Of a stretch of DNA of 64,000 bases, positions 1 to 64,000 are shown one piece after another. The stretch is from Planctomycetaceae bacterium (GTDB lineage Bacteria; Planctomycetota; Planctomycetia; Planctomycetales; Planctomycetaceae), in NCBI GenBank assembly GCA_041749515.1, contig JBGTBF010000043.1, forward strand, positions 85,526 through 149,525, written 5' to 3'. The notes under the pieces were generated by a model. The model did not search any database. It worked only from the letters and a program-made list of their open reading frames with translations, and was not told where the DNA came from. Position 1 is the stretch's first letter. Each line of letters starts with the position of its first letter. The position numbers and the translations under genes are program-made.

Positions 1-1667
1 TCATGCCTGGAACCGGTCAGGTTTGTTCGGTTCAGTCTTTTAAGTTGATAGAACTTGAGTCCAGACACAAAGAAGGTTCCCGCCGCAACAAGGCCAAAAA
101 TTGTGAGTGCAATCGATGGAAACAGCGCCATCGGTATTGCCGTTAAAAACAGAAGAACCGCGTGGACATAGAATTCACCAGATAGAATCCCGGCTTTCAC
201 AACAAATACACTGCCAGTGATCAAAGCTAATACTGGCGAGAGCTTCAGAACCGGTAAGTCGAGCAGGTACTCGACTCCATAGAGTGCCGACGAACTTGCC
301 ATGCTTGCCGCCCAAACATGTGCGATCTGCCTTTCAACGAAAGTAACCGGTCCGGCCAGGTGTCGCAGCTTCCAGAAGATCGCCGCCCAGGCACCTAAGC
401 CAACGCACCAGACTCCGACATAAAACCACCGACTCTCGACCTGTTGATAGTGCGCGAAGTCAGTTGCAATACAGAGCACAAACAGTACGCAGGCATGCAA
501 CATCCAGAGTAACCCCCAGTTTTCCAAAACCCCTGCATGATGCGTAGGGCGAAAAGCGCGGCTCAACACTTGACTGAAATGAGACGACCGTGCCGAGACT
601 GGCTCGTTATTCAAATAGGCTTGTAAGTCGTCCGCGAGTTCGTCTGCGGAATCGTAACGCAGGTCGGCCGGTTTCTGCATCGCCTTGAGGACAATCAGTT
701 CCAGATCAACATCGATCTGCGGATTCAGCAACCTGGGCAGCGGCGGATCCTGTTCGAGAATCATCAAGATCGCATCGACAGGTGAAGCTGCCTGAAAGGG
801 AGCCCGACCGGTCAAGCAAGCGTAGACGATCGCTCCAAGACTGTAGATGTCTGTCGCTTTGCTGACGATGCCGCGATCACCGACCGCCTGCTCGGGAGCC
901 ATGTAACCTGGCGTACCAAGAATCGCCCCACTTTCAGTTAGTGAAGGATGATCGGTGCCTGCACCTTCGACAAGTGAAAACCGTTTTGCCAAACCAAAGT
1001 CCGATACATACGGGACTCCTTTTGCGTCAATCAGAATATTGGACGGCTTCAGATCGCGATGCAAAATCCCGGAACGATGAGCATGGGCAATGGCCCGGCA
1101 GATCGGAATCATCAAACTTGCCGTATCGCGATTAGAAAGAGGGGCTTCAGCAATGCGTTTTGAAAGCGTCGTCCCTTCGATGAGTTGCATACTGAAAAAT
1201 GGAATCTCCGCAGCGTCACCCACTTCAAAAACACTGACGATATGCGGATGGTCCAGCCCCGCTCCCGATTCTGCCTCTGACTGAAAACGGGCCAATTGCG
1301 TTCGATTGGCAAGATCGTTTCGCAATAACATTTTTACAGCCACAGCTCGATTCAACGATTTCTGTCGCGCTCGGTAAACAACTCCCATCCCTCCGCGACC
1401 AATTTCCCCCTCGAGGATGTAATCACCAATTTCATTGGGAATCTGGAAATTTGCCTGCACTTCAAAAGGTGCTGGATCCTCGGTAAACGCAGAAAGCGAT
1501 GGCCCCAAATTCTCTGCCACCAGAATTGTTGCCCACAGCGAGCGAATATCGTCAGACAAATCTGCGTTCTCAGCGAGAACCCTGTCCAGCTCAACTGGTA
1601 CATTGCGGCTTAACCTGTCGGTAAGCTGCTCCAGGATTTCAAACAGACGGCTATCGTCAGTGGACAT
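1..1667 (-). CDS. Ser/Thr protein kinase (Hanks-type) with a C-terminal polytopic membrane domain. 3' end is truncated by the window edge.
   Basis: Reverse-strand translation from ATG (complement of 1665-1667) gives MSTDDSRLFEILEQL... with a GxGxxG loop (GEIGRGGMGVVYRA), the VAVK lysine, HRDLKPSNIL, DFGLAK and GTPGYMAPE motifs. At least five hydrophobic helices follow. The frame runs open to position 1 with no stop, which is why the ORF track does not list it. Confidence 0.8.
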   Translation of the reverse strand, partial: MSTDDSRLFEILEQLTDRLSRNVPVELDRVLAENADLSDDIRSLWATILVAENLGPSLSAFTEDPAPFEVQANFQIPNEIGDYILEGEIGRGGMGVVYRARQKSLNRAVAVKMLLRNDLANRTQLARFQSEAESGAGLDHPHIVSVFEVGDAAEIPFFSMQLIEGTTLSKRIAEAPLSNRDTASLMIPICRAIAHAHRSGILHRDLKPSNILIDAKGVPYVSDFGLAKRFSLVEGAGTDHPSLTESGAILGTPGYMAPEQAVGDRGIVSKATDIYSLGAIVYACLTGRAPFQAASPVDAILMILEQDPPLPRLLNPQIDVDLELIVLKAMQKPADLRYDSADELADDLQAYLNNEPVSARSSHFSQVLSRAFRPTHHAGVLENWGLLWMLHACVLFVLCIATDFAHYQQVESRWFYVGVWCVGLGAWAAIFWKLRHLAGPVTFVERQIAHVWAASMASSSALYGVEYLLDLPVLKLSPVLALITGSVFVVKAGILSGEFYVHAVLLFLTAIPMALFPSIALTIFGLVAAGTFFVSGLKFYQLKRLNRTNLTGSRH

Positions 1668-1943
1668 AATGTTTTGGCTATTCAGGGATTCGTGTGCGAA
1701 TGTCGAGTTAAGTCGAAGCATTGGAGAAAAATCTGCAATTCCTGATTGATGGTCATGTAATTTCAGGCGCAATACAAATACGCCAGCGTTTATTCAAGGT
1801 GAGAGAGTTGAGTTAGATGCATAAACCATTACTATTCTAAGTACGAGTTCTCGGCCTAAAATCGGTTGATTCGACTTTCCCTGAAAAAAAGCGGAAAGGG
1901 TTTACTTGACATTGTTGATTCAGCCGATACCGTATTCATTCGC

Positions 1944-2016
1944 GGCCCCATCGTCTAGTGGCCTAGGACATAGGATTTTCAGTCCTGTAACACGGGTTCA
2001 AATCCCGTTGGGGTCA
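1944..2016 (+). tRNA. tRNA-Glu (anticodon UUC)
   Basis: Cloverleaf read by eye. Acceptor GGCCCCA/TGGGGTC, D stem GTCT/GGAC, anticodon stem TAGGA/TCCTG with loop TTTTCAG (anticodon TTC), T stem ACGGG/CCCGT with TTCAAAT loop, discriminator A. Closely matches the E. coli tRNA-Glu layout. No CCA is encoded. Confidence 0.9.
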
Positions 2017-2025
2017 TATCCGCGA

Positions 2026-2061
2026 AACGGCGTCAGTTGTAATGACTGACGCCGTTTTTTT
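2026..2061 (+). terminator. Rho-independent terminator after tRNA-Glu
   Basis: Perfect 12-bp stem aacggcgtcagt/actgacgccgtt with a 7-nt loop, followed by a run of 7 T. Confidence 0.6.
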
Positions 2062-2128
2062 ATGCGCTGAAAGTCGTTAGGAACGAGTTAGCCTCTTTAG
2101 TCAGCGGGAATTTGGTCGATTTCCATTT

Positions 2129-2428
2129 GTGTTACCATTTTCTGGTCCAACTCAAAAGAAATTCTTTATGGATACCGCAGCCGCTTGGCAACAACTCTTT
2201 GAAACATGGCCACAAGAACAACCCAGAGTGGGAATTATTGTCACCACCGGTCAAGAAAACATCCCATTCACACGTTTTATGACGATGCCAGGCGTAATTG
2301 CATTGGAGAGGGATCGCCCAGATACAAGTGGTGCCCGTAAGGTAATACTGGCATTAACCGCCATTACGGCAGTTAAAATGACTGACACTAATGACTTTGC
2401 CAACTTGTCGCTACTCGGATTCGAATAG
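2129..2428 (+). CDS. Hypothetical small protein of 86-99 aa. Start is uncertain; an internal Met at 2168 is plausible.
   Basis: Open frame with no recognisable motif. It sits between tRNA-Glu and csrA on the same strand. Confidence 0.3.
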   Translation: MLPFSGPTQKKFFMDTAAAWQQLFETWPQEQPRVGIIVTTGQENIPFTRFMTMPGVIALERDRPDTSGARKVILALTAITAVKMTDTNDFANLSLLGFE

Positions 2429-2635
2429 CTGCCCGAAAAACAGGCAGCGACAAACTGCTCAACAAACAGGCACTCCTACCTGTTCACTGTGAACGCTTGT
2501 TCATACATGGCGAGTCGCTGGACGCGTTGAGGCTGAGGTGATATCCTAATGACGGCAGGTTTAAGTGATTGAGGGAATGCGAAACGCTTGAAGCAGATTG
2601 CGACCCTCCTAAATCAAAGGAAGGAGGCTTCAACC

Positions 2636-2836
2636 ATGCTTGTACTATCACGAAAGATGGGCGAACGAATTTTGATTGGCGAGGACATCTCTGTTACCAT
2701 CGTCAGAATCGGACCCAACACGGTTCGAATCGGAATCGATGCACCCAAAGACAAGAATATTGTCCGGGAAGAGTTACAGCATCCGCCCAGCGAGACAGCG
2801 CAGCCGGTCGTCATCAAAGCTGCGAGCCAGAAGTAA
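2636..2836 (+). CDS. csrA: Carbon storage regulator CsrA (66 aa)
   Basis: MLVLSRKMGERILIGEDISVTIVRIGPNTVRIGIDAPKDKNIVREEL is the canonical CsrA sequence. A strong SD (aaggagg) lies 7 nt upstream of the ATG at 2636. The ORF track's upstream extension from 2588 (TTG) is unlikely. Confidence 0.9.
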   Translation: MLVLSRKMGERILIGEDISVTIVRIGPNTVRIGIDAPKDKNIVREELQHPPSETAQPVVIKAASQK

Positions 2837-2969
2837 TCACTGGGTACGTTTTCACTGTGAGATGTAACCGACAATTCTCACTGTGAGGTGAAACCGACAA
2901 TCCAAGTCGTTACTCAACTAGTTTTGGGCAAGAGTCAATGCAACGTGGATTATTCAGAGCGGGATCTTC

Positions 2970-3365
2970 TCAGGAACTCCGGCGAGATTTTTCGTTGGAA
3001 GGGACCCAGGTTCTTGTGTCATCTTTGAGTTCGTGCAACTCCTCCAAAGTGGGCGGTTTGTTGGACCCGTAACGCTGCTCTACCGTTTTAAAGCTAGGCG
3101 TGTACGGCATCTCCGGACGGGCTTGACGGCTAAAAACCCACAGAAAACTGTTGGAAACAGGCGTACTTGCTGTGTTTTTCAAAAGTACGATCAGGCATAC
3201 CAACAAACCAATTGATGAGCCGAAAATCACTAAAGCCAGCGTAGGATCACTCCCCATAGCTGCCACGATTACCGAAGCTCCCATGGCTCCTAAAAACAGA
3301 ACCGCAGCCGTTGCCAGCATTGGGGCAGTCCGTCTGTTCGGTTTTGCGTCAAATATACGAGACAT
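2970..3365 (-). CDS. Hypothetical small 2-TM membrane protein. Start is uncertain; alternatives are 3422 or 3587.
   Basis: ORF contains two hydrophobic helices (MLATAAVLFLGAMGASVIVAAM and LALVIFGSSIGLLVCLIVLL). No family recognised. Confidence 0.4.
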   Translation of the reverse strand: MSRIFDAKPNRRTAPMLATAAVLFLGAMGASVIVAAMGSDPTLALVIFGSSIGLLVCLIVLLKNTASTPVSNSFLWVFSRQARPEMPYTPSFKTVEQRYGSNKPPTLEELHELKDDTRTWVPSNEKSRRSS

Positions 3366-3615
3366 GGAAATCGATGCTTTAACTGTAGCGAACGTGTCGA
3401 ACGACGAAGCTATTACGTGCATTCTAAGCTTTCTGTTAGAACAAATCCAGAGAATTTCTCTTTCTGCGAAATGAGGGTGCCTTCTGCACTTTGTGCAACA
3501 GAAAGCCATAAAACGTTCAATACTCCCAAATTCGTAGCTCTCAGCGAGGTTGCACGGCTGCGTGAGATTCCTATTATGGGAAGTCACTTAAAAACTTTTC
3601 AATCAGGAAGCACAG

Positions 3616-3936
3616 ATGGCCTCGCCACACGAAAACTACGACGCAGCAATCCAACTCAAAAACAGTGGTGATCTGGAAGGGGCAATTACCAAGCTTAAAG
3701 AGAACGTTGGGGAAACGCCCAATCACACCGATTCACATTCTGCACTAGCAGTTTATTTGCAGCGAATCGGCAAGTTTGAAGATGCTATTGAACACGCCAA
3801 AAAGGTCTGCGAACTTTCGCCCAAAGATGCGTTTTCATACACGCAACTCTCCGTGATTTATGTCAAATGTGGCAAAATCCAAGAGGCTGAAGACGCCAAA
3901 GCAAAGGCCCACGAAGTGCAAGCTGCCAACCGCTAA
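3616..3936 (+). CDS. Small tetratricopeptide-repeat (TPR) protein
   Basis: TPR-like helical repeats (AIQLKNSGDLEGAITKLKENV..., HSALAVYLQRIGKFEDAIEHAKKVCELSPKDAFSYTQLSVIYVKCGKIQEAEDA). Confidence 0.6.
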   Translation: MASPHENYDAAIQLKNSGDLEGAITKLKENVGETPNHTDSHSALAVYLQRIGKFEDAIEHAKKVCELSPKDAFSYTQLSVIYVKCGKIQEAEDAKAKAHEVQAANR

Positions 3937-4111
3937 GGTGGGGTATTATCAATTTAACAAGTAGATTACTTCGTCAAAACGACACTGCGAAGCATTTAAG
4001 ATTCGCCCTGCCTGCAAAAGTCTTCACGCAAAGACATGATCGCGTATGGAAACCGATGCTTGACGGACTTTGAGGTCCGTCGCAGCATTCGTTGCGAATC
4101 AGCGAACCCTT

Positions 4112-5542
4112 TCACTCAGGAAGATCTTTGCCAGAGATTGCTTTGAATTGGGCGCTGATTTGCTGCATGAAAACGGAGTGAGAGTCAATGGTCTTACAAC
4201 CGCGTTCTTTTGCTTCTTTCAGCAACGAAGTCTCGCGCGGGAGATCACTCACATCAAGCACCGTCATTATTGACTTAAATACCGAGGGATTGATCTGACC
4301 GTGTTTTGTGCCCGCTTCGATCTTGGGATCTGCAAGAATCACGACGTCAGCAAGTGTATCATACAGGTTTTGAAACGGTACAACACGACATTTGTTTAAG
4401 TTTGCGGTTGCTTTGGATTCGCGTTCATCCGGTCCGCAGATGCTGACAAGACCTTTCCTTTGCGCCACTGCATATACCATTGACTGTGCAATTCCGCCGC
4501 TGCCGAGTACCAGCACGTTTTGTCGATCAAGCGGATGCGATTCTGAACCCCTTTCTCCCAGAGAAGCCTCAAGGACTTTCAAGCCACTTCTCCACAGAGT
4601 GTTATAGCCATGCCACCCGTCGTCGCGTTTGAGCAAAAGATTGACGTACTGGCTTTGCAGATCGTGCTTATCAACGTGTTCAGCGAGTTGGATGATTTGT
4701 TTGCCGTGTCCGCTGCCAACAATGATCGCCTTGATTTTAAGAACATCCAGCATCTTCTTGAGCTGCTTGAGGTCTCCCAATTCAATGGGCAAACAGCGGA
4801 CATTCATCGCGAGTGCTTTAAAGCCAACGTTCAGAACTTTCGTAGTGGTTGTTTGCGATTCCCCAAAGCCTGCGATGGCGATGAATACCGTTTTGGAATT
4901 GATATCGCGACAATGATAGATTTCGTCAAGTTCGAAGACGGTCGCCTGTCCCGGGTGAGACTGCATGCCTTGCTCCAAGGCAGCATAAATCCAGGGTGAA
5001 CCGTACTTTCTCCCCAGAAGTGAGAACGTCAACTCTGGTCTCCCCAGCCCCATGCCCACCACTGGCAAGATTCGTTTTTGCGAAACCGCAGCCAGCAGAG
5101 GCCACGCAGCATCCAGCGTTGGCGTCGGCCAGGTAAACTTGACGACATCTGCTTTTGCATTGGCCGCTTCGTCGAAGATCGAATCGATATCGTACTCTGG
5201 TCGATCCATCCGCGTGAAGCTGATGACACGTTGCACCGAGCCAAAGCGGGGGACATCCTTCGCCACGTCGAGATCGAGTTCTATGTATGCGGGGCCAGCG
5301 ACAATCGCCTTTCTCAACAGCATCAAACGCTCTTCTTCCGACCCTTTCCACTTGCCCCCGTCTTGAGTACGACGACACGACACAATGATCGGCTTGTTCA
5401 CTGAAGAGATCAAATCCTTGACATCAGGCTCTTTCTGAAAGTGATCCAGGCAAAGTTCAATAATGTCTCCCTGACTGGCCGCATTAAGTAGATCGACCTT
5501 GGCCAACGTTCGCGATGTGGGAGTGACGGTAACACAGATCAT
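4112..5542 (-). CDS. Bifunctional 3-dehydroquinate dehydratase (type I) / shikimate 5-dehydrogenase (AroD-AroE fusion)
   Basis: N-terminal half resembles type I DHQase (MICVTVTPTSRT...). C-terminal half has the shikimate dehydrogenase Rossmann motif (VLVLGSGGIAQSMVYA) and substrate-binding region. Confidence 0.85.
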   Translation of the reverse strand: MICVTVTPTSRTLAKVDLLNAASQGDIIELCLDHFQKEPDVKDLISSVNKPIIVSCRRTQDGGKWKGSEEERLMLLRKAIVAGPAYIELDLDVAKDVPRFGSVQRVISFTRMDRPEYDIDSIFDEAANAKADVVKFTWPTPTLDAAWPLLAAVSQKRILPVVGMGLGRPELTFSLLGRKYGSPWIYAALEQGMQSHPGQATVFELDEIYHCRDINSKTVFIAIAGFGESQTTTTKVLNVGFKALAMNVRCLPIELGDLKQLKKMLDVLKIKAIIVGSGHGKQIIQLAEHVDKHDLQSQYVNLLLKRDDGWHGYNTLWRSGLKVLEASLGERGSESHPLDRQNVLVLGSGGIAQSMVYAVAQRKGLVSICGPDERESKATANLNKCRVVPFQNLYDTLADVVILADPKIEAGTKHGQINPSVFKSIMTVLDVSDLPRETSLLKEAKERGCKTIDSHSVFMQQISAQFKAISGKDLPE

Positions 5543-5804
5543 TCGTATGTCCTTAGAACCCGCTGGGATATTAAGATCATGTTAATCAACTGACGAGAAA
5601 AAGTCTTGCAAAGACATGCGACGAATTTTCGGTAACCAGAGTCAATGAGATTATGATCAAAAAAGTAAAGGACAGTCCTCCGTCCTGAATCGCACCCTTC
5701 ACCCTCAACCCCTCAACCGATTCCCCTCCCCCGGTCGACGTATGCCTGCCTGGTCGATAGGATACGAGTATTGAATTGAGGCAGCATTAAAGAGGAAACG
5801 TAAA

Positions 5805-7043
5805 GTGATCGTTGGCGTAACGAAAGAATCATTCCCGGGCGAGCGGCGTGTGGCACTGGTGCCTGCTTCAGTGACGGCATTGAAGAAGCTTGGCGTTGAC
5901 GTTTCAATCGAAGTGGGAGCAGGAACGGAGGCTGGTTTTCTGGATTCTGCATATCTGGCTGTCGGGGCTAACGTGGTCTCTGATCGAAATTCTGTCATTC
6001 AAACAGCCGACATTTTGTTGCAAGTTCGATCAGCTGTTGCGAATCCGGCAGGACAAGCGGACCTCCAACTACTCAAGGCCGGGCAGATTCTGATCGCCCA
6101 ATGTGATCCACTTTCCGATCCGTCTCAGATGTTAAAACTTGCAGAGAAGAACGCTCTGATCTTTGCGATGGAAATGGTTCCTCGAATCACCCGGGCACAA
6201 AGCATGGACGTTTTGTCATCGATGGCAACCATCGCAGGTTACAAAGCCGTGTTGCTGGCTGCTGTCGAATCTCCGCAAATGTTCCCAATGATGATGACCG
6301 CCGCAGGAACATTGACGCCCGCACGGGTGTTTATCATTGGTGCTGGTGTTGCAGGATTACAAGCGATCTCTTGTGCCCGAAGATTGGGGGCCGTGGTCAG
6401 CGCTTATGATGTGCGACCGGCGGTAAAGGAACAGTGCGAAAGTCTCGGCGCAAAGTTTGTCGAAATGGAACTGGCAACTGCCGAAGGACAAGGCGGATAT
6501 GCGAAGGAAATGGATGAAGAGTTCTATCGCAAACAGCGCGAGTTGATGTTGAAAGTGGTCGCTGACATGGACGTGGTCATTACCACAGCTGCGATTCCTG
6601 GTAAGAAAGCGCCGATTCTGGTCACTGAAGAAATGGTGAAAGCGATGCCCGCCGGGTCGATTGTGATGGACCTTGCAGCAGAGAGAGGCGGCAACTGTGA
6701 GCTGACTCAACCTGGCAAAAACATCGTCGCGCACGATGTTACGATCATGGGACCAGAGAATCTTCCATCGTCAATTCCGCGTCACGCCAGCCAAATGTAT
6801 TCCAACAATTTGACCACGTTTTTGAAGTTGCTCATCAAAGATCGCAAAGTCTCCCTCGATCTCAGCGACGAAATCATCAAAGGGACATTGATTACACACG
6901 GAGGCCAACTGGTTCATCCATTTGTCCGAAAACTGGCAGGTCTCCCGGAGGAACTCGAACCCCTCAAAGTGGAGGCGACCGAACCACCCCCCCCCCCTGA
7001 AAACGATGAAAACGCGGATACGTATAAGATCAGTTTTGATTAA
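5805..7043 (+). CDS. pntA: NAD(P) transhydrogenase subunit alpha part 1 (PntAA; alanine dehydrogenase-like dI domain)
   Basis: MIVGVTKESFPGERRVALVPASV..., an NAD-binding GAGVAG Rossmann motif, GTG start preceded by agaggaaa RBS. The next two genes encode PntAB and PntB. Confidence 0.9.
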   Translation: MIVGVTKESFPGERRVALVPASVTALKKLGVDVSIEVGAGTEAGFLDSAYLAVGANVVSDRNSVIQTADILLQVRSAVANPAGQADLQLLKAGQILIAQCDPLSDPSQMLKLAEKNALIFAMEMVPRITRAQSMDVLSSMATIAGYKAVLLAAVESPQMFPMMMTAAGTLTPARVFIIGAGVAGLQAISCARRLGAVVSAYDVRPAVKEQCESLGAKFVEMELATAEGQGGYAKEMDEEFYRKQRELMLKVVADMDVVITTAAIPGKKAPILVTEEMVKAMPAGSIVMDLAAERGGNCELTQPGKNIVAHDVTIMGPENLPSSIPRHASQMYSNNLTTFLKLLIKDRKVSLDLSDEIIKGTLITHGGQLVHPFVRKLAGLPEELEPLKVEATEPPPPPENDENADTYKISFD

Positions 7044-7127
7044 CAGCGATTGAGTACTGGTTCCCGGTTGTCAGTTCTCGGGACCCCCAAGAGATTCAAC
7101 CAGTCGATATTTAAACAGAGAAATCCC

Positions 7128-7469
7128 ATGTTCGTAAACTTACTACTTGCACAAACAAACACAGCCGAAGTTGTCTCAGCACTGCCGGTCAATGGTGTCG
7201 CACTGGTCACAGGTTTTACGATCTTCGTACTCGCGATTTTTATCGGCAACGAGATCATCGCCAAGATCCCTCCGACGCTGCATACGCCATTAATGTCGGG
7301 GTCGAACGCAATCTCGGGTATTTCACTGGTCGGAGCGATCCTCGCCACTGGGAGTGATCATACTAATCTGGCAACTGTCCTCGGATTTCTCGCCGTAGTG
7401 ACAGCGACTGTGAATGTTGTTGGTGGATTTCTGGTAACGCATCGAATGTTGGAAAAGTTTAAGCGCTAA
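7128..7469 (+). CDS. NAD(P) transhydrogenase subunit alpha part 2 (PntAB, membrane)
   Basis: About 113 aa with three hydrophobic helices (MFVNLLLAQT..., VALVTGFTIFVLAIFIG..., VLGFLAVVTATVNVVGGFLV). Typical PntAB size and position between pntAA and pntB. The ORF track start at 7050 is probably too far upstream. Confidence 0.85.
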   Translation: MFVNLLLAQTNTAEVVSALPVNGVALVTGFTIFVLAIFIGNEIIAKIPPTLHTPLMSGSNAISGISLVGAILATGSDHTNLATVLGFLAVVTATVNVVGGFLVTHRMLEKFKR

Positions 7470-7519
7470 ATCGAACGACTCTCTGAGTTGTTCAACAAAG
7501 TCGCACGACTCCTTGAGTC

Positions 7520-8935
7520 GTGATTTTATCGAGTCAAAGATATTTGTGGAGTTTTGAAGTGGCCCCTGTCTGGATCAATCTGGCGTATCTCATCGCTGCT
7601 GTTTTCTTCATCCTTGGATTGAAGGGAATGACCAAACCTCGTACAGCGGTCCGGGGGAATCTGTTTGGTGCAATCGGGATGCTGATCGCCATCATTGCAA
7701 CGCTCTTGGCCGCAAGTGTGGTTGGTTATGCATGGATTATCGTCGGTGTGATTATTGGGACCGCAATTGGAGTCTATGCAGCCCAGACCGTGAAGATGGA
7801 ACAGATGCCAGAGATGGTCGCCCTGTTCAACGGTTTAGGCGGAGCAGCTTCGTTTCTAGTTGCGGGTGCAGACTTCTATACCAACTCTAGTACAGCTTCG
7901 AGTGATGTCGTGATCGCAACTGCACTCTCTGGAATCATTGGGGCGGTCACCTTCTCGGGAAGTGGAGTCGCTTTTGCGAAACTGGCCGAGTTCAAATTTA
8001 TGAAGAAGATCAAGCCACTCCCGATGCAGCAAATGATGAACGGCGGAATGGCGTTAGGGTTGCTGATCCTGACCGTGATCCTGGTGGCGAGTCCGGGTTC
8101 AATTTTATATTGGCTGATTGTGATTCTTGCCCTGGTGTTGGGCTATTATTTAACACTTGGCATTGGCGGGGCTGACATGCCAGTGGTGATTGCCTTACTC
8201 AACTCGTACTCTGGTCTGGCAGCTGCTGCCACCGGTTTCGTGCTGGGGAATAACATTTTGATCATCGCGGGTTCTCTGGTTGGTGCGAGTGGGCTGATTC
8301 TCACCAAGGTGATGTGCGATGCCATGAACCGTTCGTTGCCGGCGGTTTTGTTTGGAACTCTTGGACCAGCCGCAGATGGTCCAAGTGCGGATGAAGTGTA
8401 TACAAATGTCAAAGCGACCTCAGCGGATGAGGTTGCGATGCTATTGGACATTGCCCGCAAGGTTGTCATTGTGCCTGGGTATGGAATGGCGGTTGCCCAA
8501 GCGCAACATGCCGTGCGCGACCTGACAAATCTCTTGCAAAGCAAAGGCGTTGAGGTGGAGTTTGGTATTCATCCGGTGGCGGGTCGGATGCCTGGTCATA
8601 TGAACGTTTTGCTTGCAGAAGCGGATATTTCTTACGACTTGTTAAAAGAGATGGACGAAACAAATTCGACCATCGAGCAGTGTGACGTCTGCCTGGTCAT
8701 CGGTGCCAACGATACGGTCAATCCAGATGCTCGCACAAATCCGAAAAGCCCTATCGCTGGTATGCCGATTATCAATGCGGATAAAGCGAAGACCTGCGTG
8801 ATTATCAAACGCAGTCTCAGCCCCGGCTTCGCTGGAATTCCTAACCCACTCTTCTCCGCAGACAACGCCCTGATGCTCTTTGCCGATGGCAAGCAAGCTG
8901 TGCAAGATATCATTACCGCTATCAAAGAAGGCTAA
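7520..8935 (+). CDS. pntB: NAD(P) transhydrogenase subunit beta (PntB). True start is probably the GTG at 7559.
   Basis: Polytopic N-terminal membrane domain, then the NADP(H)-binding dIII domain (VIVPGYGMAVAQAQHAV..., GANDTVNP). Confidence 0.9.
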   Translation: MILSSQRYLWSFEVAPVWINLAYLIAAVFFILGLKGMTKPRTAVRGNLFGAIGMLIAIIATLLAASVVGYAWIIVGVIIGTAIGVYAAQTVKMEQMPEMVALFNGLGGAASFLVAGADFYTNSSTASSDVVIATALSGIIGAVTFSGSGVAFAKLAEFKFMKKIKPLPMQQMMNGGMALGLLILTVILVASPGSILYWLIVILALVLGYYLTLGIGGADMPVVIALLNSYSGLAAAATGFVLGNNILIIAGSLVGASGLILTKVMCDAMNRSLPAVLFGTLGPAADGPSADEVYTNVKATSADEVAMLLDIARKVVIVPGYGMAVAQAQHAVRDLTNLLQSKGVEVEFGIHPVAGRMPGHMNVLLAEADISYDLLKEMDETNSTIEQCDVCLVIGANDTVNPDARTNPKSPIAGMPIINADKAKTCVIIKRSLSPGFAGIPNPLFSADNALMLFADGKQAVQDIITAIKEG

Positions 8936-9161
8936 CGCCTCGTCAGTATTTGTGTCGGGCATTGACCTGAGGATGTGTCTCAATGTCACCCGCTTCGTTG
9001 TCGTGAATTCCGTCTTAGCCAACCGTTGAAGAGGCAGTTTGCCTGACCACTTATCCCAAATCTTCTTTCAAGTCTGCAAGGTGGAATGATGAACGAAGAC
9101 ATCAGAAGACAAAATGCGACGTTTGTCAAAATCGACTGCTTGCGAGACTCGCATCTGACCT

Positions 9162-11924
9162 TTAATCGACAAACAAAAACTCGTTCGACATCAGCACCGC
9201 TTGGGCAAGTTCTTTGAGTGAATGTGTTTTCAGATAGTTACTGAACAGGTCGAGTTCTTGCGATACAGGCTCTCTGGTGTAAGCAAGTTGAATCAGTTGA
9301 GCAGGAATATCTGCAGGTGCTGCGGCGGATTTCTCGACCCGCTCGGTCAGGGAAGCGGCAATTTCTTCTGCAAAATTCGAGTTCATCGCAAAGAGGGCTT
9401 GTTGAGGAACAGTCGTAAGCGGCCGACCTGGGCTGGAACTGTCCGGCGAAGGGAAGTCAAATGTTCGTAACAGACTGGAAACATTATTGCGATCAATCAA
9501 CCCGTACACCGAACGGCGATTCGGAGACGGTTCTTTTTCCAGATCAACGGGCCGTCCTCCAGGGGTTGTGTCAAGTCGTCCGGAAACCGCAAGCATCGTG
9601 TCCCGCATCGCTTCGAAGTCGAGGCGTTGACGATTTTGCTTCCAGAAAAGTTGGTTGGCGGGATCAACCTGGCGTCCCTCTGGTCGATCGTTAGACGACT
9701 GCAGGTAGACGCTGCTCAGCATGATTTCTTTGTGGAGTTTCTTCAACGACCATCCATGTTCATGAATCAGGCTCCACGCTAAGTAGTCGAGTAGCTCGGG
9801 ATGAGAAGGAACTTCACCACGTAACCCGAAATCGCTGGGAGTTGCTACCAGAGGAGTTCCAAAGTGATACGACCAGACGCGATTCACAATCACTCGAGCA
9901 GTCAGTGGATTGTCCGCAGCCACAACTTTTTGAGCGAACTCCAAACGTCCCGAGCCTTTCTCGAACTTCGAATTTGGATTCGGATCCAGCAGATGCGGCA
10001 ACCGACGTGGGACACGGTCTCCGTTTCGACCTGCGGTCCCCCTCAAAAAGATATGCGGTTCGACCGGGTTATCTTTATCAACCAGCACCATCGAGCGCGG
10101 CGGAGCATCAGGTGAATTCACATTCCACTCGCTGATCTTGGATTCAAGCTTTTTCAACTCGTCTCGATTATCGCGCTCGAACAACGGAGAGTCCCCGTTG
10201 AGCGGCAAATCGGTAATCGACTTTGGCCCGTCAAACAACTTTCGAAACGCATCAACTCCGGGATCATCGAACTGCGTTGATTCCGGCTTCTCGGCTTTCA
10301 ATGTGTTCCATGCAGCCACAGTCTCCTCAAAGACCTTCCCAAATACACGCACCACTTCTTCATGATTTTGTGGCTTGGCTTCAACCAACTTCGCAGAAAT
10401 CAGAGCTTGCTCCGGGCTGTGTTCCTGTTCCAGCTTTTGGATCACCTCAGACAGATTCTCGGGCGAAGTATTCAGCAACTCGCTGAGCAGTGACAGAATC
10501 GGTTCTTTTTCTTGAACGCGTTCCAGGGAAAAACGTTTCCAGTATTCTTTTGTGCGGTCACGCGGTGGTCCGTGGGTGAATTTCACCTCTTTAGGAACTT
10601 TGCCCAGGTCCACTGCAACCGCAAGCAGGTAATCCAGCGCCTGTTCTTTCGCCTTGTTGAGCAGGTCGAGATGGGCGGAAGTGCTGTAGTCGGTACGATC
10701 TTTTTCCCGCTTGCCAAGCTCCGCATAAAACGCTGCATACTTCGGATCCTGCTGGTCGATCTCGCCGATCAGCGGAAGATCACCCGGCTCTGTACTGCTG
10801 TTAAACATTCCATACAGGGAATAATAATCAGCGGTCGGAATCGGATCGTACTTGTGATCATGACACCGCGCACACGCGACCGTCATTCCCATCAGTCCTC
10901 TGGTAACAACATCAATGCGGTCGTCTATAATATCGGGTTCCCGATTTAGGAAACGCGGGCCGATGGTCAAAAAACCAAGAGCTGCCAGGCGCGGATCATT
11001 CTTGGAATAACCGAGTTGATCCGCCGCAATTTGCTCCATCAGAAATTGATCATAGGGAATGTCGTTGTTCAGGGAATCAATCACATAATCGCGGTAAGTG
11101 TAAGAGTAGGGGTAAAATCGATTCTCGGTGAAGACGTAACCTTTGGTGTCTGCATAGCGTGCAATATCGAGCCAATAGCGGCCCCATCTCTCTCCGTAGC
11201 GTGGACTGACCAAAGAGCGATCGATCAATTCTTCGATCGCCTGCGGGGATGCGTTGGCGGCGAATTTTTGAGCCTCTTCGTAAGTGGGGGGAACACCAAG
11301 CAGGTCGAACGAAATCCGTCGCATCAGAACGTGCTGCGAGGCTTGGGGACTGAGTGTGAGATTCTTTTCGGCAAGTTTCGCAACGATGAAGCGGTCGATA
11401 TTAGAAAGGGACTGACCTTCTGGAGCAGCAGGAATTGCAGGAAGTTCGATCGGTTTATAGGACCAGTGCTGAGCGGAAATGGCCTGGTAGTCGAGCGAGC
11501 CATCTGCGTGTTTGGGCAAGCCCGCTTTTACTTCTTCTTCAGCTTCTTCCGGCCAGTAAGCTCCCTGCTCGATCCAGGTTTTCAGCAACTGTATCTCCTC
11601 GTCCTTCAGCTTGCCCTCGGGAGGCATCTGGGTGTCGAGTTCGTTGTATTGAACCACTTGCCACAAACGACTTTCATCGAGCTTACCCGGGACTATGATC
11701 GGCCCCGAGGCATTGCCTTTGAAGACATGCACCTTACGATCCAGTCTTAAATCGCCCTGCTGTTTTTTATCGTTGTGGCAATTGAAACAATGCGTCGCCA
11801 ACAGCGGACGAACTTTGGTTTCGAAGAATTGTTCCTGTGCTTGCTTCGCATCTTCGGCAAGGATCAATGAAGAACACAATTGAACAAGTACAAGCGTCGT
11901 AATGAATCGGATCATGGCGAGCAA
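9162..11924 (-). CDS. Planctomycete cytochrome-c-domain protein of the PSCyt1/DUF1549/DUF1553 (PSD1) family
   Basis: N-terminal signal peptide. A CxxCH-containing PSCyt motif (THCFNCHNDKKQQGDLRLD) and a second Cys/His-rich motif (CARCHDHKYDPI) typical of DUF1549/DUF1553 proteins. 920 aa. Confidence 0.85.
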   Translation of the reverse strand: MLAMIRFITTLVLVQLCSSLILAEDAKQAQEQFFETKVRPLLATHCFNCHNDKKQQGDLRLDRKVHVFKGNASGPIIVPGKLDESRLWQVVQYNELDTQMPPEGKLKDEEIQLLKTWIEQGAYWPEEAEEEVKAGLPKHADGSLDYQAISAQHWSYKPIELPAIPAAPEGQSLSNIDRFIVAKLAEKNLTLSPQASQHVLMRRISFDLLGVPPTYEEAQKFAANASPQAIEELIDRSLVSPRYGERWGRYWLDIARYADTKGYVFTENRFYPYSYTYRDYVIDSLNNDIPYDQFLMEQIAADQLGYSKNDPRLAALGFLTIGPRFLNREPDIIDDRIDVVTRGLMGMTVACARCHDHKYDPIPTADYYSLYGMFNSSTEPGDLPLIGEIDQQDPKYAAFYAELGKREKDRTDYSTSAHLDLLNKAKEQALDYLLAVAVDLGKVPKEVKFTHGPPRDRTKEYWKRFSLERVQEKEPILSLLSELLNTSPENLSEVIQKLEQEHSPEQALISAKLVEAKPQNHEEVVRVFGKVFEETVAAWNTLKAEKPESTQFDDPGVDAFRKLFDGPKSITDLPLNGDSPLFERDNRDELKKLESKISEWNVNSPDAPPRSMVLVDKDNPVEPHIFLRGTAGRNGDRVPRRLPHLLDPNPNSKFEKGSGRLEFAQKVVAADNPLTARVIVNRVWSYHFGTPLVATPSDFGLRGEVPSHPELLDYLAWSLIHEHGWSLKKLHKEIMLSSVYLQSSNDRPEGRQVDPANQLFWKQNRQRLDFEAMRDTMLAVSGRLDTTPGGRPVDLEKEPSPNRRSVYGLIDRNNVSSLLRTFDFPSPDSSSPGRPLTTVPQQALFAMNSNFAEEIAASLTERVEKSAAAPADIPAQLIQLAYTREPVSQELDLFSNYLKTHSLKELAQAVLMSNEFLFVD

Positions 11925-12060
11925 TTTGGCAGGATGTTTCAGGCGGGAGGGTCCAAGACCGTGCTCTCCATTCTAGCAGACTTACCAGCCTTGGGCACAA
12001 CCCAAATTGTCCAAATCCCATTCTTGTCGCTGTTCGCTGACGCGGAAAACGACATTACGA

Positions 12061-13569
12061 TTAAATCGTTTCGGCGAGTGCAATCGCTTTTAACAAGCCT
12101 TGAGCTTTGTTAAGTGTCTCCTGATATTCAAGTTCGGGAACACTGTCAGCGACAAGGCCCGCGCCAGCTTGAACGTAAACTTTGTTTCCGATCATGACCA
12201 TTGTTCGCAGGGCGATACAGGTGTCCATGTTGCCGGTAAAATCGATATATCCGACAGCACCGGCGTAAGGGCCTCGACGGTGTTTTTCGAGTTCATCAAT
12301 CACTTCCATGGCACGAACTTTAGGAGCTCCGCTGACCGTCCCGGCGGGAAGACCCGCACGAAGTGCATCAAGGGACGTAAGCCCTTTTCGTAACTGCCCG
12401 TACACGTTTGATGTGATGTGCATCACGTGACTGTACTTTTCAACGACCATCACATCGTTAATAACCACCGAGCCATATTCTGCGATGCGACCCACATCGT
12501 TGCGTGCCAGGTCGACCAGCATCACATGTTCGGCGCGCTCTTTGGGATCAGCCAGTAATTCGTCTGCAAGCGCCTGATCTTCCGCTTCGGTCGCACCCCG
12601 TATACGTGTGCCTGCCAGCGGTCGAATTGTCGTCTCTCCATCTTCCACACGAACCATAATCTCAGGAGAAGAACCGATGAGCGTTGAATGCGGTGTTTTC
12701 AACAAGAACATAAACGGGCTGGGATTGACGACGCGCAACGCGCGGTAAATGTCAAGCGAAGTAGCGGTCGTTTCCAGTTCAAGTCGCTGGCTGATCACGA
12801 CCTGAAAAATGTCTCCAGCTCGAATGTATTCTTTCGAGCGATTCACCGCATCTTCGTATTCTGGCTGGGTAAAGTTGGAAGTCCAGTTGTCTGTTGCTTG
12901 CAGGTCTCGCACCACATCCGGAGCTGACAACCCCGATTTCCCCTGTTGTAATCGTTGACAGAGTTCGTCAATTCGCCCGCAAGTCCGTGCGTACTCCGCT
13001 CCGAGGTCTTCGACATCCGATTTTGCGTGAGCGACAATCATCACCGTCTTCTTGATGTGATCGAAGATCACCATCAGGTCGTAAAACGCGAACGACATAT
13101 CCGGAAGATGCCGGTCATCTTCCGGAGGATTCGGAAGATGCTCGGTGTAGCGAATCACATCGTAGCCCGCATACCCGACGGCTCCTCCCACAAATCTCGG
13201 CAAACCTGGCAAATGCAGCGACTGATACACCGCGACCATCCGACCCAGTTCATCCAGCGGATCCGCAACAACACTGATCTTCGTTTGCCCCGCTTCTGTA
13301 ACATGCAGCTCTCTGCCAAATGCTTCAATCCGCAAAAACGGATCGCCACCGAGAAAGCTGTAACGCCCTACTTTTTCACCACCGACAACACTCTCGAACA
13401 AAAAGGACTCACCACCCCACCCAGCTTGACAATACGCCGATACCGGGGTCAGCGTATCGCTATACAACGTACGATAAACCGGCACATAAGCCGATTCGCT
13501 AGCCAATTGTTGGACATCAGAATAAGTCGGATAGTGCATCGAAAACGCCTGTAAGGTGTGGCTTAACAC
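12061..13569 (-). CDS. trpE: Anthranilate synthase component I (TrpE)
   Basis: Chorismate-binding enzyme signatures throughout (…[21 protein letters not shown]…, …[22 protein letters not shown]…). Length 502 aa. Confidence 0.9.
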
Positions 13570-14144
13570 TCAGTACTTCAGTAGATCAGCGATTGAACCC
13601 TGGCCCAGTGGCTGATCATTTGATGTTGTCGTGGTATGAAATCGCCATCATAACGACTCTACTGTTCCGCTCAATGTGCGGACTGATAAGACACTGAACC
13701 AATCCACAGTTTGAGGTGTCAAGCTGTTCAATAATCCGGCCCCGCTTCCGAAATTCCTCTGAGATTTAGTATTCTCAAAATAATTTAAAAAAGAACTCGC
13801 TATTTGAAGCTCAAATGTGTAGAATGCGGTTTGCTTGCTCCTGCTTGTTGGCAGAGTCAGACCATTGAGTCGCTTCTAAAACCAACAACACATGACGCTT
13901 TTGGACACCGTAGGGATGTGTCCTTACGAGCGGTTCCGAACAAGCGTGAAATTGATTCCCGCCGTTTTTGTGTACCGGTACGTTTAAAATAACGTGCTAT
14001 TTCACAAGTTTGTACGACAAGCGTCAACTTGAACGACAAACATCAAACAGTGCGGTCATGTGAGGGTACACCCACTGAATTGGGGTACGGTCTCAGCGTG
14101 GCTTCGCTTCCACCACTCATTAAAGAAATACGTCTACCGAAATT

Positions 14145-16067
14145 ATGAACACTGTAATTACAACCACCGAAACTGATTTTGAAGCTACGCCTGAGAACAT
14201 TCAGTCAAGTCTTGAAACCACTCCCACCGAAGCCCCCAATGGATTCAGTATCCTGGGGCTTTCCGATGATGTGCAACGCGCTGTTGCACATTCCGGTTAC
14301 GAAACACCTTCACCCATTCAATCAGAAACGATTCCTTATTTGCTGGCTGGTCGAGATGTCATCGGACAAGCACAGACAGGGACCGGGAAAACCGCAGCGT
14401 TTGCGTTACCAATTCTGTCGATGATTGATCAGTCCAATCCGTTCCCACAAGTCCTGGTACTTGCACCAACTCGCGAACTGGCGATTCAAGTTGCTGAGTC
14501 GTTTGAAACGTACGCAAAATATCAAAAAGGCATTCGGGTCATGGCTGTCTATGGGGGACAGGATTATTCGATTCAACTTCGCGGCTTGAAACAAGGCGTG
14601 CAAATCATTGTCGGCACCCCCGGTCGCGTGATGGACCATATGCGTCGAGGTACTTTGAAGCTCGACGAATTGAAGTGTCTTGTGCTTGACGAAGCAGACG
14701 AAATGTTGCGGATGGGATTCGTCGATGATGTTGAATGGATTTTGACTCAAGCACCCGAACAACGACAGATCGCCCTTTTCTCAGCCACGATGCCTGCACC
14801 GATTCGCCGGATTGCAGATACATATCTTCGTAACCCTGCCACGATTACGATCAAGACTGATACACAGTCTGCTCCAACAATTCGCCAGCGATTTTTGATT
14901 GCTCCATTCCGCGATAAGCCAGAAGCACTCGTTCGAATTCTGGAATCCGAGCCGGTCGATGGAGTTCTCGTTTTCGTGCGTACAAAAAATGTGACCGTCG
15001 AACTCGCTGAAGAACTTGTTGCCAAGGGATACAACGCGACTGCACTGAATGGCGACATTCCACAAAAGTTGCGTGAACGCACAATTGATCAACTCAAGGC
15101 GGGTCGAGTGGATATTGTTGTTGCCACTGACGTAGCTGCTCGAGGTCTGGATGTGGATCGCATCAGCCATGTGATCAACTTCGATCTGCCACACGACTCA
15201 GAATCCTACATTCACCGCATTGGCCGTACCGGACGAGCTGGTCGCGAAGGTGACGCGATTCTGTTTGTGACTCCCAAAGAACGCCATCAGCTCAAGAACA
15301 TTGAACGCGTCACGCGTCAAAAGATTGAGCCGATGCAACCGCCAACCGCCAAAGAGATCAATGTCTTTCGCGTCAAGCGTTTCAAAGCCCGCATCACTGA
15401 AGCACTTGGTCGTACAGACAAGGGTGAGTATTCAGACATGATCAAGAGTTACATCAAAGAGAACAATACCTCTGCGGAAGAAGTTGCAGTTGCATTGGCG
15501 ATCATGGCTCAGGGAGATGTACCGCTGATTGTCCAGGACAAACCTTCTCGTGAGCAACACACGAAACGATTTGAACGGGACGATTCTGCATCGGATCGTA
15601 GAGGTGGACGCCCCGAACGTGGTGAGCGCTCTGAACGTGGTGAGCGTAGTGATCGTTCAGCAAGCAGCGATCGACCAGCCAGAGGCCCGCGACCTGAACG
15701 CGCTTCTCGCGACACCCCGGAAGAAGGCATGGAAAGCTACCGCATTGAAGTCGGTTCTGTCCACGGCGTGCGTCCTGGCAATATCGTCGGTGCCATTGCC
15801 AACGAGGCGGAACTCGACAGCAAGTTTATCGGTCGCATTAACATTCAAGACGATCACTCCTTCATCGATCTGCCCGCAGGCATGCCGCACGAAGTGTTTG
15901 ACCTCCTTCAAGATGTGTACGTTTCTGGTCAGCCGATGCGAATCACCAAAGCAAAGAGCGGCGGAAGCCCAAGCCCACAAAAATTTGGTGGCGCAGGAAA
16001 ACCCGCATCGAATCGTCGTCCCCCAGAACGCAGAGTTCCGTCTAAACGCGGTAACTTTTCACGCTAA
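14145..16067 (+). CDS. deaD: DEAD-box ATP-dependent RNA helicase (DeaD/CsdA-like) with a C-terminal DbpA-type RNA-binding domain and an RG/SER-rich tail
   Basis: Q-motif, GTGKT (Walker A), DEAD, SAT and HRIGRTGRAG motifs. C-terminal RGGRPERGERSERGERSDR low-complexity region. A 575-bp 5' leader precedes it. Confidence 0.9.
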   Translation: MNTVITTTETDFEATPENIQSSLETTPTEAPNGFSILGLSDDVQRAVAHSGYETPSPIQSETIPYLLAGRDVIGQAQTGTGKTAAFALPILSMIDQSNPFPQVLVLAPTRELAIQVAESFETYAKYQKGIRVMAVYGGQDYSIQLRGLKQGVQIIVGTPGRVMDHMRRGTLKLDELKCLVLDEADEMLRMGFVDDVEWILTQAPEQRQIALFSATMPAPIRRIADTYLRNPATITIKTDTQSAPTIRQRFLIAPFRDKPEALVRILESEPVDGVLVFVRTKNVTVELAEELVAKGYNATALNGDIPQKLRERTIDQLKAGRVDIVVATDVAARGLDVDRISHVINFDLPHDSESYIHRIGRTGRAGREGDAILFVTPKERHQLKNIERVTRQKIEPMQPPTAKEINVFRVKRFKARITEALGRTDKGEYSDMIKSYIKENNTSAEEVAVALAIMAQGDVPLIVQDKPSREQHTKRFERDDSASDRRGGRPERGERSERGERSDRSASSDRPARGPRPERASRDTPEEGMESYRIEVGSVHGVRPGNIVGAIANEAELDSKFIGRINIQDDHSFIDLPAGMPHEVFDLLQDVYVSGQPMRITKAKSGGSPSPQKFGGAGKPASNRRPPERRVPSKRGNFSR

Positions 16068-16253
16068 CATGTGTCTAACAGTCATTCTCTGAAAGTTCGT
16101 TCCACAAACACCAACTTTCAGTTGACGAAGACAGCCCAAACTTTTAACCTGTTGACATGAACACAAACTCACTACTACTGAACCTGCTGCTTTGCCTGCC
16201 TCTTCCGGGGAGGTCTTAGGAAGGTTCTGTGAGTTCATCAAGCACATAGCACA

Positions 16254-16292
16254 CCCTGAGTCTTCTTGTTCGGAAGACTCAGGGTTTTTTTA
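16254..16292 (+). terminator. Rho-independent terminator downstream of deaD
   Basis: 12-bp stem ccctgagtcttc/gaagactcaggg with a 7-nt loop, followed by a run of 8 T. Confidence 0.6.
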
Positions 16293-16395
16293 TTGCCCGC
16301 AGGTTTTATATCAACTGAACGCACTTGCGGCAGTTAAGTCACCATTCCAAATTTGACGCGACACAACTCTCATCACTTCACCATGGACTCCTGAA

Positions 16396-17967
16396 ATGTC
16401 AGACAACATCATCATCTTCGATACCACTCTTCGCGATGGCGAGCAATCCCCCGGATGCAGCATGGACACGTCTGAAAAGCTGGAAATCGCAAAGGCACTT
16501 GTCGAGTTGGGTGTCGATGTTATCGAAGCGGGTTTTCCCGTTGCCTCTCCGGGAGATTTTGATGCTGTTCAAAAGATTTCGCAAAAGTTTGGTAGCCTCA
16601 CCACGATCTGTGGATTGGCGCGATGTCGTAGAGAAGATATCGACAGAGCCTGGGAAGCATTGCAAGACGCCCAAAATGTTCGCATTCACATTTTCCTGGC
16701 GACCAGTGCGATTCATCGCGAGTACAAGTTGAACATGGCGAAAGAAGAGATCGTGCGACGGGCAGTCGAGATGGTGAAATACACCTGTGACCAAATGATT
16801 CAGCGCTCGGACATTACGATTCCCAATGTCGAGTTCTCACCAGAAGATGCAGCGCGGACTGAATTGGACTTTTTGTGCGAAGTGGTCGAGAAGACCATCG
16901 ACGCGGGAGCGACAACCGTCAATATCCCAGACACCGTAGGCTACGCAACACCGAATCACTTCTTCAAAGTGATCTCATACCTCAAAGCAAATGTCTCAAA
17001 TATCGATAGGGCGATCATCAGCACACATTGTCACAACGACCTTGGTTTGGCTGTCGCGAACAGTTTGGCCGGCGTCGAAGCGGGAGCCAGACAAGTTGAG
17101 TGTACGATCAATGGGCTGGGAGAACGTGCTGGGAATGCAGCTCTTGAAGAAGTGGTGATGGCACTTCGCACGCGCGGGGATTATTACAAGGTTAACACGC
17201 GGATCAACAGCAGCAAGTTGTGCCCGATCAGTCGACTTGTTTCCAATATCACGAACATGAAGGTTCAACGTAACAAAGCCATCGTCGGTCAAAATGCGTT
17301 TGCGCATGAAGCAGGAATTCATCAACATGGGATGCTTCAGAACAGTTCGACTTATGAAATCATGAAGCCCGCAGACGTGGGTTACGTCGGGGTCAATCTG
17401 GTCTTGGGAAAACATAGTGGTCGGCACGCTTTACGCGATCGTATTGTAAGTTTGGGTTACGAAGTGGATGAGGAAACGTTCCAAAGCGTCTTCGATGACT
17501 TCATTAACCTGGCAGACAAAAAGAAGGAAATCTACGACGCGGACATTGCCGCACTGATTGACTATCGCTCTCATGCAACCGAACAGCAGTGGACGATTAA
17601 GAATTTCCATACGCTTGGCGGAACGGGAACAATCCCGACTGCGACCATTGAAATGTTGAACAACGCCGGTGAGGTTGTTCAAGACGCTGCGACTGGCGAC
17701 GGTCCTGTTGATGCAGCCTTTAAATGTCTTGAGCGGCTTATGGGTGTTTCGGCGAAGTTGCAGGACTACAACGTGCGAAGTGTCTCACAAGGCAAAGATG
17801 CGTTGGGAGAAGTGGCTGTTGCAATTGAGGTCAACGAGAAAACGTTTCATGGAAAAGGGGTCAGTACCGACATCATCGAAGCCAGTGCACAGGCGTACCT
17901 GCAAGCTTTAAATAAGTCTTTAAGCTCCACCGGAGGACGTGGAACTCATGCTCAACATGGTGTGTGA
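16396..17967 (+). CDS. leuA: 2-isopropylmalate synthase (LeuA)
   Basis: [20 protein letters not shown]..., [16 protein letters not shown], and a C-terminal LeuA dimerisation/regulatory domain. 523 aa. Confidence 0.9.
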
Positions 17968-18074
17968 CAATTTCAAAAGCTAAGGGTCGATTTATAAGCA
18001 GGAGTGTACGATTCTGTACACTCCGGGCTTACTAAGGTTCTACACTGAAAAGAGGAACTGTGTACGGGTAAAAA

Positions 18075-18611
18075 CTACAAGTAATTCACATATTCACAAC
18101 AGGCTAGTATCATCGTTGTCAACAAGGGAAACAGGGAACACCACCGTTTCTTTTTCGAAGTTTCAGCTTGTTGCGGAGGCGTGTTTAGCATCGAGTTAAC
18201 AACGTCTTTGGGATCAATCTCGGTTTGATCGATCAGCGAGGCTTTTTCAATTTCTGAACGGTCCGCTTTTCTTAAGAAGCGTACACAGTAGATGTACGTG
18301 AAAATCTCGGTGCCGTTCAGCAATTCTTTCACTTCGACCTCGGATGAAACCACCTCGCACTCCAAAATGGTATCGCGTTGATGAGGCATGATCAGGGCGA
18401 GTAAAAAATTCTTCGCGTAAATCGGTTGTTTTGCAACAAGACGCGTGCCACTGACAGACACATCCTGAGTCCAGACTTTGACTGAAAAACCTTCGTTGAT
18501 CAGATGAACCTCACCGACCGTTCGAAACGATTTCCGTGCATGTTGTCGTCGATCTTCTGAGGTCAATTCCAGTTCACTTTGATCGACAACAGTCTTAATT
18601 TTCAATTCCAT
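18075..18611 (-). CDS. PilZ domain protein (c-di-GMP receptor-like)
   Basis: RxxxR (RRQHARKSF) and DxSxxG (DVSVSGTRL) motifs at PilZ-typical spacing. 178 aa. Confidence 0.6.
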   Translation of the reverse strand: MELKIKTVVDQSELELTSEDRRQHARKSFRTVGEVHLINEGFSVKVWTQDVSVSGTRLVAKQPIYAKNFLLALIMPHQRDTILECEVVSSEVEVKELLNGTEIFTYIYCVRFLRKADRSEIEKASLIDQTEIDPKDVVNSMLNTPPQQAETSKKKRWCSLFPLLTTMILACCEYVNYL

Positions 18612-18793
18612 AATTCAAATTCCAAAGAGAGTGACAGCCCAACTAGACTCTAGCTCACCTTTTTTCGTCTAGAACGATTTTTCCGACATTTTTCTGCAAT
18701 CGCCTCTGAGTACAGACCTTTACGGATGTCCAGTCTTATGGGGCAATTTAGCGACCTTCAATACCTTGCTCAGTAAAGTTGCACACTGCAACT

Positions 18794-21220
18794 TTATGCA
18801 AGCTTGAGGAGCTTTCTTGTTAACCACTCGATTGAGAGTAGTCCCGCCAACATGAACATCAGCCATTTTCGGTCCCAGAGTTCTTTGATCTGTTGATCAA
18901 TCACGATGGACTCGCCTTGATGTGGCAAGAATGCTGGAACTTTTTCCGCTGCTTCAGAGAGCGAAACGTATTCGCCACCAGTTCCATCGACGAGCCGCTT
19001 CAACACTGGCACTTCCTGGATCAGCGAGGCTGCTTCTTGGCGAGGGAGTTTGACGTCCAGTTCCAGCTTCAGGTTTTCGGTCGATTCAGGAACGACGTAT
19101 TCTAACCGATACCGGCCAGGAACGCTCGGTCTGAAATCCCCGACGTATTCTGCCAATCGAACACGATCGCGGATCAATTCTGGACCGGGAATCATGGCTT
19201 TTCCATCGGGTCCGTATGCCTCTAACTGAATCTCATTGGCTGTCAGTGGTTCGAATTGTGGATTCAACGCCCGCAATCGCAGCGGAATTGTATTGCCCAG
19301 TTCAAACTCTCGACCTTCGGTGATAAACAGGCTTCTTTGCAAGCCGCGTTTTGAGCGTCCTTCTGCGGCTTTGCGAACAGACTTGATCCAGAAACGTTCA
19401 AAGTAGGCTTCATCGATTTCTCGCAACCGCCACATTTCAGGACTGCCCAGATAGAGCACTTGTCCCTGTCCATAGCGTTGACCTGCGATCAGGATTGGTT
19501 GACCAGCGGGACCGCGCGAAAGTGGATCGGTGAACTCGGCGTAAATTGTTGTCCCTGCTTTTGGACTCCGTGTCGGGTAACAACGATACACTCCCGAGAA
19601 TTCTTCCCAGGCTGACGCTTCTCCACTTTCTGCGAGCTTCAAAAACTCAGCCACTTCGCCCTCTTGGGTCAAGCCAACGCGGTAAGCGGTCTCGGCTTTT
19701 TCTCGCGCGCCTAAACTTAAGCTGACTTCCTCAAGTTGCACAGGGTACAAGCGGCGCACTGCATCTAACTCGGTTCTGGCTGCCAGTTCGGGAGTAAACA
19801 CATCACCAGCGACCGCCAACATCCCGCCCCCTTCGTTACTGATCCAGTCGGTTAACAGTTGGACTTGCTCCGTGCTCAATGCTGACCAATCGGGGTCAAA
19901 TGCCAACAGCGCATCGTACTCGTACAGTTTTTCTTTGGTTGCAGGAAAACTCAGCAACAGGTTGTCCGCTTCCTGAGAAATCCCGACATCGCCACTTTGC
20001 AACCACACATCGATTTCAATCGACGGATGCCGGTACAATGTCGTTCGGGCAAAACGATAATCCCGCATCGGCCCTCCAGCGACGATCAACACCTTGAGCG
20101 GACGATCGAAGATATTCACTTTACGAGAGTCTTGATTGTCATCGCTACGCGTTTCTGAACCGTTCAGCATGGCTGCTCGAACGGTGTACTCATACTCCCC
20201 AGCTTCGCCGGGCTTCAGGTCAAACACAACTTCTAATAAGCCGTTCTCCGGTAAGCTGCGGTTTTCTGAATTGACAACAATCGCTTCAGCGTCGTTTGGT
20301 CCTTGTTGCAGCAGGTCAACGCGAACATCCTGTCCGTCAATCCCTTGTCCTCCAATGATGGCGGACAGTTCAAAGGCATCTCCTTTTTGTACATCCGTGG
20401 GGGCGATGATTCTGGTGAGTTCCAGATTGACCGGCGGATCGGTCGAACCGACTCCCACAGCAACCAGCCGCACACCATCTTCCACTGCACGTTGCCGAGC
20501 GGAGATCACATCCCGACCCGCGTTCGAGGCTCCATCGGTAATGATGACTACGCCAGCCAGCGTCGGTGATTTCGCTTCAACCAACAGTGTGTCGAGCGAA
20601 TCCCCCAGTCGCGTTGTGTGTCCTGAAGACGCCAGCAACTCTTCCCAATTTGTGGCCTCAACAGCAAGAGGCTCGGTGCTGTTTTCGTTCGCAGAAGATA
20701 ACTCCTTCGGTTTGAACAAACTCGGTAATCTCAGATGCAGTTCGCTGAGATCACTATTAAACGTGTATACATCAACGGTATGTTCACCCTGTAGTTCAGT
20801 GAGAAGTTTTGAATCTGCGAGTAACTTACGAACAGCTTCGGAGCGTGTTACCGGGGACGTTCCAGAACTCTCGCGCGGATCACTTTCTGGTTGCTGCATC
20901 GACGTTGATGTATCGACAAGCACGATTACGCGTGAAGCACGGTAGGCATCGGTCTGGGTGCGGATGTGTGGATTGAGAGCGATAATCAAACCGACGATGA
21001 GGAACGCGATTCTTAACAACGACAGAAAAACAGACCAACCACGTCCCAATCGCGAGGTATCTCGCCATGTGAACCAGACCGTTGTGGCAAGGGCCATCAA
21101 TAGCAGAATAACCGGTATCCATTCAGCGAATGTATACGGCCAATCCAGTTCCAAACTGGAGGAAGTTGCCGGACCGGTTGTTTGGGCTAATAGAAAAATG
21201 GACACGCAGGCTTCGATCAA
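18794..21220 (-). CDS. Membrane-anchored von Willebrand factor A (VWA) domain protein, BatA/BatB-like
   Basis: Two N-terminal TM helices. VWA/MIDAS-like region (VIVLVDTSTSM ... VVIITDGASNAG). Large C-terminal extension. 808 aa. Confidence 0.7.
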   Translation of the reverse strand: MIEACVSIFLLAQTTGPATSSSLELDWPYTFAEWIPVILLLMALATTVWFTWRDTSRLGRGWSVFLSLLRIAFLIVGLIIALNPHIRTQTDAYRASRVIVLVDTSTSMQQPESDPRESSGTSPVTRSEAVRKLLADSKLLTELQGEHTVDVYTFNSDLSELHLRLPSLFKPKELSSANENSTEPLAVEATNWEELLASSGHTTRLGDSLDTLLVEAKSPTLAGVVIITDGASNAGRDVISARQRAVEDGVRLVAVGVGSTDPPVNLELTRIIAPTDVQKGDAFELSAIIGGQGIDGQDVRVDLLQQGPNDAEAIVVNSENRSLPENGLLEVVFDLKPGEAGEYEYTVRAAMLNGSETRSDDNQDSRKVNIFDRPLKVLIVAGGPMRDYRFARTTLYRHPSIEIDVWLQSGDVGISQEADNLLLSFPATKEKLYEYDALLAFDPDWSALSTEQVQLLTDWISNEGGGMLAVAGDVFTPELAARTELDAVRRLYPVQLEEVSLSLGAREKAETAYRVGLTQEGEVAEFLKLAESGEASAWEEFSGVYRCYPTRSPKAGTTIYAEFTDPLSRGPAGQPILIAGQRYGQGQVLYLGSPEMWRLREIDEAYFERFWIKSVRKAAEGRSKRGLQRSLFITEGREFELGNTIPLRLRALNPQFEPLTANEIQLEAYGPDGKAMIPGPELIRDRVRLAEYVGDFRPSVPGRYRLEYVVPESTENLKLELDVKLPRQEAASLIQEVPVLKRLVDGTGGEYVSLSEAAEKVPAFLPHQGESIVIDQQIKELWDRKWLMFMLAGLLSIEWLTRKLLKLA

Positions 21221-21475
21221 TCGGATGAAACAGAATAAAGGTAGATCATCGATTGTTAGGACGTTCGCTGCAAGGTTGAAGGGGAAGTTGTTCGTCCAGC
21301 TCTAGATAAGTTGATTATTCAATCAACCCAAAGAGACGTAAGTTGGCGAATTTTTAGGGCGGTCTCTGAGTTGTGGCGAATCTTGAATGCAAGTGTTAAG
21401 CTTCAATTATCAGTGAATTTGTTTACTCTATGGCTGGTCGCAGGATTGATCAGTCACTTATAAGGTCTGATATCG

Positions 21476-22468
21476 ATGCCAAAGTCCCTTGACGTTTCAC
21501 CAATCACACTCGATTCGCAACGTCATGACAACGGAAGTCTGTTTCCGTTCATTTTGAAGTGTCAATCATCCGCTGTCGGTTATGATGATATTGATGCTTG
21601 GGTAGCAGCCCATCAGTCCGAATTGGATGCACAACTGAGTGAGCATGGAGCCATTCTCTTTCGCGGTTTCCCAATTGCGAATGTGGAAGATTTTGACCGT
21701 TTTATTAGAGCGTTCAATTATCCGAATTTTAAGTATGAGGATTCGCTATCCAATGCGGTGCGGGTTGTCAAAACGGATCGGGTATTTACTGCGAATGAAG
21801 CTCCGCCGGAAGTAACAATTTTCTTTCATCACGAGATGGCACAAACCCCGGTCTATCCCAGCAAGCTCTTTTTCTTTTGCGAGAAAGCCGCCGAAACTGG
21901 CGGAGCGACGCCCCTGTGCCGCTCGGATGTACTCTTCCAGTTGATGCAGCAAGAAACGCCGCAGTTTGCCAAAGATTGCGAGGAGAAAGGTCTCAAATAC
22001 ACCAACGTTATGCCTGCTGCGAACGATGCCAATTCCGGGATGGGTCGCAGTTGGCAAAGCACTCTGCGGTCTGAAACCCGAGAACAGGCAGAAGCTCGCT
22101 TGCAACAGCTCAATTACACGTGGGAGTGGCTGGAAGATGGTTGTTTGAAGGTGATAACCCCGGTACTCCCTGCTGTACGAGAACTTGGTGGCGATCGTAA
22201 ATCGTTCTTTAACCAACTCATTGCTGCGTTTAAAGGTTGGAAAGACGACCGAAACGACCCGTCGAAATCAATCACTTTTGGCGATGGAACTCCGCTTGAT
22301 ACCGCTGCGGTTATGAAATGTGCAGATCTCGCAGACGAAATCACCTTTGACATCCCGTGGCAAGCTGGCGATGTAGCCCTTGTTGACAATTACAGCACGA
22401 TGCACGCACGCCGCACATTTACCGGCACTAGAAAGGTGATGGCCTCTTTGGTTGCTGGGGAATGTTGA
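21476..22468 (+). CDS. TauD/TfdA-family Fe(II)/2-oxoglutarate-dependent dioxygenase (SyrP-like)
   Basis: 330 aa. Facial-triad candidates FFHHEMA ... TMHARR. Overall pattern matches the taurine catabolism dioxygenase family. Confidence 0.75.
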   Translation: MPKSLDVSPITLDSQRHDNGSLFPFILKCQSSAVGYDDIDAWVAAHQSELDAQLSEHGAILFRGFPIANVEDFDRFIRAFNYPNFKYEDSLSNAVRVVKTDRVFTANEAPPEVTIFFHHEMAQTPVYPSKLFFFCEKAAETGGATPLCRSDVLFQLMQQETPQFAKDCEEKGLKYTNVMPAANDANSGMGRSWQSTLRSETREQAEARLQQLNYTWEWLEDGCLKVITPVLPAVRELGGDRKSFFNQLIAAFKGWKDDRNDPSKSITFGDGTPLDTAAVMKCADLADEITFDIPWQAGDVALVDNYSTMHARRTFTGTRKVMASLVAGEC

Positions 22469-22589
22469 AACACTTAGTACGTTATCCCAACATTTGTGAC
22501 AATAGATCGTAACCTGCTATTTCAGTTCATCTTATCAGATAAAACCGCAGTTGACTTAAACGTGTTCGATCAATTAGATGTCAGCGCAT

Positions 22590-22623
22590 AAAAAAAGCCG
22601 CAGGAGCGGGCAACACCTGCGGC
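22590..22623 (-). terminator. Rho-independent terminator read on the minus strand, downstream of tRNA-Cys
   Basis: Stem gccgcagg/cctgcggc. On the minus strand the hairpin is followed by a run of 7 T (the aaaaaaa at 22590-22596). Confidence 0.5.
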
Positions 22624-22836
22624 TAAAAGGGAAACTTCTTGGACGGGCCTGACCAAGGTCTCGACCTTATCGTCTTGCGACGACACTCTTATTTTACGCG
22701 ATCAAAACCGTTTGCCAAGATGCATATGCAACCTTTTTGTAAATTTTCAATAAAGGTTACCGCAAGCAGTGTATTATAATGCAACAATATTCCCGTATGT
22801 GCTGTCTTTTAACCAGAAAAGACTAAAGAAAAAAAG

Positions 22837-22911
22837 AGGCGCAGCCCGGATTCGAACCGGGGAAATAACGGATTTGCAATCCGTCGCCTTGGGCCACTTG
22901 GCTACTGCGCC
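22837..22911 (-). tRNA. tRNA-Cys (anticodon GCA)
   Basis: Reverse complement reads GGCGCAG...ACGGA-TTGCAAA-TCCGT...CCCGG-TTCGAAT-CCGGG-CTGCGCC-T. Acceptor stem is perfect, anticodon loop is TTGCAAA, discriminator is U. Matches the E. coli tRNA-Cys layout. Confidence 0.9.
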
Positions 22912-23295
22912 TGTCGTGCTAGTTTCATCGGATCATCGACAACGGAACTTTCGATAAATCTGCTGAAATCTCTTCATCAAGCAGGAGGCGGATGATAACG
23001 CTAGTCAATCTAACCGTCAAACCCTGCCTAACCCTTTCAAGTTGAAGCAAACTAACGTCCAAATGAAAGACCGTCAATCTCAATAACGGGTTCGATCAAA
23101 CATTCCCGATGTCAGTGCCCTTTTTGCCAGTCTTCCACTTTTTTAAGTTTCGTTTTTGTGGAAGGAAGGCTATTGATAACAGATAATTTCTTACCACAGT
23201 TTTTCTGTCTCACGTTGCAAGGTGGTAGAACATCTGATCTTCAGGAGCTACTCTCTGTCAAAAACAAAACTTGAAACACATTTGGGAGAGCTACG

Positions 23296-24027
23296 ATGTC
23301 GCGTCATGATGGTCGCCTTTCGGATCAATTGCGTCCGATACATATTGAACGAAACTACTATGGTGCTGCTGCTGGTCGCATTCTGATTCAGGCCGGAAAC
23401 ACGACAGTGCTTTGCACTGCAAGTGTGAGTGAGGACCTTCCGCCGTGGAAAAAACGTGAAGAGAATCCAACCGGTTGGGTCTCTGCTGAATACAACATGC
23501 TGCCGGGCTCTACATCGCCGCGAAAAGACAGACGCACGGATGGGCGGGGGACGGAGATACAACGCTTGATTGGTCGCAGCTTACGTGCTGTCGTCGATTT
23601 TCAGGCGCTGGGGCCTCGCATGGTCACCGTCGATTGCGATGTATTGCAAGCTGACGGTGGGACCAGAACACTGAGCATCACCGGCGGATTTATTGCCCTG
23701 GTCGATGCTCTTGCGGCGGTTGAACAACCTGATTACGACTACAAAAAAGTTTTCACAGACACTCTTGCAGCGGTCAGTGTTGGTGTCTTGAATGGTGTTC
23801 CGATCCTCGATCTGGACTATCCAGAGGATTTCGGAGCTGCGGTTGATATGAATGTGGTCATGACCGGCACCGGAAAGTTTATTGAAATTCAAGGTACCGC
23901 CGAAGAAGAGGTTTTTGACCGCAAGATGCTCAATCAGCAGCTCGACCTGGCAGAGCTTGGAATTGCGCAACTCACATTACTGCAAAGAGAAGCGCTCGGC
24001 GATAAATGGCCTATGGACACAGTTTGA
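23296..24027 (+). CDS. rph: Ribonuclease PH
   Basis: [21 protein letters not shown]...GSTSPR...[22 protein letters not shown]. Full-length RNase PH, 243 aa. Confidence 0.9.
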
Positions 24028-24203
24028 ATTTCTTGATACAAAACCGCTCCTGTCAAAATCATTTCACAAATTCCTACCTTACTTATTGAAGACAATCCGT
24101 ATTTTCACGGACCTGTCTTCAGTTCAAAACGTGTTCCCCAGAGTCGATCAACGGGCGTTCGCCTGACATCGATTCAATAGTCACACAGCACACGGAGCGT
24201 GCC

Positions 24204-25238
24204 ATGCGATCACTTCTAAAACCAATTCTCAACCTGTTTTTAGTTTCAATTTGCATCTCAACAAATTGCGAAGCTGCCAGAATCGAAGCGGACCCGAACA
24301 AGGAATACGTCCTTTCAAAGAATCGGGGGCCATGGATGATTATGGTGGCAACGTTCCACAGTAGTTCTGATGACGGCTCGACTACCGAAGGCAAGTCGCC
24401 TCAACAGGCAGCCAGCGAATTGGTGTTAGAACTCCGTAACCTCGGCATGCCTGCTTACTCATACAGCTATGATCCTTCCAAAGAAACAGTGACTGTCACT
24501 GACCGTTTGGGACGAGAAGAAAGTCGCAAGAACCTTCGCCGCATCCGTTCGATCTGCGTATTGGCCGGGAATTACACCGACATTAACGACAAAAATGCTC
24601 AAGCATCTTTGGAGTGGATCAAAAAGACAAATCCCAAATGCTTGCGAGAAGGCGTTACATACACGCCGACTCCCGGTCGCCCTGGACCGTTGAGCGGTGC
24701 GTTTCTCACTCCCAACCCAATGCTGTCTGCCGAAGAAATCGAACAACACACGCAAGACCCCTTGCTTGTTCGCTTGAACAATGGCGAACGCTTTTCACTT
24801 TATGAAAACAAGGGTGAATACACGTTAGTTGTCGCTCGTTTCTATGGAAAATCTGTTGCAGCAGCAGCAGACACAAAGTCTGTGAAAGACTTTTTTACAG
24901 ACCAGGACCTCGACAACGCCGGAGAAGCTGCCAGAGAATTGGTGGCTGTACTACGCGGCAACTTTGACAAGGAAACCGGTTTCAATAATGTGGAAGCCTA
25001 CGTCTGGCACGATCACCATGAATCCATTGTAACCGTCGGTTCGTTTGCTTCTTTGAACGACCCGGAACTTGCGCGTTTGCAAACAATGTTCGGTCCCAAA
25101 ATGAAAACCGTCAATGGAACACAAACCTTCCAGGCAGAGCACTATGGCATCAAAGGATTCGGCAAGAACGGCGACGAATCACGGTTGTGGCTCTTTGAAC
25201 CCAACCTGCTTACAATGCGTGTGCCAAAGATGCGCTAA
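24204..25238 (+). CDS. Secreted protein with two tandem SPOR-like (RNP-fold, peptidoglycan-binding-like) modules
   Basis: Signal peptide (LFLVSICISTNCEA). Two repeats fitting the beta-alpha-beta-beta-alpha-beta SPOR pattern: WMIMVATF...AASELVLELRNLG...AYSYSY...ICVLAGNYTD...AQASLEWIKK, then YTLVVARF...ARELVAVLRGN...AYVWHD...IVTVGSFASLND...LARLQTMF. The family call is by eye only. Confidence 0.45.
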   Translation: MRSLLKPILNLFLVSICISTNCEAARIEADPNKEYVLSKNRGPWMIMVATFHSSSDDGSTTEGKSPQQAASELVLELRNLGMPAYSYSYDPSKETVTVTDRLGREESRKNLRRIRSICVLAGNYTDINDKNAQASLEWIKKTNPKCLREGVTYTPTPGRPGPLSGAFLTPNPMLSAEEIEQHTQDPLLVRLNNGERFSLYENKGEYTLVVARFYGKSVAAAADTKSVKDFFTDQDLDNAGEAARELVAVLRGNFDKETGFNNVEAYVWHDHHESIVTVGSFASLNDPELARLQTMFGPKMKTVNGTQTFQAEHYGIKGFGKNGDESRLWLFEPNLLTMRVPKMR

Positions 25239-25316
25239 ATCAATAACTGCAGTCTAACAAGCTGCTCTCAGCCGCCACGATTTCATGAGGTGGTTGAGAC
25301 AAGCTTCAGACTCAGT

Positions 25317-26576
25317 TCACTTTTGCTCGATGCGGTACAACGCCGTTTCGCTTCTTAAGAGAATCGCTTGACCGTCGATGGCATACGAAGCGAACGTACG
25401 TTCTCCATCAGCAAGGGAATTGCGAGACAGTTCCTTGAACGTGGTATCAGCAGCGACCACGATTGTTTTTCCCTCTTCATCCTGAAAATACACGTGGCCT
25501 TCTGCATATGTGGGCGAGGCTGAGAAGTTGCCGCCGAGACGTTCTTGCCAGTGTTCTACTCCGGTGAGGGCATTCAGGCAAGTGCCGATTCCTTTGTCGG
25601 AAACAACAAACAGGTTCTCATCGACCAGCAACACTGATGGAGAATGCGGAATGGCCCGATCGAGTTGCCAACGTACATTCGATTCGGTGATGTCTCCAGC
25701 TCCGGCTGGATCAATGGCATACAACACCGGCTTGTTGAAACCGGAACAGACAAAGACCAATCCGTTTCCGTAAATCGGGCGCGGAGTTACCGAGTATCCG
25801 TCGGGGTAGTTGACCCGCCAAATCTCTTTACCCGTTTGCGGATCATACGCAAACACCGCGTCACTGCCCGGACAAACCGCTTGCTGTTGACCATTCACAT
25901 CAATGACAAGTGGTGTCGAAAATGAAAAACCTTTCGTGGGTTCGGTGTCACGATCGGTTTTCCAGATTTCAGCACCTGAGTGCTTGTTCAGACCAGTTAC
26001 ATATTGTACATCATGCCCATCGCAACAAATAATTAACACATCCACAGCTAACGCGGGCGAACCTCCGTTGCCATGTGTCGGCGAATATGCCAGCTTTGTC
26101 TGCCATTGCACTTCCCCCTTTAAGTTGACGCAAGCTGTGCCGTGCGGACCGAAATGTGCATAGAGTTTGTCCCCTTCGATGATGGGGGTCGGACTGGCAT
26201 GAGAGTTCTTTTTATGAAACTCGACCTTACCGGTCTGTATGAATAGTTCGTTGTCCCACACTTTCTCACCGGTGTGTTTATTCAGGCAGAGAAGCCTTAG
26301 AGAATGATCTTTGTTTTCTGTATCATCCGATTCTAAGGGAACTGCGTTCGTCAGATAGATGAAGTCGCCAGAGACGACCGGTGAGGACCATGCCAGTCCT
26401 TGAATCTCTGTTTTCCAGGCAATATTCTCGGTGTCGCTCCAATTGATCGGTAACCCCGTCGCACTGGTACGACCTGCCCCGTCAGTTCCCCGAAACTCCA
26501 ACCAGTCTCCTTGCACTGAGAGTTGTGAACACAGCACGAGACACATGGCAAGACTAGGAATACGCAACACAAGCAT
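25317..26576 (-). CDS. PQQ-like beta-propeller repeat protein (BamB-like family), secreted
   Basis: Signal peptide. Repeated W/Y-rich blade motifs (…SSPVVSGDFIYL…, …IWRVNY…, …HWQERLGG…). 419 aa. Confidence 0.8.
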   Translation of the reverse strand: MLVLRIPSLAMCLVLCSQLSVQGDWLEFRGTDGAGRTSATGLPINWSDTENIAWKTEIQGLAWSSPVVSGDFIYLTNAVPLESDDTENKDHSLRLLCLNKHTGEKVWDNELFIQTGKVEFHKKNSHASPTPIIEGDKLYAHFGPHGTACVNLKGEVQWQTKLAYSPTHGNGGSPALAVDVLIICCDGHDVQYVTGLNKHSGAEIWKTDRDTEPTKGFSFSTPLVIDVNGQQQAVCPGSDAVFAYDPQTGKEIWRVNYPDGYSVTPRPIYGNGLVFVCSGFNKPVLYAIDPAGAGDITESNVRWQLDRAIPHSPSVLLVDENLFVVSDKGIGTCLNALTGVEHWQERLGGNFSASPTYAEGHVYFQDEEGKTIVVAADTTFKELSRNSLADGERTFASYAIDGQAILLRSETALYRIEQK

Positions 26577-27088
26577 CGGAGGGATCTCTCAAAAAAGGTA
26601 GGACAAAACTCAGAGCGGAACTCGCAGGACTTCTGGTGATTCACATCATAATTAAATTGGTCAATATCTTCTATAAACGGAAGGCCCTGCGTTTGCTGCG
26701 GGGTACATCCGCTGATTGGTGGTCGCTGATAAGTCCCTTCTCCCCACAATGGACGATCGATTTCTAAAAAACATTGCTGTGGAGAGAAAGTTAGGATGAA
26801 GGGAAAAGAGAAATCTTTCATTTTGCTTCACCCTTGCCCTCTCGCACATTGAACTCCAGAAGCAAATGAATGCGATCTTGTGGGAGAGGGGACAATCCAA
26901 TGTGACTCTGCACCACCTTTTAACGGATGCACCCTTTGCTGCGAGGATTTCACAAAAGAGGTTCGCTGGGATTTTGAAGAACATTTGTAATTCGCCCGGA
27001 ATATACGCACGCGGTTCTGGAACATCGTCGGCAACTTGTTTATCAATTAGAGAAGGCATTTTTTCCTGTAACACGAAACTGACGTTCA

Positions 27089-28474
27089 ATGGCTGATTTT
27101 AATTTAATTGTGATTGGTGGCGGTCCTGGCGGATATGTGGCTGCGATTCGGGCTGCTCAGTTGGGAAAAACTGTTGCAGTGGTGGAAGTTGAAAAACAGA
27201 TGGGCGGAACCTGCTTGAGAGTGGGTTGTATTCCTTCTAAAGCGTTGCTGGAAACGAGTCATCTGTATGAACAGGCCCATCACGGATACAAAGAGCGCGG
27301 GATCAGTATCGGCAATGTCGGGCTGAATGTTGGGGAGATGCTCACTCATAAACAGCAGGTTGTAGACGCGCTGGCGGGTGGGATTGATGGCTTGTTGAAG
27401 AAAAACAAGATCAAGCGGTTTTTGGGTTATGGTCGGATCGATGGCCCAGGCAAAGTCGTGATTGAAACGGATAAGAATTCCGAAACCATCTCGGCGGAAA
27501 CCATCATCATCGCAACCGGCAGCCAACCTGCCTCACTCCCCGGGATTGAGATCGACGGCACTTACGTCGGCAGCAGCACGGATGCCTTGTCCTATCAAGA
27601 GGTCCCGAAGAATCTGGTCGTCATCGGAGCGGGCTATATTGGTTTGGAAATGGGAACTGTCTGGAGGCGACTGGGTTCAAACGTTGTCGTATTGGAATAT
27701 CTGGATCGTATTTTGCCAGGGATGGACGCTGAGATTGCAAAAGATGCACTCAAGATTTTTAAGTCGCAAGGATTGGATTTTCGACTGGGAACGAAAGTGA
27801 CCGGTGTGAAGCGTAGTGGGAATGCGTGCGAAGTCGAGATCGAAGGAGCTGAATCAGTGAAGTGCGACCGCGTCTTGATGGCGGTCGGTCGTAAACCGAA
27901 CACACACAACCTGGGACTGGAAACGATTGGAGTCAACGTCGACAAACGCGGCTTTGTAGTCGTCGATCAACATTTGAAAACATCAGCAAATGGCGTGTAC
28001 GCAATTGGCGATGTGATTGGCGGAGCGATGTTGGCACACAAAGCAGAGGAAGAAGGAGTGGCCTGTGTCGAGGGTCTTTACAAGGGCTATGGACACGTCA
28101 ATTACGATGCCATTCCCGGCGTTGTCTATACCGAACCAGAGATCGCCACTGTTGGAAAAACCGAAGAGCAACTTACTGAAGCAGGTATCGAATACCGCAA
28201 AGGAACCTTCCCGTTCATGGCCAACGGACGCGCACGGGCGAGCGGTCACATGGAGGGAAAAGTCAAGATGCTGGCCGACGCCAAAACCGACCGTATTCTG
28301 GGAGTACACATCATTGGTGCCCACGCTGGCGAGATGATTACCGAAGCCGTCGCAGCAATCGAATTCGGAGCCACCAGCGAAGACATCGCCCGCTGCTCAC
28401 ACCCACACCCAACCCTCAGCGAGGCAATCAAAGAAGCCGCAATGGCCGTGGACAAACGAGCAATTCACTTTTAG
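27089..28474 (+). CDS. lpdA: Dihydrolipoyl dehydrogenase (E3, LpdA)
   Basis: FAD motif IVIGGGPGGYVAAIRAAQLG, redox-active disulfide GGTCLRVGCIPSK, NAD motif and C-terminal HPHPTLSE. 461 aa. Confidence 0.9.
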   Translation: MADFNLIVIGGGPGGYVAAIRAAQLGKTVAVVEVEKQMGGTCLRVGCIPSKALLETSHLYEQAHHGYKERGISIGNVGLNVGEMLTHKQQVVDALAGGIDGLLKKNKIKRFLGYGRIDGPGKVVIETDKNSETISAETIIIATGSQPASLPGIEIDGTYVGSSTDALSYQEVPKNLVVIGAGYIGLEMGTVWRRLGSNVVVLEYLDRILPGMDAEIAKDALKIFKSQGLDFRLGTKVTGVKRSGNACEVEIEGAESVKCDRVLMAVGRKPNTHNLGLETIGVNVDKRGFVVVDQHLKTSANGVYAIGDVIGGAMLAHKAEEEGVACVEGLYKGYGHVNYDAIPGVVYTEPEIATVGKTEEQLTEAGIEYRKGTFPFMANGRARASGHMEGKVKMLADAKTDRILGVHIIGAHAGEMITEAVAAIEFGATSEDIARCSHPHPTLSEAIKEAAMAVDKRAIHF

Positions 28475-28564
28475 AAATGATCGCAAGCGGATGTCCAGCA
28501 ACTCATGCATGCCAGAAAAACTGGCAGGTAACTGGGTGACCTTACGAAAATGATTATAAAAAAT

Positions 28565-28605
28565 GCTGCTTCCAACCACCTGATCTCAGATGGATGGAAG
28601 CAGCA
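28565..28605 (-). terminator. Hairpin terminator for the minus-strand gene 28676..29104; also lies just downstream of lpdA
   Basis: Perfect 11-bp arms tgctgcttcca/tggaagcagca. On the minus strand the hairpin is followed by a T run (aaaaaa at 28557-28563 on the plus strand). Confidence 0.5.
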
Positions 28606-28675
28606 GAGATATAAACAATCAGTAGAAGTTGCTTAGATTTCCAAGATCCAAACAAACAGTAAATCGGATAAGAAC

Positions 28676-29104
28676 TCAGAGTTCGATGCTTTCCAGAGCT
28701 TCTGACATGGGGGGAGCGGGTGGTCGGGCGGCGATGGTTGTTTCTGTTTCGATCGACTCACTCTGGCAGGAGGAGGGGCAACCGGTTGAAGCCATCTCGC
28801 AAGTTGCAGCCGTTTCACATGAAGATGAACAAGAGGACGCCGAGCAGCAGGCTGCTCTTGAAGCGTGGCAGGTTGAAGGTGAACTGGAATCAATCAGTTG
28901 GTCCACGCCGGGAATCGCGGTCAAATAATTGCTTAACTCGGGATTAGCTTGTACTGCCACAAGCCCACCCATTAATACAGCAGCAACGCTGTACATAGAG
29001 ATTCGCAAAAACGTTTTCAGCCCTGATCGCTGCGGAACCACTGGATTCTCAGTCATCTCGAACACTTCGGTGGGGGCATCATTTTGAATGTTTTCGGTCA
29101 TCAT
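28676..29104 (-). CDS. Hypothetical membrane-anchored protein with a Cys/Ser-rich C-terminal segment
   Basis: Strong RBS (ggagcaa) before ATGATG. One TM helix (YSVAAVLMGGLVAV). Cys-rich tail (CHASRAACCSASSCSSSCETAATCEMASTGCPSSC). A minus-strand terminator follows at 28565-28605. Confidence 0.55.
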   Translation of the reverse strand: MMTENIQNDAPTEVFEMTENPVVPQRSGLKTFLRISMYSVAAVLMGGLVAVQANPELSNYLTAIPGVDQLIDSSSPSTCHASRAACCSASSCSSSCETAATCEMASTGCPSSCQSESIETETTIAARPPAPPMSEALESIEL

Positions 29105-29875
29105 TTGCTCCGGGTTGATAGTTGGTTGTCCGCGTCTGAAAGGTTATACGTGGCAATCCTCTTTCTGCAAGAGGGCCTGCCAATCCAGATCACGTATTTA
29201 TACGTGTGTTGTGCCATCATCTAAAGACAAATTCTGTGAATCAGATCACATTTCGGGAAAGATTCAGCCTGAAATATTAAGAATACACCAGACGTGGGTT
29301 GGGGCCTCACGCATTTGTTCTCAAGGTGCGATGCGTTCTTCGCGAGTTTTACGTAGTGAAAGTCTTCTGTTTTTATCACGGATTTCAGGTTCTTGATTGA
29401 ATTTTCGGTAATAATGCGGTTCAATCAAGCTGATCACTTGCCTTTGGTTTTGTTGGAGAACTCGTCAATTTGACCGCTATATTTTCTCGTGAGGTCTTTC
29501 CAATCCAGATATCAAGTGAACTCAACTGGTGATTGACGGTGCCCGAAAAGCTCTCAGACAGCGGCGGTACGAGCAGGTACGGCCATGACGAACTGTTATG
29601 ATGCGTTCAACGATTCCGTTCCATTTGGTAGATTTAGGGTGTCCGGTATCAGGAGAGAACCTGGGGAAGATGCGTTGCTGTATTATACAGAATTAAAAAA
29701 CTGTGATGGTGAGCCTTGAATAAAGCGTATAATTCAAGCGATTGATGATGTATTGTGCAGGCTTCAGGTTTGCAAGCGACATCTTTTTAAATTGGCACAA
29801 AGTTTCGCACAAGCTTGAAGACCCGTATCACGGAACGAGTCTCAATGAACTAAAGAATTTCAACAGGTTATCCAG

Positions 29876-32800
29876 ATGTGGCGTCGAGAAGTAATGTGGA
29901 TGTTGGTTTTTCTGTTACTGCCGACGATGGTCCGCGCGGACGCAATCACGGATTACAATCTGGTCGTGACATTCTACAAACAGCAAAAGTGGAAGCTCGC
30001 CGGTGAGACCGCAGAGGACTTCATCAAGAAGTATCCCACTCATGAAAAAGCTCCACTTGCAAGATTGTACTGGGGACAGGCTCTGGTGCATCTGCAAGAC
30101 TTTAATACCGCCCGAAATGAGTTTCGGCTGTTTGTCAAAAGTTCTCCGGAGCATCCAGATCGTCCGCTGGGTATGTACCGGATCGGCGAATGCAGCTACT
30201 TCTTAAACGACTTTACCAGCGCCGAACAGGAACTGATCCTGTTTCTGAACCAGAACCCCAAACACGAATTGACGGAGTGGGGGTATCTGTATTTGGGCGA
30301 GACGCAGTTTCGCCTGAACAAGTTCGCGGAGTCTGCGAAAACGTTCGACCAGTATCGGACGGCCTTTCCCGCAGGTCGACTCATCGACGATGTTGAGTTT
30401 GGACTGGCCCGGGCGGAAGAAGCACTCGGGAATTCTGCGAAGGCGATTGAGCTGTATCAGAACGTTGCGAATCGCACGAGCAGCCCACGCGCTCCAGAGG
30501 CACAGTTCAACATTGGTTCCCGGTATTTTGATGAAAAGCAATATCAACAGGCTGCAACCGCGTTTGAAACCGTCGCACAGAAATTTGCCGAACATGCTCT
30601 TGCTCCGCTCGCTTTTTTAAATGCAGGTTATGCTCGCTATTATTTACAGGAATATCAGCCTGCAATTGCCTTGTTCGAACAAGCATCCAAAGACCCGCAG
30701 CAACAAGAGACCGCGCGCTACTGGGTGGGCTTGAGTCAAAAGTCTATCGGAGAATTTGAGGCGGCGAGCAACACATTTGAAACTTCGTTAAGGGAAAAAC
30801 CGCAGCAAACGCTCGCTGAGAATTTGTACTTTCAATGGGGCGATGCGGAACTTCGCAAGCGTGACTTTAAGCGGGCGATTCAGATCTTCAATCAGACCGT
30901 TGAGAAATGGCCGCAGGGAGACTTCGCCGATGATGCGTTGCATTCGGCATGTGAGGCTGCATTTCAATTACAGGACTACAAACTTGCAGAACAAATCCAC
31001 CAGAAGTTTCAGCAGGACTATGCAACCAGCGGTTTGAGACTGTTGCAGGATTTGCTTTATGGACGTTTGCTCGTTGCCGAGGGTGATGCTCTTGAAGACA
31101 AATCTGAGGCGCTGAAAAAGTTCGAACTGGCTGCCACTTTATTGAAAGAAGTCGCGGAGAAATCGACCGTCGATCTCACGTCTAACGAGGCTCGTTATCA
31201 ACTCGCCCGCAGTTACGAGCGTATGGAAAAGGATGCAGAGGTTGTCGCCACTTTGGAAGTGTTGCTCACCAGGCAAGAGCTCATGACCCCTCAGGCAATT
31301 CAAGATTCTTTGCTGCTCCAGGCCAATTCGCTGTTGAGATTGAAAGAGTATCCAAAAGCAATTATCAGTTATCAGAAATTTATTGACAGCGCCGGTTCCC
31401 CCGAAGAGAAACTGCAAGGCCTGGCAGGGATTGCAAGTGCTCAGATTGCAACGCAAGACTGGGAGAGTTTGAAGCAATCGCTCACCGAACTTGCAAGTTC
31501 TGATCCCGCAGATACGCAACTCAGCCGAATAGCGGTCGCAGCAGGTGATGCCGCTTTTGATGCTGGGTTATGGGTTCCCTCGGCAGAGTTCTTTCAGCAG
31601 GTCGTCAAACTCGGTGAAGCGGGCAGATACTATATTGTAGCGCTCTCGGGGCTGGGACACGCACAGTATGAGCAGGCACAATTCAAAGCGGCAGCGGAAT
31701 CGTTCGAGCAACTGACCAAGATCAATGTCGAAGATAAGGTATTGCTCTCACATGCAGTTTACATGGTAGGTTTGTCCCAGAGACGTGCAGAGCAAATCGA
31801 GACTGCGCTCGTGTGGTATCAACGGGGGGCGAAGGACTTTTCGATTGCCAACAAAGAGGCTCCCACAGAAACCGATCTTAAGATCGGCCTGAATGCATAT
31901 CGTTCTGCAAAAGGGGGAGCACGCACTGCTCGCGAAGTCGACAAGACGGAGCTCGCCGATCAACTCTACTCTGCTGCTTACGGGGAACTCAAGAAGCAAC
32001 CGCTCGCCGAACAAACGGAACTTGATCTGCTTATCAATGAATGGGCTGACCTGAGCTACAACGCAGAGAACTACGCACGCTCTGACGAGTTATATGCCCT
32101 GCTTGTCAAAGAGCGTCCGGAAAGTGATCTTGCTGACGATGCCCAGTTAATCCTGACCGAGAGTTTGCGATATCAAGGCAACCTGGAAGAAGCCCTCGCG
32201 AAGTTTCAACAACTTGCCGAAGCGAACACCTCTGATGATTTCGTCAAGCAACGCTCGCTGGTCCACCTGCTGGATTTAGCGGCAGAGAAGTCAGACTGGC
32301 AAAGCGTTTTAAGCTCTGCGGAAAAGTTGGAAGAGGCATTCCCAAACAATAACCATCAAACATATATCAAGTACCGCATGGGTGAAGCGCAGTTGCAATC
32401 GAAGAATTACCCCAAGGCGATCGAGATTTTAGAGGCACTTAAAGTCGAACTTTCCGCAGATCTTCTGAATGCCCCCCCCTGGTGGCCAGAAGCCTGGTTA
32501 CTTTTGGGGGAAGCACTTTTTCGCACAAAGAACTACTCCGAACTCGACAAAGTGGTTGCTGAACTCAAAGAAAAAGCGGCCGCATCCCCTCTTATTTATC
32601 GGGCAGATGCATTGGTCGGGCAAAGCTTTGAAAGTCAGGCAAAGTTCGAAGAGGCCCGCGAAGCGTATTTGAGAGTGGTAGACTCAAAAGACGGAAATGG
32701 AACAGAAACCGCCGCAGAATGTCAATTTCGCATTGCAGAATCTTATCTAAAGCAGAAGAATTACCAAACAGCTTACAAAGAGTACTACAAAGTTTACGCT

Positions 32801-33004
32801 GGTTATGAATCAGAGACATACGAACCCGCTGCGCTCTATCAAGCAGGTCGTTGTGATTCCTCTCTGAAAAACTGGCGAGGTGCGGTATTATCCTACAAAA
32901 CACTTATCGACGAATTCCCAAACAGTGAGTATGTTGAAAAAGCTGAGCAGGAAATCGCAGAGATTCAGAAGGCGTTTCCAGAATTAAAAGAGACATTGCA
33001 GTAG
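29876..33004 (+). CDS. Large tetratricopeptide-repeat (TPR) protein with signal peptide, 1042 aa
   Basis: Over 20 TPR-like helical hairpins (…AKAIELYQNVA…, …YYLQEYQPAIALFEQA…). Signal peptide MWMLVFLLLPTMVRA. First gene of an apparent operon. Confidence 0.8.
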   Translation: MWRREVMWMLVFLLLPTMVRADAITDYNLVVTFYKQQKWKLAGETAEDFIKKYPTHEKAPLARLYWGQALVHLQDFNTARNEFRLFVKSSPEHPDRPLGMYRIGECSYFLNDFTSAEQELILFLNQNPKHELTEWGYLYLGETQFRLNKFAESAKTFDQYRTAFPAGRLIDDVEFGLARAEEALGNSAKAIELYQNVANRTSSPRAPEAQFNIGSRYFDEKQYQQAATAFETVAQKFAEHALAPLAFLNAGYARYYLQEYQPAIALFEQASKDPQQQETARYWVGLSQKSIGEFEAASNTFETSLREKPQQTLAENLYFQWGDAELRKRDFKRAIQIFNQTVEKWPQGDFADDALHSACEAAFQLQDYKLAEQIHQKFQQDYATSGLRLLQDLLYGRLLVAEGDALEDKSEALKKFELAATLLKEVAEKSTVDLTSNEARYQLARSYERMEKDAEVVATLEVLLTRQELMTPQAIQDSLLLQANSLLRLKEYPKAIISYQKFIDSAGSPEEKLQGLAGIASAQIATQDWESLKQSLTELASSDPADTQLSRIAVAAGDAAFDAGLWVPSAEFFQQVVKLGEAGRYYIVALSGLGHAQYEQAQFKAAAESFEQLTKINVEDKVLLSHAVYMVGLSQRRAEQIETALVWYQRGAKDFSIANKEAPTETDLKIGLNAYRSAKGGARTAREVDKTELADQLYSAAYGELKKQPLAEQTELDLLINEWADLSYNAENYARSDELYALLVKERPESDLADDAQLILTESLRYQGNLEEALAKFQQLAEANTSDDFVKQRSLVHLLDLAAEKSDWQSVLSSAEKLEEAFPNNNHQTYIKYRMGEAQLQSKNYPKAIEILEALKVELSADLLNAPPWWPEAWLLLGEALFRTKNYSELDKVVAELKEKAAASPLIYRADALVGQSFESQAKFEEAREAYLRVVDSKDGNGTETAAECQFRIAESYLKQKNYQTAYKEYYKVYAGYESETYEPAALYQAGRCDSSLKNWRGAVLSYKTLIDEFPNSEYVEKAEQEIAEIQKAFPELKETLQ

Positions 33005-33028
33005 ACCTTTCAAAGAAAGAAGACGACG

Positions 33029-33964
33029 GTGAAGGATCAATCGAGTTTCTTGTGCAAGGCAAGGTTGCCAAAGCGAAAAGTTGTCTCAGCGCTGCTGACG
33101 CTGATCGTGCTTGCGATTTCAACAAGTCGCAGCAGCGCTCAGGAGATCGACCTGGGGATTCCCTCTCCAGCCCCTGTCGGCGTGCCTGAAGGTCTCCCTG
33201 TTCAGCCGCCCACAGCACTCGAAACGCCTGCAACCGAAGAGGATTCTATCTCTTCCGGGATTGCCGGATTGCTCCCCACAAATATCCTGCAACTTGCAAA
33301 ATCGCTGAACTACTGGATCATCCCATTTGGTCTTGCGACGTTTATTGCCCTGTGGTTTACCACTGAGAGAATTGTCGTTCTGCGTCGTGGTCGCGTGATT
33401 CCCCGACCGTTCGTTCGAAAGCTTTTACAGCTTCTCGAAGATGGCGAAATTGACCGCGAAGAAGCGATTCAGGTTTGCGAAGAAAACAACAGTCCCGTCG
33501 CACATGTGTTTGCCCACGGGGTACGCAAATGGGGGAAACCAAGCGTCGAAGTCGAACAGGCCATCATTGACGGTGGAGAGCGTCAGATCAGCGTATTACG
33601 CAAGCACCTGCGGGTCATCAACGGTGTCGCCACAGTCACACCGCTGATTGGGTTATTGGGTACGGTTTGGGGAATGCTGGAAGCGTTTAACAAAATTGCT
33701 GAAGCAGGTGCGAAGGGAAATACGGATCAACTCGCTTCAGGGATCGCACTGGCACTGGTCACCACAGCTGCCGGTCTGGTAATCGCCATCCCGTCGCTGA
33801 TTGCCTACATGTACTTATCCGGACGTGTTGATTCGCTCGTTATGGAAATGGACGATTTAGCCCAGAAGGTGATCCAAAATATTTCTGCTGAGGGACTCTC
33901 CGAACGAACGACCCGCCCTCGAAAGATTCCTAAAGAAAACCCTTCCTCGAAAAAAGCGGTGTAA
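33029..33964 (+). CDS. MotA/TolQ/ExbB proton-channel family protein
   Basis: Three TM helices with the family's conserved core (…[18 protein letters not shown]…[32 protein letters not shown]). N-terminal signal-peptide-like segment. 25 bp downstream of the TPR gene. Confidence 0.85.
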
Positions 33965-34083
33965 TTACCGACCAGAACTCATCCGGTTTCTGAATAGATT
34001 TGTCTGCAAAGCCTCATCTTTCCAAAATCTGGTGCCAAAAGTCAGGCTTGTAAAAGTCAGACTTACAAAAAGAATTTCTTTCG

Positions 34084-35151
34084 ATGCGATTTCAAAAAAA
34101 CATCTCTCCGCCCCCTTATCTAAATCGACGCGATCAGTACCGAATGCTGATGATGGTGGGACTGTTGATGCTGATTGTCATCGGGATCAAATACACCGCA
34201 GACCCCGCTAACTGGCAATGGTTTTTTAATCTCGATAAACAACCTGCACAAACCGAGATGGAGTTGAAAGAACTCAAACTTGACGATATCGATTTTCAGA
34301 TCAAGCCGGAAAGGAACGGCTCTCTGCCCGCTGAGACTTTCATTGCACTCGAATCAGAGACCACTCCGCAAGTAGTCTTTGGCTCTAAAAATGAGATTGG
34401 TCAATTCCCCAAAGAACTTCTGTCCGACATCAAAGACCAACAGCTCAAACTTCTTCGTCGCGAGCAACCCGCACTCGAAGCGATTGTCCAGCACCTTAAA
34501 TCCACCTCGCAACAAGAATTGGAAGATGCTGCAAACAGATCGGTCGGTTTTCGCGTCATAAATGTCGAACCAGATGCTTATCGCGGTATGCTGATAAGAA
34601 TTGAAGGGACTCTTCGTAACTTTACTTCCTTTCCGTTCGGCGACAGTCAGACAACTGCTGACGATCTGTATCAGGGCTGGGTCTTTACGGACGATTCTGG
34701 CAGCAAACCATGGATGATTCTCTGCACCGAAAAACCGACCGGATTGGAACTGCAAGAGCGAATGGAAGTTCCTATGACCGTCTCCGGTTACTTCTTCAAG
34801 CGCTACGGGTATCAGTCCGAAGGAGGCATGAACGTTGCTCCGTTGCTGATTGCAAAGTCAATCTCTCTACAACCGATTCGGCAAGCGCGACATGTGCGCA
34901 ACGAAAACATCAGCCTGTATGTGATCTGGGTACTGGGCATAATTTCGCTCCTCTTCGCTCTCATGATTTGGAGATTCTACGCCAGCGATAAAAAATACGA
35001 GAACAGCCACCTCGCTCAGATTGCCGAGTCGAGAAGAGACGCAGACCCCGAAGCGATCAAGCAACTCAACCTGTTGCCAACCATCGATCAACAGGGATTG
35101 TTCAAACATATTCGTGAATCGGACAACAGCGAAGAAAAGCTTAACCCGTAG
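34084..35151 (+). CDS. Hypothetical 2-TM membrane protein (N- and C-terminal anchors, about 250-aa periplasmic domain)
   Basis: Helices at MLMMVGLLMLIVIGI and LYVIWVLGIISLLFALMIW. No ExbD/TolR or TonB signature. Confidence 0.6.
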   Translation: MRFQKNISPPPYLNRRDQYRMLMMVGLLMLIVIGIKYTADPANWQWFFNLDKQPAQTEMELKELKLDDIDFQIKPERNGSLPAETFIALESETTPQVVFGSKNEIGQFPKELLSDIKDQQLKLLRREQPALEAIVQHLKSTSQQELEDAANRSVGFRVINVEPDAYRGMLIRIEGTLRNFTSFPFGDSQTTADDLYQGWVFTDDSGSKPWMILCTEKPTGLELQERMEVPMTVSGYFFKRYGYQSEGGMNVAPLLIAKSISLQPIRQARHVRNENISLYVIWVLGIISLLFALMIWRFYASDKKYENSHLAQIAESRRDADPEAIKQLNLLPTIDQQGLFKHIRESDNSEEKLNP

Positions 35152-35556
35152 TGCCTTGTCTGGTTTTGTTGATTGGGGGACAGCTCGACGAAATGCGTGA
35201 TGTTGTCGTTTAATCCACGTCCACTCCACTTTACAAAAAAGGTAAAGGAATTCCGCGTTCCCCCCGATCTGAAAGCAGGAGCGATTTCAGCAGTCGCCAC
35301 GCGCTCGCCTTTGACGTGTTTGCCCGGAGATGAAGATCAACTCTTTTTGAACTCAAACTCAGGAGTTTTCATCGCTTACGAAAATGTGAAATATCGGTTT
35401 GAACTGACCTCAGTTGTTTTACGTTTGGTCTCCGGGAGGGTAGGATTTGAGAATTCACAGAGATGTCTTGATAAAACACAAAATTGCAGCCGACGGTTCC
35501 CTTCACGGAAACCTGCATCACAGTTATTAAACCTCACATTCACGAAAGGCATAGTC

Positions 35557-36678
35557 ATGGGACTCTTCGATAAACTACGCGCAGAATTGATCGACATCAT
35601 CGAGTGGGTCGATGATTCCAGACACACGATTGCCTGGCGATTTCCTCGCTATCATAACGAAATTAAGAACGGTGCGCAGTTGATCGTGCGGCCCGGACAG
35701 ATGGCGGTATTTGTGCATCGCGGTCAACTTGCCGATGTGTTTGAGCCGGGACACTATGATGTTAAAACAGACAACCTGCCAATTCTCAGCACAATTGCAG
35801 GCTGGAAATATGGTTTCAACAGCCCCTTCAAAGCAGAAGTCTATTTCGTAAATACCCGGCAAATCACCGACCTGAAATGGGGAACTCCCAATCCGGTGAT
35901 GCTTCGTGATGCAGACTTTGGTCCGATTCGACTACGGGCCTTCGGCACGTATTCCATGAAAGCGGTCGAACCGAAAGCCTTGTTGACCGAACTCATTGGC
36001 ACAGACTCGGAGTTTGAAGTCGACGAGATTAACGAACTCATGCGCGCGATCATTGCCTCTGCGTTTGCTGATCTTCTGGGGAGTTCACAGATCAGTGCCC
36101 TCGACCTGGCTGCCAATTATCGAGAGCTTTCAGAAAAACTCCGAGAGATGGTGATCGAACGAGTCGATGATGAGTACGGCCTTGACATCCCACAGTTCCA
36201 TATCGTCAATGTTTCGTTCCCTGAAGAGGTCGAAAAAGCACTTGATACCCGCTCCAGCATGGGAGTGATTGGAGACCTGAATCAGTTCCAGCAATTCCAG
36301 ATGGGAAAAGCGATGATGGCGGCTGCCGAAAACCAATCCGGTGGCGGAGCAGCTGAAGGCATGGGCCTTGGTATGGGATTCGCCATGGCCAACCGCATGG
36401 CAACCGGCATGGGTGGGCCAATGGGCGGCATGTCGGCCCCAATGGGACCACCTCCACTTCCAATGGAAATGTGGCACGTGGCAACTGGCGGAAAATCCGA
36501 TGGCCCCTATACAATTCAGCAGATGGCGCAGGGAGTTCAAAACGGACAATTACAAAAAGGGACGCTCGTCTGGAGCCAAGCTATCAGCAACTGGACCCCC
36601 GTCGAACAAGTCCCGCAACTTGCTCCTCTCTTCAACGCTGTACCACCATCACCGCCACCGATCCCGCCGGTTGATTAA
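35557..36678 (+). CDS. SPFH/band-7 family protein (Band_7_1/YdjI-like) with Gly/Met-rich linker and C-terminal GYF-like DUF4339 domain
   Basis: RBS aaagg before the ATG at 35557. N-terminus MGLFDKLRAELIDIIEWVDD. Linker GMGLGMGFAMANRMATGMGGPMGGM. C-terminus GPYTIQQMAQGVQNGQLQKGTLVWSQAISNWTPVEQVPQL. The ORF track's extended 5' start (35173) is unlikely. Confidence 0.75.
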   Translation: MGLFDKLRAELIDIIEWVDDSRHTIAWRFPRYHNEIKNGAQLIVRPGQMAVFVHRGQLADVFEPGHYDVKTDNLPILSTIAGWKYGFNSPFKAEVYFVNTRQITDLKWGTPNPVMLRDADFGPIRLRAFGTYSMKAVEPKALLTELIGTDSEFEVDEINELMRAIIASAFADLLGSSQISALDLAANYRELSEKLREMVIERVDDEYGLDIPQFHIVNVSFPEEVEKALDTRSSMGVIGDLNQFQQFQMGKAMMAAAENQSGGGAAEGMGLGMGFAMANRMATGMGGPMGGMSAPMGPPPLPMEMWHVATGGKSDGPYTIQQMAQGVQNGQLQKGTLVWSQAISNWTPVEQVPQLAPLFNAVPPSPPPIPPVD

Positions 36679-36686
36679 TACCCATT

Positions 36687-36717
36687 GTCGCTGACTTCTC
36701 CGAAGTCAGTGGTCAAC
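36687..36717. repeat. Stand-alone copy of the REP-like hairpin module (gtcg-ctgacttc-tcc-gaagtcag-tggtcaac), 8 bp after the SPFH gene stop
   Basis: The stem carries compensatory changes relative to copy A (CTGACTTC/GAAGTCAG versus CTGACCTC/GAGGTCAG). Flanks gtcg…tggtcaac are identical to copy A. Confidence 0.65.
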
Positions 36718-36805
36718 ATGTACACCCGGTCGTCGTTTCAAGACAATTCCATAACTCGTCATTGAACCGGAAGCCGGGGGCAACGCTCAGGCTATTTTTC
36801 ATTTA

Positions 36806-37831
36806 CTACTTTTCATTTAGGGGAACGTCCCGATATGCCTGATGACAGTTCATGCAGTTCTGACCGATCTGAGCAGTGCGAGTGCTGAGAGCTTCCGGGG
36901 GATAAGCTTGTTCCGTATCAGCTCCGAATTTTTTCAAATCGTCTTCCAGTTTTAGAGCGGCTATCTCGGACTCCTGTAACCACTGACGAAACTTCTCGGG
37001 TTGTTGCCGTACTTCTTCTGTTCTCAACATTTCAGTGAAATGCTCTCGCAGCATCAGCACTTCGTGAACCGGCACAATGTCAGGATGCGTTGGCGGCGTC
37101 TTCCAGCCAGCTTCTTCGATCAACTTCAGATGTTCGTATGCATGACCAATCGCCACCATCGCTTCGGCCATGGGAGGAACAGGAGCCGATTCGGGAAACT
37201 CGACTTGAAGTTCTTCAAGCAATGCGATGTCCAGCGGATGAGCCGTTTGAGCAGAAGCGAACAACCCTCGGTAATTCGGACTTGTCCCAGCAATCTTAAG
37301 AATTTGCATCCCCTGATGGGCTGGAATGAATCCTGCCGACACACAGGCCACGCTTGCAGCGACTGGGCTGCGATGCTTGCCGTGGTGGCAATGGATATAG
37401 ATTGGTCCTTCAAGTTCACGTACTGCTTTGGCCAGTTCTTTGGCGCGCTGTTCGGGAATTCCATCGTATCCGTGTGGCAGATGCACATATCGTAACCCGT
37501 ATTTTCTCGCCATCTCAACGTTCGGTCTCATTCCGTCAACGCTGATAATTGTTTTGATATTGAGATCCTTAAGTTCCTGGAAAGCTGCTTCTCCTTGGGG
37601 AAGACCACCAGAAATCACTTTCGCATGCACCTGCACAGGATTCGGCAGATGTTGGGATATTAACTTATGCGGGCCAGCAAATTCAGTAAGATTCGCTGCT
37701 CTTGTAGAAGCCGTTGCAGTAGAACTAGAACCAACATCACTCTCGACTGAGCTGGCAGGGGCAGCAGGCGATCCGTGATAGCATCCAAACGTTGCGACAA
37801 CGGCGAACGTGAGAGTGAGTCTTCTCAGCAT
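36806..37831 (-). CDS. Secreted dual-specificity/tyrosine-phosphatase-like protein (CX5R) fused to a C-terminal helical domain ending in a CxxCH heme-binding motif (class II cytochrome c'-like)
   Basis: Signal peptide MLRRLTLTFAVVATFGC. P-loop HCHHGKHRS. Last 16 residues are CMNCHQAYRDVPLNEK, preceded by about 120 aa of predicted helix. Confidence 0.7.
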   Translation of the reverse strand: MLRRLTLTFAVVATFGCYHGSPAAPASSVESDVGSSSTATASTRAANLTEFAGPHKLISQHLPNPVQVHAKVISGGLPQGEAAFQELKDLNIKTIISVDGMRPNVEMARKYGLRYVHLPHGYDGIPEQRAKELAKAVRELEGPIYIHCHHGKHRSPVAASVACVSAGFIPAHQGMQILKIAGTSPNYRGLFASAQTAHPLDIALLEELQVEFPESAPVPPMAEAMVAIGHAYEHLKLIEEAGWKTPPTHPDIVPVHEVLMLREHFTEMLRTEEVRQQPEKFRQWLQESEIAALKLEDDLKKFGADTEQAYPPEALSTRTAQIGQNCMNCHQAYRDVPLNEK

Positions 37832-38215
37832 ATAAATCCTCCTGGATTGCCTTCAATGGGTCGAACGTATTGCTGCGCGGTGTTTGCTTTTAGTGAGAGT
37901 TTTACAATACCGCAAAATACAGGTAGTGACAAACCCCCGCAATTTGTAACGACTTTAACAAGCATCCATCTGCGCGTGCGTGATGAAGATTTCTCCAATG
38001 AAAGCTTTCTACGTTATGATCGCTTGATTCAGATGACATACGTTCAATAACGCGGAGTTGTTTGCGCTAAACTCATCCTAACCGTTTTGAAGTTTGAAGT
38101 CAGAATTTCCCACATTGCAGGGATGTCGTATTTTTTGATTACGAAACTTGTCGAAGAATCGTTTTTATGAGCCGCAGGGCGCTAATGAGGCTTGTCGATT
38201 GAACGATCGAATGTC

Positions 38216-38310
38216 CGTAGGATAGGCTTCCAGCCTGTCAGTATTCTAAAAATTAAACATCTCAGAATGAACTGTCAGTTGAGTAGACAGGGTGGAAGCC
38301 TATCCTACGA
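38216..38310. repeat. Long imperfect inverted repeat: 24-bp arms with one mismatch, separated by 47 bp, in a 700-bp intergenic region
   Basis: Left arm cgtaggataggcttccagcctgtc (38216-38239). Right arm gacagggtggaagcctatcctacg (38287-38310). An internal ctgtcagt direct repeat lies in the spacer. Confidence 0.6.
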
Positions 38311-38529
38311 TTAAATCAACAAACCGTTAGTCCCGGTTATCGACGAAGCGATACTTTCCTAACCGGGTGGGCTCCCGCCGGGAACGCACTGCGGCTAATT
38401 TTACCAGCGCAGTAATCCGCTACTACACCCACGTTGCAGCTTCAACAAAACTCACCCTCGTAATTTGCCAGAGGTTGGACTATAATCTGGACGTTGCTAT
38501 TTCAGAATGCTTCACTGAATCAAGGGTAA

Positions 38530-39645
38530 ATGATGAATCGATTTCTATGTAGACTATTAGGAGTGATCGTTCTGTTGGGTGCTGCCGATTTGTGGGCACA
38601 GTCTGATCCGCCTCCCGTACCAGCTCCAATGCCATTGGAAACAAGGACCGTCACTGAAGAGGTGACGCGAACATTAGAAGATGGAACAACGGTAACAGAA
38701 CAGGTCACTCGAGAAGTGCCCGTTGAAACCGCACCCCGCGTTTTGGGTGCCCCCCAACAATCGATTGCCCCGAACGCGTCAGGTTCGCAAAACAGCGGAC
38801 AGTTCATGAATAATAACGCGTTCAATGGAGCTGGTGCTAGTGGTGTACCAAATTCGGGTGAAGTGAGAACAAACAACGATCAGCCTCCTCCCCCTAAAAC
38901 TCGGACTTTCATCGATGAATCCGGCAACCGTGTCACCGAGACAACCGTGTTTGTGCCTGTAAGGAGACTTCGACCGGATGGTTCAATCGAGACTGAGTAT
39001 GTCCCTGAACTAAGGTCTCAATCTGCGCCGAATTCCTCTGGATCGAACAACACTCAAGGATTCACTAACACCACTCAGTTTCCAGGCGGGGGGAACACTT
39101 CACCAGCTCTTCCTTCTAACCCCTCGATGAATGGAAACTCCGGCAGCGGAATCATCAACTCGGGAAGCCCCCCGATTGCGCCTCCTCGTACTGATGCGCC
39201 TCCTCATTCTGGATCGTCACCAAGTTTGTCCGGAAATCTCAGTTCAGGAACACCGCCGCTTGCTCCACCACAATCGCATGCTCAAGGGACCCCCAATAAT
39301 CCGCCAGTCGCCCCACCGGTGAATCATTCAGCTCATACGACATCACCGCTCAGTGATCCCCCCGGCGTGCCAGATCATGCCTCCAAGCACCCGATTGTCA
39401 TCATCAATAAAGCAAAGTACGGAGAGTCGGTGTTCTATGTGCTGATCGACGGAAATGTCAAATATCCAATGTCGATGAAACCCGGTGAGGAACAAAAGCT
39501 GGCCCATGACCGCAATTGGATTATTGAGTATCAGAGCGCTCCGGGAGAAATTAAGCAATATGAACTCAAAGGCAAACAACTCTACATCTTCCATCCTGAC
39601 GCAGCAGGGGACTGGAAGCTGTACATGGACAACCTCCGGGAATAA
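38530..39645 (+). CDS. Secreted Pro/Ser/Asn-rich low-complexity protein with an ordered C-terminal beta-rich domain
   Basis: Signal peptide (LLGVIVLLGAADLWA). Long PPxAPP / NSSGSNN low-complexity segment. C-terminal 90 aa look globular (HPIVIINKAKYGESVFYVLIDG...). Confidence 0.6.
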   Translation: MMNRFLCRLLGVIVLLGAADLWAQSDPPPVPAPMPLETRTVTEEVTRTLEDGTTVTEQVTREVPVETAPRVLGAPQQSIAPNASGSQNSGQFMNNNAFNGAGASGVPNSGEVRTNNDQPPPPKTRTFIDESGNRVTETTVFVPVRRLRPDGSIETEYVPELRSQSAPNSSGSNNTQGFTNTTQFPGGGNTSPALPSNPSMNGNSGSGIINSGSPPIAPPRTDAPPHSGSSPSLSGNLSSGTPPLAPPQSHAQGTPNNPPVAPPVNHSAHTTSPLSDPPGVPDHASKHPIVIINKAKYGESVFYVLIDGNVKYPMSMKPGEEQKLAHDRNWIIEYQSAPGEIKQYELKGKQLYIFHPDAAGDWKLYMDNLRE

Positions 39646-39701
39646 GCAACTGTTACTTTCCGATCAAGTTGGTCGAGCTGGATTCGAGTTGAGGCAGACG
39701 G

Positions 39702-42113
39702 ATGTCTCAAAGCTTACCTTCCTCTACAACTCCACTTTCCAACATGGACTCCTCCATGAATTTTCGATTGTGTACTGGTGTGTGTTATTGGGTCGTTCTG
39801 TTTTCCCTGAACGCACAAGCTCAGATACCAACCGGTACACAGCCGTTAAACATTGAAGGCGATCTCGCATCGCAGATGGTGGACGGCATTGATCGATTCC
39901 TGCTGAAACAAATCGAGCAGGTCAAGGCGGAACGCGCGAAGCACTGGAATTACGACACAACTTCACTGGAATCTTATGTTGGGTCGATTCAACCGCATCG
40001 ACATCGATTGGGCGTCCTACTTGGGCTGCGCGATCAACGCGTCGAGCCTCAAGCTCCTTATGCAGCGGGTCGCTGGGATGACCCCAAGGTTCTTGCAGAA
40101 TGCGATGCGTACCGCGTGTACCGCATTCGCTGGCCGGTCCTGGCGGATCCCGCTCCTGCGAATGCGAATTTGACCTCGATTCACGGAGAAGGCCTTCTGC
40201 TGGTCCCCACGCAAAAGATCATCGCCAACGTCATCGCTCTGCCGGATGCAAATCAAACGCCGGAACAGATCGCTGGGCTTGTCGCTGGTGTTCCACCCGG
40301 TGCACAGTTTGCCAAGCACCTGGCAGAACGCGGTTGCCGGGTGGTTGTTCCCATGCTGATTAATCGCGAGCGTACCAAACGTAATGGTCGTGCAAATCTC
40401 ACAAACCGTGAGTATCTGTATCGCCCGGCCTTTGAATTAGGACGTCAATTGATTGGTTATGAAATACAGAAAACACAGGCGATTTTGGACTGGTTTGAAA
40501 TCACCTCCACCTCTCCAGAATTGCCGACAGGAGTTATCGGTTACGGTGAAGGGGGCTGGCTGGCGTTGTATGGAGCGGCGGTAGACACTCGTATTGATGC
40601 AGTCTGTGTGTCTGGCGCATTTGGCCCTCGTGAAGAGTGTTGGCAGGAACCGTTAGACCGAAACCTCTTTGGCGTGCTTAAAGAATTCGGAGCTGCGGAA
40701 CTGGCAGCCATGGTGTTGCCGCGAAATTTGATTGTGGAAGCCAGTCACTGGCCTGAAGTTGAACTCAACGGAGATGGCGGTGGCCCCGCCACGCTGAGAA
40801 CTCCTGCCCAGCAAGCAGTCCGTGATGAACTCGCCCTTGTGCAACGCCTCGCAACAAAACTGAACTCTGTAAGTAAGGAACATGCGCAGGTGACTGGTCT
40901 GTTCGACGTTGGCGATCTCTTCTGTAGTCGTGAAACGCTGGCTGTGTTTCTATCGAATCTGACAGGAATAAACGTCGCCCCAGAATTTGAATCGCCAGCC
41001 CCCGCTACTCAAGTCGCCAAGGGGATTGATCTCAACGAGTACATTCAATCGCGGCAGCAACGGCAAGTTGAAGAAATTGATCGCCACAATCAAGCCTTGT
41101 ACCGCGAAAGCGCGCACGTGCGAAAAGAGTTCTTCAAAAAACTGGAGACATCGTCGCTGCAAACTTTTGAACAATCAGCAGAAACGTATCGAAAGATTTT
41201 CGCTGAAGAAGTTGTCGGGAAGTTTGAGCTTCCGCTGTTGCCTTTCAATGCCCGCAGCCGCAAGACCTGGGAAACAGAAACATGGACCGGTTACGAAGTG
41301 CTGCTGGATGTCTTTCCGGATGTCTTTGCGTATGGTGTACTTCTGGTGCCTAATGATTTGAAGCCCGGAGAAAAACGCCCTGTAGTTGTCTGCCAGCATG
41401 GACTTGAAGGACGCCCGACCGATACGTTTTTGAACAATCACCCAGCCTATCACGACTTCGCTGCCAAACTTTGTGAGCAGGGCTTCATCACCTTCGCTCC
41501 TCAAAATTGTTACATCTTCGAAGATCGTTTTCGGACATTGCAACGTAAGGCGAATCCACTGGGGAAGACGCTGTTCTCTGTGATCGTGCCACAACATCAG
41601 CAGCTCGTCAACTGGCTGAAAACTCAACCTTACGTTGATGCAGAGAAGATTGCCTTTTATGGTCTCAGTTACGGGGGGAAATCTGCGATGCGCATCCCGG
41701 CGCTGGTGACTGATTATTGTCTTTCAATTTGCTCGGCAGACTTCAATGAGTGGGTCTATAAAAATGTGAGCACGCGTGACAACTTCAGTTATGTGTGGAC
41801 CGGTGAATACGAAATCTTTGAGTGGGATCTCGGCAGTCGCTTCAATTATGCAGAGATGGCGACACTGATCTGTCCGCGTCCTTTCATGGTTGAACGTGGT
41901 CACTTCGATGGAGTGGGGACCGATGAATGGGTCGCTTTTGAATACGCTAAAGTCCGCAACCTGTATGCAGCTCAACTCGGAATTGGAGAGCGCACAGAAA
42001 TCGAATGGTTCGTCGGCCCACACACAATCAACGGTCAAGGCACCTTCAGATTTCTCAACAAGCACTTGAAGCAAGAACCCGCTTCCACAAATAACAACAA
42101 TGACTTGAAATGA
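39702..42113 (+). CDS. Large secreted alpha/beta-hydrolase-fold protein (esterase/dienelactone-hydrolase-like), about 790 aa. Start is probably 39744 or 39756.
   Basis: Signal peptide MNFRLCTGVCYWVVLFSLNAQA. Nucleophile-elbow GLSYGG near the C-terminus and a second a/b-hydrolase-like region (VIGYGEGGWLALYGAA). Confidence 0.6.
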   Translation: MSQSLPSSTTPLSNMDSSMNFRLCTGVCYWVVLFSLNAQAQIPTGTQPLNIEGDLASQMVDGIDRFLLKQIEQVKAERAKHWNYDTTSLESYVGSIQPHRHRLGVLLGLRDQRVEPQAPYAAGRWDDPKVLAECDAYRVYRIRWPVLADPAPANANLTSIHGEGLLLVPTQKIIANVIALPDANQTPEQIAGLVAGVPPGAQFAKHLAERGCRVVVPMLINRERTKRNGRANLTNREYLYRPAFELGRQLIGYEIQKTQAILDWFEITSTSPELPTGVIGYGEGGWLALYGAAVDTRIDAVCVSGAFGPREECWQEPLDRNLFGVLKEFGAAELAAMVLPRNLIVEASHWPEVELNGDGGGPATLRTPAQQAVRDELALVQRLATKLNSVSKEHAQVTGLFDVGDLFCSRETLAVFLSNLTGINVAPEFESPAPATQVAKGIDLNEYIQSRQQRQVEEIDRHNQALYRESAHVRKEFFKKLETSSLQTFEQSAETYRKIFAEEVVGKFELPLLPFNARSRKTWETETWTGYEVLLDVFPDVFAYGVLLVPNDLKPGEKRPVVVCQHGLEGRPTDTFLNNHPAYHDFAAKLCEQGFITFAPQNCYIFEDRFRTLQRKANPLGKTLFSVIVPQHQQLVNWLKTQPYVDAEKIAFYGLSYGGKSAMRIPALVTDYCLSICSADFNEWVYKNVSTRDNFSYVWTGEYEIFEWDLGSRFNYAEMATLICPRPFMVERGHFDGVGTDEWVAFEYAKVRNLYAAQLGIGERTEIEWFVGPHTINGQGTFRFLNKHLKQEPASTNNNNDLK

Positions 42114-42157
42114 CTTACAGGCTTTTCTTTTGCGAAACGCTGAAGCGGGTCGTTCAT

Positions 42158-43828
42158 TTAATAGACTGAAAAGTTAATCGTTTCAGTCGTTATTTTTCCA
42201 CTGAGATCATCCTGCACTGTGAGTTTCAGCACGTGTGGGCCGGGTACCAAGTGTGTGGGCATGTCGATCCGGTAGCTGTGGTAGTAGTCGGTTCGCGGCG
42301 TTCGACACAGGTCTTCTGTTGGAGGAAAAGCGTTACGATCGACTAGTTTTCCATCCGTTCCACCTTGATAGATTTCTACCACCGACTTTAACTTTGTGCG
42401 GTAATACCCGTCTGTTGTTGGCTCGCTTTGAAAGTTTCTCACCTCCGTGTAGACCAGTACGGGCTGCCCGATGTTGAACTCATTCACCTCAAATTGATCA
42501 TAATTTCCGAAGCTGTTGATCTTGGAACAGAAGGTCACATTCTTGAGTTGCAGGTGCGAGATTTCTTGCAGGTGATGGGCAGCGTTGCGAAGTTGGGCAA
42601 TGGTCATGGTTGCTCGTTCTGCCGGACTGGCTGGCGATTGCTCGTCCAGATAATCAGACAGCCCGACAAACATCGCCGTCCAAAACTCCTGTTCAGCTTG
42701 CGAAATGCCAGGAATCGCCTGTTGTGCAAGTTGAGGTTGATCGCCAACCAAATACAACATCCGTAAGGCCACCTGTTTGCGAACGTCTCCACGAATAGCT
42801 GCACTTCCCGGAAGCAAAGAAGAGGTTTCTGCTTCCAAAAGAGAGATCAACTTATCGAGTTCGTCTTCCCACAATTCAGATCCACGGGGAATTCGTAATG
42901 GAGCAGTGTCGGTTGGCTTTGGCTCTGGAGCGGTGTTCAAGTCGAATTGAAGGGAATCCGATTTTGGCGGTTCCGTACTTTCTACATTTTCAGAAACAGT
43001 ACCTCCGCCACCTAGTATCTTTGGAAGCAAACTCAGATGGTTTGCTGTCTTCTCTTTCTCGGTGGGGGGCTTTTCCCCATTTGTCCAAATGCGTTTGGGG
43101 TCTGCCAATGACTTCAACCGATTTGGCCAACTCTGGTCTTTTACGGGACCGGGAGCTTCTAAACCATCTACAGGGGCATCAGCGTCTTCTGGCTTTAATT
43201 CTTCGCCTGTGGCAGAGTTGTCGATTGAGTTGTTTAGTTCTCGAGTTACATCAGCTTGTGAGCTGTCGTCTTGAGAGCTGTTGTCTGTAAGAGTGGCCTC
43301 TGAACTTGCAGAATTGAACGTGTTCAAACCGCTTCCCGAAACGGTTTGAATCTTTTCGTTTGTCTCAGCGATCACTTCTTCATCGCTTAACGGATTTTGA
43401 ACAACGAGTTTTTCTTTGGGGGCAACTTTTTCCGGTGCTACAGGATCTTCAATCCGGCGGGACTTCAAAATATACGGGACCATTTTTGCATCAACGCTAT
43501 TGAGATAGCTGACCCACTCCATCCGTTCTTCCGGGGGAAGATCTTTCAGTTCGGTATCGATCAATGCTTGCGTGGCTGGATCGTGAACGTTGTTTTGAGT
43601 TCCCTCTGCCACCAAAGGTTCACGGCCTGATTCGGTCGCGACAGGGGGAGTTTCGGCTTCAGATTCTAAAGACGCAGGAGAAGAAACCGGGGCTTCTTTG
43701 TTTTTGTTGAAAGAGGGAAGCGCCAGCCGATTGGGAAATGCAAAACGGGGGCTTCCGCCGATCGAGTTGCAGCCACAACTCATCAGAATCAAAAGTATCC
43801 CAAAGCTATCGACATAACGCCGTCGCAT
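42158..43828 (-). CDS. Hypothetical lipoprotein with an acidic Pro/Glu/Ser-rich low-complexity middle and a structured C-terminal domain
   Basis: N-terminus LLILMSCGCN is lipobox-like. 556 aa. No family recognised. Confidence 0.6.
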   Translation of the reverse strand: MRRRYVDSFGILLILMSCGCNSIGGSPRFAFPNRLALPSFNKNKEAPVSSPASLESEAETPPVATESGREPLVAEGTQNNVHDPATQALIDTELKDLPPEERMEWVSYLNSVDAKMVPYILKSRRIEDPVAPEKVAPKEKLVVQNPLSDEEVIAETNEKIQTVSGSGLNTFNSASSEATLTDNSSQDDSSQADVTRELNNSIDNSATGEELKPEDADAPVDGLEAPGPVKDQSWPNRLKSLADPKRIWTNGEKPPTEKEKTANHLSLLPKILGGGGTVSENVESTEPPKSDSLQFDLNTAPEPKPTDTAPLRIPRGSELWEDELDKLISLLEAETSSLLPGSAAIRGDVRKQVALRMLYLVGDQPQLAQQAIPGISQAEQEFWTAMFVGLSDYLDEQSPASPAERATMTIAQLRNAAHHLQEISHLQLKNVTFCSKINSFGNYDQFEVNEFNIGQPVLVYTEVRNFQSEPTTDGYYRTKLKSVVEIYQGGTDGKLVDRNAFPPTEDLCRTPRTDYYHSYRIDMPTHLVPGPHVLKLTVQDDLSGKITTETINFSVY

Positions 43829-44048
43829 GGCATCCTTGCCGTGACTACAGACTTAATAGTGATGTGATTCTTCAAGATGACTCAACCGAATTCATACAAC
43901 AAGACCAAGTTGCGAGAACTTCTTGAACAACCGTTAAACTTGTAAAACCTGCCGGTCTCGAACAGAGTAACTGAGAAAACAGGTAAAATAGAGGGGATGC
44001 ATATTCGTTGTAAGGTCTATGCAGGGGTCTTATTACTGCATAAGCGTT

Positions 44049-44163
44049 GGAGGTGTGATGACTGCGTTTGAGAAGAAATATGTCATTTGTTATTGGGAAT
44101 TTGTCATTTGTCATTGAAACAACCGGCCGTCTGTCGCTGACCTCTCCGAGGTCAGTGGTCAAC
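44049..44163. repeat. About 115-bp intergenic repeat element (copy A) ending in a REP-like perfect hairpin ctgacctc-tcc-gaggtcag
   Basis: About 85% identical to 61848..61953. Shares the hairpin module with 36687..36717. A partial fourth copy (gtcgctgacctc) lies at 44241..44252. Confidence 0.7.
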
Positions 44164-44329
44164 CAACAACCGGACCTCAACTGTGGAAGCGTGTCTCATC
44201 GCCAAAAAACAAACCACGGAACACGGAGTGCTCCGCGACTGTCGCTGACCTCTTCTTTCTCTGCGAACCAATCCGACTCCGCTCTCAGCGTTTAACAAAA
44301 TTCCCCGCTGGCAACTGGATACCTGTTGT

Positions 44330-44500
44330 AGGGTGCATTCCACACTTTGTAGGTCTCACATTTGAAAAACGCAGGCAAGTTTTGAGGTAACGCATTTCCA
44401 CGAGCCCGCAGCGTTAGCAAGGGATGGACTTTGATTTTTCTCCGTGGCGATCACTTCGGACAACACACCTCGTAAATTTCCCTTGCTGACGCTACGGGCT
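44330..44500. repeat. About 170-185 bp hairpin-forming repeat element, copy 1, bracketed by 19-23 bp direct repeats
   Basis: About 85-90% identical to 52799..52985. Internal 24-bp inverted repeat (44401-44424 / 44469-44492). Direct repeats gcaactggatacctgttgt at 44310-44328 and 44570-44588. Confidence 0.7.
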
Positions 44501-44687
44501 CGTAAAGATGCAACATCCATAACTTGACAATCGACGCAGTCACCCTGCGTTTCATAAAATGTCGCGCTCGCAACTGGATACCTGTTGTTCGGCATCGTCC
44601 AACCTACACACTAAAAGCCACAACGTGCGCAATGCACCCATACAGCGGCACGTTGTAATACTGTCATTCGGGAGGAGCAACTTGAAT

Positions 44688-46874
44688 TTAGCCTAGTGGC
44701 GGCTTGAGCATCGTCAGCCCGATGCGTTTTCTGTCTGCGTCGAGACTGTCGATCCAGACAGTCACAATATCGCCGACACCCACGATTTCATAAGGGGAGG
44801 CAACATAGGTCTTCGACATTTTACTTACATGCACAAGTCCGTCGCCTTTAATTCCAACATCGACGAAGGCTCCAAAATCAACAACATTCGTCACCGATCC
44901 GGTCAGTTCCATCCCCGGTGCAAGGTCTTCAAACGAGAGTACTTCACTGCGAAAGACCGGTCCGGGCAAATCTTCACGCGGATCGCGGCCCGGTTTTAAT
45001 AACGATTGCAAGAGTTGCTGTGCGGTATAGACGTCGGTCTCTAACTCATTTGCCAATTCATCCGCTTTGACGCTGACCATTTTCTCCTGGACTTCCGCTG
45101 GCAGTTTTCCACTTCTCAAATGGTCTTCCTGCAACTCAAATCGGGAGAGCAGCTTTCTGGCGATGGGATAACTCTCGGGGTGAATCCATGTTGAATCCAG
45201 TGGTTCTGGGCCTTCGGGCAGTTTTAAGAAACCGGCTGCTTGCGTATATGTTGCTTCACCGATTCCCGAAACTTGCAGAAGATCTGCGCGCTTTGAAAAC
45301 GGACCATGTTCGTTGCGATAAGCCACGATCTTTTTCGCAATGCTTCTTGAAAGTCCCGAGACATGTTTCAGAAGTTCAACGCTGGCATGGTTCAGGTCCA
45401 CACCAACATGGTTGACGCTCGACTCAACCACCGCAGCGAGAGACGTTTGCAATTGTTTCTCTGAAACATCATGTTGATACATGCCAACACCGATATGTTG
45501 GGGATCGATCTTAACCAGTTCACTCAGCGGATCCTGGAGCCGTCGCCCAATGGAAATCGTGCCTCGCACCGTTGCGTCAAGCTCAGGAAACTCTTCGCGA
45601 CCAGCTTCACTTGCAGAGTACACGCTGGCACCGGCTTCGTTCACAATGATGTACTTGATCCCAAGTTCCCTGGAACTGATTGTCTCTGCGACAAGTGCCT
45701 CGGTCTCGCGCGATGCGGTTCCGTTCCCGATGGCAATCACATCACAACGATGCGTCTTCACCAGCTCGGCCAGCTTCTCCTGCATCGCTTCTTTCTCTGC
45801 CGGTTTGACGACCGAGATCAAATCGCTGGCAAGTACATTGCCATCTTCATCAAGTGCCACAATTTTGCATCCAGTACGATATGCTGGATCAATCGCTAAC
45901 ACGCGTTTCATTCTCAATGGAGGTTGGAGTAACAAGTTGCGCAAGTTTTTGCAGAAGACTTCAATGGCATGTTCTTGGGCTTTGTCGCTGAGATCGCGAC
46001 GAATCTCTCGTTCGATACTGGGATTGATCATGCGTTTGAGAGCATCGTCAACACACTGCACCATGAAGTCACGTGCAGGGTGATTATTGAGTGCAAGCAA
46101 ACCGCCAACGCGAATGTGAGCGAGTTCCTGATCCCACTTGGTACTGACTCGCAATGCCTTTTTATGCTCCCCGCGATCAAGCGCCAGAATGCGATGCGGA
46201 GGAGCTTTGATCAGTACCTCTGAAAACTTCGCGTAGTCCTTAAATGTCTCTGCATCTTTAGATTTTGGAACCAGTTTACTTTCAATGGCACCGGTCTTCC
46301 AGGCGGTGTTGCGAACCACATCGCGAAGATCCGCCCGCTCCGCAATCCGTTCCACAATGATGTCCTGTGTCCCAGTAAGTACAACCTCGACTGACGTCAG
46401 TAAGGGGTGTTTGCCGACACAGTTTTGAGCAACCGCCGGCAACGCGGAGGCGGGTAACTTCCCGTCCCAAATCGCATTCGCCAGTGGGGTGAGGCCCATC
46501 TCACGCGCATCGTCAGCGCGCGTTTTCCGTTTTGATTTAAACGGAGCATACAATTCCTCGAGCCGTTTTAAAGAATCGGCCTGTTCGATTTGCTGCTTAA
46601 GTTCATCCGTCAGCTTACCTTGTTCGACCAGTGCTGCCAGCAGCTTTTCGCGACGATCCGCCAAAGCCCGGATTTCAGCAGCCAGGGACTGAATTGCACG
46701 TATCTGTTCTTCGTCTAGGCCGCCCGTCTGTTCTTGGCGGTACCGCGTAATAAACGGGACTGTGTTTTCGGCATCTAAAAGCTCAAGAGTATTCTTGACT
46801 TTCTTTTTAGCCAGACTCATTTTTTGAGCGATTAGCCGAATCAGATTTTGTTCGAGTTCATCCATGTGATTCAA
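44688..46874 (-). CDS. tex: Transcription accessory protein Tex (YqgF/HhH/S1 domains)
   Basis: N-terminus NLIRLIAQKMSLAKKKVKNTLELLDAENTVPFITRYRQEQTGGLDEEQIRAI is diagnostic. C-terminal S1 domain (…MELTGSVTNVVDFGAFVDVGIKGDGLVHVS…). 728 aa. Confidence 0.9.
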   Translation of the reverse strand: MNHMDELEQNLIRLIAQKMSLAKKKVKNTLELLDAENTVPFITRYRQEQTGGLDEEQIRAIQSLAAEIRALADRREKLLAALVEQGKLTDELKQQIEQADSLKRLEELYAPFKSKRKTRADDAREMGLTPLANAIWDGKLPASALPAVAQNCVGKHPLLTSVEVVLTGTQDIIVERIAERADLRDVVRNTAWKTGAIESKLVPKSKDAETFKDYAKFSEVLIKAPPHRILALDRGEHKKALRVSTKWDQELAHIRVGGLLALNNHPARDFMVQCVDDALKRMINPSIEREIRRDLSDKAQEHAIEVFCKNLRNLLLQPPLRMKRVLAIDPAYRTGCKIVALDEDGNVLASDLISVVKPAEKEAMQEKLAELVKTHRCDVIAIGNGTASRETEALVAETISSRELGIKYIIVNEAGASVYSASEAGREEFPELDATVRGTISIGRRLQDPLSELVKIDPQHIGVGMYQHDVSEKQLQTSLAAVVESSVNHVGVDLNHASVELLKHVSGLSRSIAKKIVAYRNEHGPFSKRADLLQVSGIGEATYTQAAGFLKLPEGPEPLDSTWIHPESYPIARKLLSRFELQEDHLRSGKLPAEVQEKMVSVKADELANELETDVYTAQQLLQSLLKPGRDPREDLPGPVFRSEVLSFEDLAPGMELTGSVTNVVDFGAFVDVGIKGDGLVHVSKMSKTYVASPYEIVGVGDIVTVWIDSLDADRKRIGLTMLKPPLG

Positions 46875-47634
46875 ATCAATTCCAAGAGTTTTCGCTGTGA
46901 TAAACGCATGCTCAAGGAATTGATTATGACTAGCAGAGTCGCATCTGTCACCTCCTCACCCGATTTTTAGTCTCGTGGGTTTCCCCATCGCCGATCAACT
47001 TTGCAAAACTCTGCGTCTGATCGACCTCTGCGTTTCATAAAACTCCTTGATCGCACTCTTCAGCCAGCACCAGCGGATCAAATTCAGCGCGGAGAATTTT
47101 TGCCACAATCACACTTGTACAACCCCACAGCGTTTCGAGTGGTGAGCTTGTCATTCTGCTTCGAGGCGATCACCACGTACCACACATCAGAAATTCGCTT
47201 GACTGATCTGTGGGGTTTGTAGAAATTCGCAATTTAACGATGAATGGCTGGAGTGGAATTCACCAGATTCAATGTGTATTATTAACCGTTGAGTTAAAGG
47301 AGCAACTAAAGTTGGTATACCAATTGCTTTGTTGGCTTTAAGTGACCGGATAGCTGATACTTGAGTGATTTCACATGGAGTTTGTATCAACTTAAACGAG
47401 CATTTGCGCATCGAGTGCGCATTATTGCTCAGAAAACAGGCAACGCCTGATCCAGAACTGCTGCATGATGCAAACATGGTTTCTACTCTTTCACCTTTTA
47501 AAGGGTATAAACTTGAATCCCCGGACGTTCTACCTGGCGTTCGCGCTCAACTCCTTGGATTCTTTTTGAACAGGCAGGGTGCCTGTGAACTTCAGTAATT
47601 TCAGGTGACACAAACAATCGAGAAGGATCATTAC

Positions 47635-48651
47635 ATGAGTAAAGCGAAACTGGAATACATCTGGCTGGACGGTTACCATCCTACCCAAAGCTTGCGTGCC
47701 AAAACCAAAATTATCAACAACTTCAGCGGTAAACTGGAAGACTGCCCTGTGTGGTGTTTTGACGGTTCTTCCACCAAACAAGCCTCTGGCGGTTCATCCG
47801 ACCTGCTTCTGAAACCCGTTGCCATTTACCCAGACCCAGCTCGCAAAGACGCTTGGCTGGTAATGTCGGAAGTTTTGAATCCAGACAGCACACCGCACTC
47901 CTCAAACGGTCGTGCAACCATTACCGATAACGATGACGATTTCTGGTTCGGCTTCGAGCAGGAATACACCATCTGGGACGTTAGTATCAACCGCCCGATC
48001 GGATTCCCCGCTGACGGATACCCAGCTCCACAAGGACAGTATTACTGTTCTGTTGGTGCAGGCAACGCGATTGGTCGTGACCTGGTCGAAGAACACCTCG
48101 ACGAATGTATCGAAGCTGGCCTGAACATCGAAGGTATTAACGCCGAAGTGATGATGGGACAGTGGGAATTCCAAATCTTCGCCAAAGGGGCAGCAGATGC
48201 AGGCGATCAAATCTGGATCGCCCGTTACCTCCTCGAACGCTGCGGCGAACGATATGGTTACAAAATCAACTGGCACTGTAAGCCAATGAAAGGTGACTGG
48301 AACGGTTCCGGAATGCACGCCAACTTCTCAAACACTGTGCTGAGAACAGCTGGAAGCAAAGAAGTCTACGACAAAATTTGCCAGGCCTTCGCGCCAGTGG
48401 TTGACGAACACATTGCGGTCTATGGTGCAGACAACGATCAGCGTCTGACCGGCCTGCACGAAACCCAACGCATTGACCAGTTTAGCTATGGTGTCTCAGA
48501 CCGTGGTGCATCAATTCGCATCCCAGTGGGAACCGTAGAATCTGGCTGGAAAGGCTGGTTGGAAGACCGTCGCCCCGCTTCAAACGCTGACCCATACAAA
48601 GTGGCAGCCGTCATTATCAAAACCGTCAAAGCTGCTTGTGCGAAACTGTAA
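47635..48651 (+). CDS. glnII: Glutamine synthetase type II (eukaryote-like GSII)
   Basis: About 338 aa. MSKAKLEYIWLDG..., WFGFEQEYT, an ATP-binding segment and the catalytic region. RBS aagga 9 nt upstream of the ATG at 47635. The GTG at 47605 is a less likely start. Confidence 0.85.
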   Translation: MSKAKLEYIWLDGYHPTQSLRAKTKIINNFSGKLEDCPVWCFDGSSTKQASGGSSDLLLKPVAIYPDPARKDAWLVMSEVLNPDSTPHSSNGRATITDNDDDFWFGFEQEYTIWDVSINRPIGFPADGYPAPQGQYYCSVGAGNAIGRDLVEEHLDECIEAGLNIEGINAEVMMGQWEFQIFAKGAADAGDQIWIARYLLERCGERYGYKINWHCKPMKGDWNGSGMHANFSNTVLRTAGSKEVYDKICQAFAPVVDEHIAVYGADNDQRLTGLHETQRIDQFSYGVSDRGASIRIPVGTVESGWKGWLEDRRPASNADPYKVAAVIIKTVKAACAKL

Positions 48652-48696
48652 TCAGCCCGCACGATAATCAACTCTTACTTTGACACCAAAAACAAA

Positions 48697-48726
48697 AACG
48701 CCTGGTCCTGCACCGGGCGTTTTTTG
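48697..48726 (+). terminator. Rho-independent terminator after glnII
   Basis: Stem cgcctggt/accgggcg followed by ttttttg. Confidence 0.6.
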
Positions 48727-48762
48727 TACCATACTTAGATTGGGATTTTTGGACAACAAAGC

Positions 48763-49944
48763 TCACATGCATCCGCTAAATACTCGCAGTGACGAGAAAG
48801 CCTTCACGAGTGAATTAACTCCACTCCCCTGATGTGCATAACTGAGTGAAATCCGCAACCGTGATGTTCCGTTCGGCACGGTTGGGGGGCGAATGGCTGC
48901 GACCAGAACACCATGAGCCTGGAGTTCTCTGGCAAGTTGCATCGTCTTTGTGGTGTCGCGTGTGATGACTGGAATGATGGGACCGGATACGTTCTCGGGG
49001 ACAGGCCAACCCTGAGCTCTCAATTCATTTTGCACATGCTGCGATTGTTCGCTTAACCACTCTCGGCGTTCGGGCTCTTGTTGGATGATTTCTAACGCGG
49101 AGATCACAGCCGCGCAGAGCGGGGGAGCGAGAGCTGTCGAGAACATTTGGGTGCGGGCGGTGTTCCAAATCCATTCGATCAGTTCATTAGAACCAGTCAC
49201 AAATCCGCCCTGTGCTCCGAGGGCTTTACTAAAAGTTCCAATGCTGACGAGGTTGACAGAGGTCACTCCCGCCTCTTCTACGAGACCAGCTCCGGTCGGT
49301 CCGAAGACGCCGGTGGCATGCGCTTCATCAACAAGCAGCATTGCGTTGTAACGTTCAGCGAGTTGCGTAAGCTCGACGACCGGAGCGACGTCGCCGTCCA
49401 TGCTGAACAGGGAATCGGTGACGATCAGTTTTCGGCGAAACACTGAAGCTTTCTTTAACTCGGCTTCGAGTACGTTCATATCGCAGTGTGGGTAGACGCG
49501 AAACTTCGCCTTCGACAAGCGACTGCCATCCACAAGACTGGCATGATTGAGCCGATCACAAAACACCACATCACCAGCCCCCACCAGCGCGCAGATCGTG
49601 CCAACATTTGCAGCGTATCCAGTTGGAAACAACAGCGCTGCTTCTGATTTTTTTAATTCGCAAAGTTTCTGTTCGAGTTCAACATGGATCGGCATTCGAC
49701 CACTCACCAACGCACTCGCCCGTGCTCCAATGCCATATTCTTCTGCCGCTTGAATGGCTGCTGAAACAAGACGCTGGTCACTCGCAAGTCCGAGGTAATC
49801 ATTGCCGGCAAAGTTCCACAGCTCTTTGCCATCTCGTTGGATTTTGCCCTGTGGCAACGGTTGTGATGAAACGCGATACCGGAGGAGCGATTCATCACTC
49901 AGCTTGCGAAGTTCAGGGTTGAGCCAGTCGAATGGAGTGGGCAT
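48763..49944 (-). CDS. Alpha-oxoamine synthase family PLP enzyme (8-amino-7-oxononanoate synthase BioF-like / Kbl-like)
   Basis: PLP-lysine motif TFSKALGAQGGFV, LLVDEAHATG, and the GNDYLGL N-terminal motif. 393 aa. Confidence 0.8.
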   Translation of the reverse strand: MPTPFDWLNPELRKLSDESLLRYRVSSQPLPQGKIQRDGKELWNFAGNDYLGLASDQRLVSAAIQAAEEYGIGARASALVSGRMPIHVELEQKLCELKKSEAALLFPTGYAANVGTICALVGAGDVVFCDRLNHASLVDGSRLSKAKFRVYPHCDMNVLEAELKKASVFRRKLIVTDSLFSMDGDVAPVVELTQLAERYNAMLLVDEAHATGVFGPTGAGLVEEAGVTSVNLVSIGTFSKALGAQGGFVTGSNELIEWIWNTARTQMFSTALAPPLCAAVISALEIIQQEPERREWLSEQSQHVQNELRAQGWPVPENVSGPIIPVITRDTTKTMQLARELQAHGVLVAAIRPPTVPNGTSRLRISLSYAHQGSGVNSLVKAFSSLRVFSGCM

Positions 49945-49954
49945 GTCGAAGATG

Positions 49955-52645
49955 CTACCGCAATGAGCCTTTCATGCGTTGCAACTCTTGCAACGCAGCC
50001 ATCGGCGTCATTTCGTCGAGGTTGAGACCTTTGATTTCATCGAGTAATGGATGCGGATCAACATCGAACAGCGTGAGTTGTTTACGCCCCACGGTCTTGC
50101 GTTTAGGGATGTCGAATGTGCCCCGGTCGTCATGATGATTGGCTTCGAGTTTATCGAGAATAGTGCCAGCCCGCGTGATCACTTCGCGGGGGACTCCTGC
50201 CAGACGTGCAACATGAATTCCATAGCTTTTGTCCGCTGCTCCGGGAACAATCTTGTGCAGAAAAATCACTTCACCGTTGTTTTCGTGAACCGCCACATTC
50301 CAGTTGCAAACCTGTTTGAGGGTTGTTGGCAATTCGGTCAGTTCGTGGTAGTGTGTGGCAAACAGGGTGCGGCAGTGAATGTGATCGTGGAGGAATTCGG
50401 TGATCGCCCAGGCCAACGAAATGCCATCATAGGTACTTGTCCCGCGCCCAATTTCGTCGAGAATGACAAGACTTTTACTGGTCGCGGTGTTGAGGATGCG
50501 GGCGGTCTCGGTCATCTCGACCATGAACGTTGACTGGCCTTTGCCAAGCTCGTCGCTCGCACCGACTCGGGCAAAGATGCGATCTGCGATTCCGATCGTG
50601 GCACTCTCCGCAGGAATGAACGAACCCATCTGAGCCATCAGCGTTAACAGAGCTGCCTGTCGAATATAGGTACTTTTACCCGCCATATTTGGACCGGTGA
50701 TCAGTGCGATATTCGGCGGTTTCTGATCCTCGAAAGCGTTGTCCGAGTCCACCGCAACACCCAGTCTGATATCGTTGGGAACGAACTCACCGCTGGGTTG
50801 AATCTTATCAAGAACGGGATGCCGACCGTTGCGGATGTTAATCTCCGAGGTATCAACAACGATGGGGCGAACATACCGCTGATTAACAGCAACGCTGGCG
50901 AGGTTGGTCAGCACATCGATCTTGGCGAGGACCTCGGCGGTTCCCAATAGCCGCGTCACTTGTCCCGCCACAAGCTGGCGAAGTTCCGAAAACAACTCAG
51001 ATTCAAGGGCTTTCGATCTGTCTTCCGCACGCAGGACTTTCTCTTCGTACTCTTTGAGCTGCGGCGTGATGAAGCGTTCCTGGTTTTTGAGCGTCTGTTT
51101 GCGAATGTAGTCGTCGGGAACTTTGTTGCGATTTGCGGCGGTCACTTCGAGGTAATAGCCGAATACTTTATTAAAGCCAACTTTCATCGTACTGATGCCG
51201 GTCCGCTCGATTTCCTCTGCCTGATACTTGGCGATCCACTGCTTGCCCCCTTTAGCAAGGTCGCGCAGTTCGTCGAGTTGTTCGTTAAAACCGGTTCGGA
51301 TCATCCCGCCGTCGGTGGTGAGGATCGGCAACTCATCTGCCAACGTTGTTTCCAGGCGTGCGCGAACCTCTGCACACAGGTCGAGTTGCACCTCGAGCGT
51401 CTTCAGTAAATCGGACGACCGCCCCGCGAGTTGGGCTTTCAGCTTGGGGAGTAGAGAGAGTGTTTTAGCGAGCGAACCGAGATCGCGCGGTGATGCGCGT
51501 AGTGTTGCGACTCGCCCCGCAAGTCGTTGCAGATCGTAGGCTTCTTGCAATTGTTCACGCAGATCGCGACAGAGTTTCGTCTCTTTAAAAAACTCTTCGA
51601 CCGCATCCAGACGCCGCGAGATTGCCACGGGATCGGTCAGCGGATTCGAGAGCCAGTCCAGCAACATGCGGGCTCCCATCGGAGTTGCAGTTTCATCGAG
51701 AATGCTGATCAAACTCCCTTCGCGTTTGCCTTCCCGCTGCGTGCGGTTGAGTTCCAGACTTCGCCGTGTTGTTTCATCGATCAGCAGATTGGTGCCGCGC
51801 CGGTATGGTTCCAACTTGGCAATGTGCCCCAGCGACGACTTTTGCGTCTCCTGCACATAGTCCAGCAACGCCCCGGCAGCGGTGATGCCCGCCGAGTCTT
51901 CATCTCCAAGGTCAAAGCCTTCAAGCGTTTTCGTTTTGAAATGATTCAACAACGTCTCGCGACACGGGTTAGCGGCGAAGGCCCAGGGTGGTCGCTGGGT
52001 GACAGCCACTCCCTGCATACTCATCACATGTTGAAACACGGGATGCTCCTTGGCCGACTCAGCGATCAAACACTCGGCTGGATGCACACGGGCCAGTTCA
52101 TCCACAAAAGCAGCCCGGGAATACTCCAAGCTTCCCGAACCATCTTCGCTGCTGGATTCGATCTCCATGCACTGAAACAAACCGGTCGAGAGTTCCAGCC
52201 AGGCCAGTCCGACGCGATCTTTGAATGGACAGACCGCTGCCAGAAAATTGCTTTCTTTAGGGTCGAGAAGCGCATCGTCGGTAAGAGTTCCAGGGGTGAT
52301 AATTCTCGTAATTTCGCGACGGACCAAACCTTTTGCAGTTTTCGGATCTTCGACCTGATCGCAAATGGAGGCTTTGTACCCCGCCGCGATCAGCTTGTGC
52401 AGATAGCCTTCCAATGAGTGATATGGGAAACCGGCCATCGGTACCGGATTGGTGGAAGCTTTGTCGCGGCTGGTCAGGGTAAGTCCGAGAACCTTAGCTG
52501 CGATTTCGGCATCTTCATGAAAGAGTTCGTAGAAGTCGCCCATTCGAAAGAGGAGAATTGTCCCGGGAGTTTCCGCTTTGACTTCCAGATACCGTTGCAT
52601 CATCGGAGTGAGCGGCTTCTCACCAGATTTGTTAAGCTTCGCCAT
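49955..52645 (-). CDS. mutS: DNA mismatch repair protein MutS
   Basis: Mismatch-binding N-terminus (…[11 protein letters not shown]…), Walker [10 protein letters not shown], and C-terminal HTH/dimerisation. 896 aa. Confidence 0.9.
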
Positions 52646-52798
52646 TCGAAATTGGACTTACATGGTAAGGTCCGGGAAAAGGACCGCGTTGTGATGAATT
52701 GGTTTTAAAGAATGAAATGAGGAAAGTATCGGCATACCTTAAATGAGCCATACTTGTTCTGCATTCTAGTTAAAACAACGCATCCGAGAAATGCACCA

Positions 52799-52985
52799 GG
52801 GTGCATTCCGCACTTTGTATGTCTCACACTTGAAATCGCAGGCAAGTTTTGAAGTAACGCATTTCCACGAGCCCGCAGCGTCAGCAAGGGATGGAATATG
52901 GCTTTACTGCGTGGTGATTACTGCGAACAACATACTTCGTACTTCGTAAATTCCCCTTGCTGACGCTACGGGCTCGTGAAAGATG
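52799..52985. repeat. About 185-bp hairpin-forming repeat element, copy 2, in the mutS / DUF1559 intergenic region
   Basis: Aligns with 44330..44500 and has the same internal 24-bp inverted repeat (cgagcccgcagcgtcagcaaggga / ccccttgctgacgctacgggctcg). Confidence 0.7.
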
Positions 52986-53467
52986 TGAGCATTCGTTGAA
53001 AATGACACACTTGAAGTTTGCGTCTGATCCCTCGAACTAAATGTGATCATTTCTGATACATGCTTGTGAATGTGATGCATTTTGAAACGGGGTTTGTATT
53101 AGGCCATTAAATATATGTCACTCGATTCAGCGAGAATAATTTCATCGTGATCACATTTTTTAGAAAAGCACCCACTTGCAAGCGTAGCTGTTTTTTTGAC
53201 TGTACTAGCCTGCTCATCCGGTTTCAGGAGTTTCCTAAGGAAATAGACTCTTGTGGAATACAAATATTTTAACAATATATCAGTGGACGTTGTTCCCGAA
53301 GTTGTATAGAGTAAAATTTGATACGATATTTATAGGAACTTCATCATGTATGCTCGAATTATTCCTACTTCGGTACAATATTTGATAATCTTTTCTTTTC
53401 GTATCATAGAACGACTCTGCTGTTATGAGAATTTGTTACATATTTTAGCCCCTTTTTGGAGACTCAC

Positions 53468-54535
53468 ATGAAGCGAACTTTACGTAAAGGTTTTACTCTG
53501 ATTGAATTGCTGGTGGTGATTGCTATTATCGCAATTTTGATCGCATTGCTGTTGCCAGCTGTGCAACAGGCACGTGAAGCGGCCCGCCGTACACAGTGCA
53601 AAAACAATTTTAAGCAATTGGGCTTGGCTTTGCACAACTACCACGATGTGTTTGGACGTTTTGTCTACCGTAAAGGTGGATCTGACGGAAACGCAGCAAC
53701 GCCACGCGGCAATAGCAATCGCCTGTCTGGTTTCATGGCTTTAATGCCATACATCGACCAGGCTCCCCTTTTCAACAAAGTGGCTGCTGGTGGTGGAACA
53801 GGCGCTAAGCCTCCCGGTGGACCAGAAGGTTGGGCTGGCTGGGCTGAATGGGATGTTACAATTCCAGCGGTTGCTTGCCCGTCTGACGGTTTGAATGGAG
53901 ATCAACGTAGATCAACAAGCTACCTGTTCAATATGGGTGATTCAGCTATTAACGTTCGGGACGATCGCAACACGCGCGGTATGTTTGCCTACCAGCGTTG
54001 CGTTAAAATGCGTGACGTAACTGATGGAACGAGTAACACGATTGCAATGAGCGAAGGTGTACAAAGTACCGATTTCGCCCCAGTGACGACGACTGCTGGC
54101 AGCCATCAGTACATTAACACAATTGCTATGGGAGTTGATCCCCGAACAAATCCAGGTGCTTGCCTGGCTCTGAAGAGTGGATCATACTGGGTGACTGGTA
54201 CTTCCGTTAAAGGACGTCGTGGTCGTGCGATGTGGGATGGTCAAGCAGAACGGACCGGCTTTAGCACAATTTTGCCACCTAACAGTCCATCATGTGCAGA
54301 AGGCGCAAACACGAATGCAGACTCAGTACACGTTGCTTTGGCACCTTCCAGCATGCATGTCGGCGGTGTTCAGGTGCTGATGACCGATGGAGCTGTTCGC
54401 TTTATCAGTGAAAACATCGACACTGGCAACCTCGCTGCTGCAAATCCAGCTCAGAACTCCAACGGCGCTAGCCCATACGGAGTTTGGGGATCCCTTGGAA
54501 CTAAAGGTGGAGGCGAAGTTATCGGCGAATTCTAA
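53468..54535 (+). CDS. DUF1559 protein with prepilin-type N-terminal cleavage/methylation domain (Planctomycetes H-X9-DG family)
   Basis: [60 protein letters not shown] is the family's near-invariant N-terminus. RBS ggag. The TTG at 53456 listed in the track is unlikely. Confidence 0.85.
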
Positions 54536-54676
54536 ACCAGAACTTGCCTGAGACTACCTCAAACGAATTCGAACCCCAGGCAGACGTTATGCTTGGGGTT
54601 CTTTTTTGTTAAGCTGAACTTGCACACCAATTCAGAATCTATTCAAACACCTTCATCGACAACTTAGAGAGCTGAC

Positions 54677-55141
54677 ATGTTGAAACTAAACGGATTACTC
54701 ATTTGCTTGATTGCAACAATCGGAATTTCAGGTTGCGGAGGAGGACCAGCCGATCCTGACCGACCGGATTTGACAAAAGTCACCGGCACAGTGTCTTATA
54801 AATCGGCTCCTGTAGAGGGGGCAACCGTCGCATATGCCAACGAAACTATTGGTGGAAAACCGGCCTTTGGAATCACTGATGTCAATGGAAAGTTCTCTCT
54901 AACGACTTTTGAAGATGCGGATGGTGCGATTCCGGGGCCTTACAAAGTCACTATCACCAAAATGGAAAAGGTAATCTCAAAAGCCCTTCCAACCGATGAT
55001 CCCAAGTACGATCCCAACTACGTTGATCCTCCAGCGAAAAGCCTCTTGCCGGATAAGTATGCTCAGGTCAGCACCTCTGGACTGTCAGCGACAGTTGGTC
55101 AAGAACCGATGACCGATGTAAAATTCGATCTGGTTGATTAG
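54677..55141 (+). CDS. Small lipoprotein, carboxypeptidase-regulatory-like/transthyretin-like fold, common partner of DUF1559 genes
   Basis: Lipobox ISGCGG. 154 aa. Motif TGTVSYKSAPVEGATV...ITDVNGKFSL. Confidence 0.7.
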   Translation: MLKLNGLLICLIATIGISGCGGGPADPDRPDLTKVTGTVSYKSAPVEGATVAYANETIGGKPAFGITDVNGKFSLTTFEDADGAIPGPYKVTITKMEKVISKALPTDDPKYDPNYVDPPAKSLLPDKYAQVSTSGLSATVGQEPMTDVKFDLVD

Positions 55142-55173
55142 TCAGACTTTGATACTCCACTACAAACAAAAAT

Positions 55174-55204
55174 GCCAACAGCATCGCGCTGTTGGCTTTT
55201 TTTA
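55174..55204 (+). terminator. Rho-independent terminator after the DUF1559-lipoprotein pair
   Basis: Stem gccaacagc/gctgttggc with a 5-nt loop, followed by a run of 8-9 T. Confidence 0.6.
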
Positions 55205-55237
55205 TGACTGCGTCCAGTCGCATTCTTGGTGTGAGAT

Positions 55238-55474
55238 CTACCGACCGATCTCGCTGAGAGGGCTTCCGTTTCCACCGGTTTGAGCGTATGAATTCGATTG
55301 ACCGATGTGACGGATTGCAGTCCCAACATCTTTGAGTTCGCCGTTCACATTATTGCTCACTTCTGAAAGTCCGGCGGTCATACCCATGACTCCGATAGAA
55401 CTGACCAGAACCAGTTCGCTTGAAACAATGAAGCCAGCTTGGTCAGTGAGCAATGATTGGAAAAGATGGAACAT
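55238..55474 (-). CDS. Putative Flp/Fap-family type IVb pilin (78 aa)
   Basis: RBS gaggag 7 nt before the ATG (complement of 55472-55474). N-terminus MFHLFQSLLTDQAGFIVSSELVLVSSIGVMGMTAG resembles the Flp motif (…DExGAT.IEYGLI…). The upstream part of the track ORF is not conserved-looking. Confidence 0.5.
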   Translation of the reverse strand: MFHLFQSLLTDQAGFIVSSELVLVSSIGVMGMTAGLSEVSNNVNGELKDVGTAIRHIGQSNSYAQTGGNGSPLSEIGR

Positions 55475-55709
55475 GAATGTCTCCTCAAGTTGTCGGTCTA
55501 TGTATGTATGGCAATGAACAATAAATGGAGCCGTGTGTGCCAGCTTCCGACAAGAGAACTCTCGGTGCTTGTCGCGTTGTGTTGGTCGTGGCTCAATCGA
55601 ACAGTAGGTCACAAAGTGCGGGCTGTCGGAGAAATGCGAAGCGCACGGCATTTTCTGGTTGATACGTTCGTACGGCGAGCGATCATGCGGATCGCAGCGA
55701 TCATTGCGG

Positions 55710-57818
55710 TTATTGAGGCTCTAAAATGATGCTTTTTCGCTTCAAAACGATAAAGTACCCTTGTGTCAAATCGGGGAGTAGTTCCCATTCATCCGAAGAT
55801 TCACGCAGCTCGCGCACTTCAGATGGTGCATGAATCTCGCTGTAGGGATGTCGAGTGTCGATCACTATGTACTGCGTATCGTCGGGGACCTTGGGCAAAT
55901 AGTCCGACACCTTCCGCAGGTAATTGCTGTAATCATAAGAGCGTTCGTGATGCGTGAAACGTGGATGAACATAGTCTGTCGAAGCGACTCGGGCTGAGAG
56001 GGGGATCAACGATTCAATCTTCGCAAACTGCTTGGCACGTTCATCGGGTATGTACCGGGCTTTCCAAAACGCGGCTCGACCAGAATCCCAGAATCGAATG
56101 CTCAGTGGCCCAAAGCTGAAGATAATGCAACTTGCAAATGCACAGCACAAGACCCAGGTTGCTTGTCGCTGCGAGTATGACGCGGCCTTGAGTTTCTGGC
56201 TTTCACTTGCCGGCGTTGCGACGGAAGGCAATTGCAAACATGTACACATCGCCCACATGACAATTGGGACCAGTGGAGCATGGAAGTGATGGACCGGACC
56301 GGGCGTTTGCTGGGCGAGTTCGTTCAAACACAACAACAGAAACAGCGGAGCACCCACCAGTAATTGACTCCAGGCTCGAAAGGGAAACCCCACGGGCACA
56401 AGCAACTGTAAGAACAAGACGAAGCTGCCAGCGGTGATGAATTGCGACAACAGCGTTCCCGGTTTGGTCAGCATGTTGACGACAATTTCGGTAGGAGTTT
56501 CCCCAAATTCGCTGAAATAGCGGGCATAGTGAACGGTCTCTCCGCTACGGAACCATGGAATCGCGTACTTCACAACGAACAACAAATACGCGGTCGCCAA
56601 AAGGCAAAGACAGGCCCCCACCAGAATGGTGACTCTCTTGGAAGCTGACGTACTTTCGGACTTCATCGCATCACTTTGCTTCTCAAAATATGTGGTGAGC
56701 ACCAACCACAATCCCAGCGGGGCCAGCACAATCGCAAAGTCTTCTTTGCAAGCGAGCGCCAACACGCTGAACAACGACATCAGTCCCCACCGAATCCGCT
56801 CCAGCGCATCGATCGCCCACAACAGCAGCGGAACACCAAAGGCGATCGGGCGAAATGTTTTGAGATCGATCGAGATATCGAGATAGTGGATGGGGAAGTA
56901 CAACAAATACGCGAGTGCGACGATCGCGGCTGCACGAGGATTTTGCGAATGTCGTTTTGCAATTACATACACCGGGATCGCGCCGCTCGCAAGTGCGAGA
57001 CTTTCACAAAGTTCCAGCAACAAATGCGACGGCCAAAATACATACAGGGGGGTCAACAAAACATGGATGACCTGAATATGCTCACCCAGAAATAACCCTT
57101 GATCGAGGTAACTGCGAAAACCTTTTCCATGCAAGAGATTCCACAAATGTTCTTCGTACATAGAAGAATCTCCGTGCGGCAATCGCAGGCTGAACCACAA
57201 GCCCCAGTTCAAGGCAGTAAAGATAATTGTGTAAAGGACGACACTCGCGCCGACAATTCGCCATGCGGTACTATTCTGAATCGTCGTTTCATTCCGGATC
57301 CACATTCGCCACAACCACGCTGCCAGTGCAAGCACCACACTGATATCGAGCGTCAGAATCAACAGTGTCGTTAACCATGGTAAGCCAAACAACAAGGCCA
57401 CGATCCACAACACAACCCATGTGATGACTGGTGAAATACAAACCGTTGTGATCATCACTGATTGCAGAAAACGCTCGAAGTACGAAGCCGGTTGATGGAG
57501 ATGAATTCGGAAAGCCATCAGCAGATTGAGCACCAGGCAGATCACCCCCGCCAGTATCCCTACTCCGAATAACGACGCAGTGACACCAACACCATTAGGA
57601 ACAGGCTGAACTTCTCCGCCAAGCAATTCAACCAGTTGCAGCCACCATTCGTGACTCAAAAAGGTCTGTGACAGTACCACTTCCTCGATAACAAACAGCA
57701 ACCACAAACAGAGACTTATGAACTGCCCCATCGCGCAGCCCAACACAACTGCCGGGGAGACAGACGAGTCATCAGGAATTGTATTTCGGGGTGGCACGGG
57801 TGAAAAAGTCTCTCTCAT
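55710..57818 (-). CDS. Large polytopic membrane protein, DUF2079-like / GT-C-fold-like, 702 aa
   Basis: At least 14 predicted TM helices plus a C-terminal about 130-aa soluble domain (…YIVIDTRHPYSEIHAP…GYFIVLKRK). The family assignment is from memory and not verified. Confidence 0.5.
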   Translation of the reverse strand: MRETFSPVPPRNTIPDDSSVSPAVVLGCAMGQFISLCLWLLFVIEEVVLSQTFLSHEWWLQLVELLGGEVQPVPNGVGVTASLFGVGILAGVICLVLNLLMAFRIHLHQPASYFERFLQSVMITTVCISPVITWVVLWIVALLFGLPWLTTLLILTLDISVVLALAAWLWRMWIRNETTIQNSTAWRIVGASVVLYTIIFTALNWGLWFSLRLPHGDSSMYEEHLWNLLHGKGFRSYLDQGLFLGEHIQVIHVLLTPLYVFWPSHLLLELCESLALASGAIPVYVIAKRHSQNPRAAAIVALAYLLYFPIHYLDISIDLKTFRPIAFGVPLLLWAIDALERIRWGLMSLFSVLALACKEDFAIVLAPLGLWLVLTTYFEKQSDAMKSESTSASKRVTILVGACLCLLATAYLLFVVKYAIPWFRSGETVHYARYFSEFGETPTEIVVNMLTKPGTLLSQFITAGSFVLFLQLLVPVGFPFRAWSQLLVGAPLFLLLCLNELAQQTPGPVHHFHAPLVPIVMWAMCTCLQLPSVATPASESQKLKAASYSQRQATWVLCCAFASCIIFSFGPLSIRFWDSGRAAFWKARYIPDERAKQFAKIESLIPLSARVASTDYVHPRFTHHERSYDYSNYLRKVSDYLPKVPDDTQYIVIDTRHPYSEIHAPSEVRELRESSDEWELLPDLTQGYFIVLKRKSIILEPQ

Positions 57819-58091
57819 TAAGAATTAAATTCGTGTCAACAAGCATCACTTGGTCAATCTCGGTCATTTCGCTTTAATTCATAATGCCGACCACTCGCGA
57901 TACAAGTGCTTTGTGTCTCGTGCAATCAACCGAAGGGATCACTGCGACTAATGTAAGTCTTGTCTTATTGTTGCGAGTTTTTGCCTCGGGAGCCAGCAGG
58001 AATATGAATTCCGGAATAGTCACTTTGCCTTGGGATGGCAGACCGATAAGATGTAACAGCGTATGATGTATCGCCTCGCCAACTTCCCGCC

Positions 58092-59291
58092 TTGCCTGTC
58101 TCTGGAAATGAGATGCTGATTCCTGAGTTTGATTTTGATCCACGTACCCGCGTTCTGTTTGGTGCGGGTATGTTGTCTCGACTGAGCCAGGAAGTGATTG
58201 GTTACGGCGGGACACGCGTATTGCTGGTGAGTGATAAAGGTCTTAAAGAGGTTGGGCACGAGTCCCGGGCAGTGAAGATTTTGTCCGATGCCGGTTTGCA
58301 TGTCGAGGTCTTTGACGACGTGCATCCCAACCCGACAACCTTGGACATCGAGCTGGGCACCGCGTTTGCAAAAGATCAGCAGATCGATTTCATTGTTGGT
58401 CTGGGTGGTGGCAGTAGCATGGACTGTGCGAAAGGGATTAACTTTCTGCTCACCAATGGCGGACGGATGCAGGACTACCACGGCGTTGGCAAGGCGACCA
58501 AGCCAATGCTGCCAATGATCGCGATTCCCACAACTTCCGGCACAGGCAGTGAAGCGCAATCCTACGCGGTCATCGCCGATCCAGACACGCACATGAAAAT
58601 GGCCTGCGGCGATAAAAAAGCGGCTGCAAGGTTGGCGATTCTTGATCCAGAGTTGACCGTCACCATGCCGAAGGCGGTCACCGCAGTGACCGGAATCGAT
58701 GCGATCTCGCACGCCCTCGAAAGTTTTGTAACGACAAAACGTGGACCGGTTTCCAGTTTGTTCGGGCGACAGGCCTGGCAACTTTTGAACAATTCGTTCA
58801 TACAGGTGCTCACAGATCCCCATGACATCGACGCCCGGGGAGCGATGTTACTGGGAGCTCATCTGGCTGGCTCAGCGATAGAGAACTCGATGTTGGGTGC
58901 GACACATTCACTGGCGAATCCGCTGTCTGCTCATTTCGGTTTGACGCACGGAGTTGTGATTGGAATTCTGTTGCCGCATGTCATTCGCTTTAATGCAGAA
59001 GTACCCGACGTCCGTAAGTTGTACGGAATTCTGGCAGCAGATGTCGGCCTCTGCAAAGAGTCCGATCCCTCCGCAGGCCAGCACTTGGCAAAGCGTGTGC
59101 AAGACTGTGTTCGTACCGCCGAATTACCAACGGCGCTCATTGATTGCGATGTCGATGAAATGCTGATCCCGGTCTTGGCGCAGGAAGCTGCAAAGCAATG
59201 GACTGCTCAATTCAATCCACGACCTGTTGACCCGATATCTCTGGAGAAACTGTATCGATGCGCATTTCACAACAACAACAACAACAACTAA
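58092..59291 (+). CDS. Iron-containing (group III) alcohol dehydrogenase
   Basis: [10 protein letters not shown] motif, metal-binding His residues (…HALES…, …[16 protein letters not shown]…). C-terminus ends in six Asn residues encoded by an (AAC) tract. Confidence 0.85.
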
Positions 59292-60550
59292 GTGTCGATG
59301 AAGCAATCGCTTCCATAATCAGCGGATCGGCACTCGCGGTTCGGTCCCGTAGACAGGGAAGCCACCAGCGTTCTAAACCTGCTTTGCAGTCATCGATTCT
59401 ACTATCAACGCTAAGATCTGCTTGTCTTTCCGCCCTGTTGGCATTCATGACGTTCGCAAATGTCCATGCAGAAGACACGACCAGTTGGAAGTCCTTTCGC
59501 AATGGCCCACAAAATCTGGGTGTCACAGAAGCGACGTTGCCAGATGAACTCGAACTTCTTTGGGAAATCACAACGCCCGATGGTGTCACCTCTACGCCCG
59601 TCATCAGCAACGGTAAAACATACGTGGGTTCACTCTCGGGTGATCTCCATAGTATTGACCTGAAGACTGGAAAAGTTGAGTGGTCGTACCGCACAAAAGA
59701 ATCGGCCAACCCGAAAGAATTCGCCCCCGGTTTTAATGCCCCGTTGTCTATGAATGACAAGCTGGTTTTCGGCGGCGATGACTTTGGCATCTTTCATGCT
59801 GTGAACATCGAGACGGGCAAGAAAGCATGGACTTTCGAAACCGAAGGCGAGATTGTCGGCGGATCCATTGTCATCAAAGACAACGTAATCTTCGGTTCGC
59901 ACGATGGTCACCTGTACTGCTTGAACACTCATACCGGCGAAAAAGTCTGGGCGGCGGATACTGGCGGACCTGTCAATGGAACGCCGTGTGTGATTGGCAA
60001 TTTGACCTTCACAACGGGCTGCGATAAGCCCATTTTGCGAGTCTTCAATCTTGAAACCGGTGAGGAAGCTGGCGAAGTTCCGCTTGATGCATTACTGCTT
60101 GCATCAGCAGCAGCGAAGGACGACAAGCTCTACTTTGGTTCAGATGGTGGGATTGCGTTTGCACTCGACTGGCAGAAGAAAAGCCTCGACTGGGAGTTCT
60201 CGGTTCCCAATCGCAAACAACAGATGCAGTCCTCGCCCGCCATTACCGAAACAGCGATCATCCTTGGAAGTCGCGACAAAACTCTCTACGCGTTAGACCG
60301 TAAAACCGGCGAGTTGAAGTGGTCGTTCCAAACCCGTGGTCGCGTTGACTCCTCGCCGGTCGTCTGTGGCAAACGCATCTTCTTTGGCTCTTCAGACAAA
60401 AACATTTATGCACTGAACCTCGAAGGTCAAGAAGTTTGGAAATACTATGCCAAACAATCCATTACCGGATCGCCCGCGATTGTCGATGGGTACATGGTCA
60501 TCGGCACCGATTCGTCGAATGGTCGGATTTTGTGCTTTGGCAAGAAATAA
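59258..60550 (+). CDS. Secreted PQQ-like beta-propeller repeat protein (BamB-like family). The start is more likely the TTG at 59384 than the ATG at 59258.
   Basis: Signal peptide [24 protein letters not shown]. Repeated blade motifs (…[13 protein letters not shown]…, …[14 protein letters not shown]…, …[14 protein letters not shown]…). Confidence 0.75.
59268..59289. repeat. Trinucleotide microsatellite (CAA/AAC)x7, spanning the ADH stop codon and the 5' end of the next ORF
   Basis: cacaacaacaacaacaacaact. Encodes HNNNNNN-stop in the ADH frame and QQQQQQ in the +1 frame ORF starting at 59258. Confidence 0.8.
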
Positions 60551-60735
60551 AAACTCGCTCCGTCTCACCGATAAAACACCGGTTGGTCAACGCGGACCGC
60601 AAACCCGACAATAGCGCCAGCAAAGCTGTATCCGTTGAGTGTTACACCTCAAGTTCAAATCCAGACATGCACCGGGTCAAGATTCGATCCAACCAAAACA
60701 GGCGGGGCAGGCACGTTAAGTACCAGGATGACAAC

Positions 60736-61707
60736 ATGACAAAACGACAAATTGGATCAACCGATATTTTTGTTTCTTCGGTCGCAATGGGCTGTTGGCC
60801 GATCACCGGGATTACGAGCATTGATGTCACGCATGAAAACAGCATCGCCACGCTGCAGGCTGCCAGAGAGGCAGGGATCAACTTCTTTGATACGGCTTAC
60901 ATCTACGGTTACGAGGGGGAAAGCGAGCAGATGATTGCAACAGCACTTGGAGATTATCGCGACGAGATCGTGATTGCTTCAAAGTGTGGACTGCACTGGG
61001 ATGCGAATCATCAGCAGGTTCGCGATGCCCGTCCCGAGCGAATTCTCCAGGAGTGCGAAGCAAGTTTGCGTCGCCTGAACACCGACCGCATCGACTTGTA
61101 CTACCTGCATGCGCCTGATCCCAATGTGCCGCTTGCCGACTCTGCGGGAGCGATCAAAGAGTTACTCGATGCGGGAAAAATCCGAGCTGCGGGTGTTTCC
61201 AACTTTTTGAAGATCGAGCAGTACGAAGAATTTAACTGTGTTTGCCCCATTTCAGCAGATCAACCGCACTACAACATGCTTCAGCGAGAGATTGAATCAG
61301 AGCGACTCCCCTGGTGCCGGGCACACCACGTTTCGGTCTTCGTGTACTGGCCACTGATGAAGGGCTTTCTTGCGGGAAAACTAAAGCGAGATCATACATG
61401 GGATTCGAAAGATGGTCGGCAAAAGTATCCGATCTTCGTCGGCGAGGAATGGACGAAGACGCATGACTTTGTCGATCAGTTACTTCCGCTTGCTGCGGAA
61501 ATGGGAATCACCCTTGCCCAACTGGCCGTCGCCTGGGTCATTCAGCGAAACGGAATCACCGGCGCGTTGTGCGGTGCGAAACGACCTGCACAAATCATCG
61601 AGACCGCACAAGCCATGCAGGTCACGTTTTCGACACAACAACTCGAACAGATCGATCTCGCCATTGCAGAGCGGGGAACATTGAATTCTCGACCCGCTGT
61701 GAGTTAG
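60736..61707 (+). CDS. Aldo/keto reductase
   Basis: MTKRQIGSTDIFVSSVAMGCW…GINFFDTAYIYG…IDLYYLHAPD…AAGVSNF. 323 aa from the ATG at 60736. The track's 5' extension overlapping the previous gene is unlikely. Confidence 0.85.
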   Translation: MTKRQIGSTDIFVSSVAMGCWPITGITSIDVTHENSIATLQAAREAGINFFDTAYIYGYEGESEQMIATALGDYRDEIVIASKCGLHWDANHQQVRDARPERILQECEASLRRLNTDRIDLYYLHAPDPNVPLADSAGAIKELLDAGKIRAAGVSNFLKIEQYEEFNCVCPISADQPHYNMLQREIESERLPWCRAHHVSVFVYWPLMKGFLAGKLKRDHTWDSKDGRQKYPIFVGEEWTKTHDFVDQLLPLAAEMGITLAQLAVAWVIQRNGITGALCGAKRPAQIIETAQAMQVTFSTQQLEQIDLAIAERGTLNSRPAVS

Positions 61708-61847
61708 AGAATTTCCAGAGACAAATGTCTGAGATGGGTACATTCGGCGTTTTGAATGAGTCACGCTTGAGCGTTTTTGGTCCTGTGTTTTCTTAAACGC
61801 AGAGGGTGCGGTGATGCGGAGCATCGCAGATGGCTTTCCAGCGCGAT

Positions 61848-61953
61848 GGAGGTGTGATGATCGCGTTTGGAATGAAAGAAGATTTGTTATTGGGAGTTTT
61901 TCATTTGTCTTTGAAACATTTGCAGACGGTCGCTGACCTCTCCGAAGTCAGTG
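61848..61953. repeat. About 105-bp intergenic repeat element (copy B) ending in a REP-like hairpin ctgacctc-tcc-gaagtcag
   Basis: Aligns with 44049..44163, including the conserved ggaggtgtgatga and atttgttattggga blocks. Confidence 0.7.
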
Positions 61954-61970
61954 GGGCATTAACGCAAGCA

Positions 61971-63509
61971 TTACTTGGACCAGTAGGTACGATCCAGAGT
62001 GCGGTAATTGATTGCTTCGGTGAGGTGAATCACGTCGATCTTCTCAGCTCCTTCGATGTCTGCAATGGTGCGGGAGATGCGCAGGATTTTATCGTGGGCG
62101 CGGGCAGAAAGGCCCATCTCTTCCATCGCCATTTTGAGAAGATCTTCAGCCTCTTTTGAAAGCTGGCAATACTTGCGAATCATACGCGTCGCCATCATCC
62201 CGTTCAGCTTGGCTGGCTCGCCTTTGAAACGGTCACGCTGTATCTCTCTTGCCTTGATGACATTCTCACGCATCGACTGAGAGTTGGTTCCAGTTGTTTT
62301 GCTGGAAAGATCTCGAAACGGAACCGGTGGTACCTCGATATGGATATCAATTCTGTCGAGCAACGGACCGCTGATCTTTGAGAGATAGCGCTCGACCATC
62401 ATAGGAGTACAGTTGCATTGTCGTTTTGGATCACCGCGAAATCCACACGGACACGGATTCATCGCAGCCACAAGCATCAAACTTGCGGGGAATGTGGCAC
62501 TTCCTATCGCTCGCGAAATTGTGACTTGATTCTCTTCAAGTGGTTGCCGCATCACTTCTAAAGTGCGGCGGTTGAATTCGGGAAGCTCATCAAGAAACAA
62601 CATGCCATTGTGTGCCAGTGAGATTTCGCCCGGTTGCGGTTTGCTCCCACCGCCGACTAAACCCGCTTCGCTAATCGTATGATGCGGCGAACGAAACGGC
62701 CGTTGCAGTAACAAGGATTGTCCTTCGGGCAGGCAACCGATCGCGCTGTAAATGCGCGTGGTCTCCAAACTCTCTTCCGCAGACAAGTCTGGCAAGATCG
62801 TCGCTAACCGCTGCGCGACCAACGTCTTGCCTGTTCCAGGTGAGCCAATCATCAACAGATGATGCCGACCAGCCGCAGCCACCGTGACTGCCCGCTTGGC
62901 CATCTCTTGACCTTTCACATCCGCGTAGTCAATCGAATAGCCACCGAACTCATGAACCGCATCCGACCAACTGAATGGTTCGGGATCGATATGATGTGCC
63001 CCTGAAAAAAATCCGACCGCTTCCGTCAACGAGCCCACCGGGATGACTTCAAGTCCATCCACAACAGCCGCTTCTCTGGCATTTTCCACAGGCACCAACA
63101 GCCCGCGTCTTCCATCGTGACGAGCCTGTAATGCCGAAGAGAGACAACCCTTGACCGGTCGTACTGTCCCTTCCAAGGCAAGTTCACCGACCACGGAATA
63201 ATCTTTGAAGGCGGGCGATTCAAGTTGCCCGCTCGCTGCCAACATGCCGAGGGCGATCGGAAGATCAAAAGAGGGAGCTTCCTTGGGAAAATCCGCTGGC
63301 GACAAGTTGATCACAATCCGATCCACTGGTCGTGTGTAACCACTATTGACAAGTGCCCGTTCGATGCGATGAATACTTTCTTTCACCGCCGCTTCAGCAA
63401 GCCCAACCAAGACCGTTTTCGGCATGGAGGCGGGAGAGATATCAACCTCAACATCTACCGATCGGGCGTCGATTCCAAATAACGAATAAGTCAGTAGTTT
63501 CGCCAGCAT
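61971..63509 (-). CDS. YifB/ComM-family Mg-chelatase-like AAA+ ATPase
   Basis: N-terminal Lon-protease-like domain (MLAKLLTYSLFGIDARSVDVEVDIS), Walker A GSPGTGKT, and a C-terminal Mg-chelatase ChlI-like region with a CPCG zinc motif. Confidence 0.85.
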   Translation of the reverse strand: MLAKLLTYSLFGIDARSVDVEVDISPASMPKTVLVGLAEAAVKESIHRIERALVNSGYTRPVDRIVINLSPADFPKEAPSFDLPIALGMLAASGQLESPAFKDYSVVGELALEGTVRPVKGCLSSALQARHDGRRGLLVPVENAREAAVVDGLEVIPVGSLTEAVGFFSGAHHIDPEPFSWSDAVHEFGGYSIDYADVKGQEMAKRAVTVAAAGRHHLLMIGSPGTGKTLVAQRLATILPDLSAEESLETTRIYSAIGCLPEGQSLLLQRPFRSPHHTISEAGLVGGGSKPQPGEISLAHNGMLFLDELPEFNRRTLEVMRQPLEENQVTISRAIGSATFPASLMLVAAMNPCPCGFRGDPKRQCNCTPMMVERYLSKISGPLLDRIDIHIEVPPVPFRDLSSKTTGTNSQSMRENVIKAREIQRDRFKGEPAKLNGMMATRMIRKYCQLSKEAEDLLKMAMEEMGLSARAHDKILRISRTIADIEGAEKIDVIHLTEAINYRTLDRTYWSK

Positions 63510-63953
63510 CACAGCCTCAGATGGTGAACATAGGGTCACTGCATTCTGATGGTCTTAAGAAACGAACGCAAGTCACCACTGTTCTCTTGCCCAATACACA
63601 CCACTTTGATGAAACATCCAACAATTCAAGGCAATTTTGCATACTACACTGTGCTAACACGCGTGACAGAATGGATAGGGAATGATATTTCAAGTGCTTC
63701 TGTATTAAAAATAGAGGAAATAAAGTAGAATTGGAGTACATAAACGCACCGCGTTAAGTTTAATATAAACGGTTCAATTTATGTGCTTGTATCATTTTCG
63801 TTTGATTTCAAGCCAAGATAATGTTTAATGTTCGTAAATCTCATTTCAATCTTCATGTCATCTTAGAGCGGTTCCATAGGTGATCTTTACACATTTCAGA
63901 GATTTCGAATAGACTTGCATCTTTTGTGGCTCAGGACGCTCAAGGAGGATGCG

Positions 63954-64000
63954 ATGCCAGCGCCGTTGTCGGTGGATTTGCGGGAGCGAGTGGTGGTGGC
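63954..64000 (+). mobile_element. 5' end of an IS630-family transposase ORF (MPAPLSVDLRERVVV…), truncated by the window edge
   Basis: aaggagg SD 8 nt before ATG 63954. The N-terminal DLRERVV helix-turn-helix start is characteristic of IS630/Tc1-type transposases. Only 15 codons are visible. Confidence 0.45.

Follow-up and report, generated by a model that had tools for sequence, protein, structure and literature searches.

A multi-copy family of small Flp-like proteins in Planctomycetaceae, with a short member next to a DUF2079 gene

The closest described counterparts of the small protein analysed here are the Flp/Fap pilins of the Tad, or type IVc, class (PF04964), which include Caulobacter PilA and Aggregatibacter Flp1, together with the type IVa pilins and T2SS pseudopilins that are recognised by the N_methyl and TIGR02532 models. 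Control by sigma-54 is classical for pilA genes, for example in Pseudomonas and Myxococcus. Planctomycetes carry conspicuous pili-like fibres, which have been linked to crateriform structures and to polysaccharide binding and whose components are still unknown (PMC5394234; PMC12673574). A search of the literature on planctomycete Flp or Tad pilins, including the locus tags Plim_2645, Plim_2646 and Plim_3937, found no planctomycete-specific data.

We analysed a 64,000-nucleotide stretch of Planctomycetaceae DNA (the window), in which a first-pass annotation had picked out a 78-aa ORF with a strong ribosome-binding site and an Flp-like N terminus (Table 1). The ribosome-binding site was confirmed, and the peptide quoted by that annotation, LLTDQAGFIVSSELVLVSSIGVMGMTAG, is present in the translation. 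The ORF is a genuine gene. It is more than a chance reading frame, given that conservation of its N-terminal ~60 residues extends to hundreds of proteins; a spurious ORF was considered and judged unlikely. The ORF had also been placed 235 bp upstream of a co-directional gene encoding a 702-aa membrane protein. The shared direction and the 235-bp gap were correct, but both genes are on the minus strand, so the 78-aa gene lies downstream. Similarly, a DUF1559 gene and its lipoprotein partner, described as immediately upstream, in fact converge tail-to-tail with the 78-aa gene, and a bidirectional terminator sits between the lipoprotein gene and the 78-aa ORF. An Rfam scan of positions 54900–58300 returned nothing credible.

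Table 1 Features of the locus, in window coordinates
Feature	Position	Strand	Description
DUF1559 (SBP_bac_10) protein	53456–54535	plus	N-terminal methylation motif KGFTLIEL and HX9DG C-terminal motif
154-aa lipoprotein (lipobox ISGC)	54677–55141	plus	Downstream partner of the DUF1559 gene
Bidirectional intrinsic terminator	55174–55196	both	10-bp GC-rich stem, T-runs on either strand
78-aa small protein gene	55238–55474	minus	Short family member lacking Cys; the family is Flp-like, uncurated and from Planctomycetaceae
Shine-Dalgarno GAGGAG	55481–55486	minus	6 nt before the ATG of the 78-aa gene; read from the sequence
TGGCAC, sigma-54 -24-like box	55537–55542	minus	68 nt before the ATG of the 78-aa gene
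702-aa polytopic DUF2079 protein, GT-C fold	55710–57818	minus	Pfam, AF2, Foldseek

A word-indexed homology search with the 78-aa protein returned only three proteins, and the family was uncovered by an exhaustive profile search together with a genome pattern scan. With a cut-off of E ≤ 1e-3 the profile search matched 2032 cluster representatives, and with E ≤ 1e-10 it still matched 904. The 162 genomic matches were confirmed by tblastn, and the best 80 of the 162 all come from Planctomycetota, mostly Planctomycetaceae. Among the complete genomes with family genes are those of Planctopirus limnophila (CP001744; Plim_2645, Plim_2646 and Plim_3937), P. ephydatiae (CP036299), Planctomicrobium sp. 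SH664 (CP195792) and MAG ih15 (CP051247). No Pfam or NCBIfam family scored above threshold with the 78-aa protein or with 95 relatives. The highest-ranking representative was P0004, a repeat protein of 1020 aa in which 13 partial matches occur (DEEGFVVTKTEYVLVSE); this looks like a chance motif match and was discarded.

The signature of the family is [DE][DEQ]xG-F-x4-E-L, a motif present in 150 of 153 members, followed by one long helix. Leaders are most often 14 aa long, Phe occupies position +1 in 146 of the 150 proteins, and an invariant Glu at +6 after the Gly is followed by Leu in 143 of the 150. A 22-residue hydrophobic helix and an amphipathic helix make up the conserved part, and the predicted mature protein has a median length of ~88 aa (64 aa for the window copy). 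The paired Cys residues that many members have near the C terminus, in the tail, are consistent with an extracytoplasmic location, and one third of the representatives, like the window copy, have no Cys. The genes occur in several near-identical copies per genome, often as tandem pairs. All of the family-invariant residues are kept in the window copy (D11, G14, F15, E20, L21, G35-L36, E46-L47 and D49). Its closest relative, P0039, is an 86-aa protein from another organism with the same ..IGR C terminus, which indicates, at the level of sequence, that short ..IGR proteins form a maintained subfamily.

In the 78-aa protein, the predicted leader spans M1–G14 (..TDQAG) and carries little positive charge, the predicted cleavage site is G14|F15 (nt 55433|55432) and the invariant Glu is E20, giving the junction AG-FIVSS-EL. 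The AF2 model is one continuous helix (residues 12–66; pLDDT 82.7) with a disordered tail, and solved Tad pilins likewise have the shape of a single continuous helix (PMC10710030). Foldseek comparison of this model with the PDB gave 0 matches, because a single helix is uninformative, and a PDB sequence profile search found CydH alone, a chance match.

The likeness to Flp pilins proposed in the first-pass annotation stood in part. A search with PF04964 had been set beforehand as a refuting test, and this model gave no match to the 78-aa protein at E ≤ 1, its gathering score was not reached, and the matches in 7 of 95 relatives were all sub-threshold (best E = 0.028). The N_methyl models of Pfam and NCBIfam matched neither the 78-aa protein nor its relatives. 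The G/XXXXEY processing motif was also absent, its place being taken by G-F-x4-E-L. By contrast, hhalign of the family against a Caulobacter-type Flp alignment gave a probability of 67.6%, against a usual confidence level of >90%, with P = 5e-5 and a score of 30.7 over 56 collinear columns, placing the family DE.G on the Flp DESG and the family Glu on Flp Glu5. The real score was above those of the reversed alignment (15.7) and the best of 30 column shuffles (21.1), and the match to local T4P and pseudopilin N termini (19.4) was weaker than that to Flp.

Similar to the Flp/Fap pilins, members of the family have a short leader ending in acidic-x-Gly (DE.G compared with DESG) and a Glu buried in the hydrophobic alpha-1 N segment that follows, and they are small, with nearly the whole protein predicted to form one long helix, in addition to the collinear profile match. 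They differ in having one extra residue between the Gly and the Glu (+6 instead of +5), Leu in place of the Tad-specific Tyr, and Phe at +1, as in type IVa pilins, and in lacking the conserved Thr2 and Gly7 (PMC10710030). Their mature proteins are also usually longer (median ~88 aa, compared with the 40–60 residues taken as the Flp/Fap range), often with a Cys-containing tail, and across ~80 loci their genes are not in or near tad loci. With the type IVa pilins and T2SS pseudopilins, a group in which the neighbouring DUF1559 protein was included, the family shares the Gly-Phe junction, an early Glu in the hydrophobic helix, sigma-54 promoters and, in many members, a C-terminal Cys pair. However, the family leader is acidic rather than basic, the Glu is at +6, a globular alpha/beta domain is missing and the N_methyl models do not match.

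In relatives, 69 of the 104 regions preceding family genes contain a canonical sigma-54 promoter (TGGCAY-N5-yTGCT), compared with 2–3 of 104 controls. The criterion for such promoters was TGGCAC-N5-TTGCW with the GG and GC cores 10 nt apart, a spacing from which the window copy departs: its promoter, TGGCACACACGGCTCC, reads GG-N8-GC, with the -12 GC displaced, and is degenerate. Because only the -24 box is kept, the window copy may be weakly or differently expressed.

The first-pass annotation had found no tad peptidase, ATPase or platform genes in the window. In agreement, a Pfam survey of the larger ORFs of the window, which left a few ORFs with no match of any kind, found no T2SSE ATPase, T2SSF platform protein or A24 prepilin peptidase. 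Nor was a secretion ATPase, platform protein or prepilin peptidase found within 8–10 kb of the family genes at ~80 loci; a Walker-A scan for secretion ATPases across all family loci was negative, and clustering of the neighbours revealed no Tad, T4P or modifying genes. The neighbours are varied housekeeping genes (tig/clpP, EF-G, S41 peptidase and sulfatases). The description of the protein as an orphan is therefore apt, both in the window and at the 79 related loci. The case for a pilin or pseudopilin cluster is weak, as DUF1559 genes occur at 4 of 79 family loci and the one here is convergent with the 78-aa ORF. The DUF1559 protein does carry a type IV prepilin methylation motif, as had been described (PF07963, N_methyl, 3.5e-8), in addition to PF07596 (SBP_bac_10, 1e-49) and TIGR04294 (HX9DG, 1e-8), and the lipobox of its lipoprotein partner was confirmed; the lipoprotein has a weak CarboxypepD_reg-like match (E = 5.9e-4) that falls under the Pfam cut-off. 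The DUF1559 gene is probably an unrelated neighbour of the 78-aa ORF, and the adjacency of the convergent pair is incidental.

The 702-aa protein proved to be what had been proposed, a DUF2079-like protein with a GT-C fold. Residues 217–677 match positions 11–445 of the 459 in PF09852 (DUF2079; E = 5.3e-50, 171 bits, cut-off 28.2), and ~180 N-terminal residues, with additional helices, lie outside the model. Translation might instead begin at M30 (nt 57731), for a protein of 673 aa, and an identical protein of that length has been called. Orthologues are 43–56% identical. With the AF2 model (pLDDT 89.8, pTM 0.91) as the query, the top 15 Foldseek matches in the PDB were all GT-C enzymes (probability 1.00, E 1e-4 to 1e-2). 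The polytopic fold resembles those of ArnT, ALG9, STT3, PglB and AftA, with which the protein shares invariant acidic residues in a loop after a TM helix and a soluble C-terminal domain, although the TM-scores are modest (0.3–0.5) and the identity is 11–13%. The motif PHGDSxMYEEHxWN (residues 214–227) is invariant, and D217, E222 and E223, invariant in 45 orthologues and candidates for the conserved acidic catalytic residues that GT-C enzymes have in their first extracytoplasmic loop, are located in the loop and short helix that follow TM helix 182–209. To our knowledge, no member of DUF2079 has been characterised. On the strength of the model, the protein is an independent, conserved GT-C-fold putative membrane glycosyltransferase that probably uses a lipid-linked donor.

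In our assessment, the chances are even that the 78-aa protein is a divergent Flp-like (type IVc-like) prepilin, for which the DUF2079 and DUF1559 genes are incidental neighbours and for which we infer processing and assembly by machinery encoded elsewhere. The protein would insert N-in into the cytoplasmic membrane through its hydrophobic segment (residues 15–36), and an A24-type prepilin peptidase encoded elsewhere would cleave at DQAG|F, taking off a leader of ~14 residues. The mature protein of ~64 residues would be essentially one long alpha-1 helix, which machinery encoded elsewhere could polymerise, or add as a minor subunit, into a thin type-IV-like filament. Most family members would be transcribed from a sigma-54 promoter, of which the window copy keeps the -24 box alone. 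Near-identical multi-copy paralogues, tandem pairs and sigma-54 promoters are traits expected of a structural subunit. Counted against this explanation were the missing or sub-threshold matches to pilin models, the modest hhalign probability, the departures from G/XXXXEY, the lack of assembly genes around family genes at ~80 loci, the scant positive charge of the leader and the negative PDB searches, as well as the fact that the window copy has neither the Cys-containing tail nor the canonical sigma-54 promoter.

It is possible, but in our view doubtful, that the family consists of small single-pass inner-membrane proteins that are never cleaved or polymerised, such as membrane-embedded regulators or accessory subunits of a complex, and that the resemblance to Flp is convergent, reflecting a short N-terminal tail followed by a TM helix. 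Such proteins would fit the failure of the curated pilin models to match, the Glu at +6 rather than +5, the absence of linkage to assembly genes at ~80 loci, and the weak matches to Sec61beta, CydH and similar small TM proteins. However, the collinear similarity to Flp covers the non-membrane leader motif DE.G as well as the buried Glu and beats the composition controls. Neither the near-invariant G-F junction nor the invariant charged Glu within a TM helix is easily accounted for unless the protein is processed or assembled, and near-identical paralogues with sigma-54 promoters fit an abundant structural protein. A considerably less probable alternative concerns the window copy, which might be a decaying or silent paralogue, itself functionless, whose tail is truncated and whose sigma-54 promoter is broken. 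It has 78 aa compared with a family mode of ~90–110 aa, lacks the GHKG..DFCD tail and has a displaced -12 box, whereas its reading frame is intact, its ribosome-binding site is strong, every family-invariant residue is retained and the similarly short P0039 (..IGR) is found in another organism.

The variable C-terminal tails, rich in Cys, Gly and Asp, would also suit the precursor of a secreted or modified peptide (a bacteriocin or RiPP-like product), with the conserved N terminus as the leader and the variable, often Cys-rich C terminus as the core. The weak matches of the family to the Cys-Xaa-Xaa-Xaa and His-Xaa-Ser repeat radical-SAM target models and to a YxzE-like bacteriocin model point the same way. 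We judged such a precursor to be very unlikely: modifying enzymes, transporters and immunity genes do not recur beside the family genes, the conserved 22-residue hydrophobic helix and the amphipathic helix are unlike RiPP leaders, and a core rich in Cys is at odds with the third of the representatives, and the window copy, that have none. Least probable of all is that an orphan Flp pilin is functionally paired with, and glycosylated by, the adjacent GT-C (DUF2079) enzyme, as the first-pass annotation had suggested. Pilins can be glycosylated by GT-C enzymes, as by TfpW in P. aeruginosa, Foldseek confirmed that the 702-aa protein has the GT-C fold, and the two genes run in the same direction across a 235-bp gap that holds no strong terminator. 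Nevertheless, a family member lies within 5 kb of a DUF2079 orthologue at 1 of 80 loci, and there on the opposite strand, which argues that the pairing is incidental. No DUF2079 gene adjoins the family gene at any of 79 family loci, and the gene for P0039 does not have one beside it either. DUF2079 orthologues differ in the genes that surround them, whereas members of the small family are scattered and occur in several copies. The missing conserved linkage largely refutes the proposal; to judge from these comparisons, the juxtaposition of the 78-aa and 702-aa genes is a coincidence, and glycosylation of a pilin is therefore not supported. The pairing of a pilin with a glycosyltransferase is not conserved and should not be propagated, a negative result that is useful for the earlier annotation.

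Across the sampled Planctomycetaceae genomes, the family is multi-copy, often sigma-54-driven and Flp-like and has no Pfam or NCBIfam model, which makes it a concrete candidate for the planctomycete fibres. It is a long shot, however, that the family supplies, as a new pilin class, the protein subunits of planctomycete-specific fibres, namely the 12-nm pili-like fibres arising from large crateriform structures and the 6-nm fibres of the polar stalk or holdfast of Planctopirus. If it did, the new class would be marked by Phe at +1, Glu at +6 and a tail with Cys, next to its Flp-like leader and sigma-54-driven expression, and its assembly would proceed via non-canonical machinery or via the machinery that also handles the DUF1559 prepilin-like proteins, which number in the hundreds. 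In IMG, one record gives a family member the name 'Flp pilus assembly pilin Flp'. Public records otherwise label members 'hypothetical' or, in an annotation error that deserves correction, 'branched-chain amino acid aminotransferase'.

The 78-aa ORF, whose translation contains the peptide quoted in the first-pass annotation, lies on the same (minus) strand as the 702-aa ORF, across a gap of 235 bp. That description was partly confirmed. The small ORF is located downstream, not upstream, of the large gene, and the DUF1559/lipoprotein pair, said to be immediately upstream, instead converges on it across a terminator that the lipoprotein gene and the small ORF share and that separates the pair from the small ORF. 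In line with the earlier statement that tad assembly genes are missing from the window, a Pfam survey of the larger ORFs detected neither a secretion ATPase nor a platform protein or A24 peptidase. The ORFs it identified are ordinary housekeeping genes. A planctomycete origin of the window is evident from its PSCyt/DUF1553 and DUF1559 genes and from the close relatives, all of them Planctomycetaceae. Sizeable ORFs (341-767 aa) without a Pfam match at E<=1e-5 occur at 18794-21097, 34084-35151, 36806-37831, 38530-39645 and 42158-43828.

Features of the small-ORF locus, in window coordinates
Feature	Position	Strand	Detail
DUF1559 gene	53456-54535	+	convergent with small ORF
Lipoprotein gene, DUF1559 partner	54677-55141	+	convergent with small ORF
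Perfect bidirectional intrinsic hairpin terminator	55174-55196	both	10-bp stem, T-runs on each strand
Small ORF, 78 aa	55238-55474	-	ORF and translation
Shine-Dalgarno GAGGAG of small ORF	6 nt ahead of ATG	-	sequence
-24 box TGGCAC of window copy	55537-55542	-	at -68; GG-N8-GC
Large ORF, 702 aa	55710-57818	-	ORF and translation

No Pfam or NCBIfam model matched the 78-aa protein at E<=1, and by the first-pass annotation's own test its strict assignment to Flp therefore fails. It is not an orphan sequence; its gene is both real and conserved. A pattern scan, run on a single genome from each species, yielded 162 tblastn-confirmed relatives, the best 80 of which are all from Planctomycetota, mostly Planctomycetaceae (Planctopirus, Schlesneria, Planctomicrobium and numerous MAGs). 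When 1.8 billion representatives were searched exhaustively with a profile, 2032 matched at E<=1e-3 and, under the stricter cut-off of E<=1e-10, 904. In its sequence anatomy the protein is prepilin-like. The signature [DE][DEQ]xG-F-x4-E-L is present in 150 of 153 family sequences, after a leader with a modal length of 14 residues; in 146 of 150 the residue directly after the Gly is Phe. A single invariant Glu is succeeded by a hydrophobic stretch of ~22 residues and then by an amphipathic, acidic segment (..GLSEV..N.EL.DV..). Length is 90-110 aa in most members, whose tail follows the pattern GHKG..GS.F.D..DFCD..D, often with Cys. The window copy, a short variant without Cys, keeps every invariant N-terminal residue; P0039, another short member, resembles it and also ends in ..IGR. 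One IMG record names a member 'Flp pilus assembly pilin Flp'. NCBI names are 'hypothetical' or 'branched-chain amino acid aminotransferase', the latter carried in NCBI and UniRef by the ~100-aa Plim_2645, Plim_2646 and Plim_3937 and their homologues; evidently wrong, this name has spread.

Profile comparison suggests that the small protein is remotely similar to Flp. Aligned by hhalign with 48 Caulobacter-type Flp pilins (all PF04964), the family reached a probability of 67.6% (P=5e-5, score 30.7), compared with scores of 15.7 for the reversed Flp alignment, at most 21.1 (typically about 11) for 30 column-shuffled alignments, and 19.4 against local T4P/pseudopilin N-termini. The 56 collinear columns span the whole Flp protein, placing DE.G on DESG and, with a one-residue gap, the invariant family Glu on Glu5 of Flp. 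An AlphaFold2 model of the 78-aa protein (pLDDT 82.7) begins with a short helix for the leader, breaks at D11 and goes on as a single unbroken helix over residues 12-66, a predicted shape the same as that of solved Tad pilins, which are single helices of 40-60 residues (PMC10710030). However, the G/XXXXEY motif was not found (the family Glu is at +6, followed by Leu), the Thr2 and Gly7 of Flp/Tad pilins are missing, the +1 Phe is common to the family and type IVa pilins, and the predicted mature protein usually exceeds Tad pilins in length. For these reasons we class it not as a member but as a Flp-like variant, distinguished by its shifted Glu, Phe at +1 and extra tail. A divergent paralogue adjoining a standard family member (L058:8633-8878, plus strand) reads ..NQDGFVISTEYVLIG.., or G-x5-E-Y, retaining Tyr from the 'EY' motif of Flp, and may represent an evolutionary link between Flp and the family; the Pfam-annotated neighbours in this locus are unrelated housekeeping genes.

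The family is orphan, multi-copy and often sigma-54-driven. Copies are often near-identical and frequently in tandem pairs, with at least seven in one MAG, at least four on the ih15 chromosome and three in P. limnophila. Neighbour clustering in 79 family loci gave no recurrent partner gene, the neighbours being trigger factor/ClpP, EF-G, S41 peptidase, sulfatases, DUF1501 and, now and then, DUF1559 genes; the annotated loci of P. limnophila and P. ephydatiae look no different, and a secretion-ATPase Walker motif was absent from every family locus scanned. Among non-identical upstream regions from the family loci L002-L081 and L162-L166, 69 of 104 contain a -24/-12 element of sigma-54 type (TGGCAY-N5-yTGCT), lying 60-140 nt ahead of the start codon, as against 2-3 of 104 in reverse-complement and shuffled controls, which is a new observation. 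In the window copy only the -24 box is intact; the -12 GC has shifted by two bases, which leaves the sigma-54 promoter degenerate.

The label 'GT-C/DUF2079-like' given to the large protein is supported by its match to DUF2079 (PF09852, E=5.3e-50), its structural matches and the placement of an invariant motif. A confident AlphaFold2 model built on 45 orthologues (pLDDT 89.8, pTM 0.91) had GT-C glycosyltransferases (ArnT, ALG9, STT3/PglB, AftA) as its 15 best Foldseek matches in the PDB, each with probability 1.00 and with TM-scores up to 0.52. The invariant PHGDSxMYEEHxWN (214-227) lies, judging from the model, in the loop after TM helix 182-209, the position of the catalytic acidic residues in GT-C enzymes. 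Orthologues with 43-56% identity occur in Planctomicrobium, Thalassoglobus, Maioricimonas and Gimesia. The gene start is ambiguous (57731-57818, minus strand): a 100% identical public protein is called as 673 aa, 29 residues shorter, from M30, and model confidence is low at residues 1-15.

The adjacency of the small ORF and the DUF2079 gene is incidental, because a family member lies within 5 kb in only 1 of 80 metagenomic DUF2079 orthologue loci (on the opposite strand), none of the 79 family loci has a DUF2079 neighbour, and the neighbours of DUF2079 orthologues are themselves variable. Nor does a DUF2079 gene adjoin the small protein's closest relative. Incidental, too, is the convergent DUF1559 pair, genes of this type occurring in only 4 of the 79 related family loci. 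In the orthologue loci L082-L161, the DUF2079 gene frequently has, upstream and divergent, a gene for an HD-domain-like protein (24 loci), and is often followed by one for an SGNH-hydrolase-like membrane protein (13 loci); both are absent at this position in the window.

What, then, does the small protein do? We give about an even chance to a model in which a prepilin peptidase, its gene lying elsewhere, would cut off the leader at DQAG|F and the product would be incorporated into a type-IV-like filament. That it is a membrane protein that never polymerises is less probable, though a serious alternative. A silent paralogue, a peptide precursor and pilin glycosylation by the adjacent GT-C enzyme together take up the smaller share that is left, the last being unsupported by the pairing counts. 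Of the first-pass interpretation, the GT-C/DUF2079 identity and Flp-likeness stand, whereas the strict Flp assignment and a conserved glycosyltransferase pairing do not. As first described, the finding is largely ordinary or incidental, yet it brings to light a family that is uncurated and mis-annotated, and whose link to a standing question of planctomycete cell biology can be tested. That the family builds the uncharacterised crateriform-associated or stalk fibres of planctomycetes (PMC5394234, PMC12673574) is a long shot.

Elsewhere in the window, an (ACA)6/(CAA)6 trinucleotide repeat (59270-59287) lies where two ORFs overlap, spanning the 3' end of an Fe-alcohol dehydrogenase gene (..HNNNNNN*) and the beginning of the PQQ/beta-propeller ORF that comes next, and could be a slippage-prone tract.
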